Below are positions 1 to 64,000 of a stretch of 64,000 bases of DNA, piece by piece (within the stretch, counting starts at the first letter, position 1; each line of letters begins with the position of its first letter). Origin of the DNA: Negaprion brevirostris (lineage: Eukaryota); contig JARDVH010000149.1 in the NCBI GenBank assembly GCA_030324005.1, positions 25,229,587 through 25,293,586 on the forward strand, written 5' to 3'. The notes beneath the pieces are model-generated. The model ran no database searches. It had not been told where the DNA came from and was given only the letters and a program-made list of their open reading frames with translations. The translations under genes were made by a program, and so were the position numbers.

Positions 1-1774
1 GATTAAGTCACTCCAACCTCTATCTCAATTCATCATGTTCTTGCTTCTTTGAGTTCACTGCCTTTCCATTCTCTTTCAATCTCTTCCTTTTATGCAAACT
101 TCCCAACCCATATTCAAGACCATCGTCCTTGACCTTGGCATCTGTCATAACCTCAGACCATTAGACATCCCAAAGTGTTTTGCAATCAATTAAACAGTAG
201 CAGAATGATAGCTCTGTATCTGGAATTCAAATAGTAACTATGGGATTATGACAGAGCATTTTCATGCCAATGACATGATGAACATTATAGCTGATGTGTT
301 TGAGTCTGAGTTACTCCTGTGAGTGTAATCCTAATAAGAGTTTTTTAAAAAAATATGGCAGTTAGTCATTTTGAGTATTCATGACCCTTGCTGCTACTTG
401 ACCAAGTGTTAGGTTAATTGTGTGCAAACAAACCTCCAAGAAAAACCAACAATCATTTGAAAAATGTAAGAGTTTCCATTTAAACCTGAGGAATGCCCAT
501 TATAATGCACAGTAAAACAAGTTCAGGTATATTTGCTTACTAAAATGTATTAACACACATGCTCAGGTTTGAAACAAAAAAAAAATCAAAAGACATTCAA
601 ATTACATTTGACCAATGCTCCATCTCAACTTTATACGGTCCTTCTTTCACAGCTTTTTTAAAATAATTTCTAGATATTCTTTAAAAATTTCATTACATGT
701 TAAGTAGGTTAATATTTATTAAATACATCAGCACTTTGTGCAGATTCTCCCAAGTGCATTATCCCTGGTGTAAATTTGGACATTACAGCAGTTAGATTGT
801 TGAGGTGCATTGGATATTTGTTGGAAGTTTTGTCTTTAAAGCAGCCACCATTTCCTGCATGTCTGGTTTATGTACCATTGTTAGTGCACTCAGGGTGTAA
901 CTTCCTTCACCCTTCTGCAGACACAGCAGGGGAGATCAGCAGTAGGAGGAGGGGGAGTCTGGGTGGAGAGACTTGTTGCCAGAAGCCAATCCCTCAAGGG
1001 ACCTGCTGCTGGAAATATTCCTAACTTTCTGGCAGGCAGTCAGCTGCCCGCTCCTTTAAAACCTGACAATGTAGCTTGCTCAGCAAGCATGAGTGGCACA
1101 CTTGCCCCAAGGAAAAAATACACTCTTATTTGTGAAGATTAATTATTCATTTGTTTATTCCTGCAAGTATCTCATAGTGCTAGTACATGTGAAATAGTAA
1201 GCTTTACTTGAGTAAATGTCACGACTGAAGTCGGGATACAGAATGTCCCAGATAATCATGAGTAGCGTAACACGGTTCGTGCACTGTTCTTTCATTTCAG
1301 AGATGTGGGTTAAAATCCAGCCCTGGTTGAGGAGGAGAATGTCTCCCCTCTCAGCCAATTGTAAAATGAGTTTAGGCGGCCTCTTGATCAGGTGAGCGCT
1401 GCTCCACTGTACAAATCTGCCTGTGCTCAATGGGACAAAGTTAACAGTTTCATTCAGAAATAGAATGGCTGTTTAGTGAAATGGAAATTAACTCCAATGC
1501 TGTAGTGAGGATGAGGGAAAAGGCATAAAGTTGGGCAGAAAAGAGTTAATTTACTATGAGACTGAGAAATGTTCAACACTGCTTGCTAACCTCAGTGAGG
1601 GAGTTATTGGAGAGTGTGGCCTGATCCTGAGAGAATGTGGTAAAATAATATGGTCCAATTGTTTAACAGTTAAATTAGCCCTTTCACGGAATCAGAGTAG
1701 AATAGTGCAGCAGAGAATGATGCCATTCGGCCATGTATCTGTGTTGATCATCTTGTATCTGTGACCTCTGGTTA

Positions 1775-2058
1775 AATCATAGATCAAAGAATCCCTAGTG
1801 CAGAAGGAAGCCATTCAGCCCATCAAGCCTGCACCAACAACAATCCCACCCAGGCCCTAATCCCAAAATCCCACATCTTTGCTCTTCTAATCCCCCTGAC
1901 ACTAAGGGGCAACTGAGCGTGGTCAATCCACCTAAGCTGCACATCTTTGGACTGAGAGGAAACCGGAGCAACATGGGGAGAATGTGCAGACTTTGCACAG
2001 ACAGTGACCCAAGCTGGGAATCAAACCCGGGTCCTTGGTCCTGAGAGGCAGCTGTGCT
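1775..2058 (-). mobile_element. HE1 (V-SINE) element
   Basis: Reverse complement of the tRNA head, V-domain (ggagtttgcacattctcccc…ggtttcctc) and CR1/HER1-derived tail (gccattcagcccatc). Confidence 0.85.
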
Positions 2059-2109
2059 AAAACCTGTACCAGTATACCATCCGGTTATCAACACTTCAAC
2101 CACTGAAGA

Positions 2110-2615
2110 CAGTTTTGATTTTTATACTCTGTCTAGACAACTCATCTTTTTAAATACCTCTACCAAATCTCCTCTTAGCCTTCTCTGCTCTAAGGAGAAC
2201 AAGCCCAACTTCTCCCGTCTATCCCATGTCACTAAATCTTCAACCCTGCAACCGCTCTAGTAAATCTCTCCTGTACCTTCTTCAAAGCATTCACGTCTTT
2301 TTTTAATGTGCAGAGCCCAGAATTGGACACAATACTCCAGTTGGGCTGAAGTCCATACTTTATATAGGTTTAGCATTACCACCTGTTTTGTTGTACATTA
2401 TACCACTTATTTCTAAAGTTCAAAATCCAAGGTGCTTTGTTAACTGTTTTGTGCACCTCCTATCACCTTCAAGGATTTGTGCACAAATACCCTCAAGAAC
2501 TTCTGTTCGTGCACTCCATCTAAAATGGTACCATTCAGTTCTTCACTCTCCTTCCAAACTTCATACTTTTCTGCTTAAACTACCTACCAAGTTTCATGTC
2601 ATCTGTAAATGTTGA
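2110..2615 (-). mobile_element. CR1 LINE RT fragment
   Basis: ccttctctgctctaaggagaacaagcccaacttctcc…ccagaattggacacaatactccag is the reverse complement of CR1 LEYCVQFW. Confidence 0.7.
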
Positions 2616-2694
2616 AATTGTGCTCAGTTAAAGGCAACTAATAAGGTACAGGATAGCAGTTTGGGTAAAGTCAACCAGTCTAGTGAGAAGAGAC

Positions 2695-2809
2695 AGAGTG
2701 ACATATTTTACTGGCACGCCTGCCCCAATTCTGGGGCGGGTGAGGCTCAGAACGGCATTTTCTGTTGGCCTTGGGCGGTACCATGTGGACATACTGGTGA
2801 AATTCTGCC
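2695..2809. mobile_element. Short degenerate MITE (Harbinger-like)
   Basis: Right end ggtgaaattctgccc resembles the TIRs above, left end is degenerate, GC-rich interior. Confidence 0.4.
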
Positions 2810-5037
2810 CAGAGAATATAAACTCAAAATAGCCATTCAACTATAAGCACCAAAAATGCTGTTGGCAGGTAGATAGCATAATATACATTAAATTATCCAT
2901 GCTTTGTTTTTCCTTGATATTAATTTCAGGTAACACCTTTTTTCAGTTGATTGTCTTGTTCCTACATATAACTAATTTATGTAGCATTCTTTTTCCTAAT
3001 TAATGTAGTGGCATGTGTTGCGAATTAGAATAGTCATTGTTTGTGAATAATTTACAGATTCAGTGATATATTTTGTTGACACTTGGAAAAGAAAGGAGAG
3101 GAAATAAAAAATTACTCAACAAAACCCTAATCAAAAAAGGTTGATTGAATTCAAGATGAATACTAACATACTGTTGGTTATCATTACATCAGAAGTAAGT
3201 GACTGCGCAAGCATAAAAGAGACGTGTCCTGCAGTATTCTGAGCGCCTTATTCTGAGAATAAGGAATAAGGAAAGATTACATGCTGCGGTCACTTGAATC
3301 AGCAAACACCAATGAGAAAAAAACACCCAACACTGTGAAATGTTCCACACATTAATTCTCTCTTACAAGTTCAGCAAGATAAACTTGTCCACATTCATCC
3401 TCACTTAGTCCAAATGTTCTTTGTTCCAACTGAGTTGCACAACAGTCTGCGTAATGTTGCACAGGCAGAGAACTTGACAAATGCAGAAGTGTGATTTTGA
3501 AGGATGTTGGTAGGTGGTCCAAAAATAGTCATGTTGAAACGTACACAAATTGGCATTTGCATTATTGCTGGCTTTCTGATAGATTTCAGTCATCTTTAGA
3601 AAAGGTTCCCTACAAGAAAATAGGACACGTTTGAGTAACTGTTTGCCTCCAAAAGCTGAGTAACATGATTTTGGGACACGGTTATCTTTCAGTTAAATTG
3701 TGTGTGCAATCCAGGTACATAATGACAGTTTAAAGGTAGCGCGATCTATCTTGTAAGAAGCCAGTGTGCCACACTACACTTGCAATCTCAGTGGAAGCAC
3801 TGATCTGAATAATGGATACAAAAATAAAGCAGAGTATTTATTACCATACCTGAAGCTGACTTAATGAACTGTGCAGTTCCATCAGCATTCCGCTCGACTC
3901 AAATTATTTACATAGTGCATAAAGAATCCCCAACCAAAGGTTGCAAACATAAACCATTCATTCAGAACAGCGCCCTTAATCAAACAAATTAACCATTCTA
4001 TAATATTCACAAGATTAATGTTTTAAAAGAAGACATGTTATGACTTCTAACCTATGTTGCTGTCCTCGGCTGTGCAAATAGACTGAATTTCTTAAGCTTT
4101 GAAATCGTGAACGATTATGAGAGGGAAGGGTGGGAACATTCCACTTGGCTGACAAGGATGTATTGAAGAATTATGCCTGGATCAGCAATTCAAAATAATA
4201 GCCAACAGGCAGCTATCTGGTACATTAGTATTGTACGTGAAGCTGAAAGTAAACTAGATCAGGCCAGTTTATGCAGAATGAATTGCAGTATTTTCCATTG
4301 TTTATATTCCCCAACCAAGCTGAATGGATGTCTCTGCAGATTTTATTGTTCACTGTGTTGTTCCACTACATGTGCTTGTGATAATGATCACACAACCAGA
4401 CGTGCCAGCAGATTATCTATTCTTTAATTGTATCTGTGGCATCTTATCCTCCTACAAAACACTGAATTGTGTGGCTAAAGGTCAAATGAGAATCACGTTA
4501 CGACATATCTTAAGTATTTTGGAATTGAACCGTAGCAAAATTACAAGTGGAATTTTAGTGTGGGAAGATAGCAATTGCCTCTTTTCCTGCTGTTTATTGA
4601 TTCTAGAACTCTTATCAATGTTCCCAGTGAATAAAAGTTTTGTTGGTGTCAGTATTATTGTCACTATGGCACATTATTCTTCATAAGCAAATGGGATGAT
4701 TAAAGAATGAAACCAGTAAACCAAATGCTCCATTTTAGTGACCAGCCTGCACAGTGGTTAGCACTGCTGCCTCACAGTGCCAGGAACCTGGATTCAATTC
4801 CAGTCTTGGGTCACTGTGTCTGTCTGGAGTTTGCACATTCTCCCACACAGATATAGCCTGATATTCCATTATCAGCATTTATCACATCTGTTTCTNNNNN
4901 NNNNNNNNNNNNNNNNNNNNNNNNNNNNNNNNNNNNNNNNNNNNNNNNNNNNNNNNNNNNNNNNNNNNNNNNNNNNNNNNNNNNNNNNNNNNNNNAATGT
5001 TTGAAATGATACTTGAAACTTGTACATCTGATGTGCT

Positions 5038-5092
5038 AAGTGTAATTTTACAAGATGTAAATTTTAAATTTACATCTTGTAAAATTACACTT
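5038..5092. repeat. Perfect 27-bp-arm palindrome with 1-nt spacer
   Basis: aagtgtaattttacaagatgtaaattt-t-aaatttacatcttgtaaaattacactt. Confidence 0.95.
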
Positions 5093-5212
5093 GTATTTTA
5101 AATTTTTATTTTTACATTTTAAATTTACATTTTCGTGGTGCTCTCTGGGTGCTCTGGTTTCCTCCCAAAAATGTGCAAGTGAGGTGGATTGGCCATGATA
5201 AATTGCCCCATT

Positions 5213-5359
5213 GGGCGGGATTTTCCGGTCACGCTCGCCCCAAAACCAGAAAATCCCACTCGAGGTCATGGTCTACCATTACCACCACCACCAACCCCCC
5301 CCCCCCCCCAACTTGCCCACTATGATTCCGGTGGTGGGTGGGACAGGAAAATTCCTCCC
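5213..5359. mobile_element. 147-bp MITE (Harbinger-like TIRs) inserted in a HE1 SINE
   Basis: TIRs GGGCGGGATTTTCC / GGAAAATTCCTCCC (12/14). Sits at HE1 aattgcccc|ttagtgtcc, with att on the left and tta on the right. Confidence 0.75.
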
Positions 5360-6594
5360 TTAGTGTCCAAAGATGTGTAGGTTAGATGGATTAGCCATGG
5401 TAAATGCATGGCATTACGGGGTTAGGGAGAACCTGGGGAGGATACTTTTTCAGAGAGTTGGTGCAGACTCAGTGGGCTGAATGGCTTCTTTCTGTACTGT
5501 AGAGATTCTAAACTATGGCTGATTTTCAGCTCATGAGTGTATCAGATGAATGCACCCTTTGGAAAGTCACATCATGCATTCATGGCATTTTGAAACCAAA
5601 GCTGTTTTTCAACTTGCTACATAAACACAGCCAATGAATAGAGGGAAAGGAAATGACAGAATCGAACACATTCCACAGATTGCACTATTTAGATTGTGCA
5701 ATCTTAATCCTTACTCCATTAAATGAATCTGCCACGTGGCCACTATTTTTATCATGGTGGTTCAATTTTAAATCATGTAAACATAAAAATGGTACGTATA
5801 TTTTTCATACCACATGTTTGATAGACAGTGGATACAACAGTTACAAGGAGTGGATGAAACAACAAATGACTCTTTACACCATCCAATGAGCAAATACCAT
5901 ATTCAGCAGAGCACCATATGCATACAACTTGCTAAGCGAGTCATCAGTAAAAATTTTAGATCTTTGCAAGTAAGAGATCAGAACAAGGAGCATCAGAAAG
6001 GAGCAGTCTCTGATTTCGGGAGCTTCTTTCCCATCCCCTCTCCCAAAATATATTCACACTAAGAAACCTAGTTTCTCTATTGAGAATGTTTCTTTGTCAC
6101 TTGCATGTACCCGATAGACCGCTGGGGATGTGACTTGTACTAATGAACAGCACCAGTGCAGTGAGGACATTTAGGTTGGACTGGACTAAATAGAAATGCA
6201 GGAAGGGAAAAGGGACATGAAGGTTCATGAAAAATGACAAGGATGTATTGATGGTACAGAGAATCTGCCACCAGATCAAATGGTGAAAGGTAACTGGCCA
6301 AGGAAGAGATAAAGAGAAAGGAAAGAAACAAAGGGCTTTGTCTTAAAATGCTTAAATTTTCTGACAATTTGCCTTACCTGATTGCAGTTAGTGTAACCAT
6401 ATATATATGTGTATGACCACAATGAAAATTCCAGGACAAAATTTAAGAGCTTTGCCTAGGAGATTTATATTCCCTTGACAAGTTAGATCTTTATTGAAAC
6501 TGTGACAATGGAAAAATACACATTTTAAAGTATTGATATTGTTTTTTGTTGTTCACTTAAGTTCTCTTTTTAATCATTTTAACCAATGCTTTAA

Positions 6595-6752
6595 CCATAA
6601 AGCATTCAGATAGTTACATGGGTACAATGGATATAGAGGGATATGGGCCCTATGTGGGCAATTGGGATTAGCTTAGGGGCTTCAAAAAAAAATGTACGGC
6701 ATGGACAAGTTGGGCCAAAGGGCCTGTTTCCATGATGTAAACCTCTATGACC
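6595..6752 (+). mobile_element. CR1 3' end
   Basis: atagagggatatgggcc…gggccaaagggcctgtttccatg…ctctatga. Confidence 0.7.
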
Positions 6753-7249
6753 CTAACCAAATATAGATTTCTACCAAATCTTAAATAGCAGCTTTCACAA
6801 GCATTCTGTTGCAGCTAATTTCTGGGATATTGTCAATCCGTTATAGTGCAACAGTGCACAAAGCCAAAAGAATATTGCCACACTATCTTTGTGTTCATAA
6901 ATAATGCTCGGACAGTACTAATGCCTTCACAGAAAACTGGTGAAAATCTATCATTTGTGAATGTGTGTGTGTGTGTGTGCATGCTTTATTCATGCCTGGC
7001 CAACTCCTTCAGGACCCCTGGACACTGTCATGGTGACAGCCCATTGAAGATAATTGCCTGCCTGAAATCAAATCTAGCTTAGCTTAACGTTATTAAAGGC
7101 AAGTGGCGCACTGGACCAAGAAAAAATGGAAGCCATCCAGGCATGATAGGATCAGGCTAGTGGGAACTAAACATTAATCTGTTTGGTTTGATTTGGCAGA
7201 ATGTTGTGCACGTTTCCATCAAGGAACCTAGTACGAAAATGAGTAAAGA

Positions 7250-7790
7250 ATCTTCAGAGAAAGTTTACATGACTGATTCCTGCGATGAAGGGGTTATCTT
7301 GAGGAAAAATTGGAAAGGTCAGGCCTCCCTTGCAATTTGGAAGAATGAGAGGTGACCTTATTGAAACATATTAGATCTTGAGGAGACTTGACAGGCTAGA
7401 TGCTGGAAGGATGTTCCCCTTGTGGGAGAGACTAGATTTTGAGGACATCATTTAAAAATAAGGTGTCTTCTATTTATGATAAGGAGAATTTTTTTCCCAG
7501 AGGGCCATTTGTCTGTGGAATTCTCTTCTCCAGAGAGCCGTGCAGGCAAGGTTCATTGAAAATCTTGAAGCCTGAGTTAGACAGATTCTTGATGAGGGAG
7601 TTGAAGATTACAGCCAGTAGACAGGAAAGTCTGATATTTAATGGTTGGCATAGCCATGGCGAGCTGAAGGGTCTGTGTATGACTCTATGCCCAGAATTGA
7701 GGCCACAATCAGGTCAGTCGTGATCTTATCAAATAGCAAAGATGGCTTGAGAGGCTGAATGGCCTATTGCCATTCCCTATATTCACATGA
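7250..7790 (+). mobile_element. CR1 LINE 3' fragment
   Basis: RRMRGDLIETY-like (agaatgagaggtgaccttattgaaaca), LWNSL, ELDRFL and the 3' UTR ggctgaatggcct. Confidence 0.8.
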
Positions 7791-7897
7791 CACGTGAACT
7801 CAGAAGCAGATAGTCTGCACACAAATGCAATTAGTTTGTGCACATTTGCTATCTTAAAGCATTGTGTAACATTTTCAGACTATATAATCCTTAATAG

Positions 7898-8025
7898 TGA
7901 TGGCACAGTGGTTGGCACTGCAGTCTCACAGCACCAGGGACCTGGGTTCGAGTCCTGGCTTGGGTCACTATCTGTTTGGAGTTTGCACATTCTCCCTATG
8001 TCTGCGTGTTCCGGTTTCCTTCTAC
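7898..8025 (+). mobile_element. HE1 SINE 5' portion
   Basis: ggcacagtggttggcactg…gggttcgagtcc…ggagtttgcacattctccc. Confidence 0.8.
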
Positions 8026-8309
8026 TTTCATTGCATGCATACTCAATCACTTTCATGTGTACACATACTCTCTGTGACCCCAGGGTCAGTCGCATCCCAT
8101 TGCGGCAACTTGATCACTGACTGCATGCCAATATTGGCTTGATACTGCTTTGCAGTGAAGACTCTGGGTGGATCTTTGCTAAGTGGGTTAACATTATCTC
8201 TGCTTCTGTGCAGATAGACCTTCTCTACCATTATTCAGACTTCTGCTGCGGTATTAAAATACAGGTTTCATCATCTGAAACATGCAATGTGTCATTTATA
8301 ACAGCAACT

Positions 8310-8622
8310 TGTGGCACAGTGGCTAGCACTTGTGCCTCAAGGTGTCAGGGACCCAGGTTCGATTCCAGCTTTGGGTACCTGTGTGTGTGGAGTTTGCACA
8401 TTCTCTCTATGTCTGCGTGGGTTTCTTCTGGGTGCTTCAGCTTCCTCCCACAGTCTGAAGATGTGCAGGTTAGTTGGATTGGCCATGCTAATCTGCCCCT
8501 TAATGTCAGGGGTTTAACAAGGTAAATGCATGGGTTTATGGGGATACACCTGAGTGGGATTGTTATCCGTGCAAGCTTGATGGGCTAAATGGCCTCCTCC
8601 TGCACTGTAGGGATTCTCTGAT
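8310..8622 (+). mobile_element. HE1 SINE, near full length
   Basis: Head, V-domain and tail gatgggctaaatggcctcctcctgcactgtagggattct. Confidence 0.9.
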
Positions 8623-8624
8623 TT

Positions 8625-8835
8625 ACAAAGCATCTTTAAAGTAATAAAATGCCCCAAGATCCTTCACACAAACGTTACAGACCAGGTTTTTTTCCACCAA
8701 GTCGTTCAGGGATCTTATGACTGGTGACCTAAAAGTTAAATCAAAGGGGTCGGATTTTATGGAGCGACTTAAAGGAGCCGAGAGAGAGGTTGAGTAGTGA
8801 AGAACTTTGTGGAAGAAATGCACGGAAAGCGAAGG
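8625..8835 (-). mobile_element. Degenerate L2 3' fragment
   Basis: Same tail as 19840-20085 (gacctaaaag…tcaaagggg…ttttatggagcgacttaaagg). Confidence 0.5.
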
Positions 8836-9339
8836 ACCACCTATTTTGCAGATTGCAGAGAAATCTGCTCAACCTTTTCATTTGAGGAAATTATTGCAGA
8901 GCTAATGCTCACAGTTGTTAGCACTCGGTAACTGTGGTGTAATGCTGTCTGCTCCTGATAACAGTTATTAAAGTAGCACCAACTGAAATATTTAACTTGC
9001 AGATTCAGCAATATTTTCGTAACAGTTGGGAAAAAAGCTGCTACGGCAAAATAGCAAAACCTTGCCTGAGCACCAGAGAATGTTGGAGGTCATGTGGGAC
9101 CTAATGTAGAACTGGTCTCCCTATCAGCAATTACATTTCCCCATTGAGCACTGAAATTGTGCTGCCCCCAGAAAAATATAGGCATTGGCGAGAGATGGAT
9201 TCTATTGCAAATCCATTCTGGAGAACCTTTAAAACACTAAGCAACTACGAAATTTAAGATTTTCTTCATGATGCAAATGAGGATGTGCTTTTTTAAAAAA
9301 GAAAGATACAATTTATAATTCTTCCTTTTCTGGCTGCAT

Positions 9340-10140
9340 GTTAATAAAAGATAAACTGAAGACAATGGAGGACTGCCAGCCAGTTACAAAATGCAAGCCT
9401 GCATTCCACCAAGTGGGATGAAAAGGACCAGGCACTGAAACCCCGTGGAGAGCATGAAATGCTCTATCTCCTGTGAAACTTCTCAAAAATTTCTGTGATG
9501 AGACTGAAAATTTAATTACCTATAAACAGTGACTGCAGTAGACATGGATTAATCAAACTGCTCTGAAGTATATAGCCAGCAGAATACTTTAAGGACTGTT
9601 CACCGAACCATGAGACAGAGAGCTGAAGCTGTTTGACCTCTGTCTCTCTCTATTGCTCTCTTTCTTGGAAGTATTGTGCCTGGATTTGCAAAGTAACCAT
9701 CCTGAAAAGAGAACGCTACTGCAAACCAAAATTTTTTAGAAGGAAAAGGTGGAAATCTGCTCGATACAACTACACCCAGGAAGACAGTGGATCAAAACAG
9801 CCAAAGGACAGCTAACCATGTACTCCTTTGTTTTATCTTCTTCGTGAGCTGCAAAAAAAACTTTTTAATTCCAACATCTTCTACTACCATGAATACTGAT
9901 GTAAGTGTGTGGACTCATGGAATGTGCATGATGTATAAATGGTGTTGCGATTTACTAAGTTTTTTGAAAATTCAGAATTTCAATAATTATATTTTGTTCT
10001 AACTCCAGAAAAACTGCCCAACTAATTCTTTGTAGAGAAAGTGTAAATAATGGGATACGTGCAATATTGGCCAAGCACAGCTTCTCTAAATTCACAAAAA
10101 AACCCTGTCATGGTCAGACCTGGAGTGGTAGAATAAGGGA
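9340..10140 (+). mobile_element. Possible long solo LTR-like repeat
   Basis: Composition and motifs resemble recalled shark Gypsy LTRs (tatata box at 9569, …ccctgtcatggtcagacctggag end). Termini not resolved. Confidence 0.25.
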
Positions 10141-10148
10141 ATAATTTT

Positions 10149-10755
10149 TAAGAACATAAGAAATAGGAGCAGGAGTAGGCCATCTAGCCCCTCGAGCCTG
10201 CCCCGCCATTGAAAAAGATCATGGCTGATCTGTCGTGTCTCAGTTCCACACTCCCGGCCTCGCCCCAAANNNNNNNNNNNNNNNNNNNNNNNNNNNNNNN
10301 NNNNNNNNNNNNNNNNNNNNNNNNNNNNNNNNNNNNNNNNNNNNNNNNNNNNNNNNNNNNNNNNNNNNNGATCTTACTGAATGGCGGGGCAGGCTCGAAG
10401 GGCTAGATGGCCCACTCCTGCTCCTATTTCTTATGTTCTTCTGTTCTTATGAAGGGCCTATTTATCAGAGAGGTTAGTGACTGGGGGCATAGGTTTAAAG
10501 CGGTTGGTAGAATGATTAAAGGGGAGATGAAGGAAAATGTTTTTACTCAAAGTTGTGGGGGCCCGGAAGCTCATTGCTGAAGGCAGAATCCTTCATCATT
10601 TAAAAAGTGTCTGGATGGACACCTCAACTGCCATAACTTACAGGGCTTTGGATAAAAATGCTGGAACGTGAGATTAGGCTGGGTGACTTTTTTTGCCAAC
10701 ACAGACACAGTAGGCTAAGTGGCCTTTTTCTGTGTCAAAAACTATCTATGATCCT
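10149..10755. mobile_element. Cluster of CR1 3' ends: minus 10149-10269, plus 10370-10441 (facing across a gap), older plus 10450-10755
   Basis: taagaacataagaaataggagcaggagtaggccatctagcccctcgag and its reverse complement. The same young end occurs at 45311-45372 and a related one at 18722-18820. Confidence 0.75.
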
Positions 10756-11956
10756 ATTTGATTCTGACACTTGTTATTAGTGATGTGCAAATGGTTGAGG
10801 AGAGGGATGAGTACTTGTTTAAATATAATTGTCCAAAACTTTCCGTTTGTGTTGTGCACTCTACCACTAGTTTTCCAAAAACGATATCGTGCTGTCCAAC
10901 CTAACCATTAAAAAGCACTCAACAACATAGAGTTACTGCATTTGGCAAGATAGATCCAAACTGAACTGAATACAATGTTAATCCTATAAATTTCACTCCC
11001 AGTAATATTATAATCATCTGATGTGGGTTAATTACCATCAGACATCCTGTGTGACATTGAAAGTTACAACTGTGGATTCTCAATCCTTCAGTTTTAGTTG
11101 AAAATTTAAAAAACGTAATTTTTTTTTAAAAATTGCTTTTTCTTCACCTCCCCTAATTCAATTTCAAAATGAAGGATGGCAGAAAGTGACCTCCATGCCT
11201 TTGACAAAAAATTGCATCATAAAATACCACATAGCAAAAATATCATCTGAATCAGAATGGAAAACTGATAATACCTGACAACTCTGGGGGGGGAAAATCC
11301 TTTGCGTGAGCATGCCTTCAGAAGTAAATAAAACAGAATGTAATTTCCGCACAGGTTATTAATCTCAATATGATATGCCAAACTACCTGTCAGAGCAGCA
11401 GCTTGGCTGCTTTCGCACAGTTTTAACTGGATTATGTTTAAATTGGGAGATTTGAGATCGTGAAATCAAAAGGTTGACTGAGAGCATGTCGATGTGAAGC
11501 AAAGCCTGAGCTGTTGACAGCTGCTCTGCGGGGTGGACTTTGATGTTAGCAAAGCCACCCAGAGTTGAGGGCTATGAGAAAGAGTGCAGTGTTGTCTGAA
11601 TTAAACCCCAGCGAGTGTAACACAGTCTAGATCCAAAGTAAATTTTACATCTAACGTGGTAAATGCTGTGTCATGATCCCTGCTTTTACCTCCTCACCAC
11701 TGCTAACCCTTTCACATTATTTCTGTTGACTTTCCGAGTTGATGCTGGATGTCAGCCAGTATGAGAAGTGGAATTTAAATTTAACAAGCGTGGGGGAGGA
11801 GTGCAGTCTCTCTGAAAACAAATGCATGAATTTCTTTATACAGAAACACTCTCTTCTGCTTTGACCAAAATGCAAGCAGGTGGCATTCCAGGGCAGGATT
11901 GTTTGGATGCTGGAGCTTTCTACCTTACCACCCAAAGAGTCAGCGGGAAACACATT

Positions 11957-12795
11957 GGGCCCTATTTTACCATTTTCATTCAAAGTGCTGGGCAGACTTG
12001 AAACTGGGAGTGTTCCAGATCTGACTTTTAGACCGATTCTGGAGCACCCCTGTATGAATTCTGCCTGAAAAAATATCAGTGATTCCGAATGGTGTTGCAG
12101 ATGCCTGTGGGCAAGGCTTACCATGCTTGCAACCCTTCAGCTCCGATCAGCTTTTTCTGTGCCTGCACAGAAAAAAAAATTGATGGAATGCTGCTCCCCT
12201 GCCACATCCCTCTCAAGCCAGATAATGCCTCACCCTGTCCCCACAGACATTGCTCCAACCCTACAACATTACTGACCCCCTTATCCCCTCACCCATCCTG
12301 CCGTCCAGACCAATCGCAGCCCTTCCCCTCCACTGATCTCAGGCAGAGTGGCAGCAGCACCTGCCCGCCTGCCCCACCCACCCCCCCCANNNNNNNNNNN
12401 NNNNNNNNNNNNNNNNNNNNNNNNNNNNNNNNNNNNNNNNNNNNNNNNNNNNNNNNNNNNNNNNNNNNNNNNNNNNNNNNNNNNNNNNNAGCGGATGCTA
12501 GACACCTACCTCCTCACTAACTGGAGCACCCGAACCACACTTCAATGGAGCATGTCTGTTTCACGTTGATTCTGGATGGGTGAACATGGTGATAAAGGGA
12601 GAAGTGCCGGTAAAGTTGGGTGTGCAGCCCATTAAGTAAATTTAAATGCATGTCTTGATTGTGGCCATTTTCAGGCCTTGCTAAAGGGGGAACCAGTGCC
12701 GAGGTGGGCGCAGATCACACTGCTCATCTCCCACCTGAACTTTACCAAGTGTTTTCGTGCCCAAAAATGGGCGCAACACTGATAAAATTGGGCCT
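11957..12795. mobile_element. Non-autonomous DNA transposon (Harbinger-like TIRs, ATT TSD)
   Basis: Left att|GGGCCCTATTTTACC, right GATAAAATTGGGCCT|att. GC-rich interior with a gap at 12390-12489. Confidence 0.7.
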
Positions 12796-13269
12796 ATTGC
12801 ATTTCCACCGATACTGGCTGCTCCACAGCCATTTAACATTCAGAACAACATTCACTGGCCGGAGTTGGGACTTCAGCTCCTCACCTCAGAAAGAAGTCCT
12901 TCCTCAGAAAGCAGTAATACAGTAATAGCAATAATGTGGTATCAACCACATTATGTAAGTGCTTAAGACTGATAATATAAGACATGAAATAAGCTAGTAT
13001 AACACCATATGCATTGCTAGAGGCTTGGGGGGAGGTGTACTATAAAGGTCTGGCACTTACAGGTCTAATGTGGAACTGAATACAGCACCAACCACACAGT
13101 GGTGTAAGAAGGCACATTGTCCAGATCCAGTATAGTGTTGAGCAGAGATGGGAGGGAGATAGCTCCTAGCCTGTGTCTTTTACTATCCATATGTAAAACA
13201 GTTCAACTTGTTAATACAGACTTACAGTTAATCTACTGAAGACTAGATTCTTTAAGAGATAATAATATT

Positions 13270-16200
13270 CTGTTACCAATGCTTTCCCACTATGGTGACA
13301 ACTGGGGATCAAATATCCTTAACGCTGCAAAAATGCTGAAACAATCCAAGAGACCGGAAGACAAAAAGAAAATTTCAAAAAAGCTCCCACCAGAAGCTGA
13401 TGGCACACAGAAAATATGGCAGAAAATGCTCCAGAGAAAAGGCCTTGAAGCTGAAGGCAGAGATTTCATTGAATACTCCTTGGAATATTGAGCTTCAGAG
13501 CCTGCTGGTCCTGAGACCTGTTTCCGTAATTTATCAGAGGTAACATTGCAGGAAAACCTTAAACTAAAACCCAATTCCCCCAACACATGGCCTCCAAATT
13601 CGTGAAATAAGAAAAAGAATTAAATTATTTAAATTCTGACTGTCCAACCTGGAAATCTGCAAGCATAAATTTAAATTCAAATGTCTCGTTACTCGACATA
13701 GGAACAGCTGGCACAGTATTTGAAGGAACAGTTCGCACAGAGCTGATCCAGGTAGCCATTGCTGACTCTACATCGAGAAGAGCACAATTGCCATTTTGCA
13801 GAGCCCGCCAAAACCAACAATTGGGGAAAAAAATTCCTTCTGTCTTGGTGTCAAGGGTGATGCCATCTTGAAAGCCTGTGAGCTCTTAAAGTTTAAACGT
13901 TTTTAACATGAAGCACAATTCAATACTTCCAACTCAATTTGGACCAATCCAAGGCCCAGATCAGTCAAAAAAACTGGGGTTATTTGTTTGAAAAGTTTCC
14001 TGACAGCATTGCTTCAGACCCAAACCAAAGGTCTGCACCCTTGAAGTTAAAGATGATCTAACCATGGACAAGGCAATCCATATAGTTAGGCTGCTTAAAC
14101 TCTGTGAGCAGCGCAGGACAGTTATAAAAGGGGAGAATGTAACATGGGGCAGAAGCCAACCATCAGACCAGCTTAAACAGCCACAAAGACACAGGGACAG
14201 TCCAAGTCAGTGAAAGCAATTTCTGAACTGTCCAGCAGAGCAACCCTGCCACCACTGTGGTGCACAGCGCCCTCACAGAAGGAATTGTTTTCTGCAAGTA
14301 TAGCCCATGCTTCCACTGTAACAGGACGGGACAATGTGGCAAACCCTGGAAGTCAAATCCCTAGAAATGTGCAGAAGATGCAAAGGTAATCCATGAGGTC
14401 AAGATCGAAAACCCAGAAAAGTCATAGCCATGCTTCTTGGGTGAAGTCAAGAATTATGGTTTCTCATCTTGGGATGCAGCCATCAAATAAATCTTCAATT
14501 AGATTCAACTGCCAGCACAGCCATCCTGTTGGACAAAGAACCTTGGCTGGCAACTTAACAGCTGATGGCACCCATAGTGTCCCTGTCTTGGGCAGGAGGT
14601 TTGAGACTTCCAGTCAAGGGAACCCTGCAGGTGGCAGTGAGGTATAGGGCCAAAAAATTCAAGAGACTCTGTTCATCATCGACAACCAGCACCACTCTCT
14701 TTTAAGCTGCAATGCTTCTGTCAAACTGAATCACCTGCAAAAGCATGAGATCTGGTTCCTGTAATGACTTCAGTCAGGCCACAGAGGTTGGCCTACTGGA
14801 GTATAAACACCCTGATTAAGGATCCAATTGATGGGCCAACCAGGGAGCCTTTGCCTTGTACTTAACAGGGAGTGTTAGTTCCTCTAACACCCCTGGAGAA
14901 AATTGATAACACTCTGTGTAATGCTGTTAGAATTGTAAATAAAGGGAATTTGCTGAAGGGACTTCTGTCTCCACAGACTTATTACAGTTCCGAATACAAA
15001 AGTGGGTTTGCAGAGCTCTTTACAGGACTGTTTGAAAAATGAGTACAGGGTCATACAGAGAAACAATGCTAAATCAGTTTACCTTTACATTCAATGGAAT
15101 GTCCCCCATCCCCTCGTTAAAAAAAAGTACAGCAGCAGCTGGGAAATGTGGTGAAGGGTGGAATCATTTCTTCAGTTACGCAACCCACTGCATAATGCTG
15201 TGGGATGGTCCCAGTCCTAAAACCAAATGGGTGCCTATACATTTGCATTGACATGACCCAGTTTAACAAGACCATAGCCAGAGATTCATCCCATGTCCTT
15301 AGTGGAGGAAAGTTTGATTAACCTCTCAAAAGCACGGTGTTTTCAAAACTAGACACAAAAACAGTGGAGATGGTGGCATAATGCTAATGTTGCCAGATTA
15401 GTAATCTATACACCCAGGTTAATGCTCTGGGGGTAAGGTTCAAGTCCCACCACGACAGCTGGTGGTATTTATGTTCAATTAATAAAATATGGAATTGAAA
15501 ACTAGTCTCAATGATGGTGACCATGACAACTATCATCGATTGTTATTTAAAAACCCATCCGATTCACTAATGCCCTTTAGGGAAGGAAATCTGCTGTCCC
15601 TAACTGGTCTGGTCTACATGTGATGCCTAGCTCATTTCCTCTGAAATGGTCAAATTAGCCACTCAGTTCATGGGCAATTAGGAAAGGACTGAAAATGCTC
15701 ACATCCCATGAAATAATAAATAAATGCTGGCACCTTACCCTTGATAAGGACTCCCAGCCTCCAACCACATTTATTACCTGCTTTGGCAGATTCTATCACC
15801 ACTGCCTTCCCTTTGGGATCATGTCAGAAATATTCGAATGCATAGTGTCAGACATTTTGCAGGTCCTTCAGGGAGTCATGTACCACGTAGACAATGTCTT
15901 GGTTCATGGGGCAACAGCGAAAGAGCACTATGAAAGGCTTACAGCAGATCTTGGATCGATTGCAGGAAGCAGGGCTGACACTGAATGATGAATTAAATTT
16001 TTCAAAAAGTCCATTCAGTTCATCGTCAACAACAAAGGCACCCTGGTTGACAAACAAAAAACAATGGCTATCAGTCAGTTCTCTATCTCTTCCTCAGTCC
16101 CTGACCCCCATCATCTCCTGGGGATAGTGAACCAGCAGGCATAGTTCTTGCCTAATTTGGCACAGGTCACAGAGCCTCTGGGATAGCTGCTCAAGAAAGA

Positions 16201-16800
16201 CAAAGCATGGTACTGGGAACACATTGTAAGAACAAGCAGTCCCTCGCATCAAGGTGATGCTGCTCTCCACTGATATACTGGTCCATTACGATCTAACCCT
16301 GGCTACCACCATAGCAGGAGCTGCTTCATCCACAGGCCTTGGGACAGTCCTCTTTCAGGAGCAACTGAATGGAAGTCAGCACCTGTCCCCTACGCTTCCA
16401 GAGGGTTGCTGAACAGAGACAAGATGCAGCCATCGTAGAAAAGGAAGTCCTCGTGTTCACACAGGCACACGAGAAATTTTCCAACCTCAAGGTCACTATT
16501 GAGATAGACCATAAACCACTGGGTTTCTTATTGGATGAGAAAAAGATTGCAAAGATCCCCTGCAGGATCCAGAAGTTTCACTTGCACCTTATGTGATCCT
16601 TCTACGAGACTGTGTATGTCCAAGGAAAAATACCTGATAATGGCAGACATACTTTTGAGGGCCGTGGTGAGCCTCCCACAAAAGAGGATGTCAGCTTCAG
16701 TGCAGAAGCGGAGGCCTGCTCCCGAGCAACAAGCAGACGCCTGCCTGCAACCACAGCTGGATTCCAACGCTAAGAAAACGGGCAAGATTTACTCCCCTTT
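13270..16800 (+). mobile_element. Decayed Gypsy/Ty3 LTR retrotransposon internal region (gag zinc knuckles, RT, RNase H); integrase and 3' LTR not seen
   Basis: Knuckle-like CHHCG…CFHCNRTG at ~14245-14350. RT motifs VFSKLD, W.LTLDKDSQ..TTFITCFGRF….LPFGI and YHVDNVLVHG (degenerate YxDD) at 15250-15990. RNase H EKE.L….EKF…VTIEIDHKPL at 16369-16596. Many frameshifts. PBS-like TGGTGACA at ~13293, possible 5' LTR at ~12950-13265. Confidence 0.85.
15362..15722 (+). mobile_element. tRNA-headed SINE (Meta-SINE-like core) inserted in the Gypsy RT
   Basis: A/B-box-like head (ggtggcataatg…ggttcaagtccc), core ttcactaatgccctttagggaaggaaatctgc, tail cacatcccatgaaataataaa. It splits the RT between KLD and WHLTLD. 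Confidence 0.75.
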
Positions 16801-17989
16801 TCTCACGTGTTGGGAACTTTGAATTTTTTTAGGAGAATTTCAGGCACGGTCTGTAACCAACACTCTCCCAACAACCATCTATATAAATACTGAATAATCT
16901 CAGCGTGTTATATATCTGTAATTTATTGATATATACAAATCATTGCTTGTATATTGCCTGTTCAGTCCATCGGTGAACATCTGTGAGTATAACATTTCAT
17001 CACTGTGTAAATAAGCATATGTCAGTAATAAAGAAAGTGTTTACTTTTATTGCAACATCCTTGTTGTCAGCATGGACAAAAAGTTTGGTCCTTAATAATT
17101 AAGCCAACTGGCTCTCTGCCACATGTGAAATTACAATCTTGCCTCCCTTCCCTATGGACTCGAGTCTGCATCCAAGAATCATTTAATGCAATGTTCTAAA
17201 CATTGTTGCAAAGGGAAAGGAACAGAGCTGCAATTCATCTTAGTTTAGACTTCCAATAAGTGCAGCAGTTGACTCGGACTGAAGCTTTCTTTCATTCTTA
17301 ATACAAGGGGAAAATTTCAACCATGTGTTTCCCATTTTCAGATTAGCCAGTTGCCCTCGGCAGACGCTGCGCCACACTTGCATGCAAATCTGATTAGTGC
17401 CAATGCTCTATGGAGAACATTTTAAAACAAACGCCCAACATCTCGATATGCCAGCCACACTGATGGTTGCTTGTTATCTTTTGGAGCACTCAGTAAAATG
17501 TTCCATGAAAACATATTGGAGTAAAGTTGTTCTCATGCAGTGGCGAGAAACTGGTGCTTTCAGATCAACTGTCCATTATATGCAGCTTTCGCTATTTAAT
17601 TCCATTCACTGCAACAGAACTGAATATGAGACACTGTCCCAAAGAGGCGCCTATCCCAAACTCACCCATTTTGCTCTTTCGTTCCCAGATGAATTTTGAC
17701 CCAGTCTCTCAACTTGAGATGGAGAAAGTAATCGCAGCGAGACTCCTGCTGTTTCAACATAGGCTCCTAGAGTTGTGACAACTCTGATCTACTGAAAAAA
17801 ATGACTGAAAGAAATATAAGATTGAATAGATTTTCTTCAGAAAACCACTTGTTACTTCGGAACATTTCAATTTGCCAAATGCCTGATCGAGTATAAATAA
17901 AACTGGGGCAACATTGACGAATTTTCGCAAAGGATTAGGATTTTAAAAAGTCTTGATGTAAAATCGGAAGAACTGTACCTGAATTTTAT

Positions 17990-18082
17990 ATTTATTCCGA
18001 TGGTTAAAAAGGATCGTAGGAGGAGAGGTAATCAGCCGTGGATAACGAAGGAGGTAAAGGAAAGTGTTAAATTAAAAGCGGA
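17990..18082 (+). mobile_element. CR1 ORF2 fragment running into a gap
   Basis: VKKDRRRRGNQPWITKEVKESVKLK contains the CR1 PW.T..IK motif. Confidence 0.7.
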
Positions 18083-18302
18083 NNNNNNNNNNNNNNNNNN
18101 NNNNNNNNNNNNNNNNNNNNNNNNNNNNNNNNNNNNNNNNNNNNNNNNNNNNNNNNNNNNNNNNNNNNNNNNNNNNNNNNNNNNNNNNNNNNNNNNNNNN
18201 NNNNNNNNNNNNNNNNNNNNNNNNNNNNNNNNNNNNNNNNNNNNNNNNNNNNNNNNNNNNNNNNNNNNNNNNNNNNNNNNNNNNNNNNNNNNNNNNNNNN
18301 NC

Positions 18303-18595
18303 ACAGCAAATGATGGAAATTAAATTCAATTAATAATCTGGAATTGAAAAGTTAGCCTCAGGAATGTTATTGTCAAATATTGTAAAACTCATCTGGTTCA
18401 CAAATGTTCTTTGGGGAAGGAAATCTGCTTTTCTTACCTGGTCTGCCCTAATATGAGTCCAGATCCACAGCAATGTGGTTGTCTCTTAAATAGCCTCTCA
18501 AACAATTTGTCAAGCCACTAGATTCAAAGGAAATTAGGGATGGACAACAAATGCTGGCTTTGCCAGTGACCCTCAGATCTCGTTAAAGATCTTTT
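18303..18595 (+). mobile_element. Same SINE family (Meta-SINE-like core), 5' part in gap
   Basis: catctggttcacaaatgttctttggggaaggaaatctgc…gcaatgtggtt…aattagggatggacaacaaatgctggc. Confidence 0.7.
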
Positions 18596-19839
18596 TTTAA
18601 TTGTGGAAAAGAGTACATGTGTAGGAACAGAGACAATAAAACCCAGAAGTCCAGGATAAAAAGAGATATAGTCGACTCCCATTATTCACAACCCGTGTAT
18701 GTACACCAAATTGCAGTTCATACATAGGAACATATGTAGAAAATAGAAGCAGGCGTAGGCCATTTGGCCCTTCAAGCCTACTCCGCCATTCATTTTCATC
18801 ATAGCTGATCATCAAATTCAAGTGTCCCCAAAACTTTGCTCATCCATGATTTAGACTCTCGCATTAAGCTATTAGACTGTTAAACTCCCATCTTTCCAAG
18901 TCTGTCCCATGTAGAAGATACACACTGAGTATGCACCTCTTCATCATTTGCAATTTCATCCATTGTGAGATCTCACAGGAATGGAAAATCCACAATCAAC
19001 AGGAGTTGACAATATTGCTCATTTACAAAAAGGTGCCAGATTTTACTCTTTTGGAAAACTATTATAACTTATTTACAAATGCTTTGAAAATCTCAGTTTC
19101 ATGCACTGTGTTACACACTAATGTATTTCTGGCCACAATCTTCACAGCAGAAATAGAGGAGGAAGTGGCTGGTCCCATTTATCATAGACTGATTACAGCA
19201 ACAGGATGAAAAGTTTATCTCTTTGGAGTCTGTATTGAGTTAAGGGAGAATAAAGAATCTGTTCGTGTTTAAGAAGTAGATTACCAGCCATTGAATAATG
19301 GGAAATGAATTGAGCAATAGATTTGTCGGGAATTCAGAGGTTTGTAGTGGAACGAGTCACAATAAGGGATGACTTTAATTATCGAATTGTGGTCTGGGAT
19401 AAAACATACTTTTGGCAGTCAAAATGAGAAGAGGTTCTGACAAAACATTAGGACCGTTTTTGTAATTGGTTTTCTGCCAGTCCAACAAAGAAAGATGTTT
19501 GGGTCAGATCATCATTGGGTAACAAAGCAGGAGAAATTTCTTGAAGGCGGCTAAGAAAATACTAACTTAAACATGATTAGGTTAAGATTGAAAACAGATA
19601 TCATCTTAAATTGGATTGGCTATTTCCATGGAATTGAAAAGGGGCTTAATCCAAACTATTGTTTGGAAAGCATTACAGAAAAATAAACTGTGGGCCAGCA
19701 ACAGGTGATAGCTTAATGTGAAATAGATAAAGTATAGATGGTATTCCACAATGGCTTCAATATTCATATAGTGCCATGAATGTAAGAAGATGTGCCAGTG
19801 TGTTTCACAGGACAAGTAGAAACCATAATTTCACATTAA

Positions 19840-20085
19840 CCACATAATCAGACATTAGTGCAGATGACTAAAAGCTTGGTCAAAGGGGGAGATCTTAAGG
19901 AGTGTATTAGAGGAACTTGCCAAGGTAGGAAGGTGGAGAGATTTATGGAGGGAATTCCAGAGCTCAGGGTCTTGACAAATGAAGGCAAGACCACCAATAG
20001 TGGAGCAATCAAAATTGGGGATGCTCAGGATGCCACAATTAAAGGAGTGCAGAGATCTTGAAAGGCTGTGTAGTTGGAATTCAGG
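19840..20085 (-). mobile_element. L2 LINE 3' fragment
   Basis: RSLHSFNCGILSIP…TIGGLAF…PELWNSL…LLK..PFDQAF is the L2 ORF2 C-terminus. Confidence 0.75.
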
Positions 20086-21789
20086 AAAAAAAAAGCAAGA
20101 ATCAAAAATGGAGTTGCACATTTATATATAGGGACAACAATGAATGTAAATCAAAAATATGATGTTGAGTTTGTGTAAAACATTGGTTAGTCTCCAGTTG
20201 NNNNNNNNNNTTGTGTGCCGTATATCACCTCGTTGTTTTTCACCAATGAAAAGATACCATGAGGGTTCTGTTGAATTATACCAGGAGGGAGAGGTTATAG
20301 TTCTGAAGGAAGGCTCCAAAGTGAAGCATTCATCACTACAGCAATGCAGGCTGTGGGAGAACCAAGCAGATTTTTCCAAAATTATGAAAGGTCTTAGATG
20401 TTATGAATGAAAGACTATTTTCATTGACTGATAGACAAAGGAGCAGAAATGCAATGTTATCACAAATAAATGAAGAACTTGCATTTATCTTTGATCTTTC
20501 ATAACCTCTGGACATCACCAAGCACTTCAAGAAAAGAGGGCTTCCAAAGAATTTATCACACGGAGATCAAATAACCATGTGGCTATTAAGGCAGACACTA
20601 ATGCTATTTAAAAAGGATTGGATGAATGTTAGAGCATGGAAAAATATAAAAAGAATCTACAAAGGTGAGAGCAATAAAATTGAACAGATAGCTTTCAGTT
20701 AAGGAGTTTGCTGCACTGGCTAGGCTGTCTGCATTTCAGCTTCAATTTTGATAGCCACTGCAGAAAGTGCAGCTTCTCTATTTGTTATATTCTGCTATAA
20801 GTGGGCAACTTCCAGCAGTTTCAGTTGAGGGCTTGTTTCACTGCTTGCTACTTTAAGCTACTGCTGAATGCATTGCCTGCTGAAAGGACAGCAAATTGCA
20901 ATGACTGTGATGTTTTTCCTCCGAAAGTTACAAAGTCAATTCCTGGACCCAAACATTGGCATTATTAGCAGGTAAGTTGAGCATTGTGGACAATAATTGG
21001 GAAAATGTAAATTTGGGAAAGTTCTGAGCAGCTTTGATTGCTGTAAATAGTCTTTTGTTCTTTTAAATTCAACATATTAGGAATAATGTCACTTATTCCT
21101 AATGGTATCATGAGACTTCCTGGCACCCGGTCAAACCACTGTATTTTTTTTGCCTTTGCCACAAGCACGGATTGTTCACTGGTCCCTTCTGTGGATTGTA
21201 TCTGCTAGTTGGGTCTTTAAAAGGAGCAGCTTTGTGTTCTTGAATGAACTGTATGTCACATCCTTCAGAGGAATAGAAACAGTGAACAGTATACTTTTTG
21301 TAATGTTTACAGGATGTGCTATGGTCTGCAGTCACATTAAAGCAGTCAGCAGAAGTGAATCAAACACTTTGCAGCATATGCTGAGGCAGCTGAAATTCAA
21401 CAAGCAATTTGACGACAATTTGCTTTAAAACTTTGTTCCTTGGTAGCGACTGTCATTTGGGAGAATCTGACACAATGAATATTTATTCAGCGTGTGACAT
21501 TTGGAACAATTTTAAAACATTTCAAGCAAGAAGTAGCATTGCTAAATTTTATTTCAGCACTTGCACCTTCTTACAGTGCCCATCATGTGGTGGATTTAAA
21601 GGGAGCTTCAATCAGCATGATAANNNNNNNTACCTATGTTAGTATTCCAAAACGTTCGTGTTTCATGGTAATTTCCAATTAATTAAATAAGTTACAGCCA
21701 TTTTAAGCCACTTTACTCGAGATTCTCAACTCTAAAAGAGGATTTAGTTGGGTAGTGCAATTGCAAGGTGGCAAAATAAAGAACTGGCA

Positions 21790-22370
21790 CTTTTCCGAAC
21801 AACTTTCACAAGCTGAGGTCCGTTGCACAGCACTTTACAGCCAGCAAAATACTTCTAAAGTGTGGCCTCTTTTAAATTTTTTTATTTAAAAAAAAATTCA
21901 AATTAAATCCAATTTATGGCCCCCACAGGAGAGACAAACTAGATTTAAACCGACAGGATAAGGCATTGCACCCCATCTTGGGCTTGATCTAATGCTTCAT
22001 CTTAGCCAAAAGGTCGAGATGGCTTTGAAAAATTGCATGAAGCGACGCTTTAGTTGAACCTCGTAGGATACCCTGATCATGGACTCTCCCCTAGCTTCGG
22101 ATATCAAGCTGCCCGATCATTGACTCTCCTCTGCCAGGTAAGTATGTGGCCACTATTGTAATGTAGGAAACTTGGCAGCAAATTTGTCCACACCAAGTTC
22201 CTACAAACAATAGTGAGATAATGATCAAATCGTCATCTTGTGGTAATGTTGATTGAGGAATAAATATTGGCCAGGATGCCAGAGAGAATTCCCCTGATCC
22301 TCTTCAAAATTGTGCTTGTGGAATCTTCCTGAGAGGACAGATGGTTTAACATCTTGACTGAAAGACAAAG
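21790..22370 (-). mobile_element. DeuSINE-like (SacSINE1-type) element, split by the U1/U2 element
   Basis: cactttacagcc…tacttctaaagtgtggcc | actattgtaatgtaggaaac…gttgattgaggaataaatattggccagg…gtttaacatc…gaaagac follows the recalled Deu-domain SINE consensus once the insert is removed. Confidence 0.7.
21868..22145 (-). mobile_element. U1/U1/U2 snRNA-headed retroposon (SINEU-like chimeric SINE) with A-rich tail and 6-7 bp TSD
   Basis: Minus strand begins ATACTTACCTGGCAGAGGAGAGTCAATGATC (U1 nt 1-31; 22115-22145). A second U1 piece AGGGGAGAGTCCATGATCA lies at 22074-22092. U2-like TCTCGACCTTTTGGCTAAGATGAAG (21995-22019) matches U2 nt 7-31 at 23/25. Ends …TTTAAATAAAAAAATTTAAAAGA. Flanked by GTGGCC at 21862-21867 and 22146-22151, interrupting an older DeuSINE. 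Confidence 0.85.
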
Positions 22371-25300
22371 TTAAATTCACAACCAATCTATCTGCAGCAT
22401 TCCCAATTGTGCAGGATCTTTATACAATGGGTATTTTTTTTCTACAACTGCGGATAATCTGCTAAGCATATTTTGGTAAACATTGTTTAGCTTAGGCAAG
22501 AGACAAAGCTAATAGATTCACTAATTATTTCCAGTTCTCAAAAAAGATCAACATTTGAAATGTTGATTCCTCTAATCTTTCCACAGATGCTGAGCGACGT
22601 GCTCAGCATTTGCAACATTTTGTTTACTTTTCATGTCTCTTATCAATTGTTTGTCATCGTCTGATTACAAATGTGACAATATGTGCAATTGCAGCAAGCA
22701 CGGGGCAGAATGGTGACACAAATGGTCAGTTTATGGAACTCTACCTTGGATGAGGCAGAGATTCCCAATGGTATTTGCAACCTTTTGCTGATTGGACTTT
22801 TGGTTATATATTGTCCCCCGCCTGGAAAGGAAATAGTAGTTTACATTTCTCACACTGTCTGATGGCATTTCCTTCTTGTTGCAATTTTATTGTGATCATG
22901 CACTCCAAAATACATTTGACTTGATGCATTAATTAGACGTCCTGTACCTTGGGGACTGAACAAACATCAAATGCCCAGAGCTGTAGGTAACACATAAGCA
23001 GAACAAAAGCTTGCCCTACTACACTGATGAGGCCAATTAAGAGAATAGAAATTGAAGTAATCAACTGAAAGGAAGTATGTTTTAAAAAAAAAGGAGATCC
23101 ACAGTCTATATAGATGGTGGGGGGAAAGTGATGGAGTAGAGAGTTTTAAACGGTGGAGGTAAATTGAGTGAGTGGTCAACTGTTCAATTTGTACTTAAAG
23201 CTGCTATTCAGTGCATATGTAAGGACATGCACATTCATAGTTGAAATATCACAAATAAACTTCAAAAATTATGTTAAATACCCTTTGGAATTAACAGAAT
23301 GAGAAAATAACATTTTGCATTAATTTTTCAGGACCAGAGAGGTTCTTCAGGTGTAGATGTGATCTTACACTGTTTAAAAACCTCATTTAACAATTAAACA
23401 TTTTCAGGGGCTTTTTTTAAGTATAACTTCAATATTACAGTTTAACAGAGGAAACTCTCATCAGTTTGGTGTTCTCCATTGATATGCACTTGGAGTTTTC
23501 AGCACATCCTTTGGAGAAGCATAGAATCACTGCTGGTACTTTATAGATTGTGATTGTTCAATTCTGTATGTGCAGACTCCAGAAGTTGCTGTCAGTTTCA
23601 GGGGAGCACTAACATTGAATGCTGACAGTTTCAATATCATTACCATCGCAAAACATGGGGCTTCCTTCCCTCAAAACAATTGATGCAGCCTGGGGCTCAG
23701 CTACAGTGAGCTTTGCCTGTTCTCCAAGCAGCTTTTAAAAATCCACAGAACTTCAAAGTGTGAAATGTTCATGCCATGTTCCATCATCAAGCTGTCATCC
23801 ACAAACTTATTTTGCTCACTGCTTTCATTCGGACCGTCAGACTCTACACATCAATCAATCAGAGTGCATCCCCCTCTTTTGATTCTGCTGTGTATCCAGC
23901 AGTCAGGAACCGAGTTGTCTTTTTATCTTTTTTGTCAGAATGAATTATAGATGCAAGCCCCTGCAGCATGAATATGCGAGGATCATGCTCAGAGCACCAG
24001 TGCCTGGTACATTAGTCGATTATGAATGACATATTTTATGGAATATGTATAACAAGACAAATTCTACAATAACAACATTTATAATGTAATATTTAAATTA
24101 ACATCTGAAGAAACTATGAAGGAGGCAATTAAGAATCACATTGTCTTCATTAAACAGCTAAGCTCTGCCACACGGAATATCTGAATGTTTAACTCACAGC
24201 ATTAACCAAGAGACTTCAAATGTCCTGCTTACTCTACCCTCTCAGTGTGGGAACAGGATGTGTTCTGTAATTATGTATCTTCTCATAAAAATGATTCATG
24301 GTGCTACAGATTTCATTGTTTATCACTGCGATGGTTCTTACTTGAAACCTTAGGGAAACTGTGACTTCAAAATGGAAATATTACTGATAGTTCATTAAGG
24401 GACAAATGTTATTGATTCCCCGACTCAGACATTTGACCAGATACAGGGAGGAGTGGAATAGGTGCTTGTAGCAACTGTGGATCCCCTGGAAGGTCTAACA
24501 AATTTAATGGCAAGCCAGTCGCACTGAAAGGCTGGATGCTGGAATACAAGAAGGTAGCACCAGGCAAGGAGGGAGGAACTTCAAGGGCTGAGGAGGACTT
24601 TGGGTGGATGCAACATATTGAATGGAAGGGTTGATTGATCGTGGGGAGGAGGCTTGGTTCAATAATTGACAGGAAGTATACCAGTTCCTGCTGGCCCACA
24701 AGAGGTACTAGTAAGGCACTTAACTGCTGGATTTGAATCTTCTTGCCTTGGCTCAGCTGGACTCAGGAATCCTGGTCAACAAGAGTTAAAAATAAACTTG
24801 AGGTTGTATATGAGTTCTGCAACCTCATTACAATATCTTAAGTCATAGATCTGCCTCTGAAGAATTGATTACTTGTCTGTCCCCAGAGCAACTCAGTTAG
24901 AACTAGAGGCCACATTGGAGGCTCTCTGTGCTCAGCTTTCAGATTTTTCAAGTTTTACACCTCATCTATATTGAGAGTTAACATATTCACCCCCCTCGCT
25001 GAATTAGTTCCAACTGCAATTTCTGCTGATGAATTTACAGTATCTTTTTTCAAAAAATTAGAAAAGTTAGTTGATGATAAATCCTATCACAGGATCCCTT
25101 TGGATATATAACAACAAAGATTCATTTTACACATTAAACAGTGGACCATAATTCCTTGGCATAGCAAACGGTGGTAGACTGCTACTCTGTGCTGACTATC
25201 TGTGCTTAGATTCTTAAGTACCTGACTTGCCCATCCTTCCTGACTCAGGGTGGGTGAGATTCAGACAGCGCAGGGCACCCCTAACTCCAGGAATGAAGTG

Positions 25301-25746
25301 CAAATGAATTAGACCAAAAAGTGACATTTCCTGTTTTTATCTAGTTAATGTAAAGCAGGTGAGTTTAAATTTTGCATTGTATCAGGCCAGGGAGAAGGTA
25401 AGTGTCTATGCGATGTGGGGTTCAGATATCATGAGGGGAGTTGGATATGGGGGGNNNNNNNNNNNNNNNNNNNNNNNNNNNNNNNNNNNNNNNNNNNNNN
25501 NNNNNNNNNNNNNNNNNNNNNNNNNNNNNNNNNNNNNNNNNNNNNNNNNNNNNNTGTATTCAGTGTTCTGACCAATGGAATCAAGCATACTGAATGTTTG
25601 AATCATAGAATTCAGTTGGAACCGACTGAGGATGGGGTGGAGGGGCTTGTGTGTGCATGGCTGTCCTGTGCGAAGCCAGGTCTGGGTGTTTAAGTGGGTA
25701 TGTTGGCATCAGAAGTGTTTTTTTTTCCGTTCTAACTCGTTCAAAG

Positions 25747-25779
25747 TAACTATCAGGATAATAGTTATCCTGATAGTTA
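25747..25779. repeat. Perfect 15-bp inverted repeat with 3-nt loop
   Basis: taactatcaggataa-tag-ttatcctgatagtta. Confidence 0.95.
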
Positions 25780-27209
25780 TTGATTTAAATCGCTTTGTTA
25801 GGCTGTTCCCTGCCCAGTGCAGTTGTCCAGGAAGGTTAGCCCTTCTGGTCAATCGCTAGGTAAACCCTTACCTGGGCAATTCCAAGAGGGGAACCCCTCA
25901 AATCTGACGTTGGGGAGACAAGATGTAGCAAACCACAGTATACTCCATGATTGTATTTTTCAAACTCTTCTGTCTCAAGAGCTCCTCCAAATGCACACTC
26001 CCAGAGACTTTCACATTCTGACAGCATCACAAGGGTTCCTTGTTCTCATGGCTAGAAGAATGACCACTGTTCAGCTTGGGTAGCTAACAGTAAGTGGCAA
26101 AAGAAATTAGTTTTCCCCCCACTTTGTGCATAGCAACAGATCTATATGCAAGTGAGTTAATGCCGCAGAACTTGATTTCTGTGGACTTCTAGAAAGTCGC
26201 TGCTCCTGGCATTTTGAATGTCTGGGCCTCTGACAGAGTGAAACCTGTTGTGTTTGCAGCTGCCCAACTCTATCCCTTACAGACCCAAAGTTATACCTTA
26301 CACAATAGTTACAACTGCTAAGACATAGATAAAAATGCAGATGATGAAAACTCATGACCCAGGACGTGATGCATGAAATAGTGCAAACTAACTCTCCCTG
26401 CAAAACTATTTCTGACTTGCATTTTGTGTTTTTCATGTACTATTTAGGATGCAGAGAGAGGTTGTAGCGATTGCACCCAAGGCAATGTATGTTTTTAAAG
26501 ACATTGGACCAGTTTTGTTCTCAGTGGAATCCATTGAGTTTCAGGCTGGAGACAGGTTCACCTACTCATTATTAATGGAGCTTTTTCTTGTTGCCCATCA
26601 CAGATAGGTGAAATACCTTATCATGATGCTGCTCAGCTATGGATGAGTGAACATTGTATTGGAGGAGTTTGTCCTCAAAATTCCATAAGTCTATGTTAGT
26701 ATTAAGATTGTGAAGACTGGGTTCTGACAGCCGATTTTGATATTATATCTTAACAGCTCTTCTGAGCTTTTGCCGTAGTAATATAACATTAGTGACATTT
26801 CCCAGATTTAAGGGAGCATACGTTTTCTTGCTAGTCTCTTTGCTATCAAGTCAAAGTCTTGCTAACAGTTCCCACTCAGAAGTAAAAAAAACTCATTCTA
26901 GTCTTCATGTCATAGCAGGCGCTTTATAAAATGTGGCCATGGATTTATATTTGGGATGGGATAGTGGGGAGGATGTAGCCACCGTAGCTTCTTCCTCATG
27001 CAGTCCCTGACCTGGCAATATTTTGAGCAGCGGTTTAATATAAAATAGGAAATAATGTTCACCCCTATCTTTGCAAACAAATGTCTGTATCCCAAAAACC
27101 AGAAACCAAAGGAGGTATCAAATTGCCTATTGAACTGTTCTATAGGGTTTTTGCAATCTAATTACAGTACCTAATTCTGATGTGGATTAAGCTGGGATTT
27201 CTACGGAGC

Positions 27210-27690
27210 TATGAGCAGGAGACCCATTCTATAAGATCATGGTAGATCTGATTATAATCTCAACTAGACATTCACGCCTAACCCCGATAAGCTATCAGCC
27301 CCTTGCTAGGTCTATAGTATGATTTAAAATCCTGAGGATTGTTGATGGGATGAATGTGGAGAGGATGTTCCTTTTTGTCGGAGAGCCTAGAACTAGGGGT
27401 CACTGTTTGAAAATAAGGAGTCGCTCGTTTAAGACAGATGAGAAGAAATGCTTTCTCACAGAAGTTCGTGAGTCTCTGGAACTCTCTTTCTCAAAAAGCA
27501 GTGGAAGCAGAGTTTTTGAATATTTTTAAGCCAGAGCTAGATAGATTCTTGATTGACAAGGGGATGAAAGATTATCAGTAGGCAGGGATGTGGGGTTGAA
27601 GTTACAAGCAGATCAGGCATGATATTATTGAATGCTGGAGCAGGTTTGACGGGCTGAGTGGCCTACTCCTAATTTGTTTATTTGTATGAA
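27210..27690 (+). mobile_element. CR1 3' fragment (27320-27690) preceded by an inverted CR1 3' piece
   Basis: aggatgttcct…tagaactagggg…ctctggaactctct…gagctagatagattcttg…gggctgagtggcctactcct. Confidence 0.75.
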
Positions 27691-28199
27691 ACATCAAGAA
27701 TATTCTGTATCAGGAAGTAACTTGTTGAGCATTTGTGACTGACTATTTCAGGAGAGGCATCTGCTTGACATCTGGTCAGGTATTGCACCACTGTGGAAAA
27801 GCTGTGCCAGATTAGACTGTCGTTTTTGGTCACAGATACTCTTACTGCTCACTTCTTCAGCAACTGAAACCTGAGAGTGACTGCATACTTTGTGGCAAAG
27901 TGGTGTCATTGGTGATTATTTCTTATGTCCAAAGTGGAACGAACACTTTAAAATGTAATAGATTCAATTAGTGCAAGTAGGGACAAGCACTTAAGAATAT
28001 GAATATTGGCATCTGTTCATCTGGGCAGCATATGCTGCTGCTTTTTATGAGCAGAAACATATGATCAGAATTTTATAATAAAGGGCAGCAACTTCATCGT
28101 AATAACGTGAAATTTCATTTCATTTCATTTCATTGCAAGAGATAAGGTTATTGAAATTTCTCAGGAGAAAGTGGTTTCACTGCATGTGAATGCACCAAA

Positions 28200-29115
28200 A
28201 CAGTCATCAGCTGTCCCTCGATTAGAGGAAGATATTTACTCAAGGTCTGCCCCACTTCAAAGAAAGCTTCAGAATGTCTTTGAAGCATTCATTTCAGCCA
28301 TTCTGACACAGTGTCTAATCCATCAAAGTTGATTTTGCAGGAAGGGGTCATTCCTGAATGCTTGTGGAGCTGGCTTCAAGAAGAATCCTAGTATTTATCG
28401 GACAGTGCTCCCATTGAATCCAGGGGACGAGGTGGAGGCATTGCTCATGGAATTTCTCAGGTGCTGTTATGTGTCGCTGATATATCGTCCAGGTCTCGCT
28501 GCACTACAGGAGTGTGGTGATGGCAACTGCTCTGTACATTAGGACTTGCTGACCTTTTGGAGCGTTGTTAAACGCTCACAGCCATAGTTTGTATTAGGCT
28601 GAGCTGGAGCAACCAACCCAGTGTTAAATCCCCTCATTAATGGTAGCCAAGCAATGGAAAATGCTCAATACATTCCAGAGTCTCTCCTTCAGCATACATG
28701 GGAGGTGGAATGTTTAGCTAACCAGATTTGGGTTGCCTGGAGCCTTGAAGTGAGCATAAGAGCTCCAGCTTTGCAAGCTTTGTTCATCCATTGATTGTTG
28801 TTGCAGCTCTCCCACTGATGTGGTTCACCCATGTATTCTACCATGGGGTACAGGGGATATAGCCTTGACAGTATCAGCTATCGCTGTGGATTTATAGTTG
28901 AGTTTTTGAAAGTATTCTTTCCAGTGTTGACAATAACATTGACAGCCTGAAGAGAAACACCATCCTGTGAGCAAAATGGATTTTGTCCATTTGAACTTGG
29001 CCGATAGATGACCCTGCTAGCTTCTAAAAGATTTTGCGTATCATGATGCTCGGCACTCGGTGGATTGCTGAATGCACCAGCAGCAGGATTCAATCTTGTA
29101 TTATCACTCATGATG
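28200..29115 (-). mobile_element. RTE-clade LINE 3' fragment (decayed RT)
   Basis: Minus strand reads MYRAVAITTLL*CSETWTIYQRHITAPEKFHEQCL, matching the RTE motif VYRAVV..TLLYGSETW…LE.FHQRCL. RTE-like 3' end near 28210. Confidence 0.75.
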
Positions 29116-29724
29116 ATATACTATCACCACAAGTGTGTTTTACATGTATGATGTTATAGTTAGTATGAAAATTAGCCATTCAGAAAGACATTTATCTTTT
29201 TCCTATACAAACCTCTTCCCTTCATCACGGGCAACATGTCTTCCTTTGGAAATATCAGACACAACCAAGGTTCTGCAAACCTGTGATGCACTATCACTAT
29301 CCGTCATACTTTTTCATAGAAATTACAACACAGAAACAGGCTCTTTAGCCTCACCATTCTGCGTTGACATTTGCATCCACAAGCAGATTATTGCCACCTT
29401 TTCCCATAACCTTTTAATTCTTTNNNNNNNNNNNNNNNNNNNNNNNNNNNNNNNNNNNNNNNNNNNNNNNNNNNNNNNNNNNNNNNNNNNNNNNNNNNNN
29501 NNNNNNNNNNNNNNNNNNNNNNNNNNNNNNNNNNNNNNNNNNNNNNNNNNNNNNNNNNNNNNNNNNNNNNNNNNNNNNNNNNNNNNNNNNNNNNNNNNNN
29601 NNNNNNNNNNNNNNNNNNNNNNNNNNNNNNNNNNNNNNNNNNNNNNNNNNNNNNNNNNNNNNNNNNNNNNNNNNNNNNNNNNNNNNNNNNNNNNNNNNNN
29701 NNNNNNNNNNNNNNNNNNNNNNNN

Positions 29725-29802
29725 CAGTGCTCCGAAAGCTAGTGGCTTATGCTACCAAATAAACGTGTTGGACTTTAACCTGGTGTTGTGAGACTTCTTA
29801 CA
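29725..29802 (+). mobile_element. Penelope pseudo-LTR 3' end with intact GAAA half of the hammerhead (5' half in gap)
   Basis: cagtgctccGAAAgctagtgg…aataaacgtgttggactttaacctggtgttgtgagacttctta, same family as 61940-62030. Confidence 0.8.
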
Positions 29803-30692
29803 CATCTTGACTGAGGTACAGTGTGAAGCAGGCAACAACATTGGATCTCAGCATTAGCATCAAGTAAATGGAGCTCAAAGAGCTATAATGTGCCACAATT
29901 AAGTGCCTCAGCTCCATCCTAAGGAAAACACCACCAACCACCCTCCACCCTCCGGCCAATGTGATAATCATCTACCATGTCCTACACCGGCTAGTTTGAG
30001 TCCACCAGCTATTTTAGTGCAAATTGGTGACAGTATTATGCTGCAGGCCCAGTCATTTGGATCAAGACTGTTGGAATTATTTCATGTCAGAACCTTTCAG
30101 ACAGCGAAGAATTTCTCCCATTCCGTCTGGGCTGGATTTGAACCCAGAATCCAGAGGTCAAAGGATCCGTGTCTAATTCACTGCACTTCCAGTTTCCCCG
30201 ACACTTGTTTTGACTTGCACATTAACAGTGTTGAATTCCTGTGTAAGAAATTTGATGCTGATTACTGTGGCATCGCACCTCATTTATACTGAATGAATGT
30301 GTATGATAAGGCTTAAATCCAGCCTCAATAAACGAAAACATGAAGGTCAATCAACCCGCCCAAGACTTCTGCTCTTGGTAATGAGCATATATATAACATC
30401 AAGCCTCATGGAAGTAATTTTATGTCTTTCCCCTTCTATTAGTTTAATTGGTTTACACTAATGCTAATTGATAATTACAGCAACAATTTAAATTAGTCCA
30501 GTGCTGGTAAAGTAACGTATGGAATACGTATCAGCAGACCTGAAGGGTGAAAAAGTAGGCAGACAACTGAGTGGCTGACTGAAAATCCATAACTTGTTTA
30601 TTTAATTTGGGAAAATGTCATCAGCTAATAGCAGCTCGATGAAACTTTTTAATAATTACAATTTAATGCAATTAATGCAATGAGAAAATCAA

Positions 30693-30736
30693 TGTTCTTC
30701 ACAGAGGAACCCTTCAAGGTTCCTCTGTGAAGAACA
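30693..30736. repeat. Perfect 19-bp inverted repeat with 6-nt loop
   Basis: tgttcttcacagaggaacc-cttcaa-ggttcctctgtgaagaaca. Confidence 0.95.
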
Positions 30737-33700
30737 GTGCCTCTTTCACTCATACTGCATTCAGATGGGGGCAGGAGCATGCATGCTTGGCACAATCTTG
30801 CAATCTTTTAGACTGTAGTATTTCATTTATCTGCTGATCTGAATACAGGCAAAATTACTGCTTAATTTAGCCCCTTCCTGCTGCTTATCTCTCAAATTCG
30901 TTCGTTGTCCTGGGTAAATCGTTGTGTTGGATTTTACTCACATCAAGATGGAAAGATCTCGTACTCCCTAAACACAGCGAAGTAAGAGCTAATTCAAAAT
31001 GTATGGGATGGAGCAACCAAAAGGCCCACGGGGATTATTCATGCATCTCCCTGGACAAACACTAGAAGTCTCTCAACACCAAGTTATCAACACCGTGCAT
31101 CTTCCTGTACATGTAGAGATACACAGATGTTTTAAGGAAAAAATAAATAAATCCATTATTTCTGCAAAGCTTTCTCCCCATCTGCCAAGATCTTTGAAAT
31201 GGTGCTGTTGCTGTGGATATTAAAATGAATTGCCATCAGTAGCCACTGTAATCCAAACATTTTAACTTCTCAGATCCAGAGGTGATGAGAGAACAGACGT
31301 ATCATGGAGTTGGCTTTTTGTAGAGGGAAAGCACGTATACATCGTGCAGCATTGTATGCTCAGATCTACTGAATGGGAGAAGGACCTAGGGATTACTATG
31401 ATTCATGAATCCATCACCAGTGCTGTGAGGTTGTAGCAAAAATAAAATATGGCAGTAATACATGTAGCCAAGTCAATGAAATACAAAATGAGAAATATTG
31501 TGGAGAAACTGCTTCATGTTGTGCTGTTTCCAGTGCTGCTATTCCACAGGGAGAAGTGGTGTTGTGGGCTGTTAGCTGTGTGGCGTTCTTCATTGCTAGA
31601 AGTGGCACTGAGTGAACAAATTTCTTCTCCGTCATCCTTTACCTGTATGAAGTGTCGTCAGGTCACATCTAGCACACTCTATTCAGTTGCTGTCTCTTCA
31701 CATTGTAGATGAGAACCTTGTGAGAAAAATCTTCAATAGAGGGCAAGACAGTAGATTGAACACATTTCAAGGGGCCTCCATTGTGTGGAAAGGCTAAGAG
31801 AAATAGGGCTCTTTAACTTAAAGGCAACGACTTGTGTAAATTTGATTATGATCCAAAGAGTAGTAAAAAGATTACAGTTTTTCCACATGGAAAGGTTATA
31901 CACACTAGAAAGCGTAGGGAGAATCAGGAGATGTAAGGAGAAATGATAAAAGCAAAGAACTATGCCATGGCTCGGAAATATTTGTTTTCACAGAGTATCA
32001 ACCTGTTGAATAAGTTGGCAACAAATTAAGTTGCCAACAAGTGTAATGAGAGCAGAATTTCTGCAAACTTCTAAAAAGGGAGTTGGACAAGGTCTGAGGC
32101 TGGCTGGCCTATCAACATGACCTAAGAGGGGTCATTGGGTAGTGGCCATGGTCTCCTGGAGCTTGTTTGATCAGACAGTATTTTCCCAAAGCTGTTTTTC
32201 CCCATTTGCCATAGGTTTTTTTTTCATCTTCTATTACCTCTCCCAGGAGATTGTGTGGCACCATGCATGTCTGTGTGTGTGGGTGAACAGGGGAATGGGC
32301 GCGTGGGGAAGGGATGCAATAGGACGATGATGAGCAGAAATCATACTATGCCAGCATGTTCCTGCCAATTCATGACCATATTACTGGGCACAGTCCAAAA
32401 TACAACAAGTTAGTGCAGCATTAATGACAGGGTCTTTACTTGTCTGGATGACACATTGAGATAGAAAATTTAACGTTTGAAGAATCACAGACGCTGGTTT
32501 TTCTTGGAGAAGATAAGCATTCTTGTCAGAAGTTTAGTTTGCTGTAAATGCGTTCTTGAAATACACAAAAATATTGCCCAATGAAAATAACCCTTCTGTA
32601 ATTTCTTCCCCCTCACCATAACACGGAGTTCTGTGGTCCAGATGTGGTCATGCTATCAGCACCATGGATAACAAACAAAAGAAAACAAGCCAAATGTTAA
32701 GCTGGTCTTACTTAGGATGTTTATATATTTTTGGCCTTGATTTACTGTTGTGCTGGTCTTTAGCCAGTATGAAAAATGACTATTTTTCAGACAGAGTTCT
32801 CAACTCCCAAAGTGAGCACTGGAGATCAAGGAAGCAAATTAAGTTTGCCAGAAATCAAACATGAAACAAGCTGTAGGGGATTCTAAATAGCAGTAAAGTG
32901 AAAAAAAGTCAAAATACAAAAAAGGAAAACAAGATCAAGAGGGAAGAGTGATTAAAAACTAATGTTTAAACAATTTTATAATAAAATGTTATTGGTTTAT
33001 TTTAGTGTTATAATTCAATGATAAAATGGATATCAGATTAGTTTTTGAGATGATGTTTATTTCAGTGTCACAGCTGTTGGCCCAGAGAAAATGAAATTCC
33101 ATTGATTTGCAACCAGTCTATCTCGAAATATTATGCAGAACACTTCTCAGATCAGAAATTCAGACATACTGCATTAATCTTAATTAACTAGAAAATTTGA
33201 AGTCCCTCAAATTTAATGACAGTATATCTCAAGATAAAATAGAACAGATTGATGTTTAGTCCAATACTCATTGTACTCTGGAAGTATAAAAATAACGACC
33301 AAAATGTGCCGACGGAGATTGCAGTGGTAAACACGTTTTCACTTTCACATGGTAAAAGGTCAAAATTTAAAGAAGGAAAATGCGTGGCAAATATTAAAGT
33401 CTATCCGGATTGTGGTGCAAACATTTTAAATGTACTTTAAAATTTTCCACTAACATTGCATACATGAGTTGGAGTGCTACAGTACAGAACGTGTGCACAC
33501 AATGGATATTGTTACAATCTCCTTAGAGACTAATTACTTTCAAAAGAAAGGGACCATGACAAAACCAATGGAAAGAATACCGATGGTCAAGATTTCACTT
33601 TTTAAACTTTTACTGCAACAAATTAACTAAAATCAACATCATTTAAGCATGAATTAACAAGTGAAGCTTATATATTATAGCAAGATAAATTTCACTTTCA

Positions 33701-34112
33701 ATCATCACTACAACAGAAATATGCCTCGCATAGTTACAAACAGTTGCATTACTACCTACATGAACGTAGGTCCATGTGCAATCTCAGCCTTTCAAACTTA
33801 ACCTCCACATTCACCAATGTGTTTCGCCCAAAATCCCCAGACATGGTTAACATTGATAAAGCACACGTCTATGGACCTTCTGTCATTCAAGTCACAACAA
33901 TCCTGATGGCACAGGATCCCTTCCCTTCTTTAACCCCTCTAAACAGTCCGTTGTGCCCTGGCAACACTGGCATAGCAGCAATGGGTTTTGTCCAACCCAC
34001 AATCCCTCTCTTTCTGTCATCAGTGTTCTGTTCTTTTCAACTGTAGAATACACACAGTAACACAGGCACTGCTTTTTTTCTCAGAACCCTGCCTCAAAAC
34101 CGGGATGTGTTG

Positions 34113-34350
34113 TGTGATAACCCCTATAATGTCCACGGGGAATCAGTGATTGATTTCCCTGTGGGACTGTTGAGTATGAGTTCCCCTGGTAACAGGCAGC
34201 AGCTTGTCCAACTGGAACTCTTTACCTCAGCCTTTTATAAGGCGCTTTGGACCTAGGCAGTGACTAGTGTGCATTCACCACAGTAGTGGTTTACTTTGCA
34301 CTCTGTAATAAACTATGTCCCTTTCCAGTTGGGATTCTTGTGTCATTACA
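34113..34350 (+). mobile_element. Solo LTR (238 bp)
   Basis: Starts TGTGATAA and ends TCATTACA, with internal TATAA and AATAAA. Flanked by gttg/gttt (imperfect 4-bp TSD). Confidence 0.55.
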
Positions 34351-35659
34351 GTTTGTAAAATGTCTAATGTAAGACTGCTCAATTTAGAGAGAACCTTGCT
34401 TGTTTTCTATTTATATTCATCCTCGGCGTGTTCTGAACTGTCAAATGAAAACAATCTGGCTGACACAATGGGACTTCAATTAACTTTCTATTTACCCTTT
34501 GTTTCTTGGCTGTTCATCCCCATGACAACACAGGTCACACAGATATTTTTTGGAACCTAATGATATCATAATCAGGAAACCAATTAACCCTCCTTCAGAA
34601 TACTCTGTAGCCCACTTTGATCTTAAAGTGACATTACACAAGAATAAAATGCATGTTTGCCAAAGCACATGGGTCATCACAGCATATGTAGAGGAATGCA
34701 CATACATTCACATTGACAAATTAGCTGGATTTAAAACAGCCACCAGAAAAATAGCAGTGCAGCCAGTTATGCAGATACCACAAGATTTCCAAATGTTGTT
34801 ATTTAAAATAAATGTACAGTAAATGTAATCAGGTTTGATTTAATAATGTTGTAATACTTTAAATCATGAGAGTTTGATAATCAAACTCTTCACTCCTAAG
34901 TGCAGCAAAATTGGACCAAGCTTATTTATTTATTTCCTTAGGCACAAATTACCTTTAAGAAGCCTGCTGTGTTCCAGATACCTTAATATACAATTTTCCT
35001 TCGTCTCAACATCCATCCAAATGCCTGGATTGCTAATCTAAGATCAAAGCAGCCAGCAAGGACCGGAGAATATCAGATCTCTAGTATACTATTCAGGAAG
35101 AAACTTTAAATTAAAGAACATGTGTTATACATTTTGCATTTCCTCCATAATTCACATAAGTGAATTGCGCACAGTAGCGGTTTGTACTACCACTCTAGCA
35201 TGTACCACAACCTCTAATGCAAAAATTATTGACAGCTTCCATGTTCATAAACAAGCTGCATATATTGTAGAAAAAGAATGGGAATTCACAATAATACTGC
35301 CTTTGTTGAATCTGATTTCTTTGTGGTTGCTTCTGCTATAAAGAGGCATTTGAGGTTGCAAAAAGTTGTGAAAGATGCATTTTTGAGGAAACAGTGTTCA
35401 CTCAGTAGACAGCTAAATAAATGGAAACTTTGAAAAGGAGAAAACAATTTTTTTTTTGCTTTCCTTCTTCGTACTGTTTGTTGAGTTTATGGGTAACGTC
35501 CAAAGGAGTGAACTGTGATTCTGTGTAGCTCTGTTTGCTGACACTGTTGCTCAGTTTTTACTACTGGTGACGGATACCAAAATTGCAAAGAGATGTTCTA
35601 CCTAAAACAGCTACACGCTCGTGTTCTACGAAGAATAGTATAACCACGTTGCCTTTCCA

Positions 35660-38217
35660 AAACACTGACAAGGACTTATAACGAACAGTGGTTTATTCAC
35701 TAGTTTAGTAGCTACTTCATGCTTCTCCACTGCCCTTGCTCACAGAGAGAACATCCATGCTGTCAACATGTTACCCTTTTTGTACGCACATCATCATGTG
35801 ACCACTTGGTCTACATCTTCCCCATTTAGTTGGGACAACCGGTGGGATGAGATATAGGAGTGTGTACATTTGGAAACAATGTACAGACCATTTTGTAACA
35901 TTAAACAGGCTAACAATACATATCAATTTACTTAGTGAGGCATAGATTAAACTGTTGCAGCTGGTGCACAGATCATTGCATCTTCACGCGGGCCCCCCCC
36001 CCCCCCCCCAANNNNNNNNNNNNNNNNNNNNNNNNNNNNNNNNNNNNNNNNNNNNNNNNNNNNNNNNNNNNNNNNNNNNNNNNNNNNNNNNNNNNNNNNN
36101 NNNNNNNNNNNNNNNNNNNNNNNNNNNNNNNNNNNNNNNNNNNNNNNNNNNNNNNNNNNNNNNNNNNNNNNNNNNNNNNNNNNNNNNNNNNNNNNNNNNN
36201 NNNNNNNNNNNNNNNNNNNNNNNNNNNNNNNNNNNNNNNNNNNNNNNNNNNNNNNNNNNNNNNNNNNNNNNNNNNNNNNNNNNNNNNNNNNNNNNNNNNN
36301 NNNNNNNNNNNNNNNNNNNNNNNNNNNNNNNNNNNNNNNNNNNNNNNNNNNNNNNNNNNNNNNNNNNNNNNNNNNNNNNNNNNNNNNNNNNNNNNNNNNN
36401 NNNNNNNNNNNNNNNNNNNNNNNGGAGACGGGTCCCAGAAGGGTAGGAGGTTTTAGTTTAGTCGGGCAGCATAGTCAGTGGTGGCTTGGAGGGCCGAAAA
36501 GCCTGTTCCTGTGCTGTAATTTTTTTTTGTTCCTTTTGAACTTATGTTTGGTTTGCCCAGGCACCCTGAGTGTGTGATTATGCCAGTTGGTAGTATCTTT
36601 CTCAGGCTGGTGTTCAGTGTGGTTGGCCAGAATGTTCCACCAGCATGTTCGGTGGGTTCAGAGCTCACTGCGTTGGCCTCTGGAGGAGTCTGCATGTCCA
36701 CTGGTGTAGGGGGCCTCTGCCACAGGCTGGATGACTGAAGTGCTGCATCATCTGTTGGTTCTGATTGATTCCTGTAAGAGGTGATAATGGTTGCCCACAT
36801 TGTGGGTATCTGAGGCTACCACTTGATTGTTCAGTTGTGAGGCATGGTTGTATATCATGCCAACTTGTCATGGCCAAGTGAGATCTGAGCCCTGATGATT
36901 TAATCTTGTGTTAGATGGCTAAGTCTGTGGGCGTTTCAATTGCATTGTGCTTCCTTTCTCAATCAGCATTTCATGAGAGATCATTCGCATTGGTTTCAAG
37001 TTTAGGCTGCAGCTGAGCCTTAGTGAGAAGAATCGTGGTCCTGGTGCATCTGGAAAATAGTCGCCATGCTCGTGAGGGCAAGCCCTGTCATGGTAAATTT
37101 TGTAGGCTGAGGAGTGCAGCATAGTCTCCATGATGCCTTGCACATTTCTCTGGAGGATGCNNNNNNNNNNTGTGTGCAAAGTTCCTAAGTTCCATGGAGA
37201 CACATTGGCAAGCATTGTCTGTCATAAGCCTTTGTGGGATGCCAAGTGTCACTCTCCCAGTAGAGTGTTGTTGAGGTTCTGCAGCTTCGCTCCTTTGGCT
37301 GAGCTCCAGTTTATTCACCTTGCCAATGCTCCTGTCAATGAAGGACTGAACAGCAGCCATGCTGCTGATGGCAGAAGAGGGCTGCGATGGTTTCCACCTG
37401 TGGCATTTAGGGAAGTAATTCCATTTTCTACATTTTTTTTGCATTTTTTATGTGCTGTTCTGAGGGTGCTGGCCACTGCAATTGGAGTGGGATGCCTGTA
37501 TCATGAATACTTCTGTTTCCCACTTAAAATCACTGCATTTTTCTGATTATTCATTTAATACACAGATACTAACAGCAGTTAAATCTTTCTCTCACAGCAG
37601 CTGCTCGCATACTAAATCGCTATGAAGTCCACAAATTATTCGATCCCTGATTATTTCAACAGTGATTGTCCCAAACTCTCATTTCTTTGCCAGTATTTTC
37701 AAGGTGAATGTTTAAGATTGCATTGACTCATCTGCTGTTTGGCTTGTTGAATTGAATACATGTCTGTCAACAATTATATTTGTTTACCTGAAGACAAATA
37801 TTCTCGAACTCTTTTAGAATTATTTCGGGGTCCTTTTTTCCCTCCTTCAGCTGGAAAACAAAGGACTTGAATTTCTCAATGGCTTTGGGACCCACTATGT
37901 TTAGCAAGGTATAATAAGCCTGTACCTGTTTCGACTTGTCAGACAATGCAGTATATACACCATTCCTTTTCCCAGCTGTATTCAATATTTCAACAAAGAT
38001 GAGGGGGTCGATGCGGCAAAGTCCTGGCGCCACTTTGCCAAACTCCTGACACCACAAATACTGACAGTAAGGGCTTATAAGAACAATCGCTTACTCATGA
38101 GCTTAGCAGCTACTTCATGCTTATACGCTGCCTGTGCTCCTGGGGAAAGTCCAGTGCTGCAGACTGTGGTCCCTTTTTTTTTCATAGCCGCATCATCACA
38201 TGACCACTTGGTCTACA
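35660..38217 (-). mobile_element. Internally deleted Gypsy element with two diverged ~155-bp LTRs, PBS, gag remnant, integrase remnant and PPT
   Basis: Direct repeats at ~35660-35815 and ~38056-38217 (…agctacttcatgctt…gaccacttggtctaca), starting TGTAGACC on the minus strand. PBS TGGTGTCAGGAG at 38043-38054. Gag-like LLNIVGPKAIEKFKSF…LKEFENIC (37767-38057). Integrase-like GIPQRLMTDN…ALLSLQNLP (37088-37300). Purine tract AAATGGGAAGA precedes the 3' LTR. No RT visible. Confidence 0.8.
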
Positions 38218-39330
38218 AATAAGTTTTTAAAAAAGGAAATTTTTACCACAGTCCAAATCACCTAAGCAGTCAGTGTAAAATTGAAATCTAAAAAGATTCA
38301 AGCAAAATATATAAAATTTAATGAGATTTCTAAAATTCATGATTCCTACCTAGTTCTTGTAGCCAGGTTTATGACATGGTCCAATTCAGTACCATAAGTA
38401 CACTTTGAGGAATAAACAAAGGTTTATGNNNNNNNNNNNNNNNNNNNNNNNNNNNNNNNNNNNNNNNNNNNNNNNNNNNNNNNNNNNNNNNNNNNNNNNN
38501 NNNNNNNNNNNNNNNNNNNNNNNNNNNNAGGTTTATGAATATTCAAATCATTGGAGTATTCAACAATTGTGTGATTTTGACATATTTAGTGTTATTGTGA
38601 ATGTTTTATTTCTGTTTTTAGCACCATTGGCTTTTGCCACCACGTGATGGAAGACAAATGGGGCAATGTCCATGTACCTTTATTGTTGCATTTGTTTCGA
38701 TGGTCTGTTACATGGCAAGTACAAAAGGATATAATTGAAATCACTTCACAGGGAAGTGAGATGAAAATAACCATACTTATATTCCTGCATGAAAATACTA
38801 ATGTAACCTACAAGTTAAATGGCTTATGAACAGTGCGACCAGCCAGCAGTGCATTCCAGTAGAGTTTGTCATACACACAGATTCGCAGAATAATGCAAAA
38901 ATGAAATGAGTGTCTGAATGTGACATTTTAATTTAGGGAAAGAATTATGCACAGCGAAACCTGACTATCAGAATCTTCTGCTTGAATAATAACTGCAAAC
39001 ATGAAGTTCATCCTGCACCAGATCAGTGGGGAAGCTGTTTCCATGGAAACAAATGTGCTTTGTTGCAAATCTTTCTGAGATTGAACATAATGCTCTTTAT
39101 TAAAATGGACGCCTTGGGAAGGGGTTTTACCAACTTATTTATTTGTTTAGCAGCATGCAATACAAATCAGCTGATAGGTGCTGCACTTCTTTAGCAACCA
39201 TTGTAAGATTCTTTACATACAAAATAAAATNNNNNNNNNNNNNNNNNNNNNNNNNNNNNNNNNNNNNNNNNNNNNNNNNNNNNNNNNNNNNNNNNNNNNN
39301 NNNNNNNNNNNNNNNNNNNNNNNNNNNNNN

Positions 39331-39528
39331 CACGGTGGTTGGCACTGCTGCCTCACTGCGCCAGGCACCCAGGTTTGATTCCCGCCTCGGGTCACGTTCT
39401 TCCCCTGTCAGCGTGGGTTTCTGCGGGTGCTCTGGTTTCCTCTCGGAGTCCAAAAGAAGTGCTGGTTAGGTGCATTTGCTGTGCTAAATTCTCCCTCAAT
39501 GCACTCGAAGAGGTGCCGGAGTGTAACT
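39331..39528 (+). mobile_element. HE1-type SINE 5' portion
   Basis: cacggtggttggcactgctgcctcac…gcgtgggtttctgcgggtgctctggtttcctc. Confidence 0.8.
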
Positions 39529-39529
39529 T

Positions 39530-40020
39530 CTGCTATGATTCTCCCAAAAATGTTTGAAGTGTTGAATTCACGGGAAAATCACGCTGGTTTTATCAGTGCA
39601 ACTTCACACTCGAATCTCCCACACTCTGTGTGCAATGCAGAGGTCACAGTCGTGAATTTAATTAAAAGCTCGGGCAGCAGGCCTATTCATGCCAGAGGCT
39701 GACAATTCTGGGCTTCTGCTCATGCACAGTGACTCTATCTGTCATCTTCCCTTTTGCTGGCCAGCCCAAGACCCTCGCATTACTGTCCCTCCCGACACCC
39801 CCACAGCCTGATTTGTGGCCCCCCATGCTCCAGCAGTGATGATCTCCCCCACATCACCATCCCCCAACCCCAGCACAGTGCCCCCCCAGCACAATCCCCA
39901 GCTGAACCCCCAGGTCGCCTCAACCAAACCCAATGCAGAGTGGCAGCAGGGCCCCACACCCCCACACTTAGGCCCCACCCCAGCTGGCCCTGCCTTGTAG
40001 GCTCTGCCCTGTTGCCAAGG
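39530..40020. mobile_element. GC-rich Harbinger-type non-autonomous fragment between two HE1 halves
   Basis: Starts ctatgattctccc (TIR-like), C-rich interior, truncated at the HE1 junction. Confidence 0.5.
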
Positions 40021-40152
40021 CCTGGAGCACCCGGAGGAAACCCATGCAGACACGAGGAGAATGTGCAAACTCTACACAAACAGTGACCTGAGGACCAAAT
40101 TGAATCCGGGTCTCTGGCACTGTGATGCAGCAGTGCCAACCACAGTGCTGCC
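40020..40152 (-). mobile_element. HE1 SINE 5' portion
   Basis: ggagcacccggaggaaacccatgcagacac…gcagcagtgccaaccac. Confidence 0.8.
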
Positions 40153-40329
40153 CTTGAATGGTCTTAGTGAACAGCGATGTTCCCCCATTGTGTCTTTGTG
40201 GCAGCTGCCCCAAGCTTTAGTGCGTCCCTCAGCATGTAGTCCTGGGTTTTGGAATATGCCAGTCTGCAACACTCAGTCATGGACAACTCCTTGCACCAGA
40301 AGACAACCAAGTTTGTCTGCCCCAAACTT

Positions 40330-40690
40330 ATCTCTAGGCTGACATTCCAGTGCAGTGCTGAGCAAGTCCTGTGCCATTAGTGTCACCTTTCTGGTGAGAT
40401 GTTACAACTCTGCAGGGCACTCATGTGGGTGACAAAGATCTGGTGGACCTGTTTCTCAGGGGATTTGGAGAATTCTCCCTGGTGAGCTGGCCATTATTTT
40501 ATCCTTTGGTCAGTGTGTCTAAAGTGGATTATCTGGTCAATTACTACATTCCTGCTTGTGACAACTTGCAGCGTTCAACTAGTTTACATGTGTGTTACAC
40601 ATAAGATATCATGCTTCGAAACTTCTTAATTGGCTGTAGAGAACTCCTGAGGCCATGGAAGGTGCTGGGTAAAGGCAAGATCTTTCCTTC
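40330..40690 (+). mobile_element. DeuSINE-like element
   Basis: taggctgacattccagtgcagtgctgag…ttctccctggtgagctggcca…ggattatctggtca…aattggctgta, followed by an L2-type tail. Confidence 0.65.
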
Positions 40691-40943
40691 CCTCCATGCA
40701 GAGTCATCGGTTCCCTCCAGAACTTTGAAGCTTTTGCTGAGGCCTTCCAGTGTAACAGAGGCAATGCAATGCACCCAGCCAAGAAATGCCTTGTGTGGTA
40801 ACCAAAGACCAAACAGCACAGTTCATTCAGACCATCAAAACCTTCTATGTCGTTGGATTACATGAACGCTGGCAGAAGCCAATAGATGTGCCTAATAATC
40901 CTTCTTCAATCACTTTGGAAAGAAGCTCCCGAGTAACTGCCTC

Positions 40944-41088
40944 TCACCTCCTTCAGCAGCACTCTGAAAGCTTGTGGTTTGTGCTACCAAATAAACCTTT
41001 TGGACTTTAATCTGGTGTTGTGAGACTTCTTACGATGCTTATCCCAGTCCAACAATGCTTATCCTAGTCCAATGCTGGCATCTCCACG
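40944..41088 (+). mobile_element. Penelope pseudo-LTR fragment
   Basis: agcagcactctgaaagcttgtgg…aataaacc…ggactttaatctggtgttgtgagacttctta…ccagtccaa…ggcatctccac, with a ~20-bp tandem duplication. Confidence 0.75.
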
Positions 41089-41242
41089 TTATCCCTGTAA
41101 CCCCATACACCTAACTCACTAATCCCCCTAACCTACACGTCTTGGGAAACTAGGGGACAATTTAGCATGGCCAATCCACCTATCTTGTGCATCTTTGGAC
41201 TGTGGGAGGAAACCCATGCACATATGGGGAGAATATGCAAAT
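41088..41242 (-). mobile_element. HE1 SINE middle fragment
   Basis: aatttagcatggccaatccacc…tctttggactgtgggaggaaaccc. Confidence 0.7.
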
Positions 41243-41289
41243 TAGGTTGTAGTTGCACAATTTTTCATGCTAAACTTAGCCATGGAATA

Positions 41290-41830
41290 CCCTATTGTAC
41301 AGTGTACCCTGGTTTCCAAAAAGCTATTGATATAGTTTCACCTGAAAGACATTAGTTAATCTCAAGGCTGGGGAGATTCAGAGTAAATATTAGGAGTAGG
41401 TAAGGAATTGGCTGAAGAGAACAACGTTAAGTCTTTTCTTTCGAGGATTTGTATCATTATGGAGAAAGTATGCTCCGTTGTTCAATACATTTAAAGGCTG
41501 GATAGGCAGCTATTTGGTCTCTCAGGGGATCCAGGGATATAGAGAACAAATAGGAAAATGCTGAAGCCCATGATTAGCCATGATTGTATCGAATGACAGA
41601 GCAGACTCAATGAACCATGTTGCCTGCTCCTGCTTCCAATTTCTTGTGTTCTTGTAACTTCGCTGTGGGATGACTCTAGCCTTTAAATTGGGATTAGTAT
41701 TGTTTATAAGTTACAGACATGAAACTGAGTTCAGAAACTTAGTGCAATATGGCTGAATTTGCAGATAACAGCAAACAAGAAGAGTCAGTGAAATTGAGAA
41801 AGGTGGGATTGAAATTGCAGAATGATTTGA
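41290..41830 (+). mobile_element. Degenerate CR1 fragments
   Basis: FQKAFD-like ttccaaaaagctattgat, a 3' UTR piece (41460-41655) and FAD-like tttgcagataac. Confidence 0.55.
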
Positions 41831-42214
41831 AGAGACCCAGCTCTTCAGATACTCAAGGAAATATCAGCTTTCTGAGGGAATGGAGGAAATAAACCTCAGA
41901 TATTCTGGATAGGTGAAGGTCGTGCTCATTGCCAATTTTTGATGGTCTGCCTCTTTGGGCAGAGAATCCCTTAACAGGTGATCATGCAGTGAGCTTAACA
42001 GCTACACAATTCACTGTTAGTGGAAAAACATTCAAAATCCTCAGTCAAAAATGGAACAAATCTGCTTTTGAAACATTCTCTGCAATTCTGATCGACTGAT
42101 AAAGACAAACCAGCCAAAGAGGGTGATCATGCAGTTTTTTAACTGACAAATGTTGGATTTGATTGAAAATCCAAAGGGTTTATTTTCTGTTTCAAAGTTC
42201 TACTTGTTTGTTTT

Positions 42215-42621
42215 TACAGAGCATGAATGTAGCTCAATCCATTATGCAAACCAGCCTTCCATCCATTGACTCTGTCTACACTTCCTGCTGCCTCGGAAAA
42301 GTTGCCAGCATAATAATAGACCCCACATACCCTGGACGTTCTCTCTTCCACCTTCTTCCTTCGGGAAAAAGATACAGAAGTCTGAGGTCACGTACCAACC
42401 AACTCGAGCAGCTTTTTCCCTGGTGCTGTCAGACTTTTGAATGGACTTACTTGAATGCATTAAGTTGATCTTTCTCTACACCCTAGCTATTACTGTAATA
42501 CTACATTCTGCACTCTCTCCTTTCCTTCTCTATGAACGGTATGTTTTGTCTGTATGGCATGCCAGAAACAGTACTTTTCACTGTATGTTAATACACGTGA
42601 CAATATAAATCAAAATCAAAA
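42215..42621 (+). mobile_element. Rex1/Babar-type LINE 3' end
   Basis: NVAQSIMQTSLPSIDSVYTSCCLGKVASIIIDPTYPGRSLFHLLPSGKRYRSLRSRTN, then a 3' UTR ending in (aaatc)n. Confidence 0.8.
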
Positions 42622-42737
42622 TAGAGTAGAACAGGAAGAGACCGTTTGGGCTACCGTATAATTTCTGTTTACAATGGCAACACTTAACTGCAAAAACAAT
42701 TCCTATTGCCTGTCTTTTTTTTCCCAGTTCCCCGAAA

Positions 42738-43068
42738 AATCATGGAAACCCTACAGTGCAGGAGGAGGCCATTCAGCCCATCAAGTCTGCACCGACCACA
42801 ATCCCACCAAGGCCCTACCCCCTATCCCTACATATTTACCCGCTAATCACTCTAACCTATGCATCTTCGGACTCTAAGGGGCAATTTTTTTAGCATGGCC
42901 AATCAACCTAACCCACAGACCTTTGGACTGTGTGAGGAAACCAGAGTGCCCAGAGCAAACCCACAATGACACAAGGAAAATGTGCAAAGTCCACACAGAC
43001 AGTGAGCTGAGCCAGGATTCAAACCCAGGTTCCTGGAGCTGTGAAGCAGCTGTGCTACCGTGCTGCCC
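42738..43068 (-). mobile_element. HE1 SINE, near full length
   Basis: gaaaccctacagtgcaggaggaggccattcagcccatc…gaagcagctgtgcta. Confidence 0.9.
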
Positions 43069-45059
43069 TTACTTTCTGAGTAAGGATCCAACTCCCTATG
43101 AAACACTTAAAATAATTTTGCATCTATGGGCTTCTGGGGGGAATGTGCTGTAGATTACCATAACCTTCAATATGAAGGATTTTAAAATGCTCTGCATTTT
43201 CTACTAATCTTATTGACATCTTTTCCTCAGCTTTCAGTTGCACGACATATGGCATCCTCAATATTTTTGATAAATCCTAATCAGATTTGGAAAGCTGCGT
43301 TGACAGTGAAAGTGACAACATAGGGACTTGTTTGTGACGTATGTGGATCCAAAATTTCCCTGCATAAATTTTACATGTGTAACGAACACATGTCAAAATG
43401 CAGTTGAAAATTATTGTGACCCCTTGTGGCTTTTCAATTCCTGGTACTAACTGTTGTGGTAAGATTAAATGAAGTCAAGACACAAAATTAAAAAACATTC
43501 TCTGTGCAAATTCCATCTGCCAACACATGAAGACATCTAGGGATAACTCAGGTTCAGATAACTGCAGCGTGGGCAGTATGTGTTTGGACATCATGTATCT
43601 TTAATGTCGCTAAGAGGCTTTGCTACATTTCAGGATGCAACTGGAAAAAAATGGGTAAATATATTTTATTTTCTGTTTTCAGAGATGCAGATTTCATTTC
43701 AGTTGACTTTAAGAGGATGAAAAGCCAAATGTTAAATGATACGCAATGCAGATGGAAAACCTCCTTAGAATAGATGTTAGCCGATTAGCAGAGCGTTTTA
43801 CCTACGTGAAACAGCGTCAGCAACAATTGTGGCCATCCATCTCCCATTAGATTACTGAAGGTTTACTATGAAACCAATAGACACTTCCTCAATAGGCAAA
43901 ATAAACAGATGACCAGCATCTAATGCAATCTAAACTCAAAGTATATCGTAATCACAAGGCTGTGAAGTAGGGATTTCGTACTTACACTACTGTTTCATAG
44001 ATTTAGCTCTAGATTGAATGGCTTTATCACACTTGTGAATAATGTTTGATGACGTAGAGATTCCCAATGTTCACATAGATCAGAATTTTGCCCCCGACCA
44101 GGGAGCCCATGTAATCGTGGGAGAAGACATCAGGCGGTCATGATGGTGCATGAAAGTCAGAAGCATGCCAATAAACAGGCAGTTTAGCCTATTAAAGGTC
44201 AAACTCAACAAAANNNNNNNNNNNNNNNNNNNNNNNNNNNNNNNNNNNNNNNNNNNNNNNNNNNNNNNNNNNNNNNNNNNNNNNNNNNNNNNNNNNNNNN
44301 NNNNNNNNNNNNNTAAAGGTCCAACTGAACACAATTTTACATGGCCTATCTGTTTTCGAGGTTGTCAGTTGGCTGTTACGTTTTAGCTGTAACCTTGATC
44401 CAGGGCGGGATGAATTGTCAGGACTGAAATAAGATTAACAAATGTGTATGGGGACTGCGGTTGGTATATGATTGTGCGGTCTGGAACTTCTGGAATAGTA
44501 AACATTGATATTTATTTTCTATGGGTCAGCAGCTCCCTGAGACAATTCCACAGTGGCTGCCCTCATGAGGGCGCACATTGAAAATACCAGCTTCTTTTCC
44601 TGTGCCTGCCCTCTTTGTGCTCTGCCCCACAGTGCTGAGCCTTTCCCAGCATACATTTCATACTTGCTGGCCTTGTATTGGCCAATCAGCATGAATTTGC
44701 TCAACAGGGCTGACCACAGTTGGGAATGCATTTTGCACCTGTTTCCAGGATGAGAAGTGTGTGTATTGACAGGTGAAGCATTGTACCTGATGGTACCTAA
44801 TCTGTGAACCATCTACCTCGGTTTTACATCAGCACACAATGAAAGTGAACAGTAATCTCTGCCATTTCAGCCATCTCTGTGTGATGTCATCTAAGACATC
44901 ATTCACTCCTCGGGCTGGGATTCTCTGACCTCACCCACACTGGGATTCCCCGGTCCTACTGAAGTGAATGGAGATTTGGCTGAGTGCCAAATTCTCCTTG
45001 CTTTCTGAAGGACTATTCCTGCTACAAAACCCTGGTCCATTCCACAGTCAACCACAACA

Positions 45060-45920
45060 ACCTTCCCCTTCACATGCAAGCTCTCACCATCCAAGTCCCC
45101 AGTAATTTACTCATGTCTCTTAACATTGCACATCCTATTCACAGCTCATGAGCAGTCTCTACTTTGGGGAGACCATGGGTGACTGCTTTACAGAATAGTT
45201 CCATTTATTGTACAAGCCAATCCCCCAGCATCCAGTTACATGCCATTTTAATTTTCCATTGCGCAGTCATTTTCAGCTCTCTCTCCGAGGCTTTTTCTGA
45301 AAAGAACCTCATAAGAACATAAGAAATAGGAGCAGGAGTAGGCCATCTAGCCCCTCGAGTCTGCCCCACCATNNNNNNNNNNNNNNNNNNNNNNNNNNNN
45401 NNNNNNNNNNNNNNNNNNNNNNNNNNNNNNNNNNNNNNNNNNNNNNNNNNNNNNNNNNNNNNNNNNNNNNNNAACCACCTTGTTGGTTCATCTTGCAATG
45501 AGACCTTTCCGGCCTTTAGAACACAACAGTTTTGGATCACAACCTTTGCTCCCACTTTCTATCGTTTGTGTACTTTTGTTTTTGTTCTGAGATATTGGTG
45601 GTGATTCCGTCTTTCCCATTTACATTTCCATTAGGCTAGTTCTATCTTTTATTCTCTTGCTCCATTATCATCATCTTTTTGCCGTGCACCATCCTCTGTT
45701 TTATTACTTAACCCCTCATGCCTCCCTTCCTTTTTATTCTTTCCACACTGCCTCTGACTTGCTGCAACCCTGTTATATCTTTAACTTCTAGATCAGGTGA
45801 AAGTTCATCAATCTGAAATCTAAACTCTGACCCTCACTTCACAGATTCTGTCTGAGCTGCTGATTATTTCCAGCATTTTCTGTTTGATTCCAGATTTCCA
45901 GCACCTGGTAATATTTTGCT
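45060..45920 (+). mobile_element. Old, degenerate Penelope element (GIY-YIG remnant plus pseudo-LTR), interrupted by a young CR1 end
   Basis: FTC…/LYFGET-like and HL..HL motifs. The 3' end …tcacagattctgtctgagctgctgattatttccagcattttctgtt…ccagatttccagca is typical of a second shark Penelope family. A similar fragment lies at ~22530-22630. Confidence 0.55.
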
Positions 45921-46767
45921 GTTGTATTTTGAATGGGCTTTTGGTTTGAGGTGTAGAGAAGGAAAAAAAATCCTGGTATCCAATAAAAAAACATAGTTAG
46001 TTATTTTCGGGACTAGATTTTTCTTCATGCATGAACTGAACAACATTCTCCAAACATATGGAGGTCTTATGATCAACTCAGGAAATTGGCTTAAAAACTG
46101 TCTCAAGACAAATTACCTTGAATGAAATAAATTCATTTCCTTGTTAGTTTATTATTCCACTTCTCTTCAGTGTTAATTTGGGATGGAGGATTCTGTAGAA
46201 CCTGATAAAGATTAAATTTGGTTAAGATTTTGTGATCTAATCTATTCCTTGTACATTTTTCATAGTTCCTTTATCAACAAAAACTACACAATAGGATTTA
46301 AAACATCCTATCAGCTATACCAAAAGTAATGGTTGGTCTTCTGCTATTTGTATTTTCTGATAAAAGACATGTGGCAAATTTTGGATCCAGTCAACTGTAA
46401 CATGTGTCTCAGCACATGTTCCGACATGAATAGGTCACAGCTTTTGGTTTTTTTTAGATGTCAACTAATTTATTTTAACAAACACAGGATGAAGGTTGTA
46501 AAATGTTATACTAATGATGTCAAGTAGCTTAAAAATCGCCCTGATAGACAAAAGCACGGGGATCCAATGCACTCAGATTGGCCCACACAGTTTCAGCTGA
46601 AAATGTCCATTATGTTGATAGTTTATCTTCTGTTAGTTTCAGCAAATCTTTTATTTGGAATTTGTAATGAATGGTCAAGCCATATATTGAAAGATATATG
46701 TAAAGCACAAAACAAGTGAGCAAAACTGTGTTCAGCTATGAAACCTTGAATTGGTGATCTCACTTCT

Positions 46768-47315
46768 AGGGGGCGATTCTCCCATCCTGCTGCACTGCTT
46801 TTGTAGTGCAGCAGGCTAGGATTCTCAAGCTGAGGCTGTTTCAAGGCTTCTCGCTGGCAACACAACCTCCAGCTTCTCTGGCAGCTGGATTTCCGGCACT
46901 GTCAGCTCCATGCCAGAAACTGGCGTAGAGCTCCATAATGTCTGCAAATTCTAATTTGCATGTATTTTAAATAGCAGTAGCAGACCTGGGACTGAAATCT
47001 CTGGGCCCGCCAGCAGCCCCCCACCCCCCGCCACCCCCCACCCTGCCACACCAGGGGCTGGCAGCCCAACCCCACTTGAACAAAGGGGAGGCAGTCAAGG
47101 ATTGGGTGCTGGGCTATAGGGAGCTCCATTGGCAGTGCCAACTTGGGCCCCCTTACAGTGCCCAAAGTGCCAATGCCTGGGGGGACATTGGCACTGCCCA
47201 CCAGACACAGGGCAATGCCTGAGGGTGGGAGTAGGGTGTCCAGCTACCACTCTGCATTTGGGCTGAATGACAGAGCCAGCCATTTGGGGTGGGAGCCTGG
47301 TTTTGGTGGGGGGCT
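46768..47315. mobile_element. Left arm of a GC-rich Harbinger-type element
   Basis: Starts GGGGGCGATTCTCCC after ta, with subterminal hairpin cctgctgcact…agtgcagcagg and ggcagtgcca/ggcactgccc motifs. Runs into a gap. Confidence 0.55.
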
Positions 47316-47979
47316 NNNNNNNNNNNNNNNNNNNNNNNNNNNNNNNNNNNNNNNNNNNNNNNNNNNNNNNNNNNNNNNNNNNNNNNNNNNNNNNNNNNNN
47401 NNNNNNNNNNNNNNNNNNNNNNNNNNNNNNNNNNNNNNNNNNNNNNNNNNNNNNNNNNNNNNNNNNNNNNNNNNNNNNNNNNNNNNNNNNNNNNNNNNNN
47501 NNNNNNNNNNNNNNNNNNNNNNNNNNNNNNNNNNNNNNNNNNNNNNNNNNNNNNNNNNNNNNNNNNNNNNNNNNNNNNNNNNNNNNNNNNNNNNNNNNNN
47601 NNNNNNNNNNNNNNNNNNNNNNNNNNNNNNNNNNNNNNNNNNNNNNNNNNNNNNNNNNNNNNNNNNNNNNNNNNNNNNNNNNNNNNNNNNNNNNNNNNNA
47701 AGTTTTTGACATGGATTGCATATAAAGATGAGTAACAAAGATTATATTTTGTCGAATCAAAGAAAAAGAATGGAAGTAATATCAATTTGTTTATTTCAAA
47801 TTAGATAATGTGGTGAGTTGTGAATCAGACTGGGTGTCCTTGCTGCAAATCATCATAATTTTTCTGCAGATTCAGGCCAATGGTGCACCCTCTGACATTG
47901 AAAACATGCAACCTAACGTGAGCTTATGCTGACACTACATCATTGATTTGACTTCAGACCTCACCATTTGCCACACCCG

Positions 47980-49060
47980 CTTATTCCCGATACGAGAGGC
48001 AATCAGGAATGGCTACTTGAAGGCTAATTCTGGCCCTGTCCACCACCCAGCGCTCGTCCTCCTCCCCCTCAGCACCATCAGGCCCACCACCCTCTTCAAT
48101 ATCCTCCTCATCCAAAGATACCTGGTACTCACCCATCTTCTCCAGGTCTAGATCTCCCCTTTGCAGGGCTACGTTGCAGAGAGTGCAGCAAAACACAGTA
48201 ATGTGGGATACCCTCTGGGGGCTGTATGGTAGGACACCCCTGACTGGTCCAGACACCGGAATTGCATCTTCAACATTCCAGTCACCTGCTCCACCAACAC
48301 GTGCGTTGAAGCGTTAGCATGTATCGAATCTTCGCTGGTGTTTGTGGCCTCCACACTGACACCTCCTGAGGTAGGTACCTCTTGTCCCTGAGGAGCCATC
48401 CCTCCTGCCACTGCTCTCCCTCAAAGACAGCTGGGATTTGTGCCCAAGATGTAACTGTCAATGGGGCTCCCCTGGAAATGGGCACAAACCTGCATGATGC
48501 GCAGTGTGGTCGCAGACGATGTTAAGGTAATGGAATCCTTTGCAGTTCCTGAATGGCACTGCATGCCACCATAGTGACTTAAGAACCACATGGGTACAGC
48601 CTATCAGACCTTGCACTTGGGGTATCCCTGCTAGGTGGACAAAGCCAATGTCCCCAGTGATCTGGCTTGCCTGGTCCTGATCAAGGTTGATAAATATTTC
48701 AGCCCTGGCATAAAGAGCATCTGTCACCCCTTCTGATACATTTGTGAGTGGCAGACTGGGAGATGCTACAGATATCCCTTGGGCGGCCCTGGAACGAATT
48801 GCTCACATAAAAGTTCAGAGCGGCTGTACATTTCAGGGCTGTGGGCATCAGTTATCCTCCAGTTCCAGCCCATGTAATATGTGATAGAAGTGGTCCACTG
48901 TCCCCCCGGACAGATATAGTCTTCTCTGGCACTGCAGCTCGGACAACTGAAGGTAGGAACATCAGAAGATTCTTGGCCACTACTGTCTCCAGTATTGCTC
49001 CTCCATGTGCGGTCCTGCTCCCAGAGCAGCTCCAGGCCACTGGTTCTGGCCACGTGGAGC
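47980..49060 (-). mobile_element. Decayed PIF/Harbinger DNA transposon, HARBI1-like DDE transposase pseudo-ORF
   Basis: Successive frames give SYLQLSELQCQRRLYLS, TDALYARA..FI, AGIPQVQGLIGCTHV, FRNCKGFHYLNIVCDH, GWLLRDKRY, HASTHVLVEQVTGMLKMQFRCLD and YSPQRVSHITVFCCTLCNVALQRG. These match HARBI1 DDE motifs, with frameshifts and catalytic-residue substitutions. Confidence 0.9.
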
Positions 49061-50599
49061 AGTGCGCTATTGTCTCTGCTGTTAGTCGATCCTAATCAGT
49101 AAAAAGGCCAATTCAACAGGCTCTTTGATTCTGATGATTCATGCACTGAAAGATTGAGAACACCACTGTGAGCATTGAGGAGTCGTCTCACAGCATTACT
49201 CCATGTGTCTGTGCTTCTGCATTCTTTGGGCTTGGTGTCCCAATGGGTTAAGCTCTGTTCCCAGGCCGTGCAACTAGATCCACTGCTAGATGTTAAACTG
49301 GTATGCTGGACTCCTGAAAAAATTATCAGTTTATCGCTCTGGCAACCACGTTCATCCTGACGAGACGTGGCTGAATCTTGAGAGGTGTGCAATTAACTTT
49401 TCAAGCAATTCTCTTTTCAGGGTCTTTAGTGCCGCGAAGTTAAGGAGCTTTGCCCGGGAGCAAGCAACACACCCTCACTGCCGTACCTGACAGTCAGAAC
49501 TCGCAGAGAAGTGGATTTGAACTTCCTGTCCAGTAGGCCCCTCTGGTCTACACCATTGACAGAGTGAGGGTTCACTACGTTAGGCCTGCCCCAATTGAGA
49601 GGGTNNNNNNNNNNNNNNNNNNNNNNNNNNNNNNNNNNNNNNNNNNNNNNNNNNNNNNNNNNNNNNNNNNNNCATTGCTGCTTTGCCTCTCCCGAAGGAT
49701 CCTAGGACCTCATATCACATCATTACTGCCCCCCTGTTGTTATATCATAGTATCGTAGAATTGCTACAGTGCAACAGGAGGCCATTCAGCCCATCAAGTC
49801 TGCACAGACCACAATCCTAGCATTCTCCCTTGTGCCCCTTGCTGTTGGACTGCTCGAGAAGTAATGGCCTTGCTGTTGGACTGCTCAAGAAGCGCTTAGC
49901 TCTGATATCCTCCTTGGAGGTGATGGTGCCAGGTTCACTGTTATGTAGACCTGTTGTAAATGACATTGGAATGACATTACACTGGTGCCAGTTGAATAAT
50001 CAGAACAACTTCAATAGCCAGAGTGCGTGTTCACTAATGATATGCTGATGTATTCAAATTAGTTTTGTGCCCTTCCCTGGCATGTTCTACATTGCTCTGC
50101 CAGTGAGGTTAGCTCAGAATGAGAAAATACAATCTTTTCAATGAGAATCACTCTCAATCAATCACAACGAGTTCCAAACTCTCCGCATTTTGAGTCTGTG
50201 CCACCGTTCCTGCAGACAGAGAATAGGCTCATGATCTTGCCCACTAACTTCAGTTTATTTGATGGCACTTCCATGAAGCGTCTTAAGACACTTTTTTTTT
50301 GTTCACTTTGTGGGATATTTCTGGGTTAAAGATGTAACTGTAAATATTAAGTCAATGTTATCCATGAAGCTTGCAAATATCAGCAAAAAGCTTGATATAA
50401 ACATATTTTCATCTTGTAGTTGGGGAAGTGTTCATGTTTAGCACAATTAGCAGAAGAAATTCTGTAACTGGATTCTGATTTATTTGTTTCAAACATCTAT
50501 TAGACTGGATATTTCTTCTTAATGAGTTCCTAAAATATGAATTATTTCAAGTCGGTGAAAACAAATTATTTTGCACAGTTATTGCATGGCTGCAGCTTT

Positions 50600-50860
50600 A
50601 AGTTAATTAATAGCGTCACAAGTAGGCTTACATTTACACTGCAATGAAGTTACTGTGAAAATCCCCTAGTTGCCATACTACGGTGCTTGTTCAGGTACAC
50701 TGAGGGAGAATTTAGCATTGGCAATTCATCTAACCAGCACGTTTTTCAGACTGTAAGAAGAAACCTACACAGAGAACGTGCAGAATTCACACTGACAGTA
50801 AATAGAACCCAGGTCCCTGGTTCTGTGAAGCAGCAGTACTAACCACTGTGCCACGGTGTC
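50600..50860 (-). mobile_element. HE1-type SINE variant
   Basis: gtcacaagtaggcttacat…gggagaatttagcat…gaacccaggtccctgg…aaccactgtgccac. Confidence 0.8.
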
Positions 50861-51971
50861 TTAAAGATAATTCATCATGAGTCATTTGATATTACATAAA
50901 AGTAGAATAGCGAAACTTCTAGTTACTCAATTAAAAATAGCCAACACACATATAGTCCAACAATACCACCCGTAGTTACCAAAATGCAGAGAAGTACATT
51001 TATTAATAATTCATTGTGCCCTTCTGTTGAAAGATAATGTCACATACTGAGAATTCCTTCAATGCAGAATATATATACACAGATATATTCACTGCTGCTC
51101 TTGCGCACTGGGAACTAGCTACAGACTACTGGTCTCCTGGCTCCCACTGTTGTCATAGTAATGTCTAAAGTAGGCAACTAGTGAATAAATTAAATCCAGT
51201 CCTGTTATAAAGTTAAGAACATATTTACCAGCTGATAAATCATTAGAGGTCACTGGGCTTTAGTGGGCAGGATTGAAGAACATGTTCAATAATTAGCAGC
51301 TGGAAAAAGAATATCAGTCATTAAGTAAAAATACAGCTTTGGTTTTTTTGCATTCCCAAGCAGGCTACAAACAGCAACAATGCAGGAGACCAATAAATCA
51401 AAGGTGGTTTTGAATTCTTAGAAATTTGAATAACTATAAAGCCATGTGTTCATTCAGGAAGTTTTCCTCCCTTCCCTTCTGGGATAGAAATATTTGCCTT
51501 GTTTAAATTATGGAGCCACTTCTACTTAAACTGCTGCTGCATTGCATTGACTTTTTAACATGTTGCAGTCCTTTAATTGGTTCCTAATATGGAGTAGGAG
51601 TCATAAAAGTGCAATTTTAATTTTCTGACGGCAATTTTTAACATTGTACAGCTGCACGTGAACTTGAAGTCTTGCTGCTATGCAAAGCAGTGCTAATTAT
51701 TATTTTTGCAGTGTCTTGTCTTAGATTTCAGCATACCTCTGCGTTCCAACTTTGTGCCTTAACCTTTCACTGAACCATGCTGGATAATGTTTTAATACTG
51801 ATTTTGAAATGCTGGGGATCATTAGATGCACAAAAAGGAATGGAATCATTCCGTAACCACAAGCTGCTCCAATCTTCTCATCCAAGTTCTTAAAGCTGAT
51901 GATTCAACTCTGAAGTTTTCAAGGTGGTTCTATGTGTAATTAGCACAGCATCTGCATTTCTCAGTGTTGAC

Positions 51972-52086
51972 ACAGTAAGAAGTCTCACAACGCCAGGTTA
52001 AAGTCCAAGTTAAAGTTGGACTTTAACCTAATGTTGTGAGACTTCTTACTGCGTTTACCCCAGTCCAACGCAGGCATCTCCACATC
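51972..52086. mobile_element. Penelope pseudo-LTR remnant as an inverted repeat
   Basis: Arms 51973-52008 and 52016-52051 are reverse complements at 33/36, followed by the tail ccccagtccaacgcaggcatctccacatc. Confidence 0.8.
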
Positions 52087-53004
52087 ATTTCTGTGTTACC
52101 AGGGAAACTGAAGGAAACTTCATTCTCCATGGACTGTTATGGGCGATTGACCAAAATTGTCAGTTTGCCTTTGCTCTGGACGGAAGTACTTCAGTTCAAC
52201 TGAATAGAACTGAAAACCGCAAGGTATTACATGAAACTCCAATTATTACTTTACTCAGATTTAATTGTTTGCAGCTAAGCAGCAATCAAAAACATTCGGC
52301 ACTCTGGTGCTGGAAGAAAGTGCGACAACTCAGGTGGCTGTCAAGTGACCCCTGTTGTGCTTATCAAAGAAAGGCTTGCATTTATACAGTGTTTTTCACA
52401 ACTACTGAATGTCTCAGTGCATAGAAATGTGGTAATGATGTGAATTTTCTGGTTTTCAATTGTCAGAGGACACTGCAATATGCAAGGCAGGACTCTGCAG
52501 AAGTCCTGACCCTAGGCATATACAGGAGGTTTAAACTTCTGACTGATTTCCTACTGCCTGGAACTCTTTGCCAAGGTCTCCAAGCTGTGCTTAGGGAGGA
52601 AACTTCGGCCAGATATGTGGGACTTACCTTGACAGTTAGTGCTAGGCAATATAATACCTGGTCAAGCATCTCTGTTACTCAACTTTTGCATTAAAATCGA
52701 CTCCTCAATCATCCACCCCCAACCTAACTGTCATCCCAGAGCCTACCCAACTACCCATCCTCCTCCCACTCATCCTTTCACTAACCCACACTCAAAAGAT
52801 TGGACCTTTCAAATGTACTTAAATATGGCAGCTACTGCTGTAAAAAAAAAAAAAGTTGTGTCTTTTTCCCCAGATTCTAATATACTCGCTAGACTACCCA
52901 TCTCTACTTCATCAGGGATTGGAAGATCCCAGAACACATGGGCAGTATTGTCAGGTCAGAAAAGGCTTTGTGGGTAGCGGCAGTGTCAACTGGAAGGTCA
53001 AAGC

Positions 53005-53290
53005 CAATCTGTTTTTGTGATATGGTTTGGCAGATTGTGATATAGACACCGGCGGTAACTCATTTTCTCTTCTTCAACGTAATACCATGGGATCGTGTAC
53101 ATTCACCTGAATGAGGGGATGAGGCTTTGGTTTAATGTCTTATCCAAAAAACAGCCCCTGCTACATTGCATTGCTTCGTACAGCATTTGATTGTCAGCTT
53201 TGCTTTTTGTACTCAAGCCGTGGAGTGGGAATTGAACTCAAAACTTTGTGACTCAGGAGTGCTGCCGATTTGAGCCACAGCTGACACATT
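53005..53290 (-). mobile_element. DeuSINE-like element 5' portion
   Basis: ccatgggatc…ggtttaatgtct…gtcagc…ctcaag..tggagtgggaattgaac…tgactcag…tgagccacagctgac. Confidence 0.65.
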
Positions 53291-55942
53291 TGGGTGAAGT
53301 ATCTGACCAAACAGNNNNNNNNNNNNNNNNNNNNNNNNNNNNNNNNNNNNNNNAATACTTTTGCTCAATTTTTAAGGGAACAATACCCTGGAGGATGGAA
53401 GAGCTAAATAAGGGAACAGCCATGGGATTCAAAGCTCTCAGATTTTGTTTCTTATTTTTGAATAAAATTTAGCGACAATAAAACTGCATATACATCTGTC
53501 TATTGTTCTCACAGAGCCCTTTTCCTTATGGAGCCATTTAACTAATAACATGTTTTAAACATCTCATAATGAAGTAGGTTGTTTATTGGAGCAACCTCAT
53601 TGATCTGGGTGGTGAAAGTTAAGCTCCTGTTTAAAGTGACCTTTTGCTTCTAGTCACTTAGTTACAAGCACCAAGAGAAGGCAGCCAGCAGAGAAATGGG
53701 GGGTGAAAAAGGTCCTTGCTGAGTAATTGTGAAGTAATCAAGAAAGACATCATTGTGCTTAGCAGACTGTTGTTTTGAGGACCAGTACATGTAAAGAGTT
53801 ATAATTTATTGTAGTAATACTGTTAATGTCATCTGACAAAAATGATGATGCACCATCAACACACGTTGTATCATAACAAATGATTAAGGCAAAGATACGA
53901 ATTAACTGCATATTTCACTACTCTAACAAAACTTTACTGTGTTCCCAAGTTTTGCCTCATCTGCACACTTTGAAATTGCATGTACGAATCTTTGTATCCA
54001 AACCAAGTCATTCATTTCAACTAAGAAAAGCAATGATTCTAATATAGACACTTGGGTAAAACTAACTTCTCTGCAGTCAGAAAAACATTGGTTAATCATT
54101 ACTCTCTGCTTCCTAACCCTTAGCCAACTTCATACTCAAGTCACCACTATCCCTGCAAATATCATGTGCTTCTATTTTCCGAATATGGCTCTTTTTGAAT
54201 CATCTGAGAAGACCTCCCCTCCTTTCTGCTAAATGGGATTAAGGAAAGCATCAGTGGTGGCACCTCACTTAAGAGCCCATGAAAATTCATGATTCCTGTG
54301 AATGCTGTTGGAGCTTTATTAGCATATAGCAATGAAGCTCTCTGCCAGAGTTCCTAGCGAGGATGTCAGCTACCTAAATAAACAGGGGCCTAGTTATGAT
54401 GACAGTGGCCAGGAATTGAGACCTTGCACTCACCTTGTCTCACTGCATGTTGGCCACAGTCCTGCTGGGCGAGATGAGTTCTAACTGCCCCTTTGGTGCT
54501 TTGTAATTCTTGGCAAGAAATGCCCGTCCATAAATTGCTATATTTTTCATATCCAGCTCAATATTTTCCAACTACTACATTCCAATTAATAGAGTTATTA
54601 ACAAAAGCAAAATATTCACACTATGCATAATTCCATTTTTCATCATTTCAAATCAATCGTTGATATCATTGGTACACAGTTTTAAAGTAAAAACACTTCT
54701 GTGTTTCCAAATGTGCAGGTTGTTTCTATCTGACATTACAGGAGAAAACCAAGCTTCCCATGAAATTGGGAGCTATTAGATGCCAGTTGAAGTGTTCTAC
54801 TCATCTCTCAAGGTCAAGCTTTTAAAACACACAAACAAACAATGATATGAACAAATCCAACTGCTTGCAAAAGAAAATAAGACGGTTGTGTTGGCCCTTT
54901 TTGAATGACAGAACTACTTCAACTCTACTTATTAGTTATATTCAGAAATGGTCTCAGCTATTGAGCTGTGGCTCAAGGGCTCAGGTCCGTCAAACTAAGG
55001 GCTTAAGTTTTTGACAGGTTGCAACCATGATTCCAACCCAAATGATGGTGCATTACATTTATTTCCTGGTGTCAATTATTTCAGGATATGGAGAGGAGGG
55101 TCGAAGGCTGCTCTAACTTCAATCCATTCTTTTCTATGCGGCAGTCCTTAGTGAGGGCATATAGAATGTCAACATGTTCCACAAACTTAATTGGAAGTAG
55201 CGATGGTCATGGGCAGATTAAAGATTTGATTTTAATGCATTTTGTAAAGCACAACATTTTGTGGGCACGGTTATGCGTGTATGGAGCTGTATGTATGGGG
55301 CTACTTGCAGTATTAACTCTGGCATATTTATCTTTGACTTTGAATATAGAGCATAATAGAATATTATGAATGAACTGACCAAATGTCCATTTAAGTTAGT
55401 TGGGCTGATTTGGGAACGTAATGTTTACAAGGTAGTAGTTGGGAAATACTTATTTTAAATTATGTTTTAAATTTGATAATTAAATGACCAACAGAAAAGG
55501 TAAAACGGAAAGAGTAGAGCATGAAGTGAAAATATGAAGTCATATAAATTGATCGGAGAGTTTAATCACAGTGTTAGATATATAAGCATCTTTAAATTGC
55601 CAGCTTAGATATTGGCTCAAAAGTTGCATATTAATCCCTCTACTTCTCACATTTTTGGAATCCTGCTCCATCTGAGCAGGTGGCTGGGTTCAATGAACCA
55701 TAGCCCTCCTCTTTAAAGACATTCAAATTTTAATGAAGGGGAGGTGAGAGATTGGCTGTTTTTCCTCTCAGGTTTCCCACATTCACAGCTCCTTCATCTA
55801 GCCTGGGAATGCAGACAAAATTGACAGCTCCAATCCTCAGAGGGTTAAAAATACTTAAAGCTAGAAGACTTCAAAGATGCTTTTATGTTCTAACACTCAG
55901 CGTTAAATTGATAAACTTATCTTGTCCCACTACAGCAGATAA

Positions 55943-56255
55943 AATCATAGAAACCTTACAGTGCAGAAGGAGGCCATTCAGCCCATTGAGCCTGCACTGA
56001 CAATATTCCCACCCAGGCCCTGTCCCTGTAACCCTAAACACTTACAATGTTAATCCCCTGACACTCAGTTGCAATTTAGCATGGCCAATCTACCCAATCC
56101 AACTATCTTTGGATGTGGGAGGAAACCAGAACACCTGAAGGAAACCCAGATAGACATGGGGAGAATATGCAAACTCCACAGACAGTTATCCAAGGTCGGA
56201 ATTGAACCCAGGTCCCTGGCACTGTGAGGCAGCAGTGCTAACCACAGTGTCATCG
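55943..56255 (-). mobile_element. HE1 SINE, near full length
   Basis: atcatagaaaccttacagtgcagaaggaggccattcagccc…gaggcagcagtgctaaccac. Confidence 0.9.
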
Positions 56256-56719
56256 TGTCATCACGAGTGTTATAACTTGCCAACAGATTCTCGGATCCTA
56301 CTTGTGCTGCATAACATAATGAAAGGGTATAGTGATGCCGGAGCTGATTGAAACTGGCACTACAGTGTAAAAAATGCGTCGATGACAATCTTGCTGGATA
56401 ATTCTGTTCTATAAACACAATCATTGGTTTCTTTCAACCTTTCGCTCAACACATTTCCATCAAATTATTCAGCGGCACAATCTTTTGGACAAAAATATCC
56501 CTCTCTTTGACCTTGTATTTTTCTCTGCAAATATCCATTTCCTTCACATCATATCATTAGAAGCCATTTCTATCACATCTAAGTTACGTAAAATCTCTTG
56601 TTATTCAACAGCATTTTTTAAAGGGTGTGCTGCAGGATCATGGCTATGAGAAGGAACAAAAAACTGAGAATATTGATGCACGATTGTTTTTTGTATGGGC
56701 GGGAAGCATCCCTCAGAGG

Positions 56720-57650
56720 TCACTGCTGTTTTTGATAAATACTAATGATCTGCATTTGGGTAGGCAGCATAATATCAAAGTTTGCAGATGACACGAAACA
56801 TAGAATGTAGTAAATACTGAGGAAGATAAATAGATTTCATAAGGACCTAGATGTATTGGTGAAATTGGTAGATGAAGTGTTTGCAGAAAAATGTGCAATG
56901 ATACATTTTGCTAGGAAGATGAACAGAGGCAGTGAATACTAAATGATACAATTTTAAGGGAGGTGCAGGAAAAAGGAGACATGGGGGTCTATATATTCAA
57001 ACTGTTAACCTGGCATGACAGTTGTCAAACATGNNNNNNNNNNNNNNNNNNNNNNNNNNNNNNNNNNNNNNNNNNNNNNNNNNNNNNNNNNNNNNNNNNN
57101 NNNNNNNNNNNNNNNNNNNNNNNNNNNNNNNNNNNNNNNNNNNNNNNNNNNNNNNNNNNNNNNNNNNNNNNNNNNNNNNNNNNNNNNNNNNNNNNNNNNN
57201 NNNNNNNNNNNNNNNNNNNNNNNNNNNNNNNNNNNNNNNNNNNNNNNNNNNNNNNNNNNNNNNNNNNNNNNNNNNNNNNNNNNNNNNNNNNNNNNNNNNN
57301 NNNNNNNNNNNNNNNNNCATCTTGAAGGGCTTGGATAGAAAAATAAGGAGGAACTGTTTCCAATTACGGGAGGGGTGGTAACCAGAGCCAGAAGTAAGAT
57401 GAGGGGAATATTTTTTACAGAGTGATTTGATGTGATCAGGAACACACTGCCTCAAAGAATGGTGGAGGAAAATTCAATAATAACTTTCAAAAGGGAATTA
57501 GAAGAATACTTGAAAGGTAATAATTTGCAGGGCAATGAGGGAAAATGAAATCAGGGGAAATTGGGGACTGATAGATACCTGTTTTTTTTAAAAAATGGCA
57601 CATGCACGATAGGCCACAAAGCTACCTCGTTTGATGGACCATCTTGTGAT
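56720..57650 (+). mobile_element. CR1 RT-to-3'-end fragment spanning a gap
   Basis: ISKFADDT (atatcaaagtttgcagatgacacg), then CR1 C-terminal motifs after the gap. Confidence 0.75.
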
Positions 57651-59209
57651 ATAATTGCAAATTGTTATTTTGCTAGTTCATTTGCAACTGAATGGAATCC
57701 ACAGAAAAATCACCACGAAGCTGAATGTATTTAAGAATTGATCAGCTAGACTAGAAACAAGGATTTATTTTTGGAATAAATCTGCACCCTCACATATCTG
57801 CTTTTATATAAGTACTGAAAACAATATGTAGCCAAATTGCACCTTGGTGCAGTTTGTGTATTGAGTAAAGCAATGGAATTCAAATTAAAAATAAAGACTG
57901 ACCTGAAACACAAACAAGCTGGAACCAATTTTCAACATGGGTAAACATCTCTGGGCAAAATGTACTCACTGCAAGGTGGAAATATGACTTGAAAGACAAA
58001 AACAGGAAACCTCTTTGGTGTATCAGAGAACAAAGACTGAACTTTGGTCCCAGAATTTCCAAATCTTTCTCCAAAATGTTACTGTAGGCTTGCTTAACTC
58101 ATCAACTTTATGCTTGTAATAGGAAAGGTTAAACTGAATAAAACCCTGAAGCCATTCAGTGAAAAACAGAAGTGGATGCTTTGAAGTACTTTTATTGGCT
58201 TGTAGTAGACTGGTGTTGTGTTTTCAATTATTCTAAACAGTCCCTGCAGCAATAAGGATTAGGTTATGTCGTCCAGTTTTGTGAATCATTCTGCTGGATA
58301 GACCCAGAGAATATTTCATTTGATTCATTCAATTGTTGGTATTTGAATGGAAGAATTTGTCAACTATACACCAGCAGTGCCTGTGGTAATTGGTTTAACT
58401 TATTTATCAATAGTCTTGAACAATCTCATGGGTGCAAAGCTTCTTAAACTGTTTCAAACATTGTTGTGTTGAAACTGACTTTACTGTGTGGCAGCGTCCT
58501 CTGGCCCCTTCCATTTAAACACCCATTATTTGACTTTGGGATGGGATTGCAGCTATGCATTGTTGATAACTACCATCAAATATACCACCATTTTTTAAAT
58601 AGTTCATATAAATTACTCACTTGAAAAGTACATTGGAATTGATCAGAGTCGATGAAGTTTGTAATATGTGGGTGTTCAATATAATGCTACTAACAATAAA
58701 CTGCAGGGATGAATAGCAAAGCAACCTTATTACGTGACCATGGATATAACCCGAGAGCTGTTATTCCACTCTGGGACTAATCACACTCTAGAGAACAGTG
58801 CTTTTCAAGCTCTGTGAAATTAACACAGCACTTAATAGCAGTGTATTCTCACAGTGCCCTAAGTTACTGCCAGGAGACAATTGAACCAAAAACTAATTTA
58901 ATCCTGGAAAAAACTGTTTACAAAACCGGAAAGAAGCCACATTGGTCCTTGGAAAAATTCAAAATGAAGTTGCTGTAAAACCGTGCGTCAAGCCTGTTAA
59001 CCACAACAGCTTCATGTAATTTTTCTTTTCTGTCTCATGTTGCATTGAAGTTATGCACAGTTTTCAAATACTTATTACTAAAGTTTGGCACTGTACTTAA
59101 TGATAGAATAATAATCCAGTTGAAAAAAATGGTTGTGAGAGTTGACATTTGGGAATAACCTAGATTTCATAAAACCTTTGACATTTTTGTGTGTGAAATT
59201 CTGTTTTGT

Positions 59210-59969
59210 GTGTGTTTAGGGAGCCTGGCACTCGAACGTCCTTTATGGCCTCACTTGGAGAGGTTCTCTCTGACTGGGAAAACACCTACTGTCCATGAAC
59301 AGGGAACAGTTCTGTTGGTCTCACAGGTAGAACTGGAGGCCATCGAGGTCCCCCTGGGGAGGCTGAGGGCAAGTGGGTAGACCATCCTGGCACCTGGGCA
59401 ATGCCTAGCAGGCACCTTGGCACAGCTCAGTGGGCTGAGCCAGGGAATGGGGCATGAAGAGGTGACCTGATTGGGTGGAGCCCACTGCACACTCTGCAAT
59501 GGGATTGGATTGGGGCAGAGAGGGCCTGCTGCCACTCTGCAGTTGCGATCGGATAGGGTGAAGTGGGGCCCAATAGGTTTGGGTGGTGGGGCGGTCAGTG
59601 GGGGCTAGATGCCCATGCATTGTGGGGCTTGCAATTGGCTGTGGGCCCCTGCAATTGTGGGGGGTGAGGAACTGGTTGAAGTTGCCAGCAGTAGCAGGGA
59701 CCTTACAGCTCTTTCTCTGCCAGACCACTGCAGTTGCTATTGAGCATGATCAGAATCAGAGGTCTGCACATGTGCAGTAGCTTCCTCTACGAGCTGGTTG
59801 TGAATTAAGCCCAGCCCACTGCCTGCAGCAGCTAGAAACAGTCTGCACTATTTTTTCAATGACTAATTGCATAAGATTGGGCATAAAAACTTGCCCAAAA
59901 ATGGACCACAAACTCTTCAATTTTCATGTTAGCTGGACAATTCAAATCAATCTTGTAAAATTCCACCCC
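59210..59969. mobile_element. GC-rich Harbinger-type non-autonomous fragment
   Basis: Ends gtaaaattccaccc (TIR-like). Shares ggcacc/gcacatgtgcag motifs with 39530-40020 in opposite orientation. Confidence 0.5.
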
Positions 59970-61939
59970 TCAAGTTTAAATTCAATAAATCTGACACGCA
60001 CCACTGAAAGATTATTGTAGAATTCCATTCCTTTCACAATGTATTTTAAGAAGGGAACCTGCTACTCCTATCATGTCACTTATATATGACTCAGAGCCCT
60101 CTGAAATGGCCAAGAGAGCCATTCATTGATACCAAGGATGCAACCTTATCAATATGTCCCATGTTGAAACAACCCTCAGAAATTGGACTTATTTTATAAG
60201 CAAAGTCTCTGCTCCATCTAATGTTGATAGATTTTAGACTCATCAATTGGTGTTGGTTTGAAGTCATGTGACTCTGTACCACTCCTACCTTTTTGCTTCT
60301 GCGTTGATGTCTTGCAACTGAGTGGGAAGATTAGCTTGAGCTGTACAAAATTTCAGTCAACGGGAGGGGTATTTTCAAGATGCAATTAGTTCTCCCAGAC
60401 ATGCTTTCTCTCAATTTCTCCTGAGGTGGGTTAATAGCTAACTGCAATCAAACCAATCAACGACGTTACCTAAGATCTAGTCAATGTGCCTGTTTGTAAG
60501 GAAATCTGTACAAGTGCGCATTCTGAAAACAAACAGAATTCTGCAAGTACAAAAGGACACTCACTGTGACTTTCCCCCGCTATGCACCAATAACCTAGAT
60601 GGTAAAATATACAAGTGAGATCACAGAGATTTACCACATACGAATCACAGACTGCCTTCTGTGCACTCAGCCCTTTTACCTATTAAAACATGGGATACAG
60701 CCTCTTGTAAAGCTGCTGTTTCTAGATCTTTTAACAAGTAGGGAAGACAGGCACTTCCCTTACAGCTTACTACCGCACTGCTGCCAAATTCTCATGAGGT
60801 CAGTGTAGGCTGGTTGGCGCGAAACAGCATTGAGTTTGAAGAAAGAATTTTTTTTAATGGAATTCACTGTGGCAGAGAAAGTGCTGCATCTCTGAAATTG
60901 AATGCTTAAGCAATTGTAACCCAGAGAGAGTGTTTTTTTCCTGCCATTACAGATGGTGAATAAACGAGACAAATTTGATAACACAGAGAATGACCATTTT
61001 GAAAACTAGGACATCTTTCTCATGTAGGATACAGTTATATTGTGCAATCACTTAACATTGGCCAAAAGGTGGATCTCGGGGAACTTTTATGATACCTGTT
61101 CCAAGATGAGAAACCATGCATTGATCTCCCAGTCAAACTTATATCTGACTTCGTCAATGAAACTCTGATTGTTGTATATCAGTCATTCCTTTTATGTGTG
61201 CGCACTGGCTCAGAGAAAGATCTTATACATTGCTGAGAGCACCAGACACTAAAATGAATATCAAAACGTGTAAAATCCTGAAACCCTGACCCTAAATAAT
61301 CGACTTAAGTCCTTGCTTTGAAAGAATAAATTGAAACAAAATCTGAAAGGCATATAAATTTCATAGAAGCCGACAAAGAAAATCTGAAGAGAGGTAATTC
61401 AATAATTGCTGAAAGAAATTTTGTTTAAAAAATAAGTCGTACCAAGTGAACTTCAAGGAAATTGTCACTGTGAAATGTACTGAAACAAGCTTACGTGGAA
61501 AGGTATTCATTTACTATGATTACACATCTTGATAGGGATGAAACAGTGCCAAATGCCACGTTAAACAGCGTTTGTTGCAGATGCGTTTACCTGGGCCTCA
61601 GATTGCCTTTAGATTAAGCTGTGTGCCTGTACTTTTATGTAAGTTTTTTTCATTGTTGCTTTGATGCCTCTTACTGTTCAGCAGCAGCTCTCCTGCAGAA
61701 TAATGGAAGGTTTTTAATGAAATCCAAGTATGTAATTAATCAGTAATGGAAGAGAAGGCCTGCACATATTTAGCTTTTACCATGTTAATGATCTATCACA
61801 TTGTGCAAGATTACTAGCATGCTCACCACCCCCACGTAGATAGGCATTTGAGTTTGGTGTTGTCAGTAATCATGTCAGTTGTTTCTAAAAATAGACAAAT
61901 CTCTGATAGTCAGTTCTCCACAATGTTATCTTGGAATTA

Positions 61940-62835
61940 CAGTAAGAAGTCTCACCAGGTTAAAGTCCAACAGGTTTATTTGGTAGCACGAGCCACTAGC
62001 TTTTGAGCACTGCCCCTTCATCAGGTGAGTGGGAGTTTTGTTCACAAACAGGGCATATAAAGACACAAGCTCAATTTACAAAATGATGATTGAAATGCAA
62101 GTCTTTACAGGTAATCAAGTCTCAAAGGTACAGACAATGTGAGTGGAGAGAGGGTTAAGCACGGGTTAAAGAGATGTGTATTATCTCCAGCCAGGACAGT
62201 TAGTGAGATTTTACAAGCCCAGTCAAGTTGTAGGGGTTACAGATAGTGTGACATGAACCCAAAATCCTGGTTGAGGCCATCCTCGTGTGCGGAACTTGGC
62301 AATCAGTCTCTGCTCAGTGACTCTGCGTTGTTGTGTGTCGTGAAGGCCATCTTGAAGAACGCTTACTTGAAGATCAGAAGCTGAATGCACGTGACCGCTG
62401 AAGTGTTCCCCAATAGGAAGAGAACATTCTTGCCTGGTGATTGTCGAGCGGTGTTCATTCAGCCATTGTTGTAGCGTCTGCATGGTCTCCCAATGTACCA
62501 TGCCTCAGGACATCCTTTCCTGCAGCACATCAGGTAGACGGCATTGGCTGTGTTGCAAGTGTATGTACCGCGTACCTGGTGGATGGTGTTCTCGTGAGAT
62601 GATGGCATCCGTGTCAATGATCTGGCACATCCTGCAGAGGTTGCTGTGGCAGGGTTGTGGGGTGTCATGGTCAACGTTCCCCTGAAGGCTGGGTAGTTTG
62701 CAGCGGACAATGGTCTGTTTGAGGTTGTGTGGTTGTTTGAAGGCAAGAAGTGAGGGTGGGGAGCGGCCTTGGCGAGATGTTTGTCTTCATCAGTGACATG
62801 TTGAAGGCTCGGGAGAAGATGTTGTAGCTTCACTT
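61940..62835 (-). mobile_element. Penelope-like retroelement 3' part: GIY-YIG endonuclease plus pseudo-LTR with hammerhead motif
   Basis: TYTCNTANAVYLMCCRKGCPEAWYIG / ETMQTLQQWLNEHR…PIGEHF…RRVTEQRLIAKFRT fits the Penelope GIY-YIG domain (frameshifted). Followed by cacCTGATGAaggggcagtgctcAAAAgctagtg…aataaacctgttggactttaacctgg…gagacttcttact. Confidence 0.9.
61994..62027 (-). ncRNA. Minimal type I hammerhead ribozyme motif (core GAAA mutated to AAAA) in the Penelope pseudo-LTR
   Basis: CAC-CUGAUGA-A-GGGGC-AGU-GCUC-AAAA-G-CUA-GUG: helix I CAC/GUG, stem II, CUA cleavage triplet. Confidence 0.65.
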
Positions 62836-63329
62836 CATTATTTTTCTCCATTAATGGCTTTAGTAGATGTCTTATTTAACTACCTGTAGCATTGTTTCAA
62901 AGTAATGGATAGGGTAACAGTACTAAATGAATTCTGCCACTGTTTCGCGTTTAAAGATTTTCTATATATTTTGGGAAAACTCTAGTCTTGAAAAGCAATA
63001 TAATCTTTGAAGGAGCTAAACCACCACAGATTCACTTCAAACTTATTTAAAATAACAGTTTAAAATTTATTACAGCATCTTTAAGATTTATGGGAGAAAC
63101 CTCTCTTAAATCACTTGGATAAATGATCAGCCTGTCAGAGTCCAATGCATCTCCTTACTTTCAACAAAATCACACATTCAGAGGATGAAACGTATGAAAA
63201 AAACTTCAGAACATGTGGAATTGAAATGTTAGGGAATAGCGAATGATTGCTAAAATGTTCTTCAACCTGCGTTCTAAAATTTAATTCAGTCAATAAGTGA
63301 CTGGAGCCCACAGAAAATTAAATTACTCA

Positions 63330-63636
63330 TCAGGGGAGTGAAAACCTGGTGATATCGTCGTCCATCAATCTAGAAATTCAGCTAATGTTCTGGGTACCCG
63401 GATTCGAATCTTGCCATGGCAGATGGTGGATTCAATAAAAAAAAGTGGAATGTAAGAATCTACTGATGACCATGAAACCATTGTCAATTGTTCGAAAAGC
63501 CCATCTGTTTCACTAATGTCCTTTAGGGAAGGAAATGTGCCGTCCTTACCTGGTCTAGCCTACAAATAACACATTCAACTGCCTTCCGAGGGCAACTAAG
63601 AGCGATATCCATGTCCCATGAATTAATAAAAAAAAG
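63330..63636 (+). mobile_element. Same SINE family (Meta-SINE-like core), ~260 bp upstream of the exon
   Basis: ggattcgaatc B-box, cactaatgtcctttagggaaggaaatgtgccgtccttacctggtct core, tail tcccatgaattaataaaaaaaa. Confidence 0.75.
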
Positions 63637-63892
63637 CTGTATAACTAGAAATGATGGACCAAATGCACATTGCTGTGCCTAAGTGGGTAATTATATAATT
63701 GTTCATAGCAAACCTAGGGCTCTATGTAAATGCAGCACGTTTAAACAGCTTTTTTATGTTGAAAGGAGTTGTTTAATATTAATTAAATTAGATTTCTGGA
63801 AAAGGCAGTAGATTTAAAACACCATAATAAGTTATATGCATTTCCCCATGACTGATCTGCTCTCATTATTGTTCTTTATTTCCCTTCAACAG

Positions 63893-64000
63893 CACTGGAA
63901 AATGCCATTGCAAAGAAGGGGTGTCCGGTCTGAAATGTAACCAGTGTCAGACCTTGCATTACAAGTTCACTGAAACTGGATGTAGGCCCTGTCAATGTAA
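63893..64000 (+). CDS. MEGF9: Internal coding exon (truncated by window end) encoding a laminin-type EGF domain; most similar to MEGF9 exon 3
   Basis: Branch-point-like CTGAT (63852), polypyrimidine tract and CAG acceptor (…ctttatttcccttcaacag|). Phase-2 start, open frame (S)TGKCHCKEGVSGLKCNQCQTLHYKFTETGCRPCQC. Cys spacing fits a laminin EGF-like (LE) repeat and aligns with recalled human MEGF9 [36 protein letters not shown]. Other LE-repeat genes cannot be fully excluded. Confidence 0.72.

Follow-up and report, generated by a model that had tools for sequence, protein, structure and literature searches.

The 278-bp insert at positions 21868-22145 of the window (the whole stretch of shark DNA analysed here, 64,000 nucleotides long) belongs, with near certainty, to a multicopy family of retroposons derived from spliceosomal snRNAs. 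Tentatively, we read this family as an independent, recently active class of promoter-less SINEs in sharks, assembled from three spliceosomal RNAs and renewed inside snRNA genes, where a LINE would nick U1, U2 and U4 about 40 nt behind their start, with subfamilies that carry new heads and with a hairpin that would be under selection.

The insert in the window and its snRNA anatomy

An earlier note on this DNA had described a discrete 278-bp insert with an A-rich tail and a GTGGCC target duplication that splits an older repeat, and on each of these points the closer analysis agreed. The insert lies on the minus strand, the duplication extends to 7 bp (TGTGGCC, repeat D7), and the older repeat aligns continuously across the insertion site, without the insertion, in 7/9 of its paralogues; one of the remaining two carries a 6-nt insertion and the other has no homologous left flank. 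We provisionally take this host repeat, for which a DNA search of the genome gave 1,173 first-look candidates, to be a Deu-domain SINE (DeuSINE/SacSINE1). In the surroundings within the window, no ORF was convincing and Rfam gave nothing that reached its gathering score. SacSINE1, a Deu-domain SINE, is described as common across sharks in the part of PMC5499810 that was available. The features of the site and of the element are as follows, with coordinates given for the window.

21775..21860, plus strand: older host repeat, left part (21-27/40 identities in 6/9 paralogues)
21861..21867, plus strand: target-site duplication, left copy (repeat D7; from the paralogue alignment)
21868..22145, minus strand: whole element, subfamily A copy, about 12% (11.6%) from the family majority
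21868..21899, minus strand: T-rich remnant of the U2 Sm site, AATAAA and A-rich tail
21900..21983, minus strand: second, diverged U2 copy, nt 19-103 (p 0.003)
21942..21992, minus strand: long hairpin derived from the region of the U2 branchpoint stem, conserved across the four subfamilies
21986..22021, minus strand: U2 nt 5-40 (p 0.003), stem-loop I kept, branch-point recognition bases changed
22022..22071, minus strand: U4 nt 23-69, the 5' stem-loop region and then diverged (p 0.013 in the window copy)
22072..22092, minus strand: second, partial variant-U1 unit (repeat D1, matching 22112-22132 at 40-nt spacing)
22089..22145, minus strand: U1 head, nt 1-57 (p 0.003), stem-loop I kept
22145..22151, plus strand: target-site duplication, right copy, whose first base doubles as U1 nt 1
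22152..22370, plus strand: older host repeat, right part (29-36/40 identities in 9/9 paralogues)

As snRNA references we used the genome's own genes for U2 (L031), U4 (L041) and U1 (L049), which were aligned to the window copy and to the majority sequence of its 30 best relatives, with p values taken from 300 shuffles. The majority is 285 nt long and runs, 5' to 3', through U1 nt 1-60, a partial repeat of the head, U4, U2, a second U2, AATAAA and an A tail; over its first 250 columns the window copy is identical at 220/250. The claim that the element starts at U1 nt 1 holds against the genome's own gene, both in the window copy (nt 1-57) and in the majority (nt 1-60, p 0.003), and the second U1 fragment that had been noticed is the unit lying 40 nt further on. 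The only Rfam match in the window copy, to U1, has an E value of 5.5e-4, below the gathering score, and all Rfam matches obtained were to U1 or U2. The majority head, which folds with a z of -3.8, agrees with the variant-U1 genes L055 and L052 at 46/51 and 45/51 positions, as against 43/51 for the canonical gene, and also carries the changed stem I of the variant genes; the variant-U1 gene family of the same genome is thus closest to it. At one locus (L192:3248-3557; G000 C106:64.14 Mb) a 40-nt variant-U1 head unit stands about eight times in tandem before a family copy. The 5' end of U1 in the window copy, read on the plus strand at 22135-22145, is a perfect 5' splice-site consensus; A and B copies lying antisense in introns could serve as donor sites.

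Behind the head, the composition had been given as U1, U1 and U2, which overlooked a piece of U4 (nt 23-69): the majority is identical to the U4 gene at 26/26 positions over U4 nt 23-48 (p 0.003). The U4 Sm site was considered as the source of the T-run that follows the U4 stem and was set aside, as the alignment places this run at U4 nt 55-69. The motif TCGCTTC, reported as preceding the U2 piece, is present in the window copy, where it is a variant within the U4-derived part; it is absent from the family majority. The U2 5' piece, claimed as nt 7-31, spans U2 nt 5-40 (p 0.007 in the majority). What had been called a body of about 100 nt unrelated to snRNA is the diverged second U2 copy, nt 19-103, at p 0.003 in the majority as well, and the element has no body of its own, its length being accounted for by U1, U4 and U2. 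The internal Pol III promoter in a tRNA-, 5S- or 7SL-derived head by which a classical SINE is recognized was not found in the element, which contains internal runs of five T.

Four further U1 and U2 matches in the assembly (L032, L033, L034 and L050) had the top Rfam scores together with 3' halves and flanks unlike those of the other copies; three of them lie on small contigs, and the four may derive from a different organism whose DNA entered the assembly.

Size, subfamilies and age of the family

The earlier note had proposed an snRNA-headed, SINEU-like family as opposed to a plain snRNA pseudogene, and the genome supports a multicopy family, not a one-off chimera, through many candidates, common junctions and several subfamilies. 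A DNA search with the element yielded 3,459 first-look candidates, with 47 matches among the 40 scored, and junctions and ends were common to the 30 copies aligned. An exact 21-mer across the U4/U2 junction occurred 106 times (control 0) and was exact in 3/30 top copies, counts that suggest one to a few thousand A and B copies; an exact 20-mer of the core occurred 861 times (control 0) and was exact in 6/30, 1/29 and 5/24 sampled copies. Independently of these motifs, 80 fixed-position stretches of 10 kb, comprising 668,808 non-N bases, contained seven family copies in six stretches, with none in the reversed control, from which a genome-wide number of 9,448-48,420 copies was estimated. Summed contig depth over the family was thousands of times the flank depth, a ratio that is not a copy number.

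At least four subfamilies were observed, A (285 nt), B (385 nt), C (about 220 nt) and D (about 320 nt), each with AATAAA and an A tail. Subfamily C lacks both U1 and U4; its sequence follows that of U2 nt 3-169 collinearly, apart from short duplications within it. Subfamilies A, to which the window copy belongs, and B carry a head of U4 and U1, the U1 of B being canonical with its stem-loop II rearranged and its core hairpin often doubled. In the B head, U1 stem-loop II, the U1A-binding loop, has moved between the arms of stem-loop I, and the two form a single long predicted hairpin (z -5.1). Subfamily D combines a fresh head of U2 nt 1-39 with a decayed U4 piece and two core hairpins; a search with it gave 1,424 candidates, the top copies being 95-98% identical to the query and to one another. 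Among 30 loci picked by the core motif, 21 were C, six B and three A, one of the A calls being a tie. Nesting points to the order C, then B and A, then D. Median divergence was 9.2% for C, 14.3% for A and 12.8% for B, the values for A and B being inflated by truncated copies; since C is no more diverged than A or B, the periods in which the subfamilies were active overlapped. At seven loci (L013, L026, L027, L106, L131, L193 and L243), family copies share one site in tandem or nested arrangement, and at the last of these loci a D copy stands beside an older family copy.

The second U2 copy folds as a long hairpin (z -3.2, against 0.2 for the same stretch of the U2 gene), the inner helix of which is U2 nt 23-47, a region that forms the weak branchpoint-interacting stem-loop according to the available part of PMC13019295. 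Covariation was assessed in 18 modules chosen by hand from the four subfamilies, with the structure derived from a majority: 89.7% of cells were paired, compared with 33-46% in a control in which partners were slid by 1-3 columns, and 5/11 inner pairs change on both sides. Three of the five hairpin measures exceeded all 500 shuffles, and the other two were matched by 106 and 76 of the 500. Because the copies are related and the structure comes from a majority, these figures represent a few independent compensations (the first module of D, the second module of D, and B) and carry no probability. The two-sided changes suggest that the RNA fold of source copies may have been selected, probably for RNA stability or for capture by LINE proteins. 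A required U4 kink-turn was considered as well and rejected, the youngest subfamily, D, having no significant U4 match.

The empty orthologous site predicted for the window copy was not found, the insertion being shared with other organisms: B and D have contigs that span both junctions of the insert, and F has one that spans the right junction. In organism C, no bridging piece at the insertion site was found among the matches listed. Joints reported as skipping 290 or 298 nt were rejected as an empty site, their sides being 24-25 nt long and derived from paralogues of the host repeat. A younger D copy (L248) is missing from the orthologous site of organisms B, D and G, in which contigs join both flanks; these are three of the four runs compared, the fourth being a second sample of organism A. 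D copies lie 0.7-5.8% from their majority (median 2.2%), and duplications of 14-22 bp flank 3/23 of them, against 0/154 in shuffled pairs. For the old A and B copies the corresponding count of target duplications, 10/28 against 80/400 in the null, is barely above chance. A tails and 5' truncation are present in family copies, and no shared insertion target was found in 59 A and B loci, the flanks of which are diverse.

The candidate partner LINE and the origin of the heads

A 5'-truncated LINE with a poly(A) tail lies inside a U4 gene that has a promoter-like region upstream, and U4 nt 39-55 is found on both of its sides. The gene is one of three U4 genes in a cluster (L189-L191; G000 C163:95.855-95.867 Mb), one intact, one split by the LINE and one cut off at nt 70, and some 280 bp upstream of the split one the other strand carries a D-like copy. 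The best 29 further copies of the LINE include one with U1 nt 39-138 behind it, one with U2 nt 43-186 behind it and one with U2 nt 1-39 in front; behind a related LINE (78%) come U2 nt 46-191 and the 3' flank that belongs to the U2 gene. At another locus (L218), within one unit of a U2 array, the LINE is immediately preceded by a D copy whose A tail is clean, and the next U2 unit has U2 nt 1-37 and then a D head. This is the site of Keno and Utopia, whose 3' flank begins at nt 39 in the available part of PMC4640811. As no snRNA adjoins 26/29 of the further LINE copies and most D copies are also away from snRNA sequences, the preference is weak. In a random 669 kb of the genome, no snRNA stretch was found outside family copies. 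At L267-L268 (G000 C157:37.354-37.357 Mb), variant U2 units recur in tandem every 492 bp and share about 84% identity with L031, the canonical U2 gene.

The LINE protein contains a reverse transcriptase domain (Pfam E 1.5e-6, just under the cut-off), and its homologues add an AP endonuclease and zf-RVT, with a zinc-knuckle ORF1 region in a frog protein. PDB matches were obtained only to L1-like ORF2, and these in the frog LINE homologue. The best named matches of the protein are from Heterodontus, Cetorhinus and Hemiscyllium, which identify the host genome as that of a shark, and no informative name, of Tx1 or any other clade, appeared among the named homologues; the set of domains would point to Tx1 rather than to vertebrate L1. 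LINE copies lie 2.9-7.1% from their majority, an age range that fits D but is too recent for the window copy, whose mover would have been an older relative. A LINE sharing the element's 3' body, which the earlier note had suggested looking for, was not found upstream of 30 loci chosen by the 3' half or of 30 chosen by the core motif. The link between the family and the LINE consists of shared landing sites, not of 3' sequence. LINE coding sequence within 4 kb after U4 was found at 0/23 U4 loci (42 candidates scored).

Variant U1 genes at seven loci (L055 and L160-L165; G000 C194, C793, C1519, C55297, C36157 and C84) share an upstream region with an octamer near -215 and a motif resembling the proximal element near -55, and their stem-loop I is changed yet still paired. 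Promoter-less retrocopies of variant U1 (L168-L171, L180, L181 and L187) indicate that at least one member was transcribed. Of seven matches to the variant-U1 promoter, one (L164) runs on into a U1 stub and then a D copy that is 8% diverged; the predicted promoter there retains the octamer, and its proximal element is partly deleted. The 300-bp spacer of the U2 array has no clear octamer. Across the flanks of 130 family loci, no snRNA promoter and no snRNA 3' part was found, one locus had a LINE piece, and no A-, B- or C-type copy bearing a promoter was seen; the pattern of a D tail followed by U2 from nt 39 onward had no match in the genome. Many gaps of the assembly fall at young repeats (N makes up 16% of the sample), and source loci may be hidden in them.

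The reading that we consider probable is promoter capture involving this LINE lineage, in which a LINE of the L1/Tx1 group would move the family and its source copies would be transcribed from the external promoters of the snRNA genes they had entered. The simplest subfamily, C, is a U2 copy with short duplications inside it and an AATAAA and A tail, and would stand for the starting form. Deletion at the 3' end and successive additions at the 5' end, of U4, then U1 or variant U1, then U2, would have led to B, A and D, if nesting gives their order correctly, and through all this the U2-derived hairpin has been maintained with two-sided changes. With family copies and the LINE situated inside snRNA genes, some of them apparently with promoter elements upstream, a copy in such a gene could be transcribed from the snRNA +1, polyadenylated at its own AATAAA, and become a new source with a new head. 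Transcription from captured snRNA promoters is, on the evidence of sequence, how we would expect source copies to be expressed. Template switching to free snRNA adds heads as well, as seen at single loci, but supplies no promoter.

It is conceivable, if rather unlikely, that heads came only from such template switching, with sources expressed by read-through from unrelated upstream promoters and the copies in snRNA genes being by-products; Kojima offers this reading for SINEU in the available part of PMC4494074. Extra snRNA 5' heads do occur at promoter-less loci (U2 nt 1-58 before D at L274, and further ones at L240, L201, L113, L114 and L153). Consistent with the same reading, 7/23 free U4 fragments have their end at nt 65-70, as does the U4 piece of the element, the flanks of the 130 loci gave no promoter, and template switching is general among LINE clades in the available part of PMC4476161. 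However, junctions are common to many copies of each subfamily, and D and the LINE occur in snRNA genes much more often than the background would give. Read-through should moreover leave common 5' extensions, yet 25 of the 43 copies with a U1 match begin within U1 nt 1-5 and adjoin no common upstream sequence or promoter, as expected if source transcripts start at the snRNA +1.

In principle, the dispersed copies could be retrocopies of a host gene that resembles an snRNA, either domesticated or variant (a diverged U2, for instance), whose role in the cell would be reflected in the conserved hairpin. The collinearity of C with U2, the fold kept with two-sided changes, and the presence in this genome of variant U1 genes with promoters and of a tandem variant-U2 array would all suit such a source; however, successive subfamilies that differ in heads, lengths and ages fit selfish turnover, the U4 stem is lost in the youngest subfamily and the branch-point recognition bases are gone, and no conserved low-copy source locus was found, all of which makes this origin very improbable. 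We give slightly less credence still to homology with crocodilian SINEU, by common ancestry or horizontal transfer. The architecture is the same in the available part of PMC4494074 (a U2 core, then recurrent U1 and U2 heads, poly(A), and a link to a Tx1-type LINE), but the SINEU described there have no U4 piece and are known from crocodilians only, whereas in the shark element the U1 head and the U4 piece match, respectively, variant-U1 genes and the U4 gene of the genome that carries it; with heads that match variant genes of the same genome, the shark family likely originated independently of SINEU. Finally, that there is no family at all, only a sum of independent chimeric retropseudogenes in a genome rich in plain snRNA retrocopies and with some heads peculiar to single copies, is refuted for practical purposes by hundreds of exact matches to motifs unlike every snRNA gene, by diagnostic changes and junctions, absent from the genes, that are common to the copies, and by the 95-98% identity of D copies to each other.

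Implications and comparison with known retroposons

The shark elements constitute a second, larger and recently active family, which indicates that the snRNA-headed class of SINEs can arise again, and they add U4 to the building blocks of SINEs. If the tentative reading given at the outset holds, this would be the first SINE to contain U4 and would explain in general how elements of the SINEU type come to be transcribed. Two loci lend themselves to testing promoter capture, the D copy behind a variant-U1 promoter and the D copy with the LINE in the U2 array, and related sharks can be compared by presence/absence markers from the young subfamily D. Targeting by a LINE of a single favoured position in each of three snRNA genes would be unusual. 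The family also confounds the annotation of snRNA genes in shark genomes.

In the literature available to us, partly in extract, SINEU is the only class of snRNA-headed SINE besides the shark family. SINEU-1, -2 and -3, with U1 and U2 heads, are described from crocodilians only, with transcription left open, in the available part of PMC4494074, and their transcription is still called "not yet demonstrated" in that of PMC5786205. Nothing on sharks or U4 in the context of snRNA-headed SINEs appears in the available parts of PMC5786205 and PMC7245038, and a search of the openly accessible journal literature found no shark SINE with an snRNA head or U4 content.

Like SINEU, the shark family is short (<500 bp) and non-coding, ends in a 3' poly(A), has a 5' head from U1 or U2 with recurrent 5' snRNA additions, seen in subfamilies A-D and in further mixed heads, and forms a multicopy unit with shared structure. 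The available part of PMC4494074 adds further likenesses, namely a simplest form that is U2-headed, internal T runs, and target duplications in only some insertions. SINEU was likely moved by a Tx1-type LINE (PMC4494074, same part), and the candidate partner of the shark family is the LINE that shares a U2 landing site with D. Unlike SINEU, the shark family contains U4, is not crocodilian, and has copies behind predicted snRNA promoter regions. Its body is wholly U2 by internal duplication, whereas the 3' half of SINEU-1 is of unknown origin and SINEU-3 is an internally deleted U2; it numbers about 2e4 copies, against approximately 7,700, 1,600 and 1,058 for SINEU; and it is associated with snRNA genes, SINEU with Mariner-N4_AMi (all for SINEU from the available part of PMC4494074). 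By description, then, the family would be set beside SINEU, sharing its structure and differing in its range outside crocodilians and in not having the Mariner target.

Keno, of the Tx1 clade, and Utopia are LINEs that target U2 genes, with a 3' flank from U2 nt 39 in the available part of PMC4640811. As in these elements, the candidate partner LINE has a reverse transcriptase and its homologues an AP endonuclease, and both the LINE and D occur in U2 at or near the Keno site. In contrast to Keno, the 3' flanks here begin at U2 nt 43-46, not 39, and the LINE is also found in U4 and U1. Where Keno inserts specifically into U2 with a flank from nt 39, 1/29 further copies of the shark LINE is followed by U2, from nt 43, and its specificity is weak by comparison, 3/29 further copies lying at snRNA sequences. 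The snRNA/LINE chimeras and tailless snRNA retropseudogenes in the available part of PMC4476161 resemble the shark elements in having 5' snRNA pieces fused to retroposed sequence, and this shark genome, too, contains such fusions as single loci. Those chimeras, however, are one-off events, whereas the shark family propagates as a unit with subfamilies.

What the first reader, a model, noticed from the sequence alone, without database searches (positions are those of the whole stretch)
21983..22145. Layered heads ending at GAT(C/G) suggest repeated site-specific insertion into U1/U2 genes to borrow their promoters
Seen: both U1 pieces stop at ATGATC(A) (U1 nt 31-32). The U2 piece stops at AGATGAAG and is followed by a repeat, TAGATCAAG. 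U1 nt 14-31 is duplicated around a 22-nt spacer containing a hairpin (AGCTT-GATATCCG-AAGCT), resembling fossil target-site duplications. No tRNA A/B boxes are evident. Known: snRNA genes use external Pol II promoters, and some non-LTR elements (Keno, Utopia) target U2 genes. Inference: a source copy sits about 31 nt into a U1 gene (and earlier a U2 gene), is transcribed from the snRNA promoter, and so gains a new head on each cycle.
Basis: inference. Interest (0 to 1): 0.7.

Follow-up and report, generated by a model that had tools for sequence, protein, structure and literature searches.

The report
Shark SINE built from spliceosomal RNAs
This is one copy of an abundant, old jumping-gene family in sharks, stitched together from pieces of the U1 and U2 splicing RNAs; such elements were described before from crocodilians, and this copy sits in another repeat, not in a U1 or U2 gene.

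Summary
It spans 22145-21868 (minus strand): two U1 heads, a U2 head, a diverged U2 body (nt 23-102) and an A/T-rich tail. A 6-12 bp duplication flanks it, inside an older repeat.

The '22-nt spacer' is not an insertion. It is the 3' side of U1 stem-loop I, with two compensatory base pairs (8 of 10 pairs; 6 of 20,000 shuffles). So the outer head runs to about nt 57, not 31, and there are no fossil target-site duplications.

Contigs of four runs, each of a different organism, show a high-copy family with two-headed, one-headed and U2-first forms; this insertion is shared by three of them.

Best reading: a SINEU-type retroposon whose heads were added by template switching. Site-specific insertion into snRNA genes is neither shown nor excluded, as no genome was held. 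I found no shark SINEU in the papers searched. The structurally conserved head suggests a source locus transcribed like an snRNA gene, which is testable.

The parts
22146..22157 (-). Upstream copy of the target-site duplication (exact 6 bp at 22146-22151; 10 of 12 out to 22157)
   Evidence: TSD table
22090..22145 (-). Outer head: U1 nt 1 to about 57, with the 5' splice-site-pairing arm and a complete stem-loop I
   Evidence: 41 of 57 vs L007; Rfam alignment
22093..22114 (-).
   Evidence: 8 of 10 pairs, 6 of 20,000 shuffles; majority letters at 22108 and 22102 repair the two broken pairs
22074..22092 (-). Inner head: U1 nt 14-32. Its first three letters can also be read as nt 55-57 of the outer head (microhomology)
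   Evidence: 17 of 19; 18 of 21 to the outer head
22020..22073 (-). Middle segment shared by the family; possibly diverged U1 nt 33 to about 67, not significant on its own
   Evidence: 401 of 2000 shuffles; loose-end consensus at 22038 is colinear (68-150 contigs per run)
21995..22019 (-). U2 head, nt 7-31, ending at or just before the branch-point recognition sequence
   Evidence: 23 of 25 vs L022, L063, L058
21983..21990 (-). Short repeat of U2 nt 24-31
   Evidence: 8 of 8
21905..21979 (-). Diverged U2 body, nt 23-102, branch-point region altered, ending in the Sm-site region; 21985-21900 folds into two hairpins
   Evidence: 54 of 80 vs L058; 0 of 1000 shuffles, best of 19 references; z -2.85, 2 of 200
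21868..21904 (-). T-rich then A-rich tail; other copies stop aligning at 21903-21906
   Evidence: table 8 records 10, 11, 25
21862..21873 (-). Downstream copy of the target-site duplication (exact 6 bp at 21862-21867)
22146..22303 (-). Host repeat, upstream part (SacSINE1/DeuSINE-like by recall; label not tested)
   Evidence: flanks align across the junction with window 40458-40700 (59%, 260 columns, E 1e-6); depth
21762..21861 (-). Host repeat, downstream part
   Evidence: loose ends at 22151 (64 and 114 contigs) continue into this part, i.e. empty sites

Best explanation
The stretch is the 5' 60% of a roughly 278-nt non-coding retroposon of the SINEU kind, in a shark-like genome. SHOWN: it is a discrete insertion with a target-site duplication and an A/T-rich tail inside an older repeat; it belongs to a high-copy family with fixed multi-head layouts; both recognisable ends of its body come from U1 and U2. 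INFERRED: it was copied by target-primed reverse transcription using an L1/Tx1-type LINE. New heads were added when reverse transcriptase jumped from a 5'-incomplete element RNA onto another U1- or U2-like RNA (most likely an element or variant-U1 RNA) at short microhomologies; some chimeras then became source copies. Having no internal promoter, source copies must be transcribed from outside. The compensated stem-loop I shows that the head's donor was a long-lived RNA under selection for U1 structure.
For: Insertion anatomy: exact 6-bp (10 of 12) flanking repeat; flanks contiguous with a paralogous repeat; empty host sites in 64 and 114 contigs (table 7). Family: 3334, 3745, 3533 and 5032 contig records laid on the 601-nt stretch, host repeat included; 13 of the 32 listed pieces (of 15,834) are other copies spanning both heads, 12 of them with 0-1 gaps, in all four runs (table 8). 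Head variation: a one-headed form 40 nt shorter (joint 22038-22115: 4, 1, 1, 0 contigs), one contig joining U1 nt 42 to a U2 head, two contigs joining at U1 nt 26, and 133-167 contigs per run with a U2-like 5' end followed by mixed flanks (tables 5, 5c, 7; read by eye). Heads share G22 and T23, found in 0 of 16 reference U1 genes; the majority letter at 22081 makes them agree at nt 25 too. Three-letter overlap at the head junction. Kojima 2015 documents the same pattern: 26 SINEU-2 copies with added U1 extensions, ragged breakpoints and short junction homologies, ascribed to template switching.
Against: No partner LINE was identified, and none was sought outside the window. In the human genome 0 of 33 U1 pseudogenes were template-switch chimeras with L1 (PMC4476161), so switching onto U1 is rare there. 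A 5'-truncated copy inserting into a variant U1 gene near nt 55-57 would leave the same microhomology. No shark U1 sequence was obtained, so the shared letters could belong to shark U1 itself. The middle segment's U1 origin is not significant. The alternative joints rest on 1-4 contigs each at an 80% threshold. The 3' U2 match depends on the reference (0, 6 and 117 of 2000 shuffles for three U2 genes).
Confidence: 0.6

Rival explanations
1. One reading: source copies arise by targeted insertion into U1 or U2 genes, are transcribed from the snRNA promoter, and so gain the gene's 5' part as a new head.
For: This copy starts exactly at U1 nt 1. Other pieces end at 22138-22146 (records 14, 18, 19, 21, 22, 23, 29). 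No internal tRNA promoter was found, and T-runs lie inside the element. U2-targeting LINEs exist. Two unchecked scan notes describe a LINE inside a U1 gene and a U2-headed Keno-like LINE in a cartilaginous fish (leads only).
Against: The heads do not end at nt 31-32, and the claimed TSD is stem-loop I. Both heads carry the same non-canonical letters. The U2 breakpoint (nt 31-34) differs from the Keno/Utopia site (38/39), and the inner U2 piece starts at nt 23 and is far more diverged than the head. The only U1-targeting element listed in the paper read is a DNA transposon, Dada-U1, whose site lies elsewhere in U1. No U1 remainder (nt 33+) or U2 remainder (nt 39+) was found in the window at E 0.05.
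Confidence: 0.15
2. The source is a host gene: a shark variant or hybrid U1-U2 snRNA gene with its own snRNA promoter, kept by selection. The dispersed copies are its retrocopies.
For: Two compensatory pair changes in stem I and an intact 5' arm; majority letters complete the stem. The 3' part folds better than shuffles. The same layout occurs in four organisms.
Against: Several head layouts coexist. The branch-point region of U2 is cut or altered, and U1 stems II-IV are not recognisable. Copies within one run differ from this one by 17-19%, with no listed near-identical long piece except the locus itself (table 8).
Confidence: 0.12
3. It is an internally deleted, non-autonomous derivative or 5' fragment of an snRNA-headed Tx1 LINE rather than a SINE in its own right.
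For: Some crocodilian Tx1-Mar LINEs carry U1 or U2 heads. The depth peak at 21952-22014 could include another, commoner U2-headed family. An unchecked note reports a U2-headed LINE in a cartilaginous fish.
Against: This copy is complete between duplicated target sites, and its 3' body is itself U2-derived. Loose ends at 21952 continue colinearly into the same short body in 166-211 contigs per run.
Confidence: 0.1
4. A one-off chimeric snRNA pseudogene, or a chance resemblance.
For: Only one copy lies in the 64-kb window. No Rfam hit reaches the gathering score.
Against: Colinear two-headed copies with other flanks occur in all four runs. U1 and U2 scores exceed all shuffles.
Confidence: 0.02

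Closest known systems
SINEU-1, -2, -3 of crocodilians (Kojima 2015, PMC4494074; main text parts 1-4 of 5 read, figures and supplement not available)
   Same: U1- and U2-derived heads, repeated 5' addition, partial duplications, short length, A-rich end, internal T-runs, no tRNA head. U1 followed by U2, as in SINEU-2. U2 piece ending near nt 32, as in SINEU-3.
   Different: Host is a shark-like fish; the paper found no SINEU outside crocodilians. Two U1 and three U2 pieces in one 278-nt unit. Compensatory changes in U1 stem I are not discussed in the text read. This copy sits in a SINE-like repeat, not a Mariner. Sequence homology to crocodilian families could not be tested.
Keno (Tx1 clade) and Utopia, U2-gene-targeting LINEs (PMC4640811, passages read)
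   Same: Association with the 5' part of U2.
   Different: They encode proteins and insert between U2 nt 38 and 39, followed by U2 nt 39 onwards. This element is non-coding, its U2 head ends at nt 31-34, and it lies outside a U2 gene.
Tx1-Mar LINEs with U1/U2 heads (PMC4494074)
   Same: snRNA-derived 5' ends; the likely type of partner enzyme.
   Different: No reading frame here; no partner identified.
snRNA/LINE chimeric pseudogenes of mammals (PMC4476161, passages read)
   Same: Template switching joins an snRNA piece to the 5' end of a retrocopy.
   Different: Those are single events, mostly with U6; this is an amplified family with fixed layouts.
Dada-U1 DNA transposons (PMC3706591, passages read)
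   Same: Site-specific association with U1 genes.
   Different: DNA transposon with a transposase, targeting a different site in U1; no A-rich tail described.

Membership tests
SINEU | 5' head derived from U1 or U2 snRNA | tested here: met
SINEU | Amplified family with shared structure, not independent chimeras | tested here: met
   13 of 32 listed pieces are other copies spanning both heads, 12 with 0-1 gaps, in four runs
SINEU | Short (under 500 bp) and non-coding | tested here: met
   278 nt between duplicated sites; no ORF of 100 aa over it
SINEU | Recurrent 5' addition or duplication of snRNA pieces | tested here: met
   two U1 and three U2 pieces; one-headed and other forms
SINEU | 3' poly(A) tail | tested here: inconclusive
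   tail 21868-21904 is T-rich then A-rich, not pure poly(A); tails of other copies were not shown
SINEU | Retroposition signature (target-site duplication) | tested here: met
   6 bp exact, 10 of 12; empty host sites
SINEU | No tRNA, 5S or 7SL head; internal oligo-T | tested here: met
   ARAGORN 0 genes; no such Rfam hit at E 10 in 21500-22500; T-runs near 22029-22033 and 22008-22011
SINEU | Mobilised by a Tx1-type LINE with shared target preference | not testable with these tools
   no genome held
SINEU | Sequence homology with crocodilian SINEU-1/2/3 | not testable with these tools
   supplement unavailable; figures not held
Keno / Utopia | Encodes reverse transcriptase and endonuclease | tested here: not met
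Keno / Utopia | Inserted between U2 nt 38 and 39, followed by U2 nt 39 onwards | tested here: not met
Functional U1 or U2 snRNA gene | Full-length Rfam match at gathering score | tested here: not met
   26.3 vs 69.5 bits (U1), 17.3 vs 46 (U2)
Functional U1 or U2 snRNA gene | PSE-like motif about 60 nt upstream | tested here: not met
   crude ACC-core motif at -60 to -63 in 14 of 16 reference U1 loci (one of the two misses had no upstream DNA); no such motif in 80 nt upstream of 22145

The most novel reading that the evidence does not exclude
Sharks carry source loci in which a U1-U2 hybrid RNA is transcribed from a genuine snRNA (PSE/DSE) Pol II promoter. The RNA keeps U1's splice-site arm and stem-loop I under selection, and has been retrocopied thousands of times: a SINE that lives as a mimic snRNA gene, arisen independently of crocodilian SINEU. 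This would answer how snRNA-headed SINEs are transcribed.
Probability: 0.2. Interest if true: 0.8.

Novelty: new member of a known kind. Interest (0 to 1): 0.5.

Why it matters
SINEU was described as confined to crocodilians, and how such elements are transcribed was left as an open question. A second, probably independent, high-copy vertebrate family suggests that snRNA-headed retroposons are a recurring solution, including loss of U2's branch-point region. The compensated U1 stem-loop gives a handle on the source locus: shark assemblies can be searched directly for copies behind a PSE. Shared insertions could also serve as phylogenetic markers. Antisense copies present a perfect 5' splice donor to host introns.

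Tried and rejected
Whole-genome search: no genome is held. Other copies in the window: none. Element-specific 20-mer in viral contigs: 0. U1 pattern in viral contigs: 0. No RNA holder was listed; this is no evidence on expression.

Sm-site-like reading of 22049-22020 as U1 nt 115-129, suggested by the forced Rfam alignment: not significant (1125 of 2000). Extension of the inner head to U1 nt 67: not significant in this copy (401 of 2000). Whole-element fold: z -1.94, 7 of 200, weak. Outer head alone: z -1.39, weak; the register-specific pairing test is the stronger evidence.

A recalled resemblance of the middle segment to a DeuSINE/MetaSINE motif: the 12-mer gave 2 window matches against 2.41 expected, and the paper text holds no such letters; left open. 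By-eye resemblances to 5S rRNA and to a hammerhead core were dropped: majority letters favour U1, and the hammerhead core is incomplete (recalled consensus).

The bacterial promoter scan is irrelevant here. Run X9 showed no cover of the 3' flank, which proves nothing. Summed depth is not a copy number and was not used as one. Supplements of PMC4494074 and PMC5499810 could not be read; they bear on homology with SINEU and on the host repeat's name. Scan look-ups by sequence and place found nothing.

Full report
Setting. The window is eukaryotic, about 39% GC and repeat-rich. Its repeats resemble elasmobranch SINEs (recalled), and one of 22 runs holding the stretch is labelled a shark metagenome, so I call the host shark-like. 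No genome is held. Rfam finds nothing at gathering score in the window. In 21500-22500 it finds U1 (22145-21996, 26.3 bits, E 1.8e-4) and U2 (17.3 bits, E 0.64) on the minus strand.

References. I fetched real snRNA genes by pattern scans: 15 loci for U1, and 4 plus 55 for U2. Rfam confirmed full U1 and U2 genes among the 20 loci given. Sixteen U1 5' ends were usable. They are vertebrate-type by sequence; none is known to be shark.

Anatomy. U1 nt 1-31 matches 22145-22115 at 27 of 31, extending to nt 57 at 22090 (41 of 57). U1 nt 14-32 recurs at 22092-22074 (17 of 19). U2 nt 7-31 lies at 22019-21995 (23 of 25), nt 24-31 again at 21990-21983, and a diverged U2 nt 23-102 at 21979-21905 (54 of 80 with the best reference). 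The nt 33+ part of that last match was reached by 0, 6 and 117 of 2000 shuffles for three references, and by 0 of 1000 as best of 19 references. A T-rich then A-rich tail follows. The element is flanked by an exact 6-bp repeat (22146-22151 and 21862-21867), 10 of 12 when extended. With the element removed in a script, the flanks align across the junction with another repeat copy at 40458-40700 (59%, 260 columns, E 1e-6). So this is a roughly 278-nt insertion in an older repeat, which I recall as SacSINE1/DeuSINE-like; that name is untested. No PSE-like motif lies upstream, while 14 of 16 reference U1 loci show a crude one at -60 to -63. No U1 or U2 remainder lies elsewhere in the window.

The 'spacer'. 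Placed in U1 register, 22114-22093 forms stem I with nt 17-27: 8 of 10 Watson-Crick pairs, reached by 6 of 20,000 shuffles (71 when G-U pairs count). Pairs 23:42 and 25:40 are changed on both sides relative to the references; one of the 15 references tested has the same 25:40 pair. The two broken pairs, 20:44 and 27:38, are those repaired by the majority letters of other copies. At 22108 these make up 229 of 311, 670 of 925, 451 of 594 and 1177 of 1361 depth; at 22102, 139 of 172, 650 of 708, 397 of 397 and 695 of 758. Majority letters at 22114, 22098 and 22096 also return to the U1 letter. Both heads have G22 and T23, seen in 0 of 16 references, and the majority letter at 22081 aligns them at nt 25. 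They come from the same divergent U1 lineage, unless shark U1 itself has these letters, which I could not test.

The family (contigs of 4 of the 22 listed runs, four organisms, 80% threshold). Between 3334 and 5032 records per run were laid on 601 nt, host repeat included. Summed depth peaks at 21973-21993, thousands of times the single-copy flank; this is not a copy number. Of 32 listed pieces (15,834 in all), 13 are other copies spanning both heads, 12 with 0-1 gaps, several running on into unrelated flanks. Copies in run X1 differ from this one by 17-19%, so the family is old. A one-headed form 40 nt shorter appears in 4, 1, 1 and 0 contigs. Rarer joints link U1 nt 42 or nt 26 to the U2 part (1 and 2 contigs). 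In 133-167 contigs per run the sequence beyond 22013 reads as a U2 5' end and then mixed flanks; these may be U2-first copies or plain U2 pseudogenes. Loose ends at 21990 (90-104 contigs in three runs) show a U2 head running to about nt 34. Empty host sites appear in 64 and 114 contigs. Contigs at single-copy depth span the 5' junction in X13 (22011-22272, 25 differences) and X14 (22019-22178, 11 differences), so the insertion most likely predates the split of three organisms. Only 40 of 169 variant rows and parts of the other tables were shown, and human-like contigs are filtered out.

Mechanism. Duplication, tail and empty sites point to target-primed reverse transcription; an L1/Tx1-type partner is inferred from the tail and from crocodilian precedent. 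For head gain, the three-letter overlap at the head junction, the shared derived letters and the several layouts match what Kojima reported for SINEU-2 and ascribed to template switching (PMC4494074, parts 1-4 of 5 read). Against this, U1/L1 switch chimeras were 0 of 33 in human (PMC4476161, passages), and a truncated copy landing in a variant U1 gene would leave the same junction. The U2 breakpoint also misses the Keno/Utopia site at nt 38/39 (PMC4640811, passages), and the one U1-targeting element listed there is a DNA transposon with another site (PMC3706591, passages). What survives, and is interesting, is the promoter question: copies start at snRNA nt 1, lack a tRNA head, contain T-runs, and carry a head that evolved under structural constraint.

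What is known. SINEU is the closest family; most testable features are met, the tail is inconclusive, and partner and homology are untestable here. Six paper searches found no snRNA-headed SINE in sharks. A vertebrate TE review names SINEU for crocodilians only (PMC5381603, passages), and a paper on chondrichthyan SINEs never uses the word snRNA (PMC5499810, passages). PMC5786205 and PMC4824008 were read in passages and added nothing on sharks. Repbase, Dfam and most subscription journals could not be searched, so a prior entry may exist. Unchecked scan notes mention similar elements in arthropods and a U2-headed LINE in a cartilaginous fish; I used them as leads only.

Verdict. Observation partly confirmed, interpretation partly supported. 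This is a real, abundant, old SINEU-type family in sharks, a new member of a known kind. It has one feature worth pursuing, the compensated U1 stem-loop, which makes the transcription question testable. Interest 0.5.

Noticed in passing
window 40673-40798 (+): C-terminal exon of a Peptidase_M13 gene (Pfam E 5.6e-7; 1 of 72 frames scanned). No other exon was found upstream, so the element may lie antisense in a last intron longer than 40 kb.
   Followed up: partly
window 22135-22143 (+): The antisense of the U1 5' arm reads as a perfect 5' splice donor on the plus strand, the strand of the peptidase exon; such copies could be exonised.
   Followed up: no
L023, L048, L053, L064: Eukaryotic contigs in one bacterial MAG carry stacked U2-type 5' heads before a shared non-U2 body, next to a variant U2 gene: another snRNA-headed repeat in an unidentified eukaryote.
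   Followed up: partly
L015 9-55: A vertebrate-type U1 gene breaks off after nt 47 into unrelated DNA; this is not the Dada-U1 site described.
   Followed up: no
L002, L004, L024, L039: U2 5' ends that break off at about nt 33-41 into unrelated DNA, near the Keno/Utopia site.
   Followed up: no
L020-L074: Many of the 55 U2-pattern hits in prokaryotic genome contigs are full eukaryotic U2 genes or arrays, i.e. contamination of MAGs.
   Followed up: no
window 21871-21902: The element's tail is an imperfect A/T palindrome.
   Followed up: no
window 40380-40700 (+): A second, more decayed copy of the host repeat ends just before the peptidase exon's acceptor region.
   Followed up: partly
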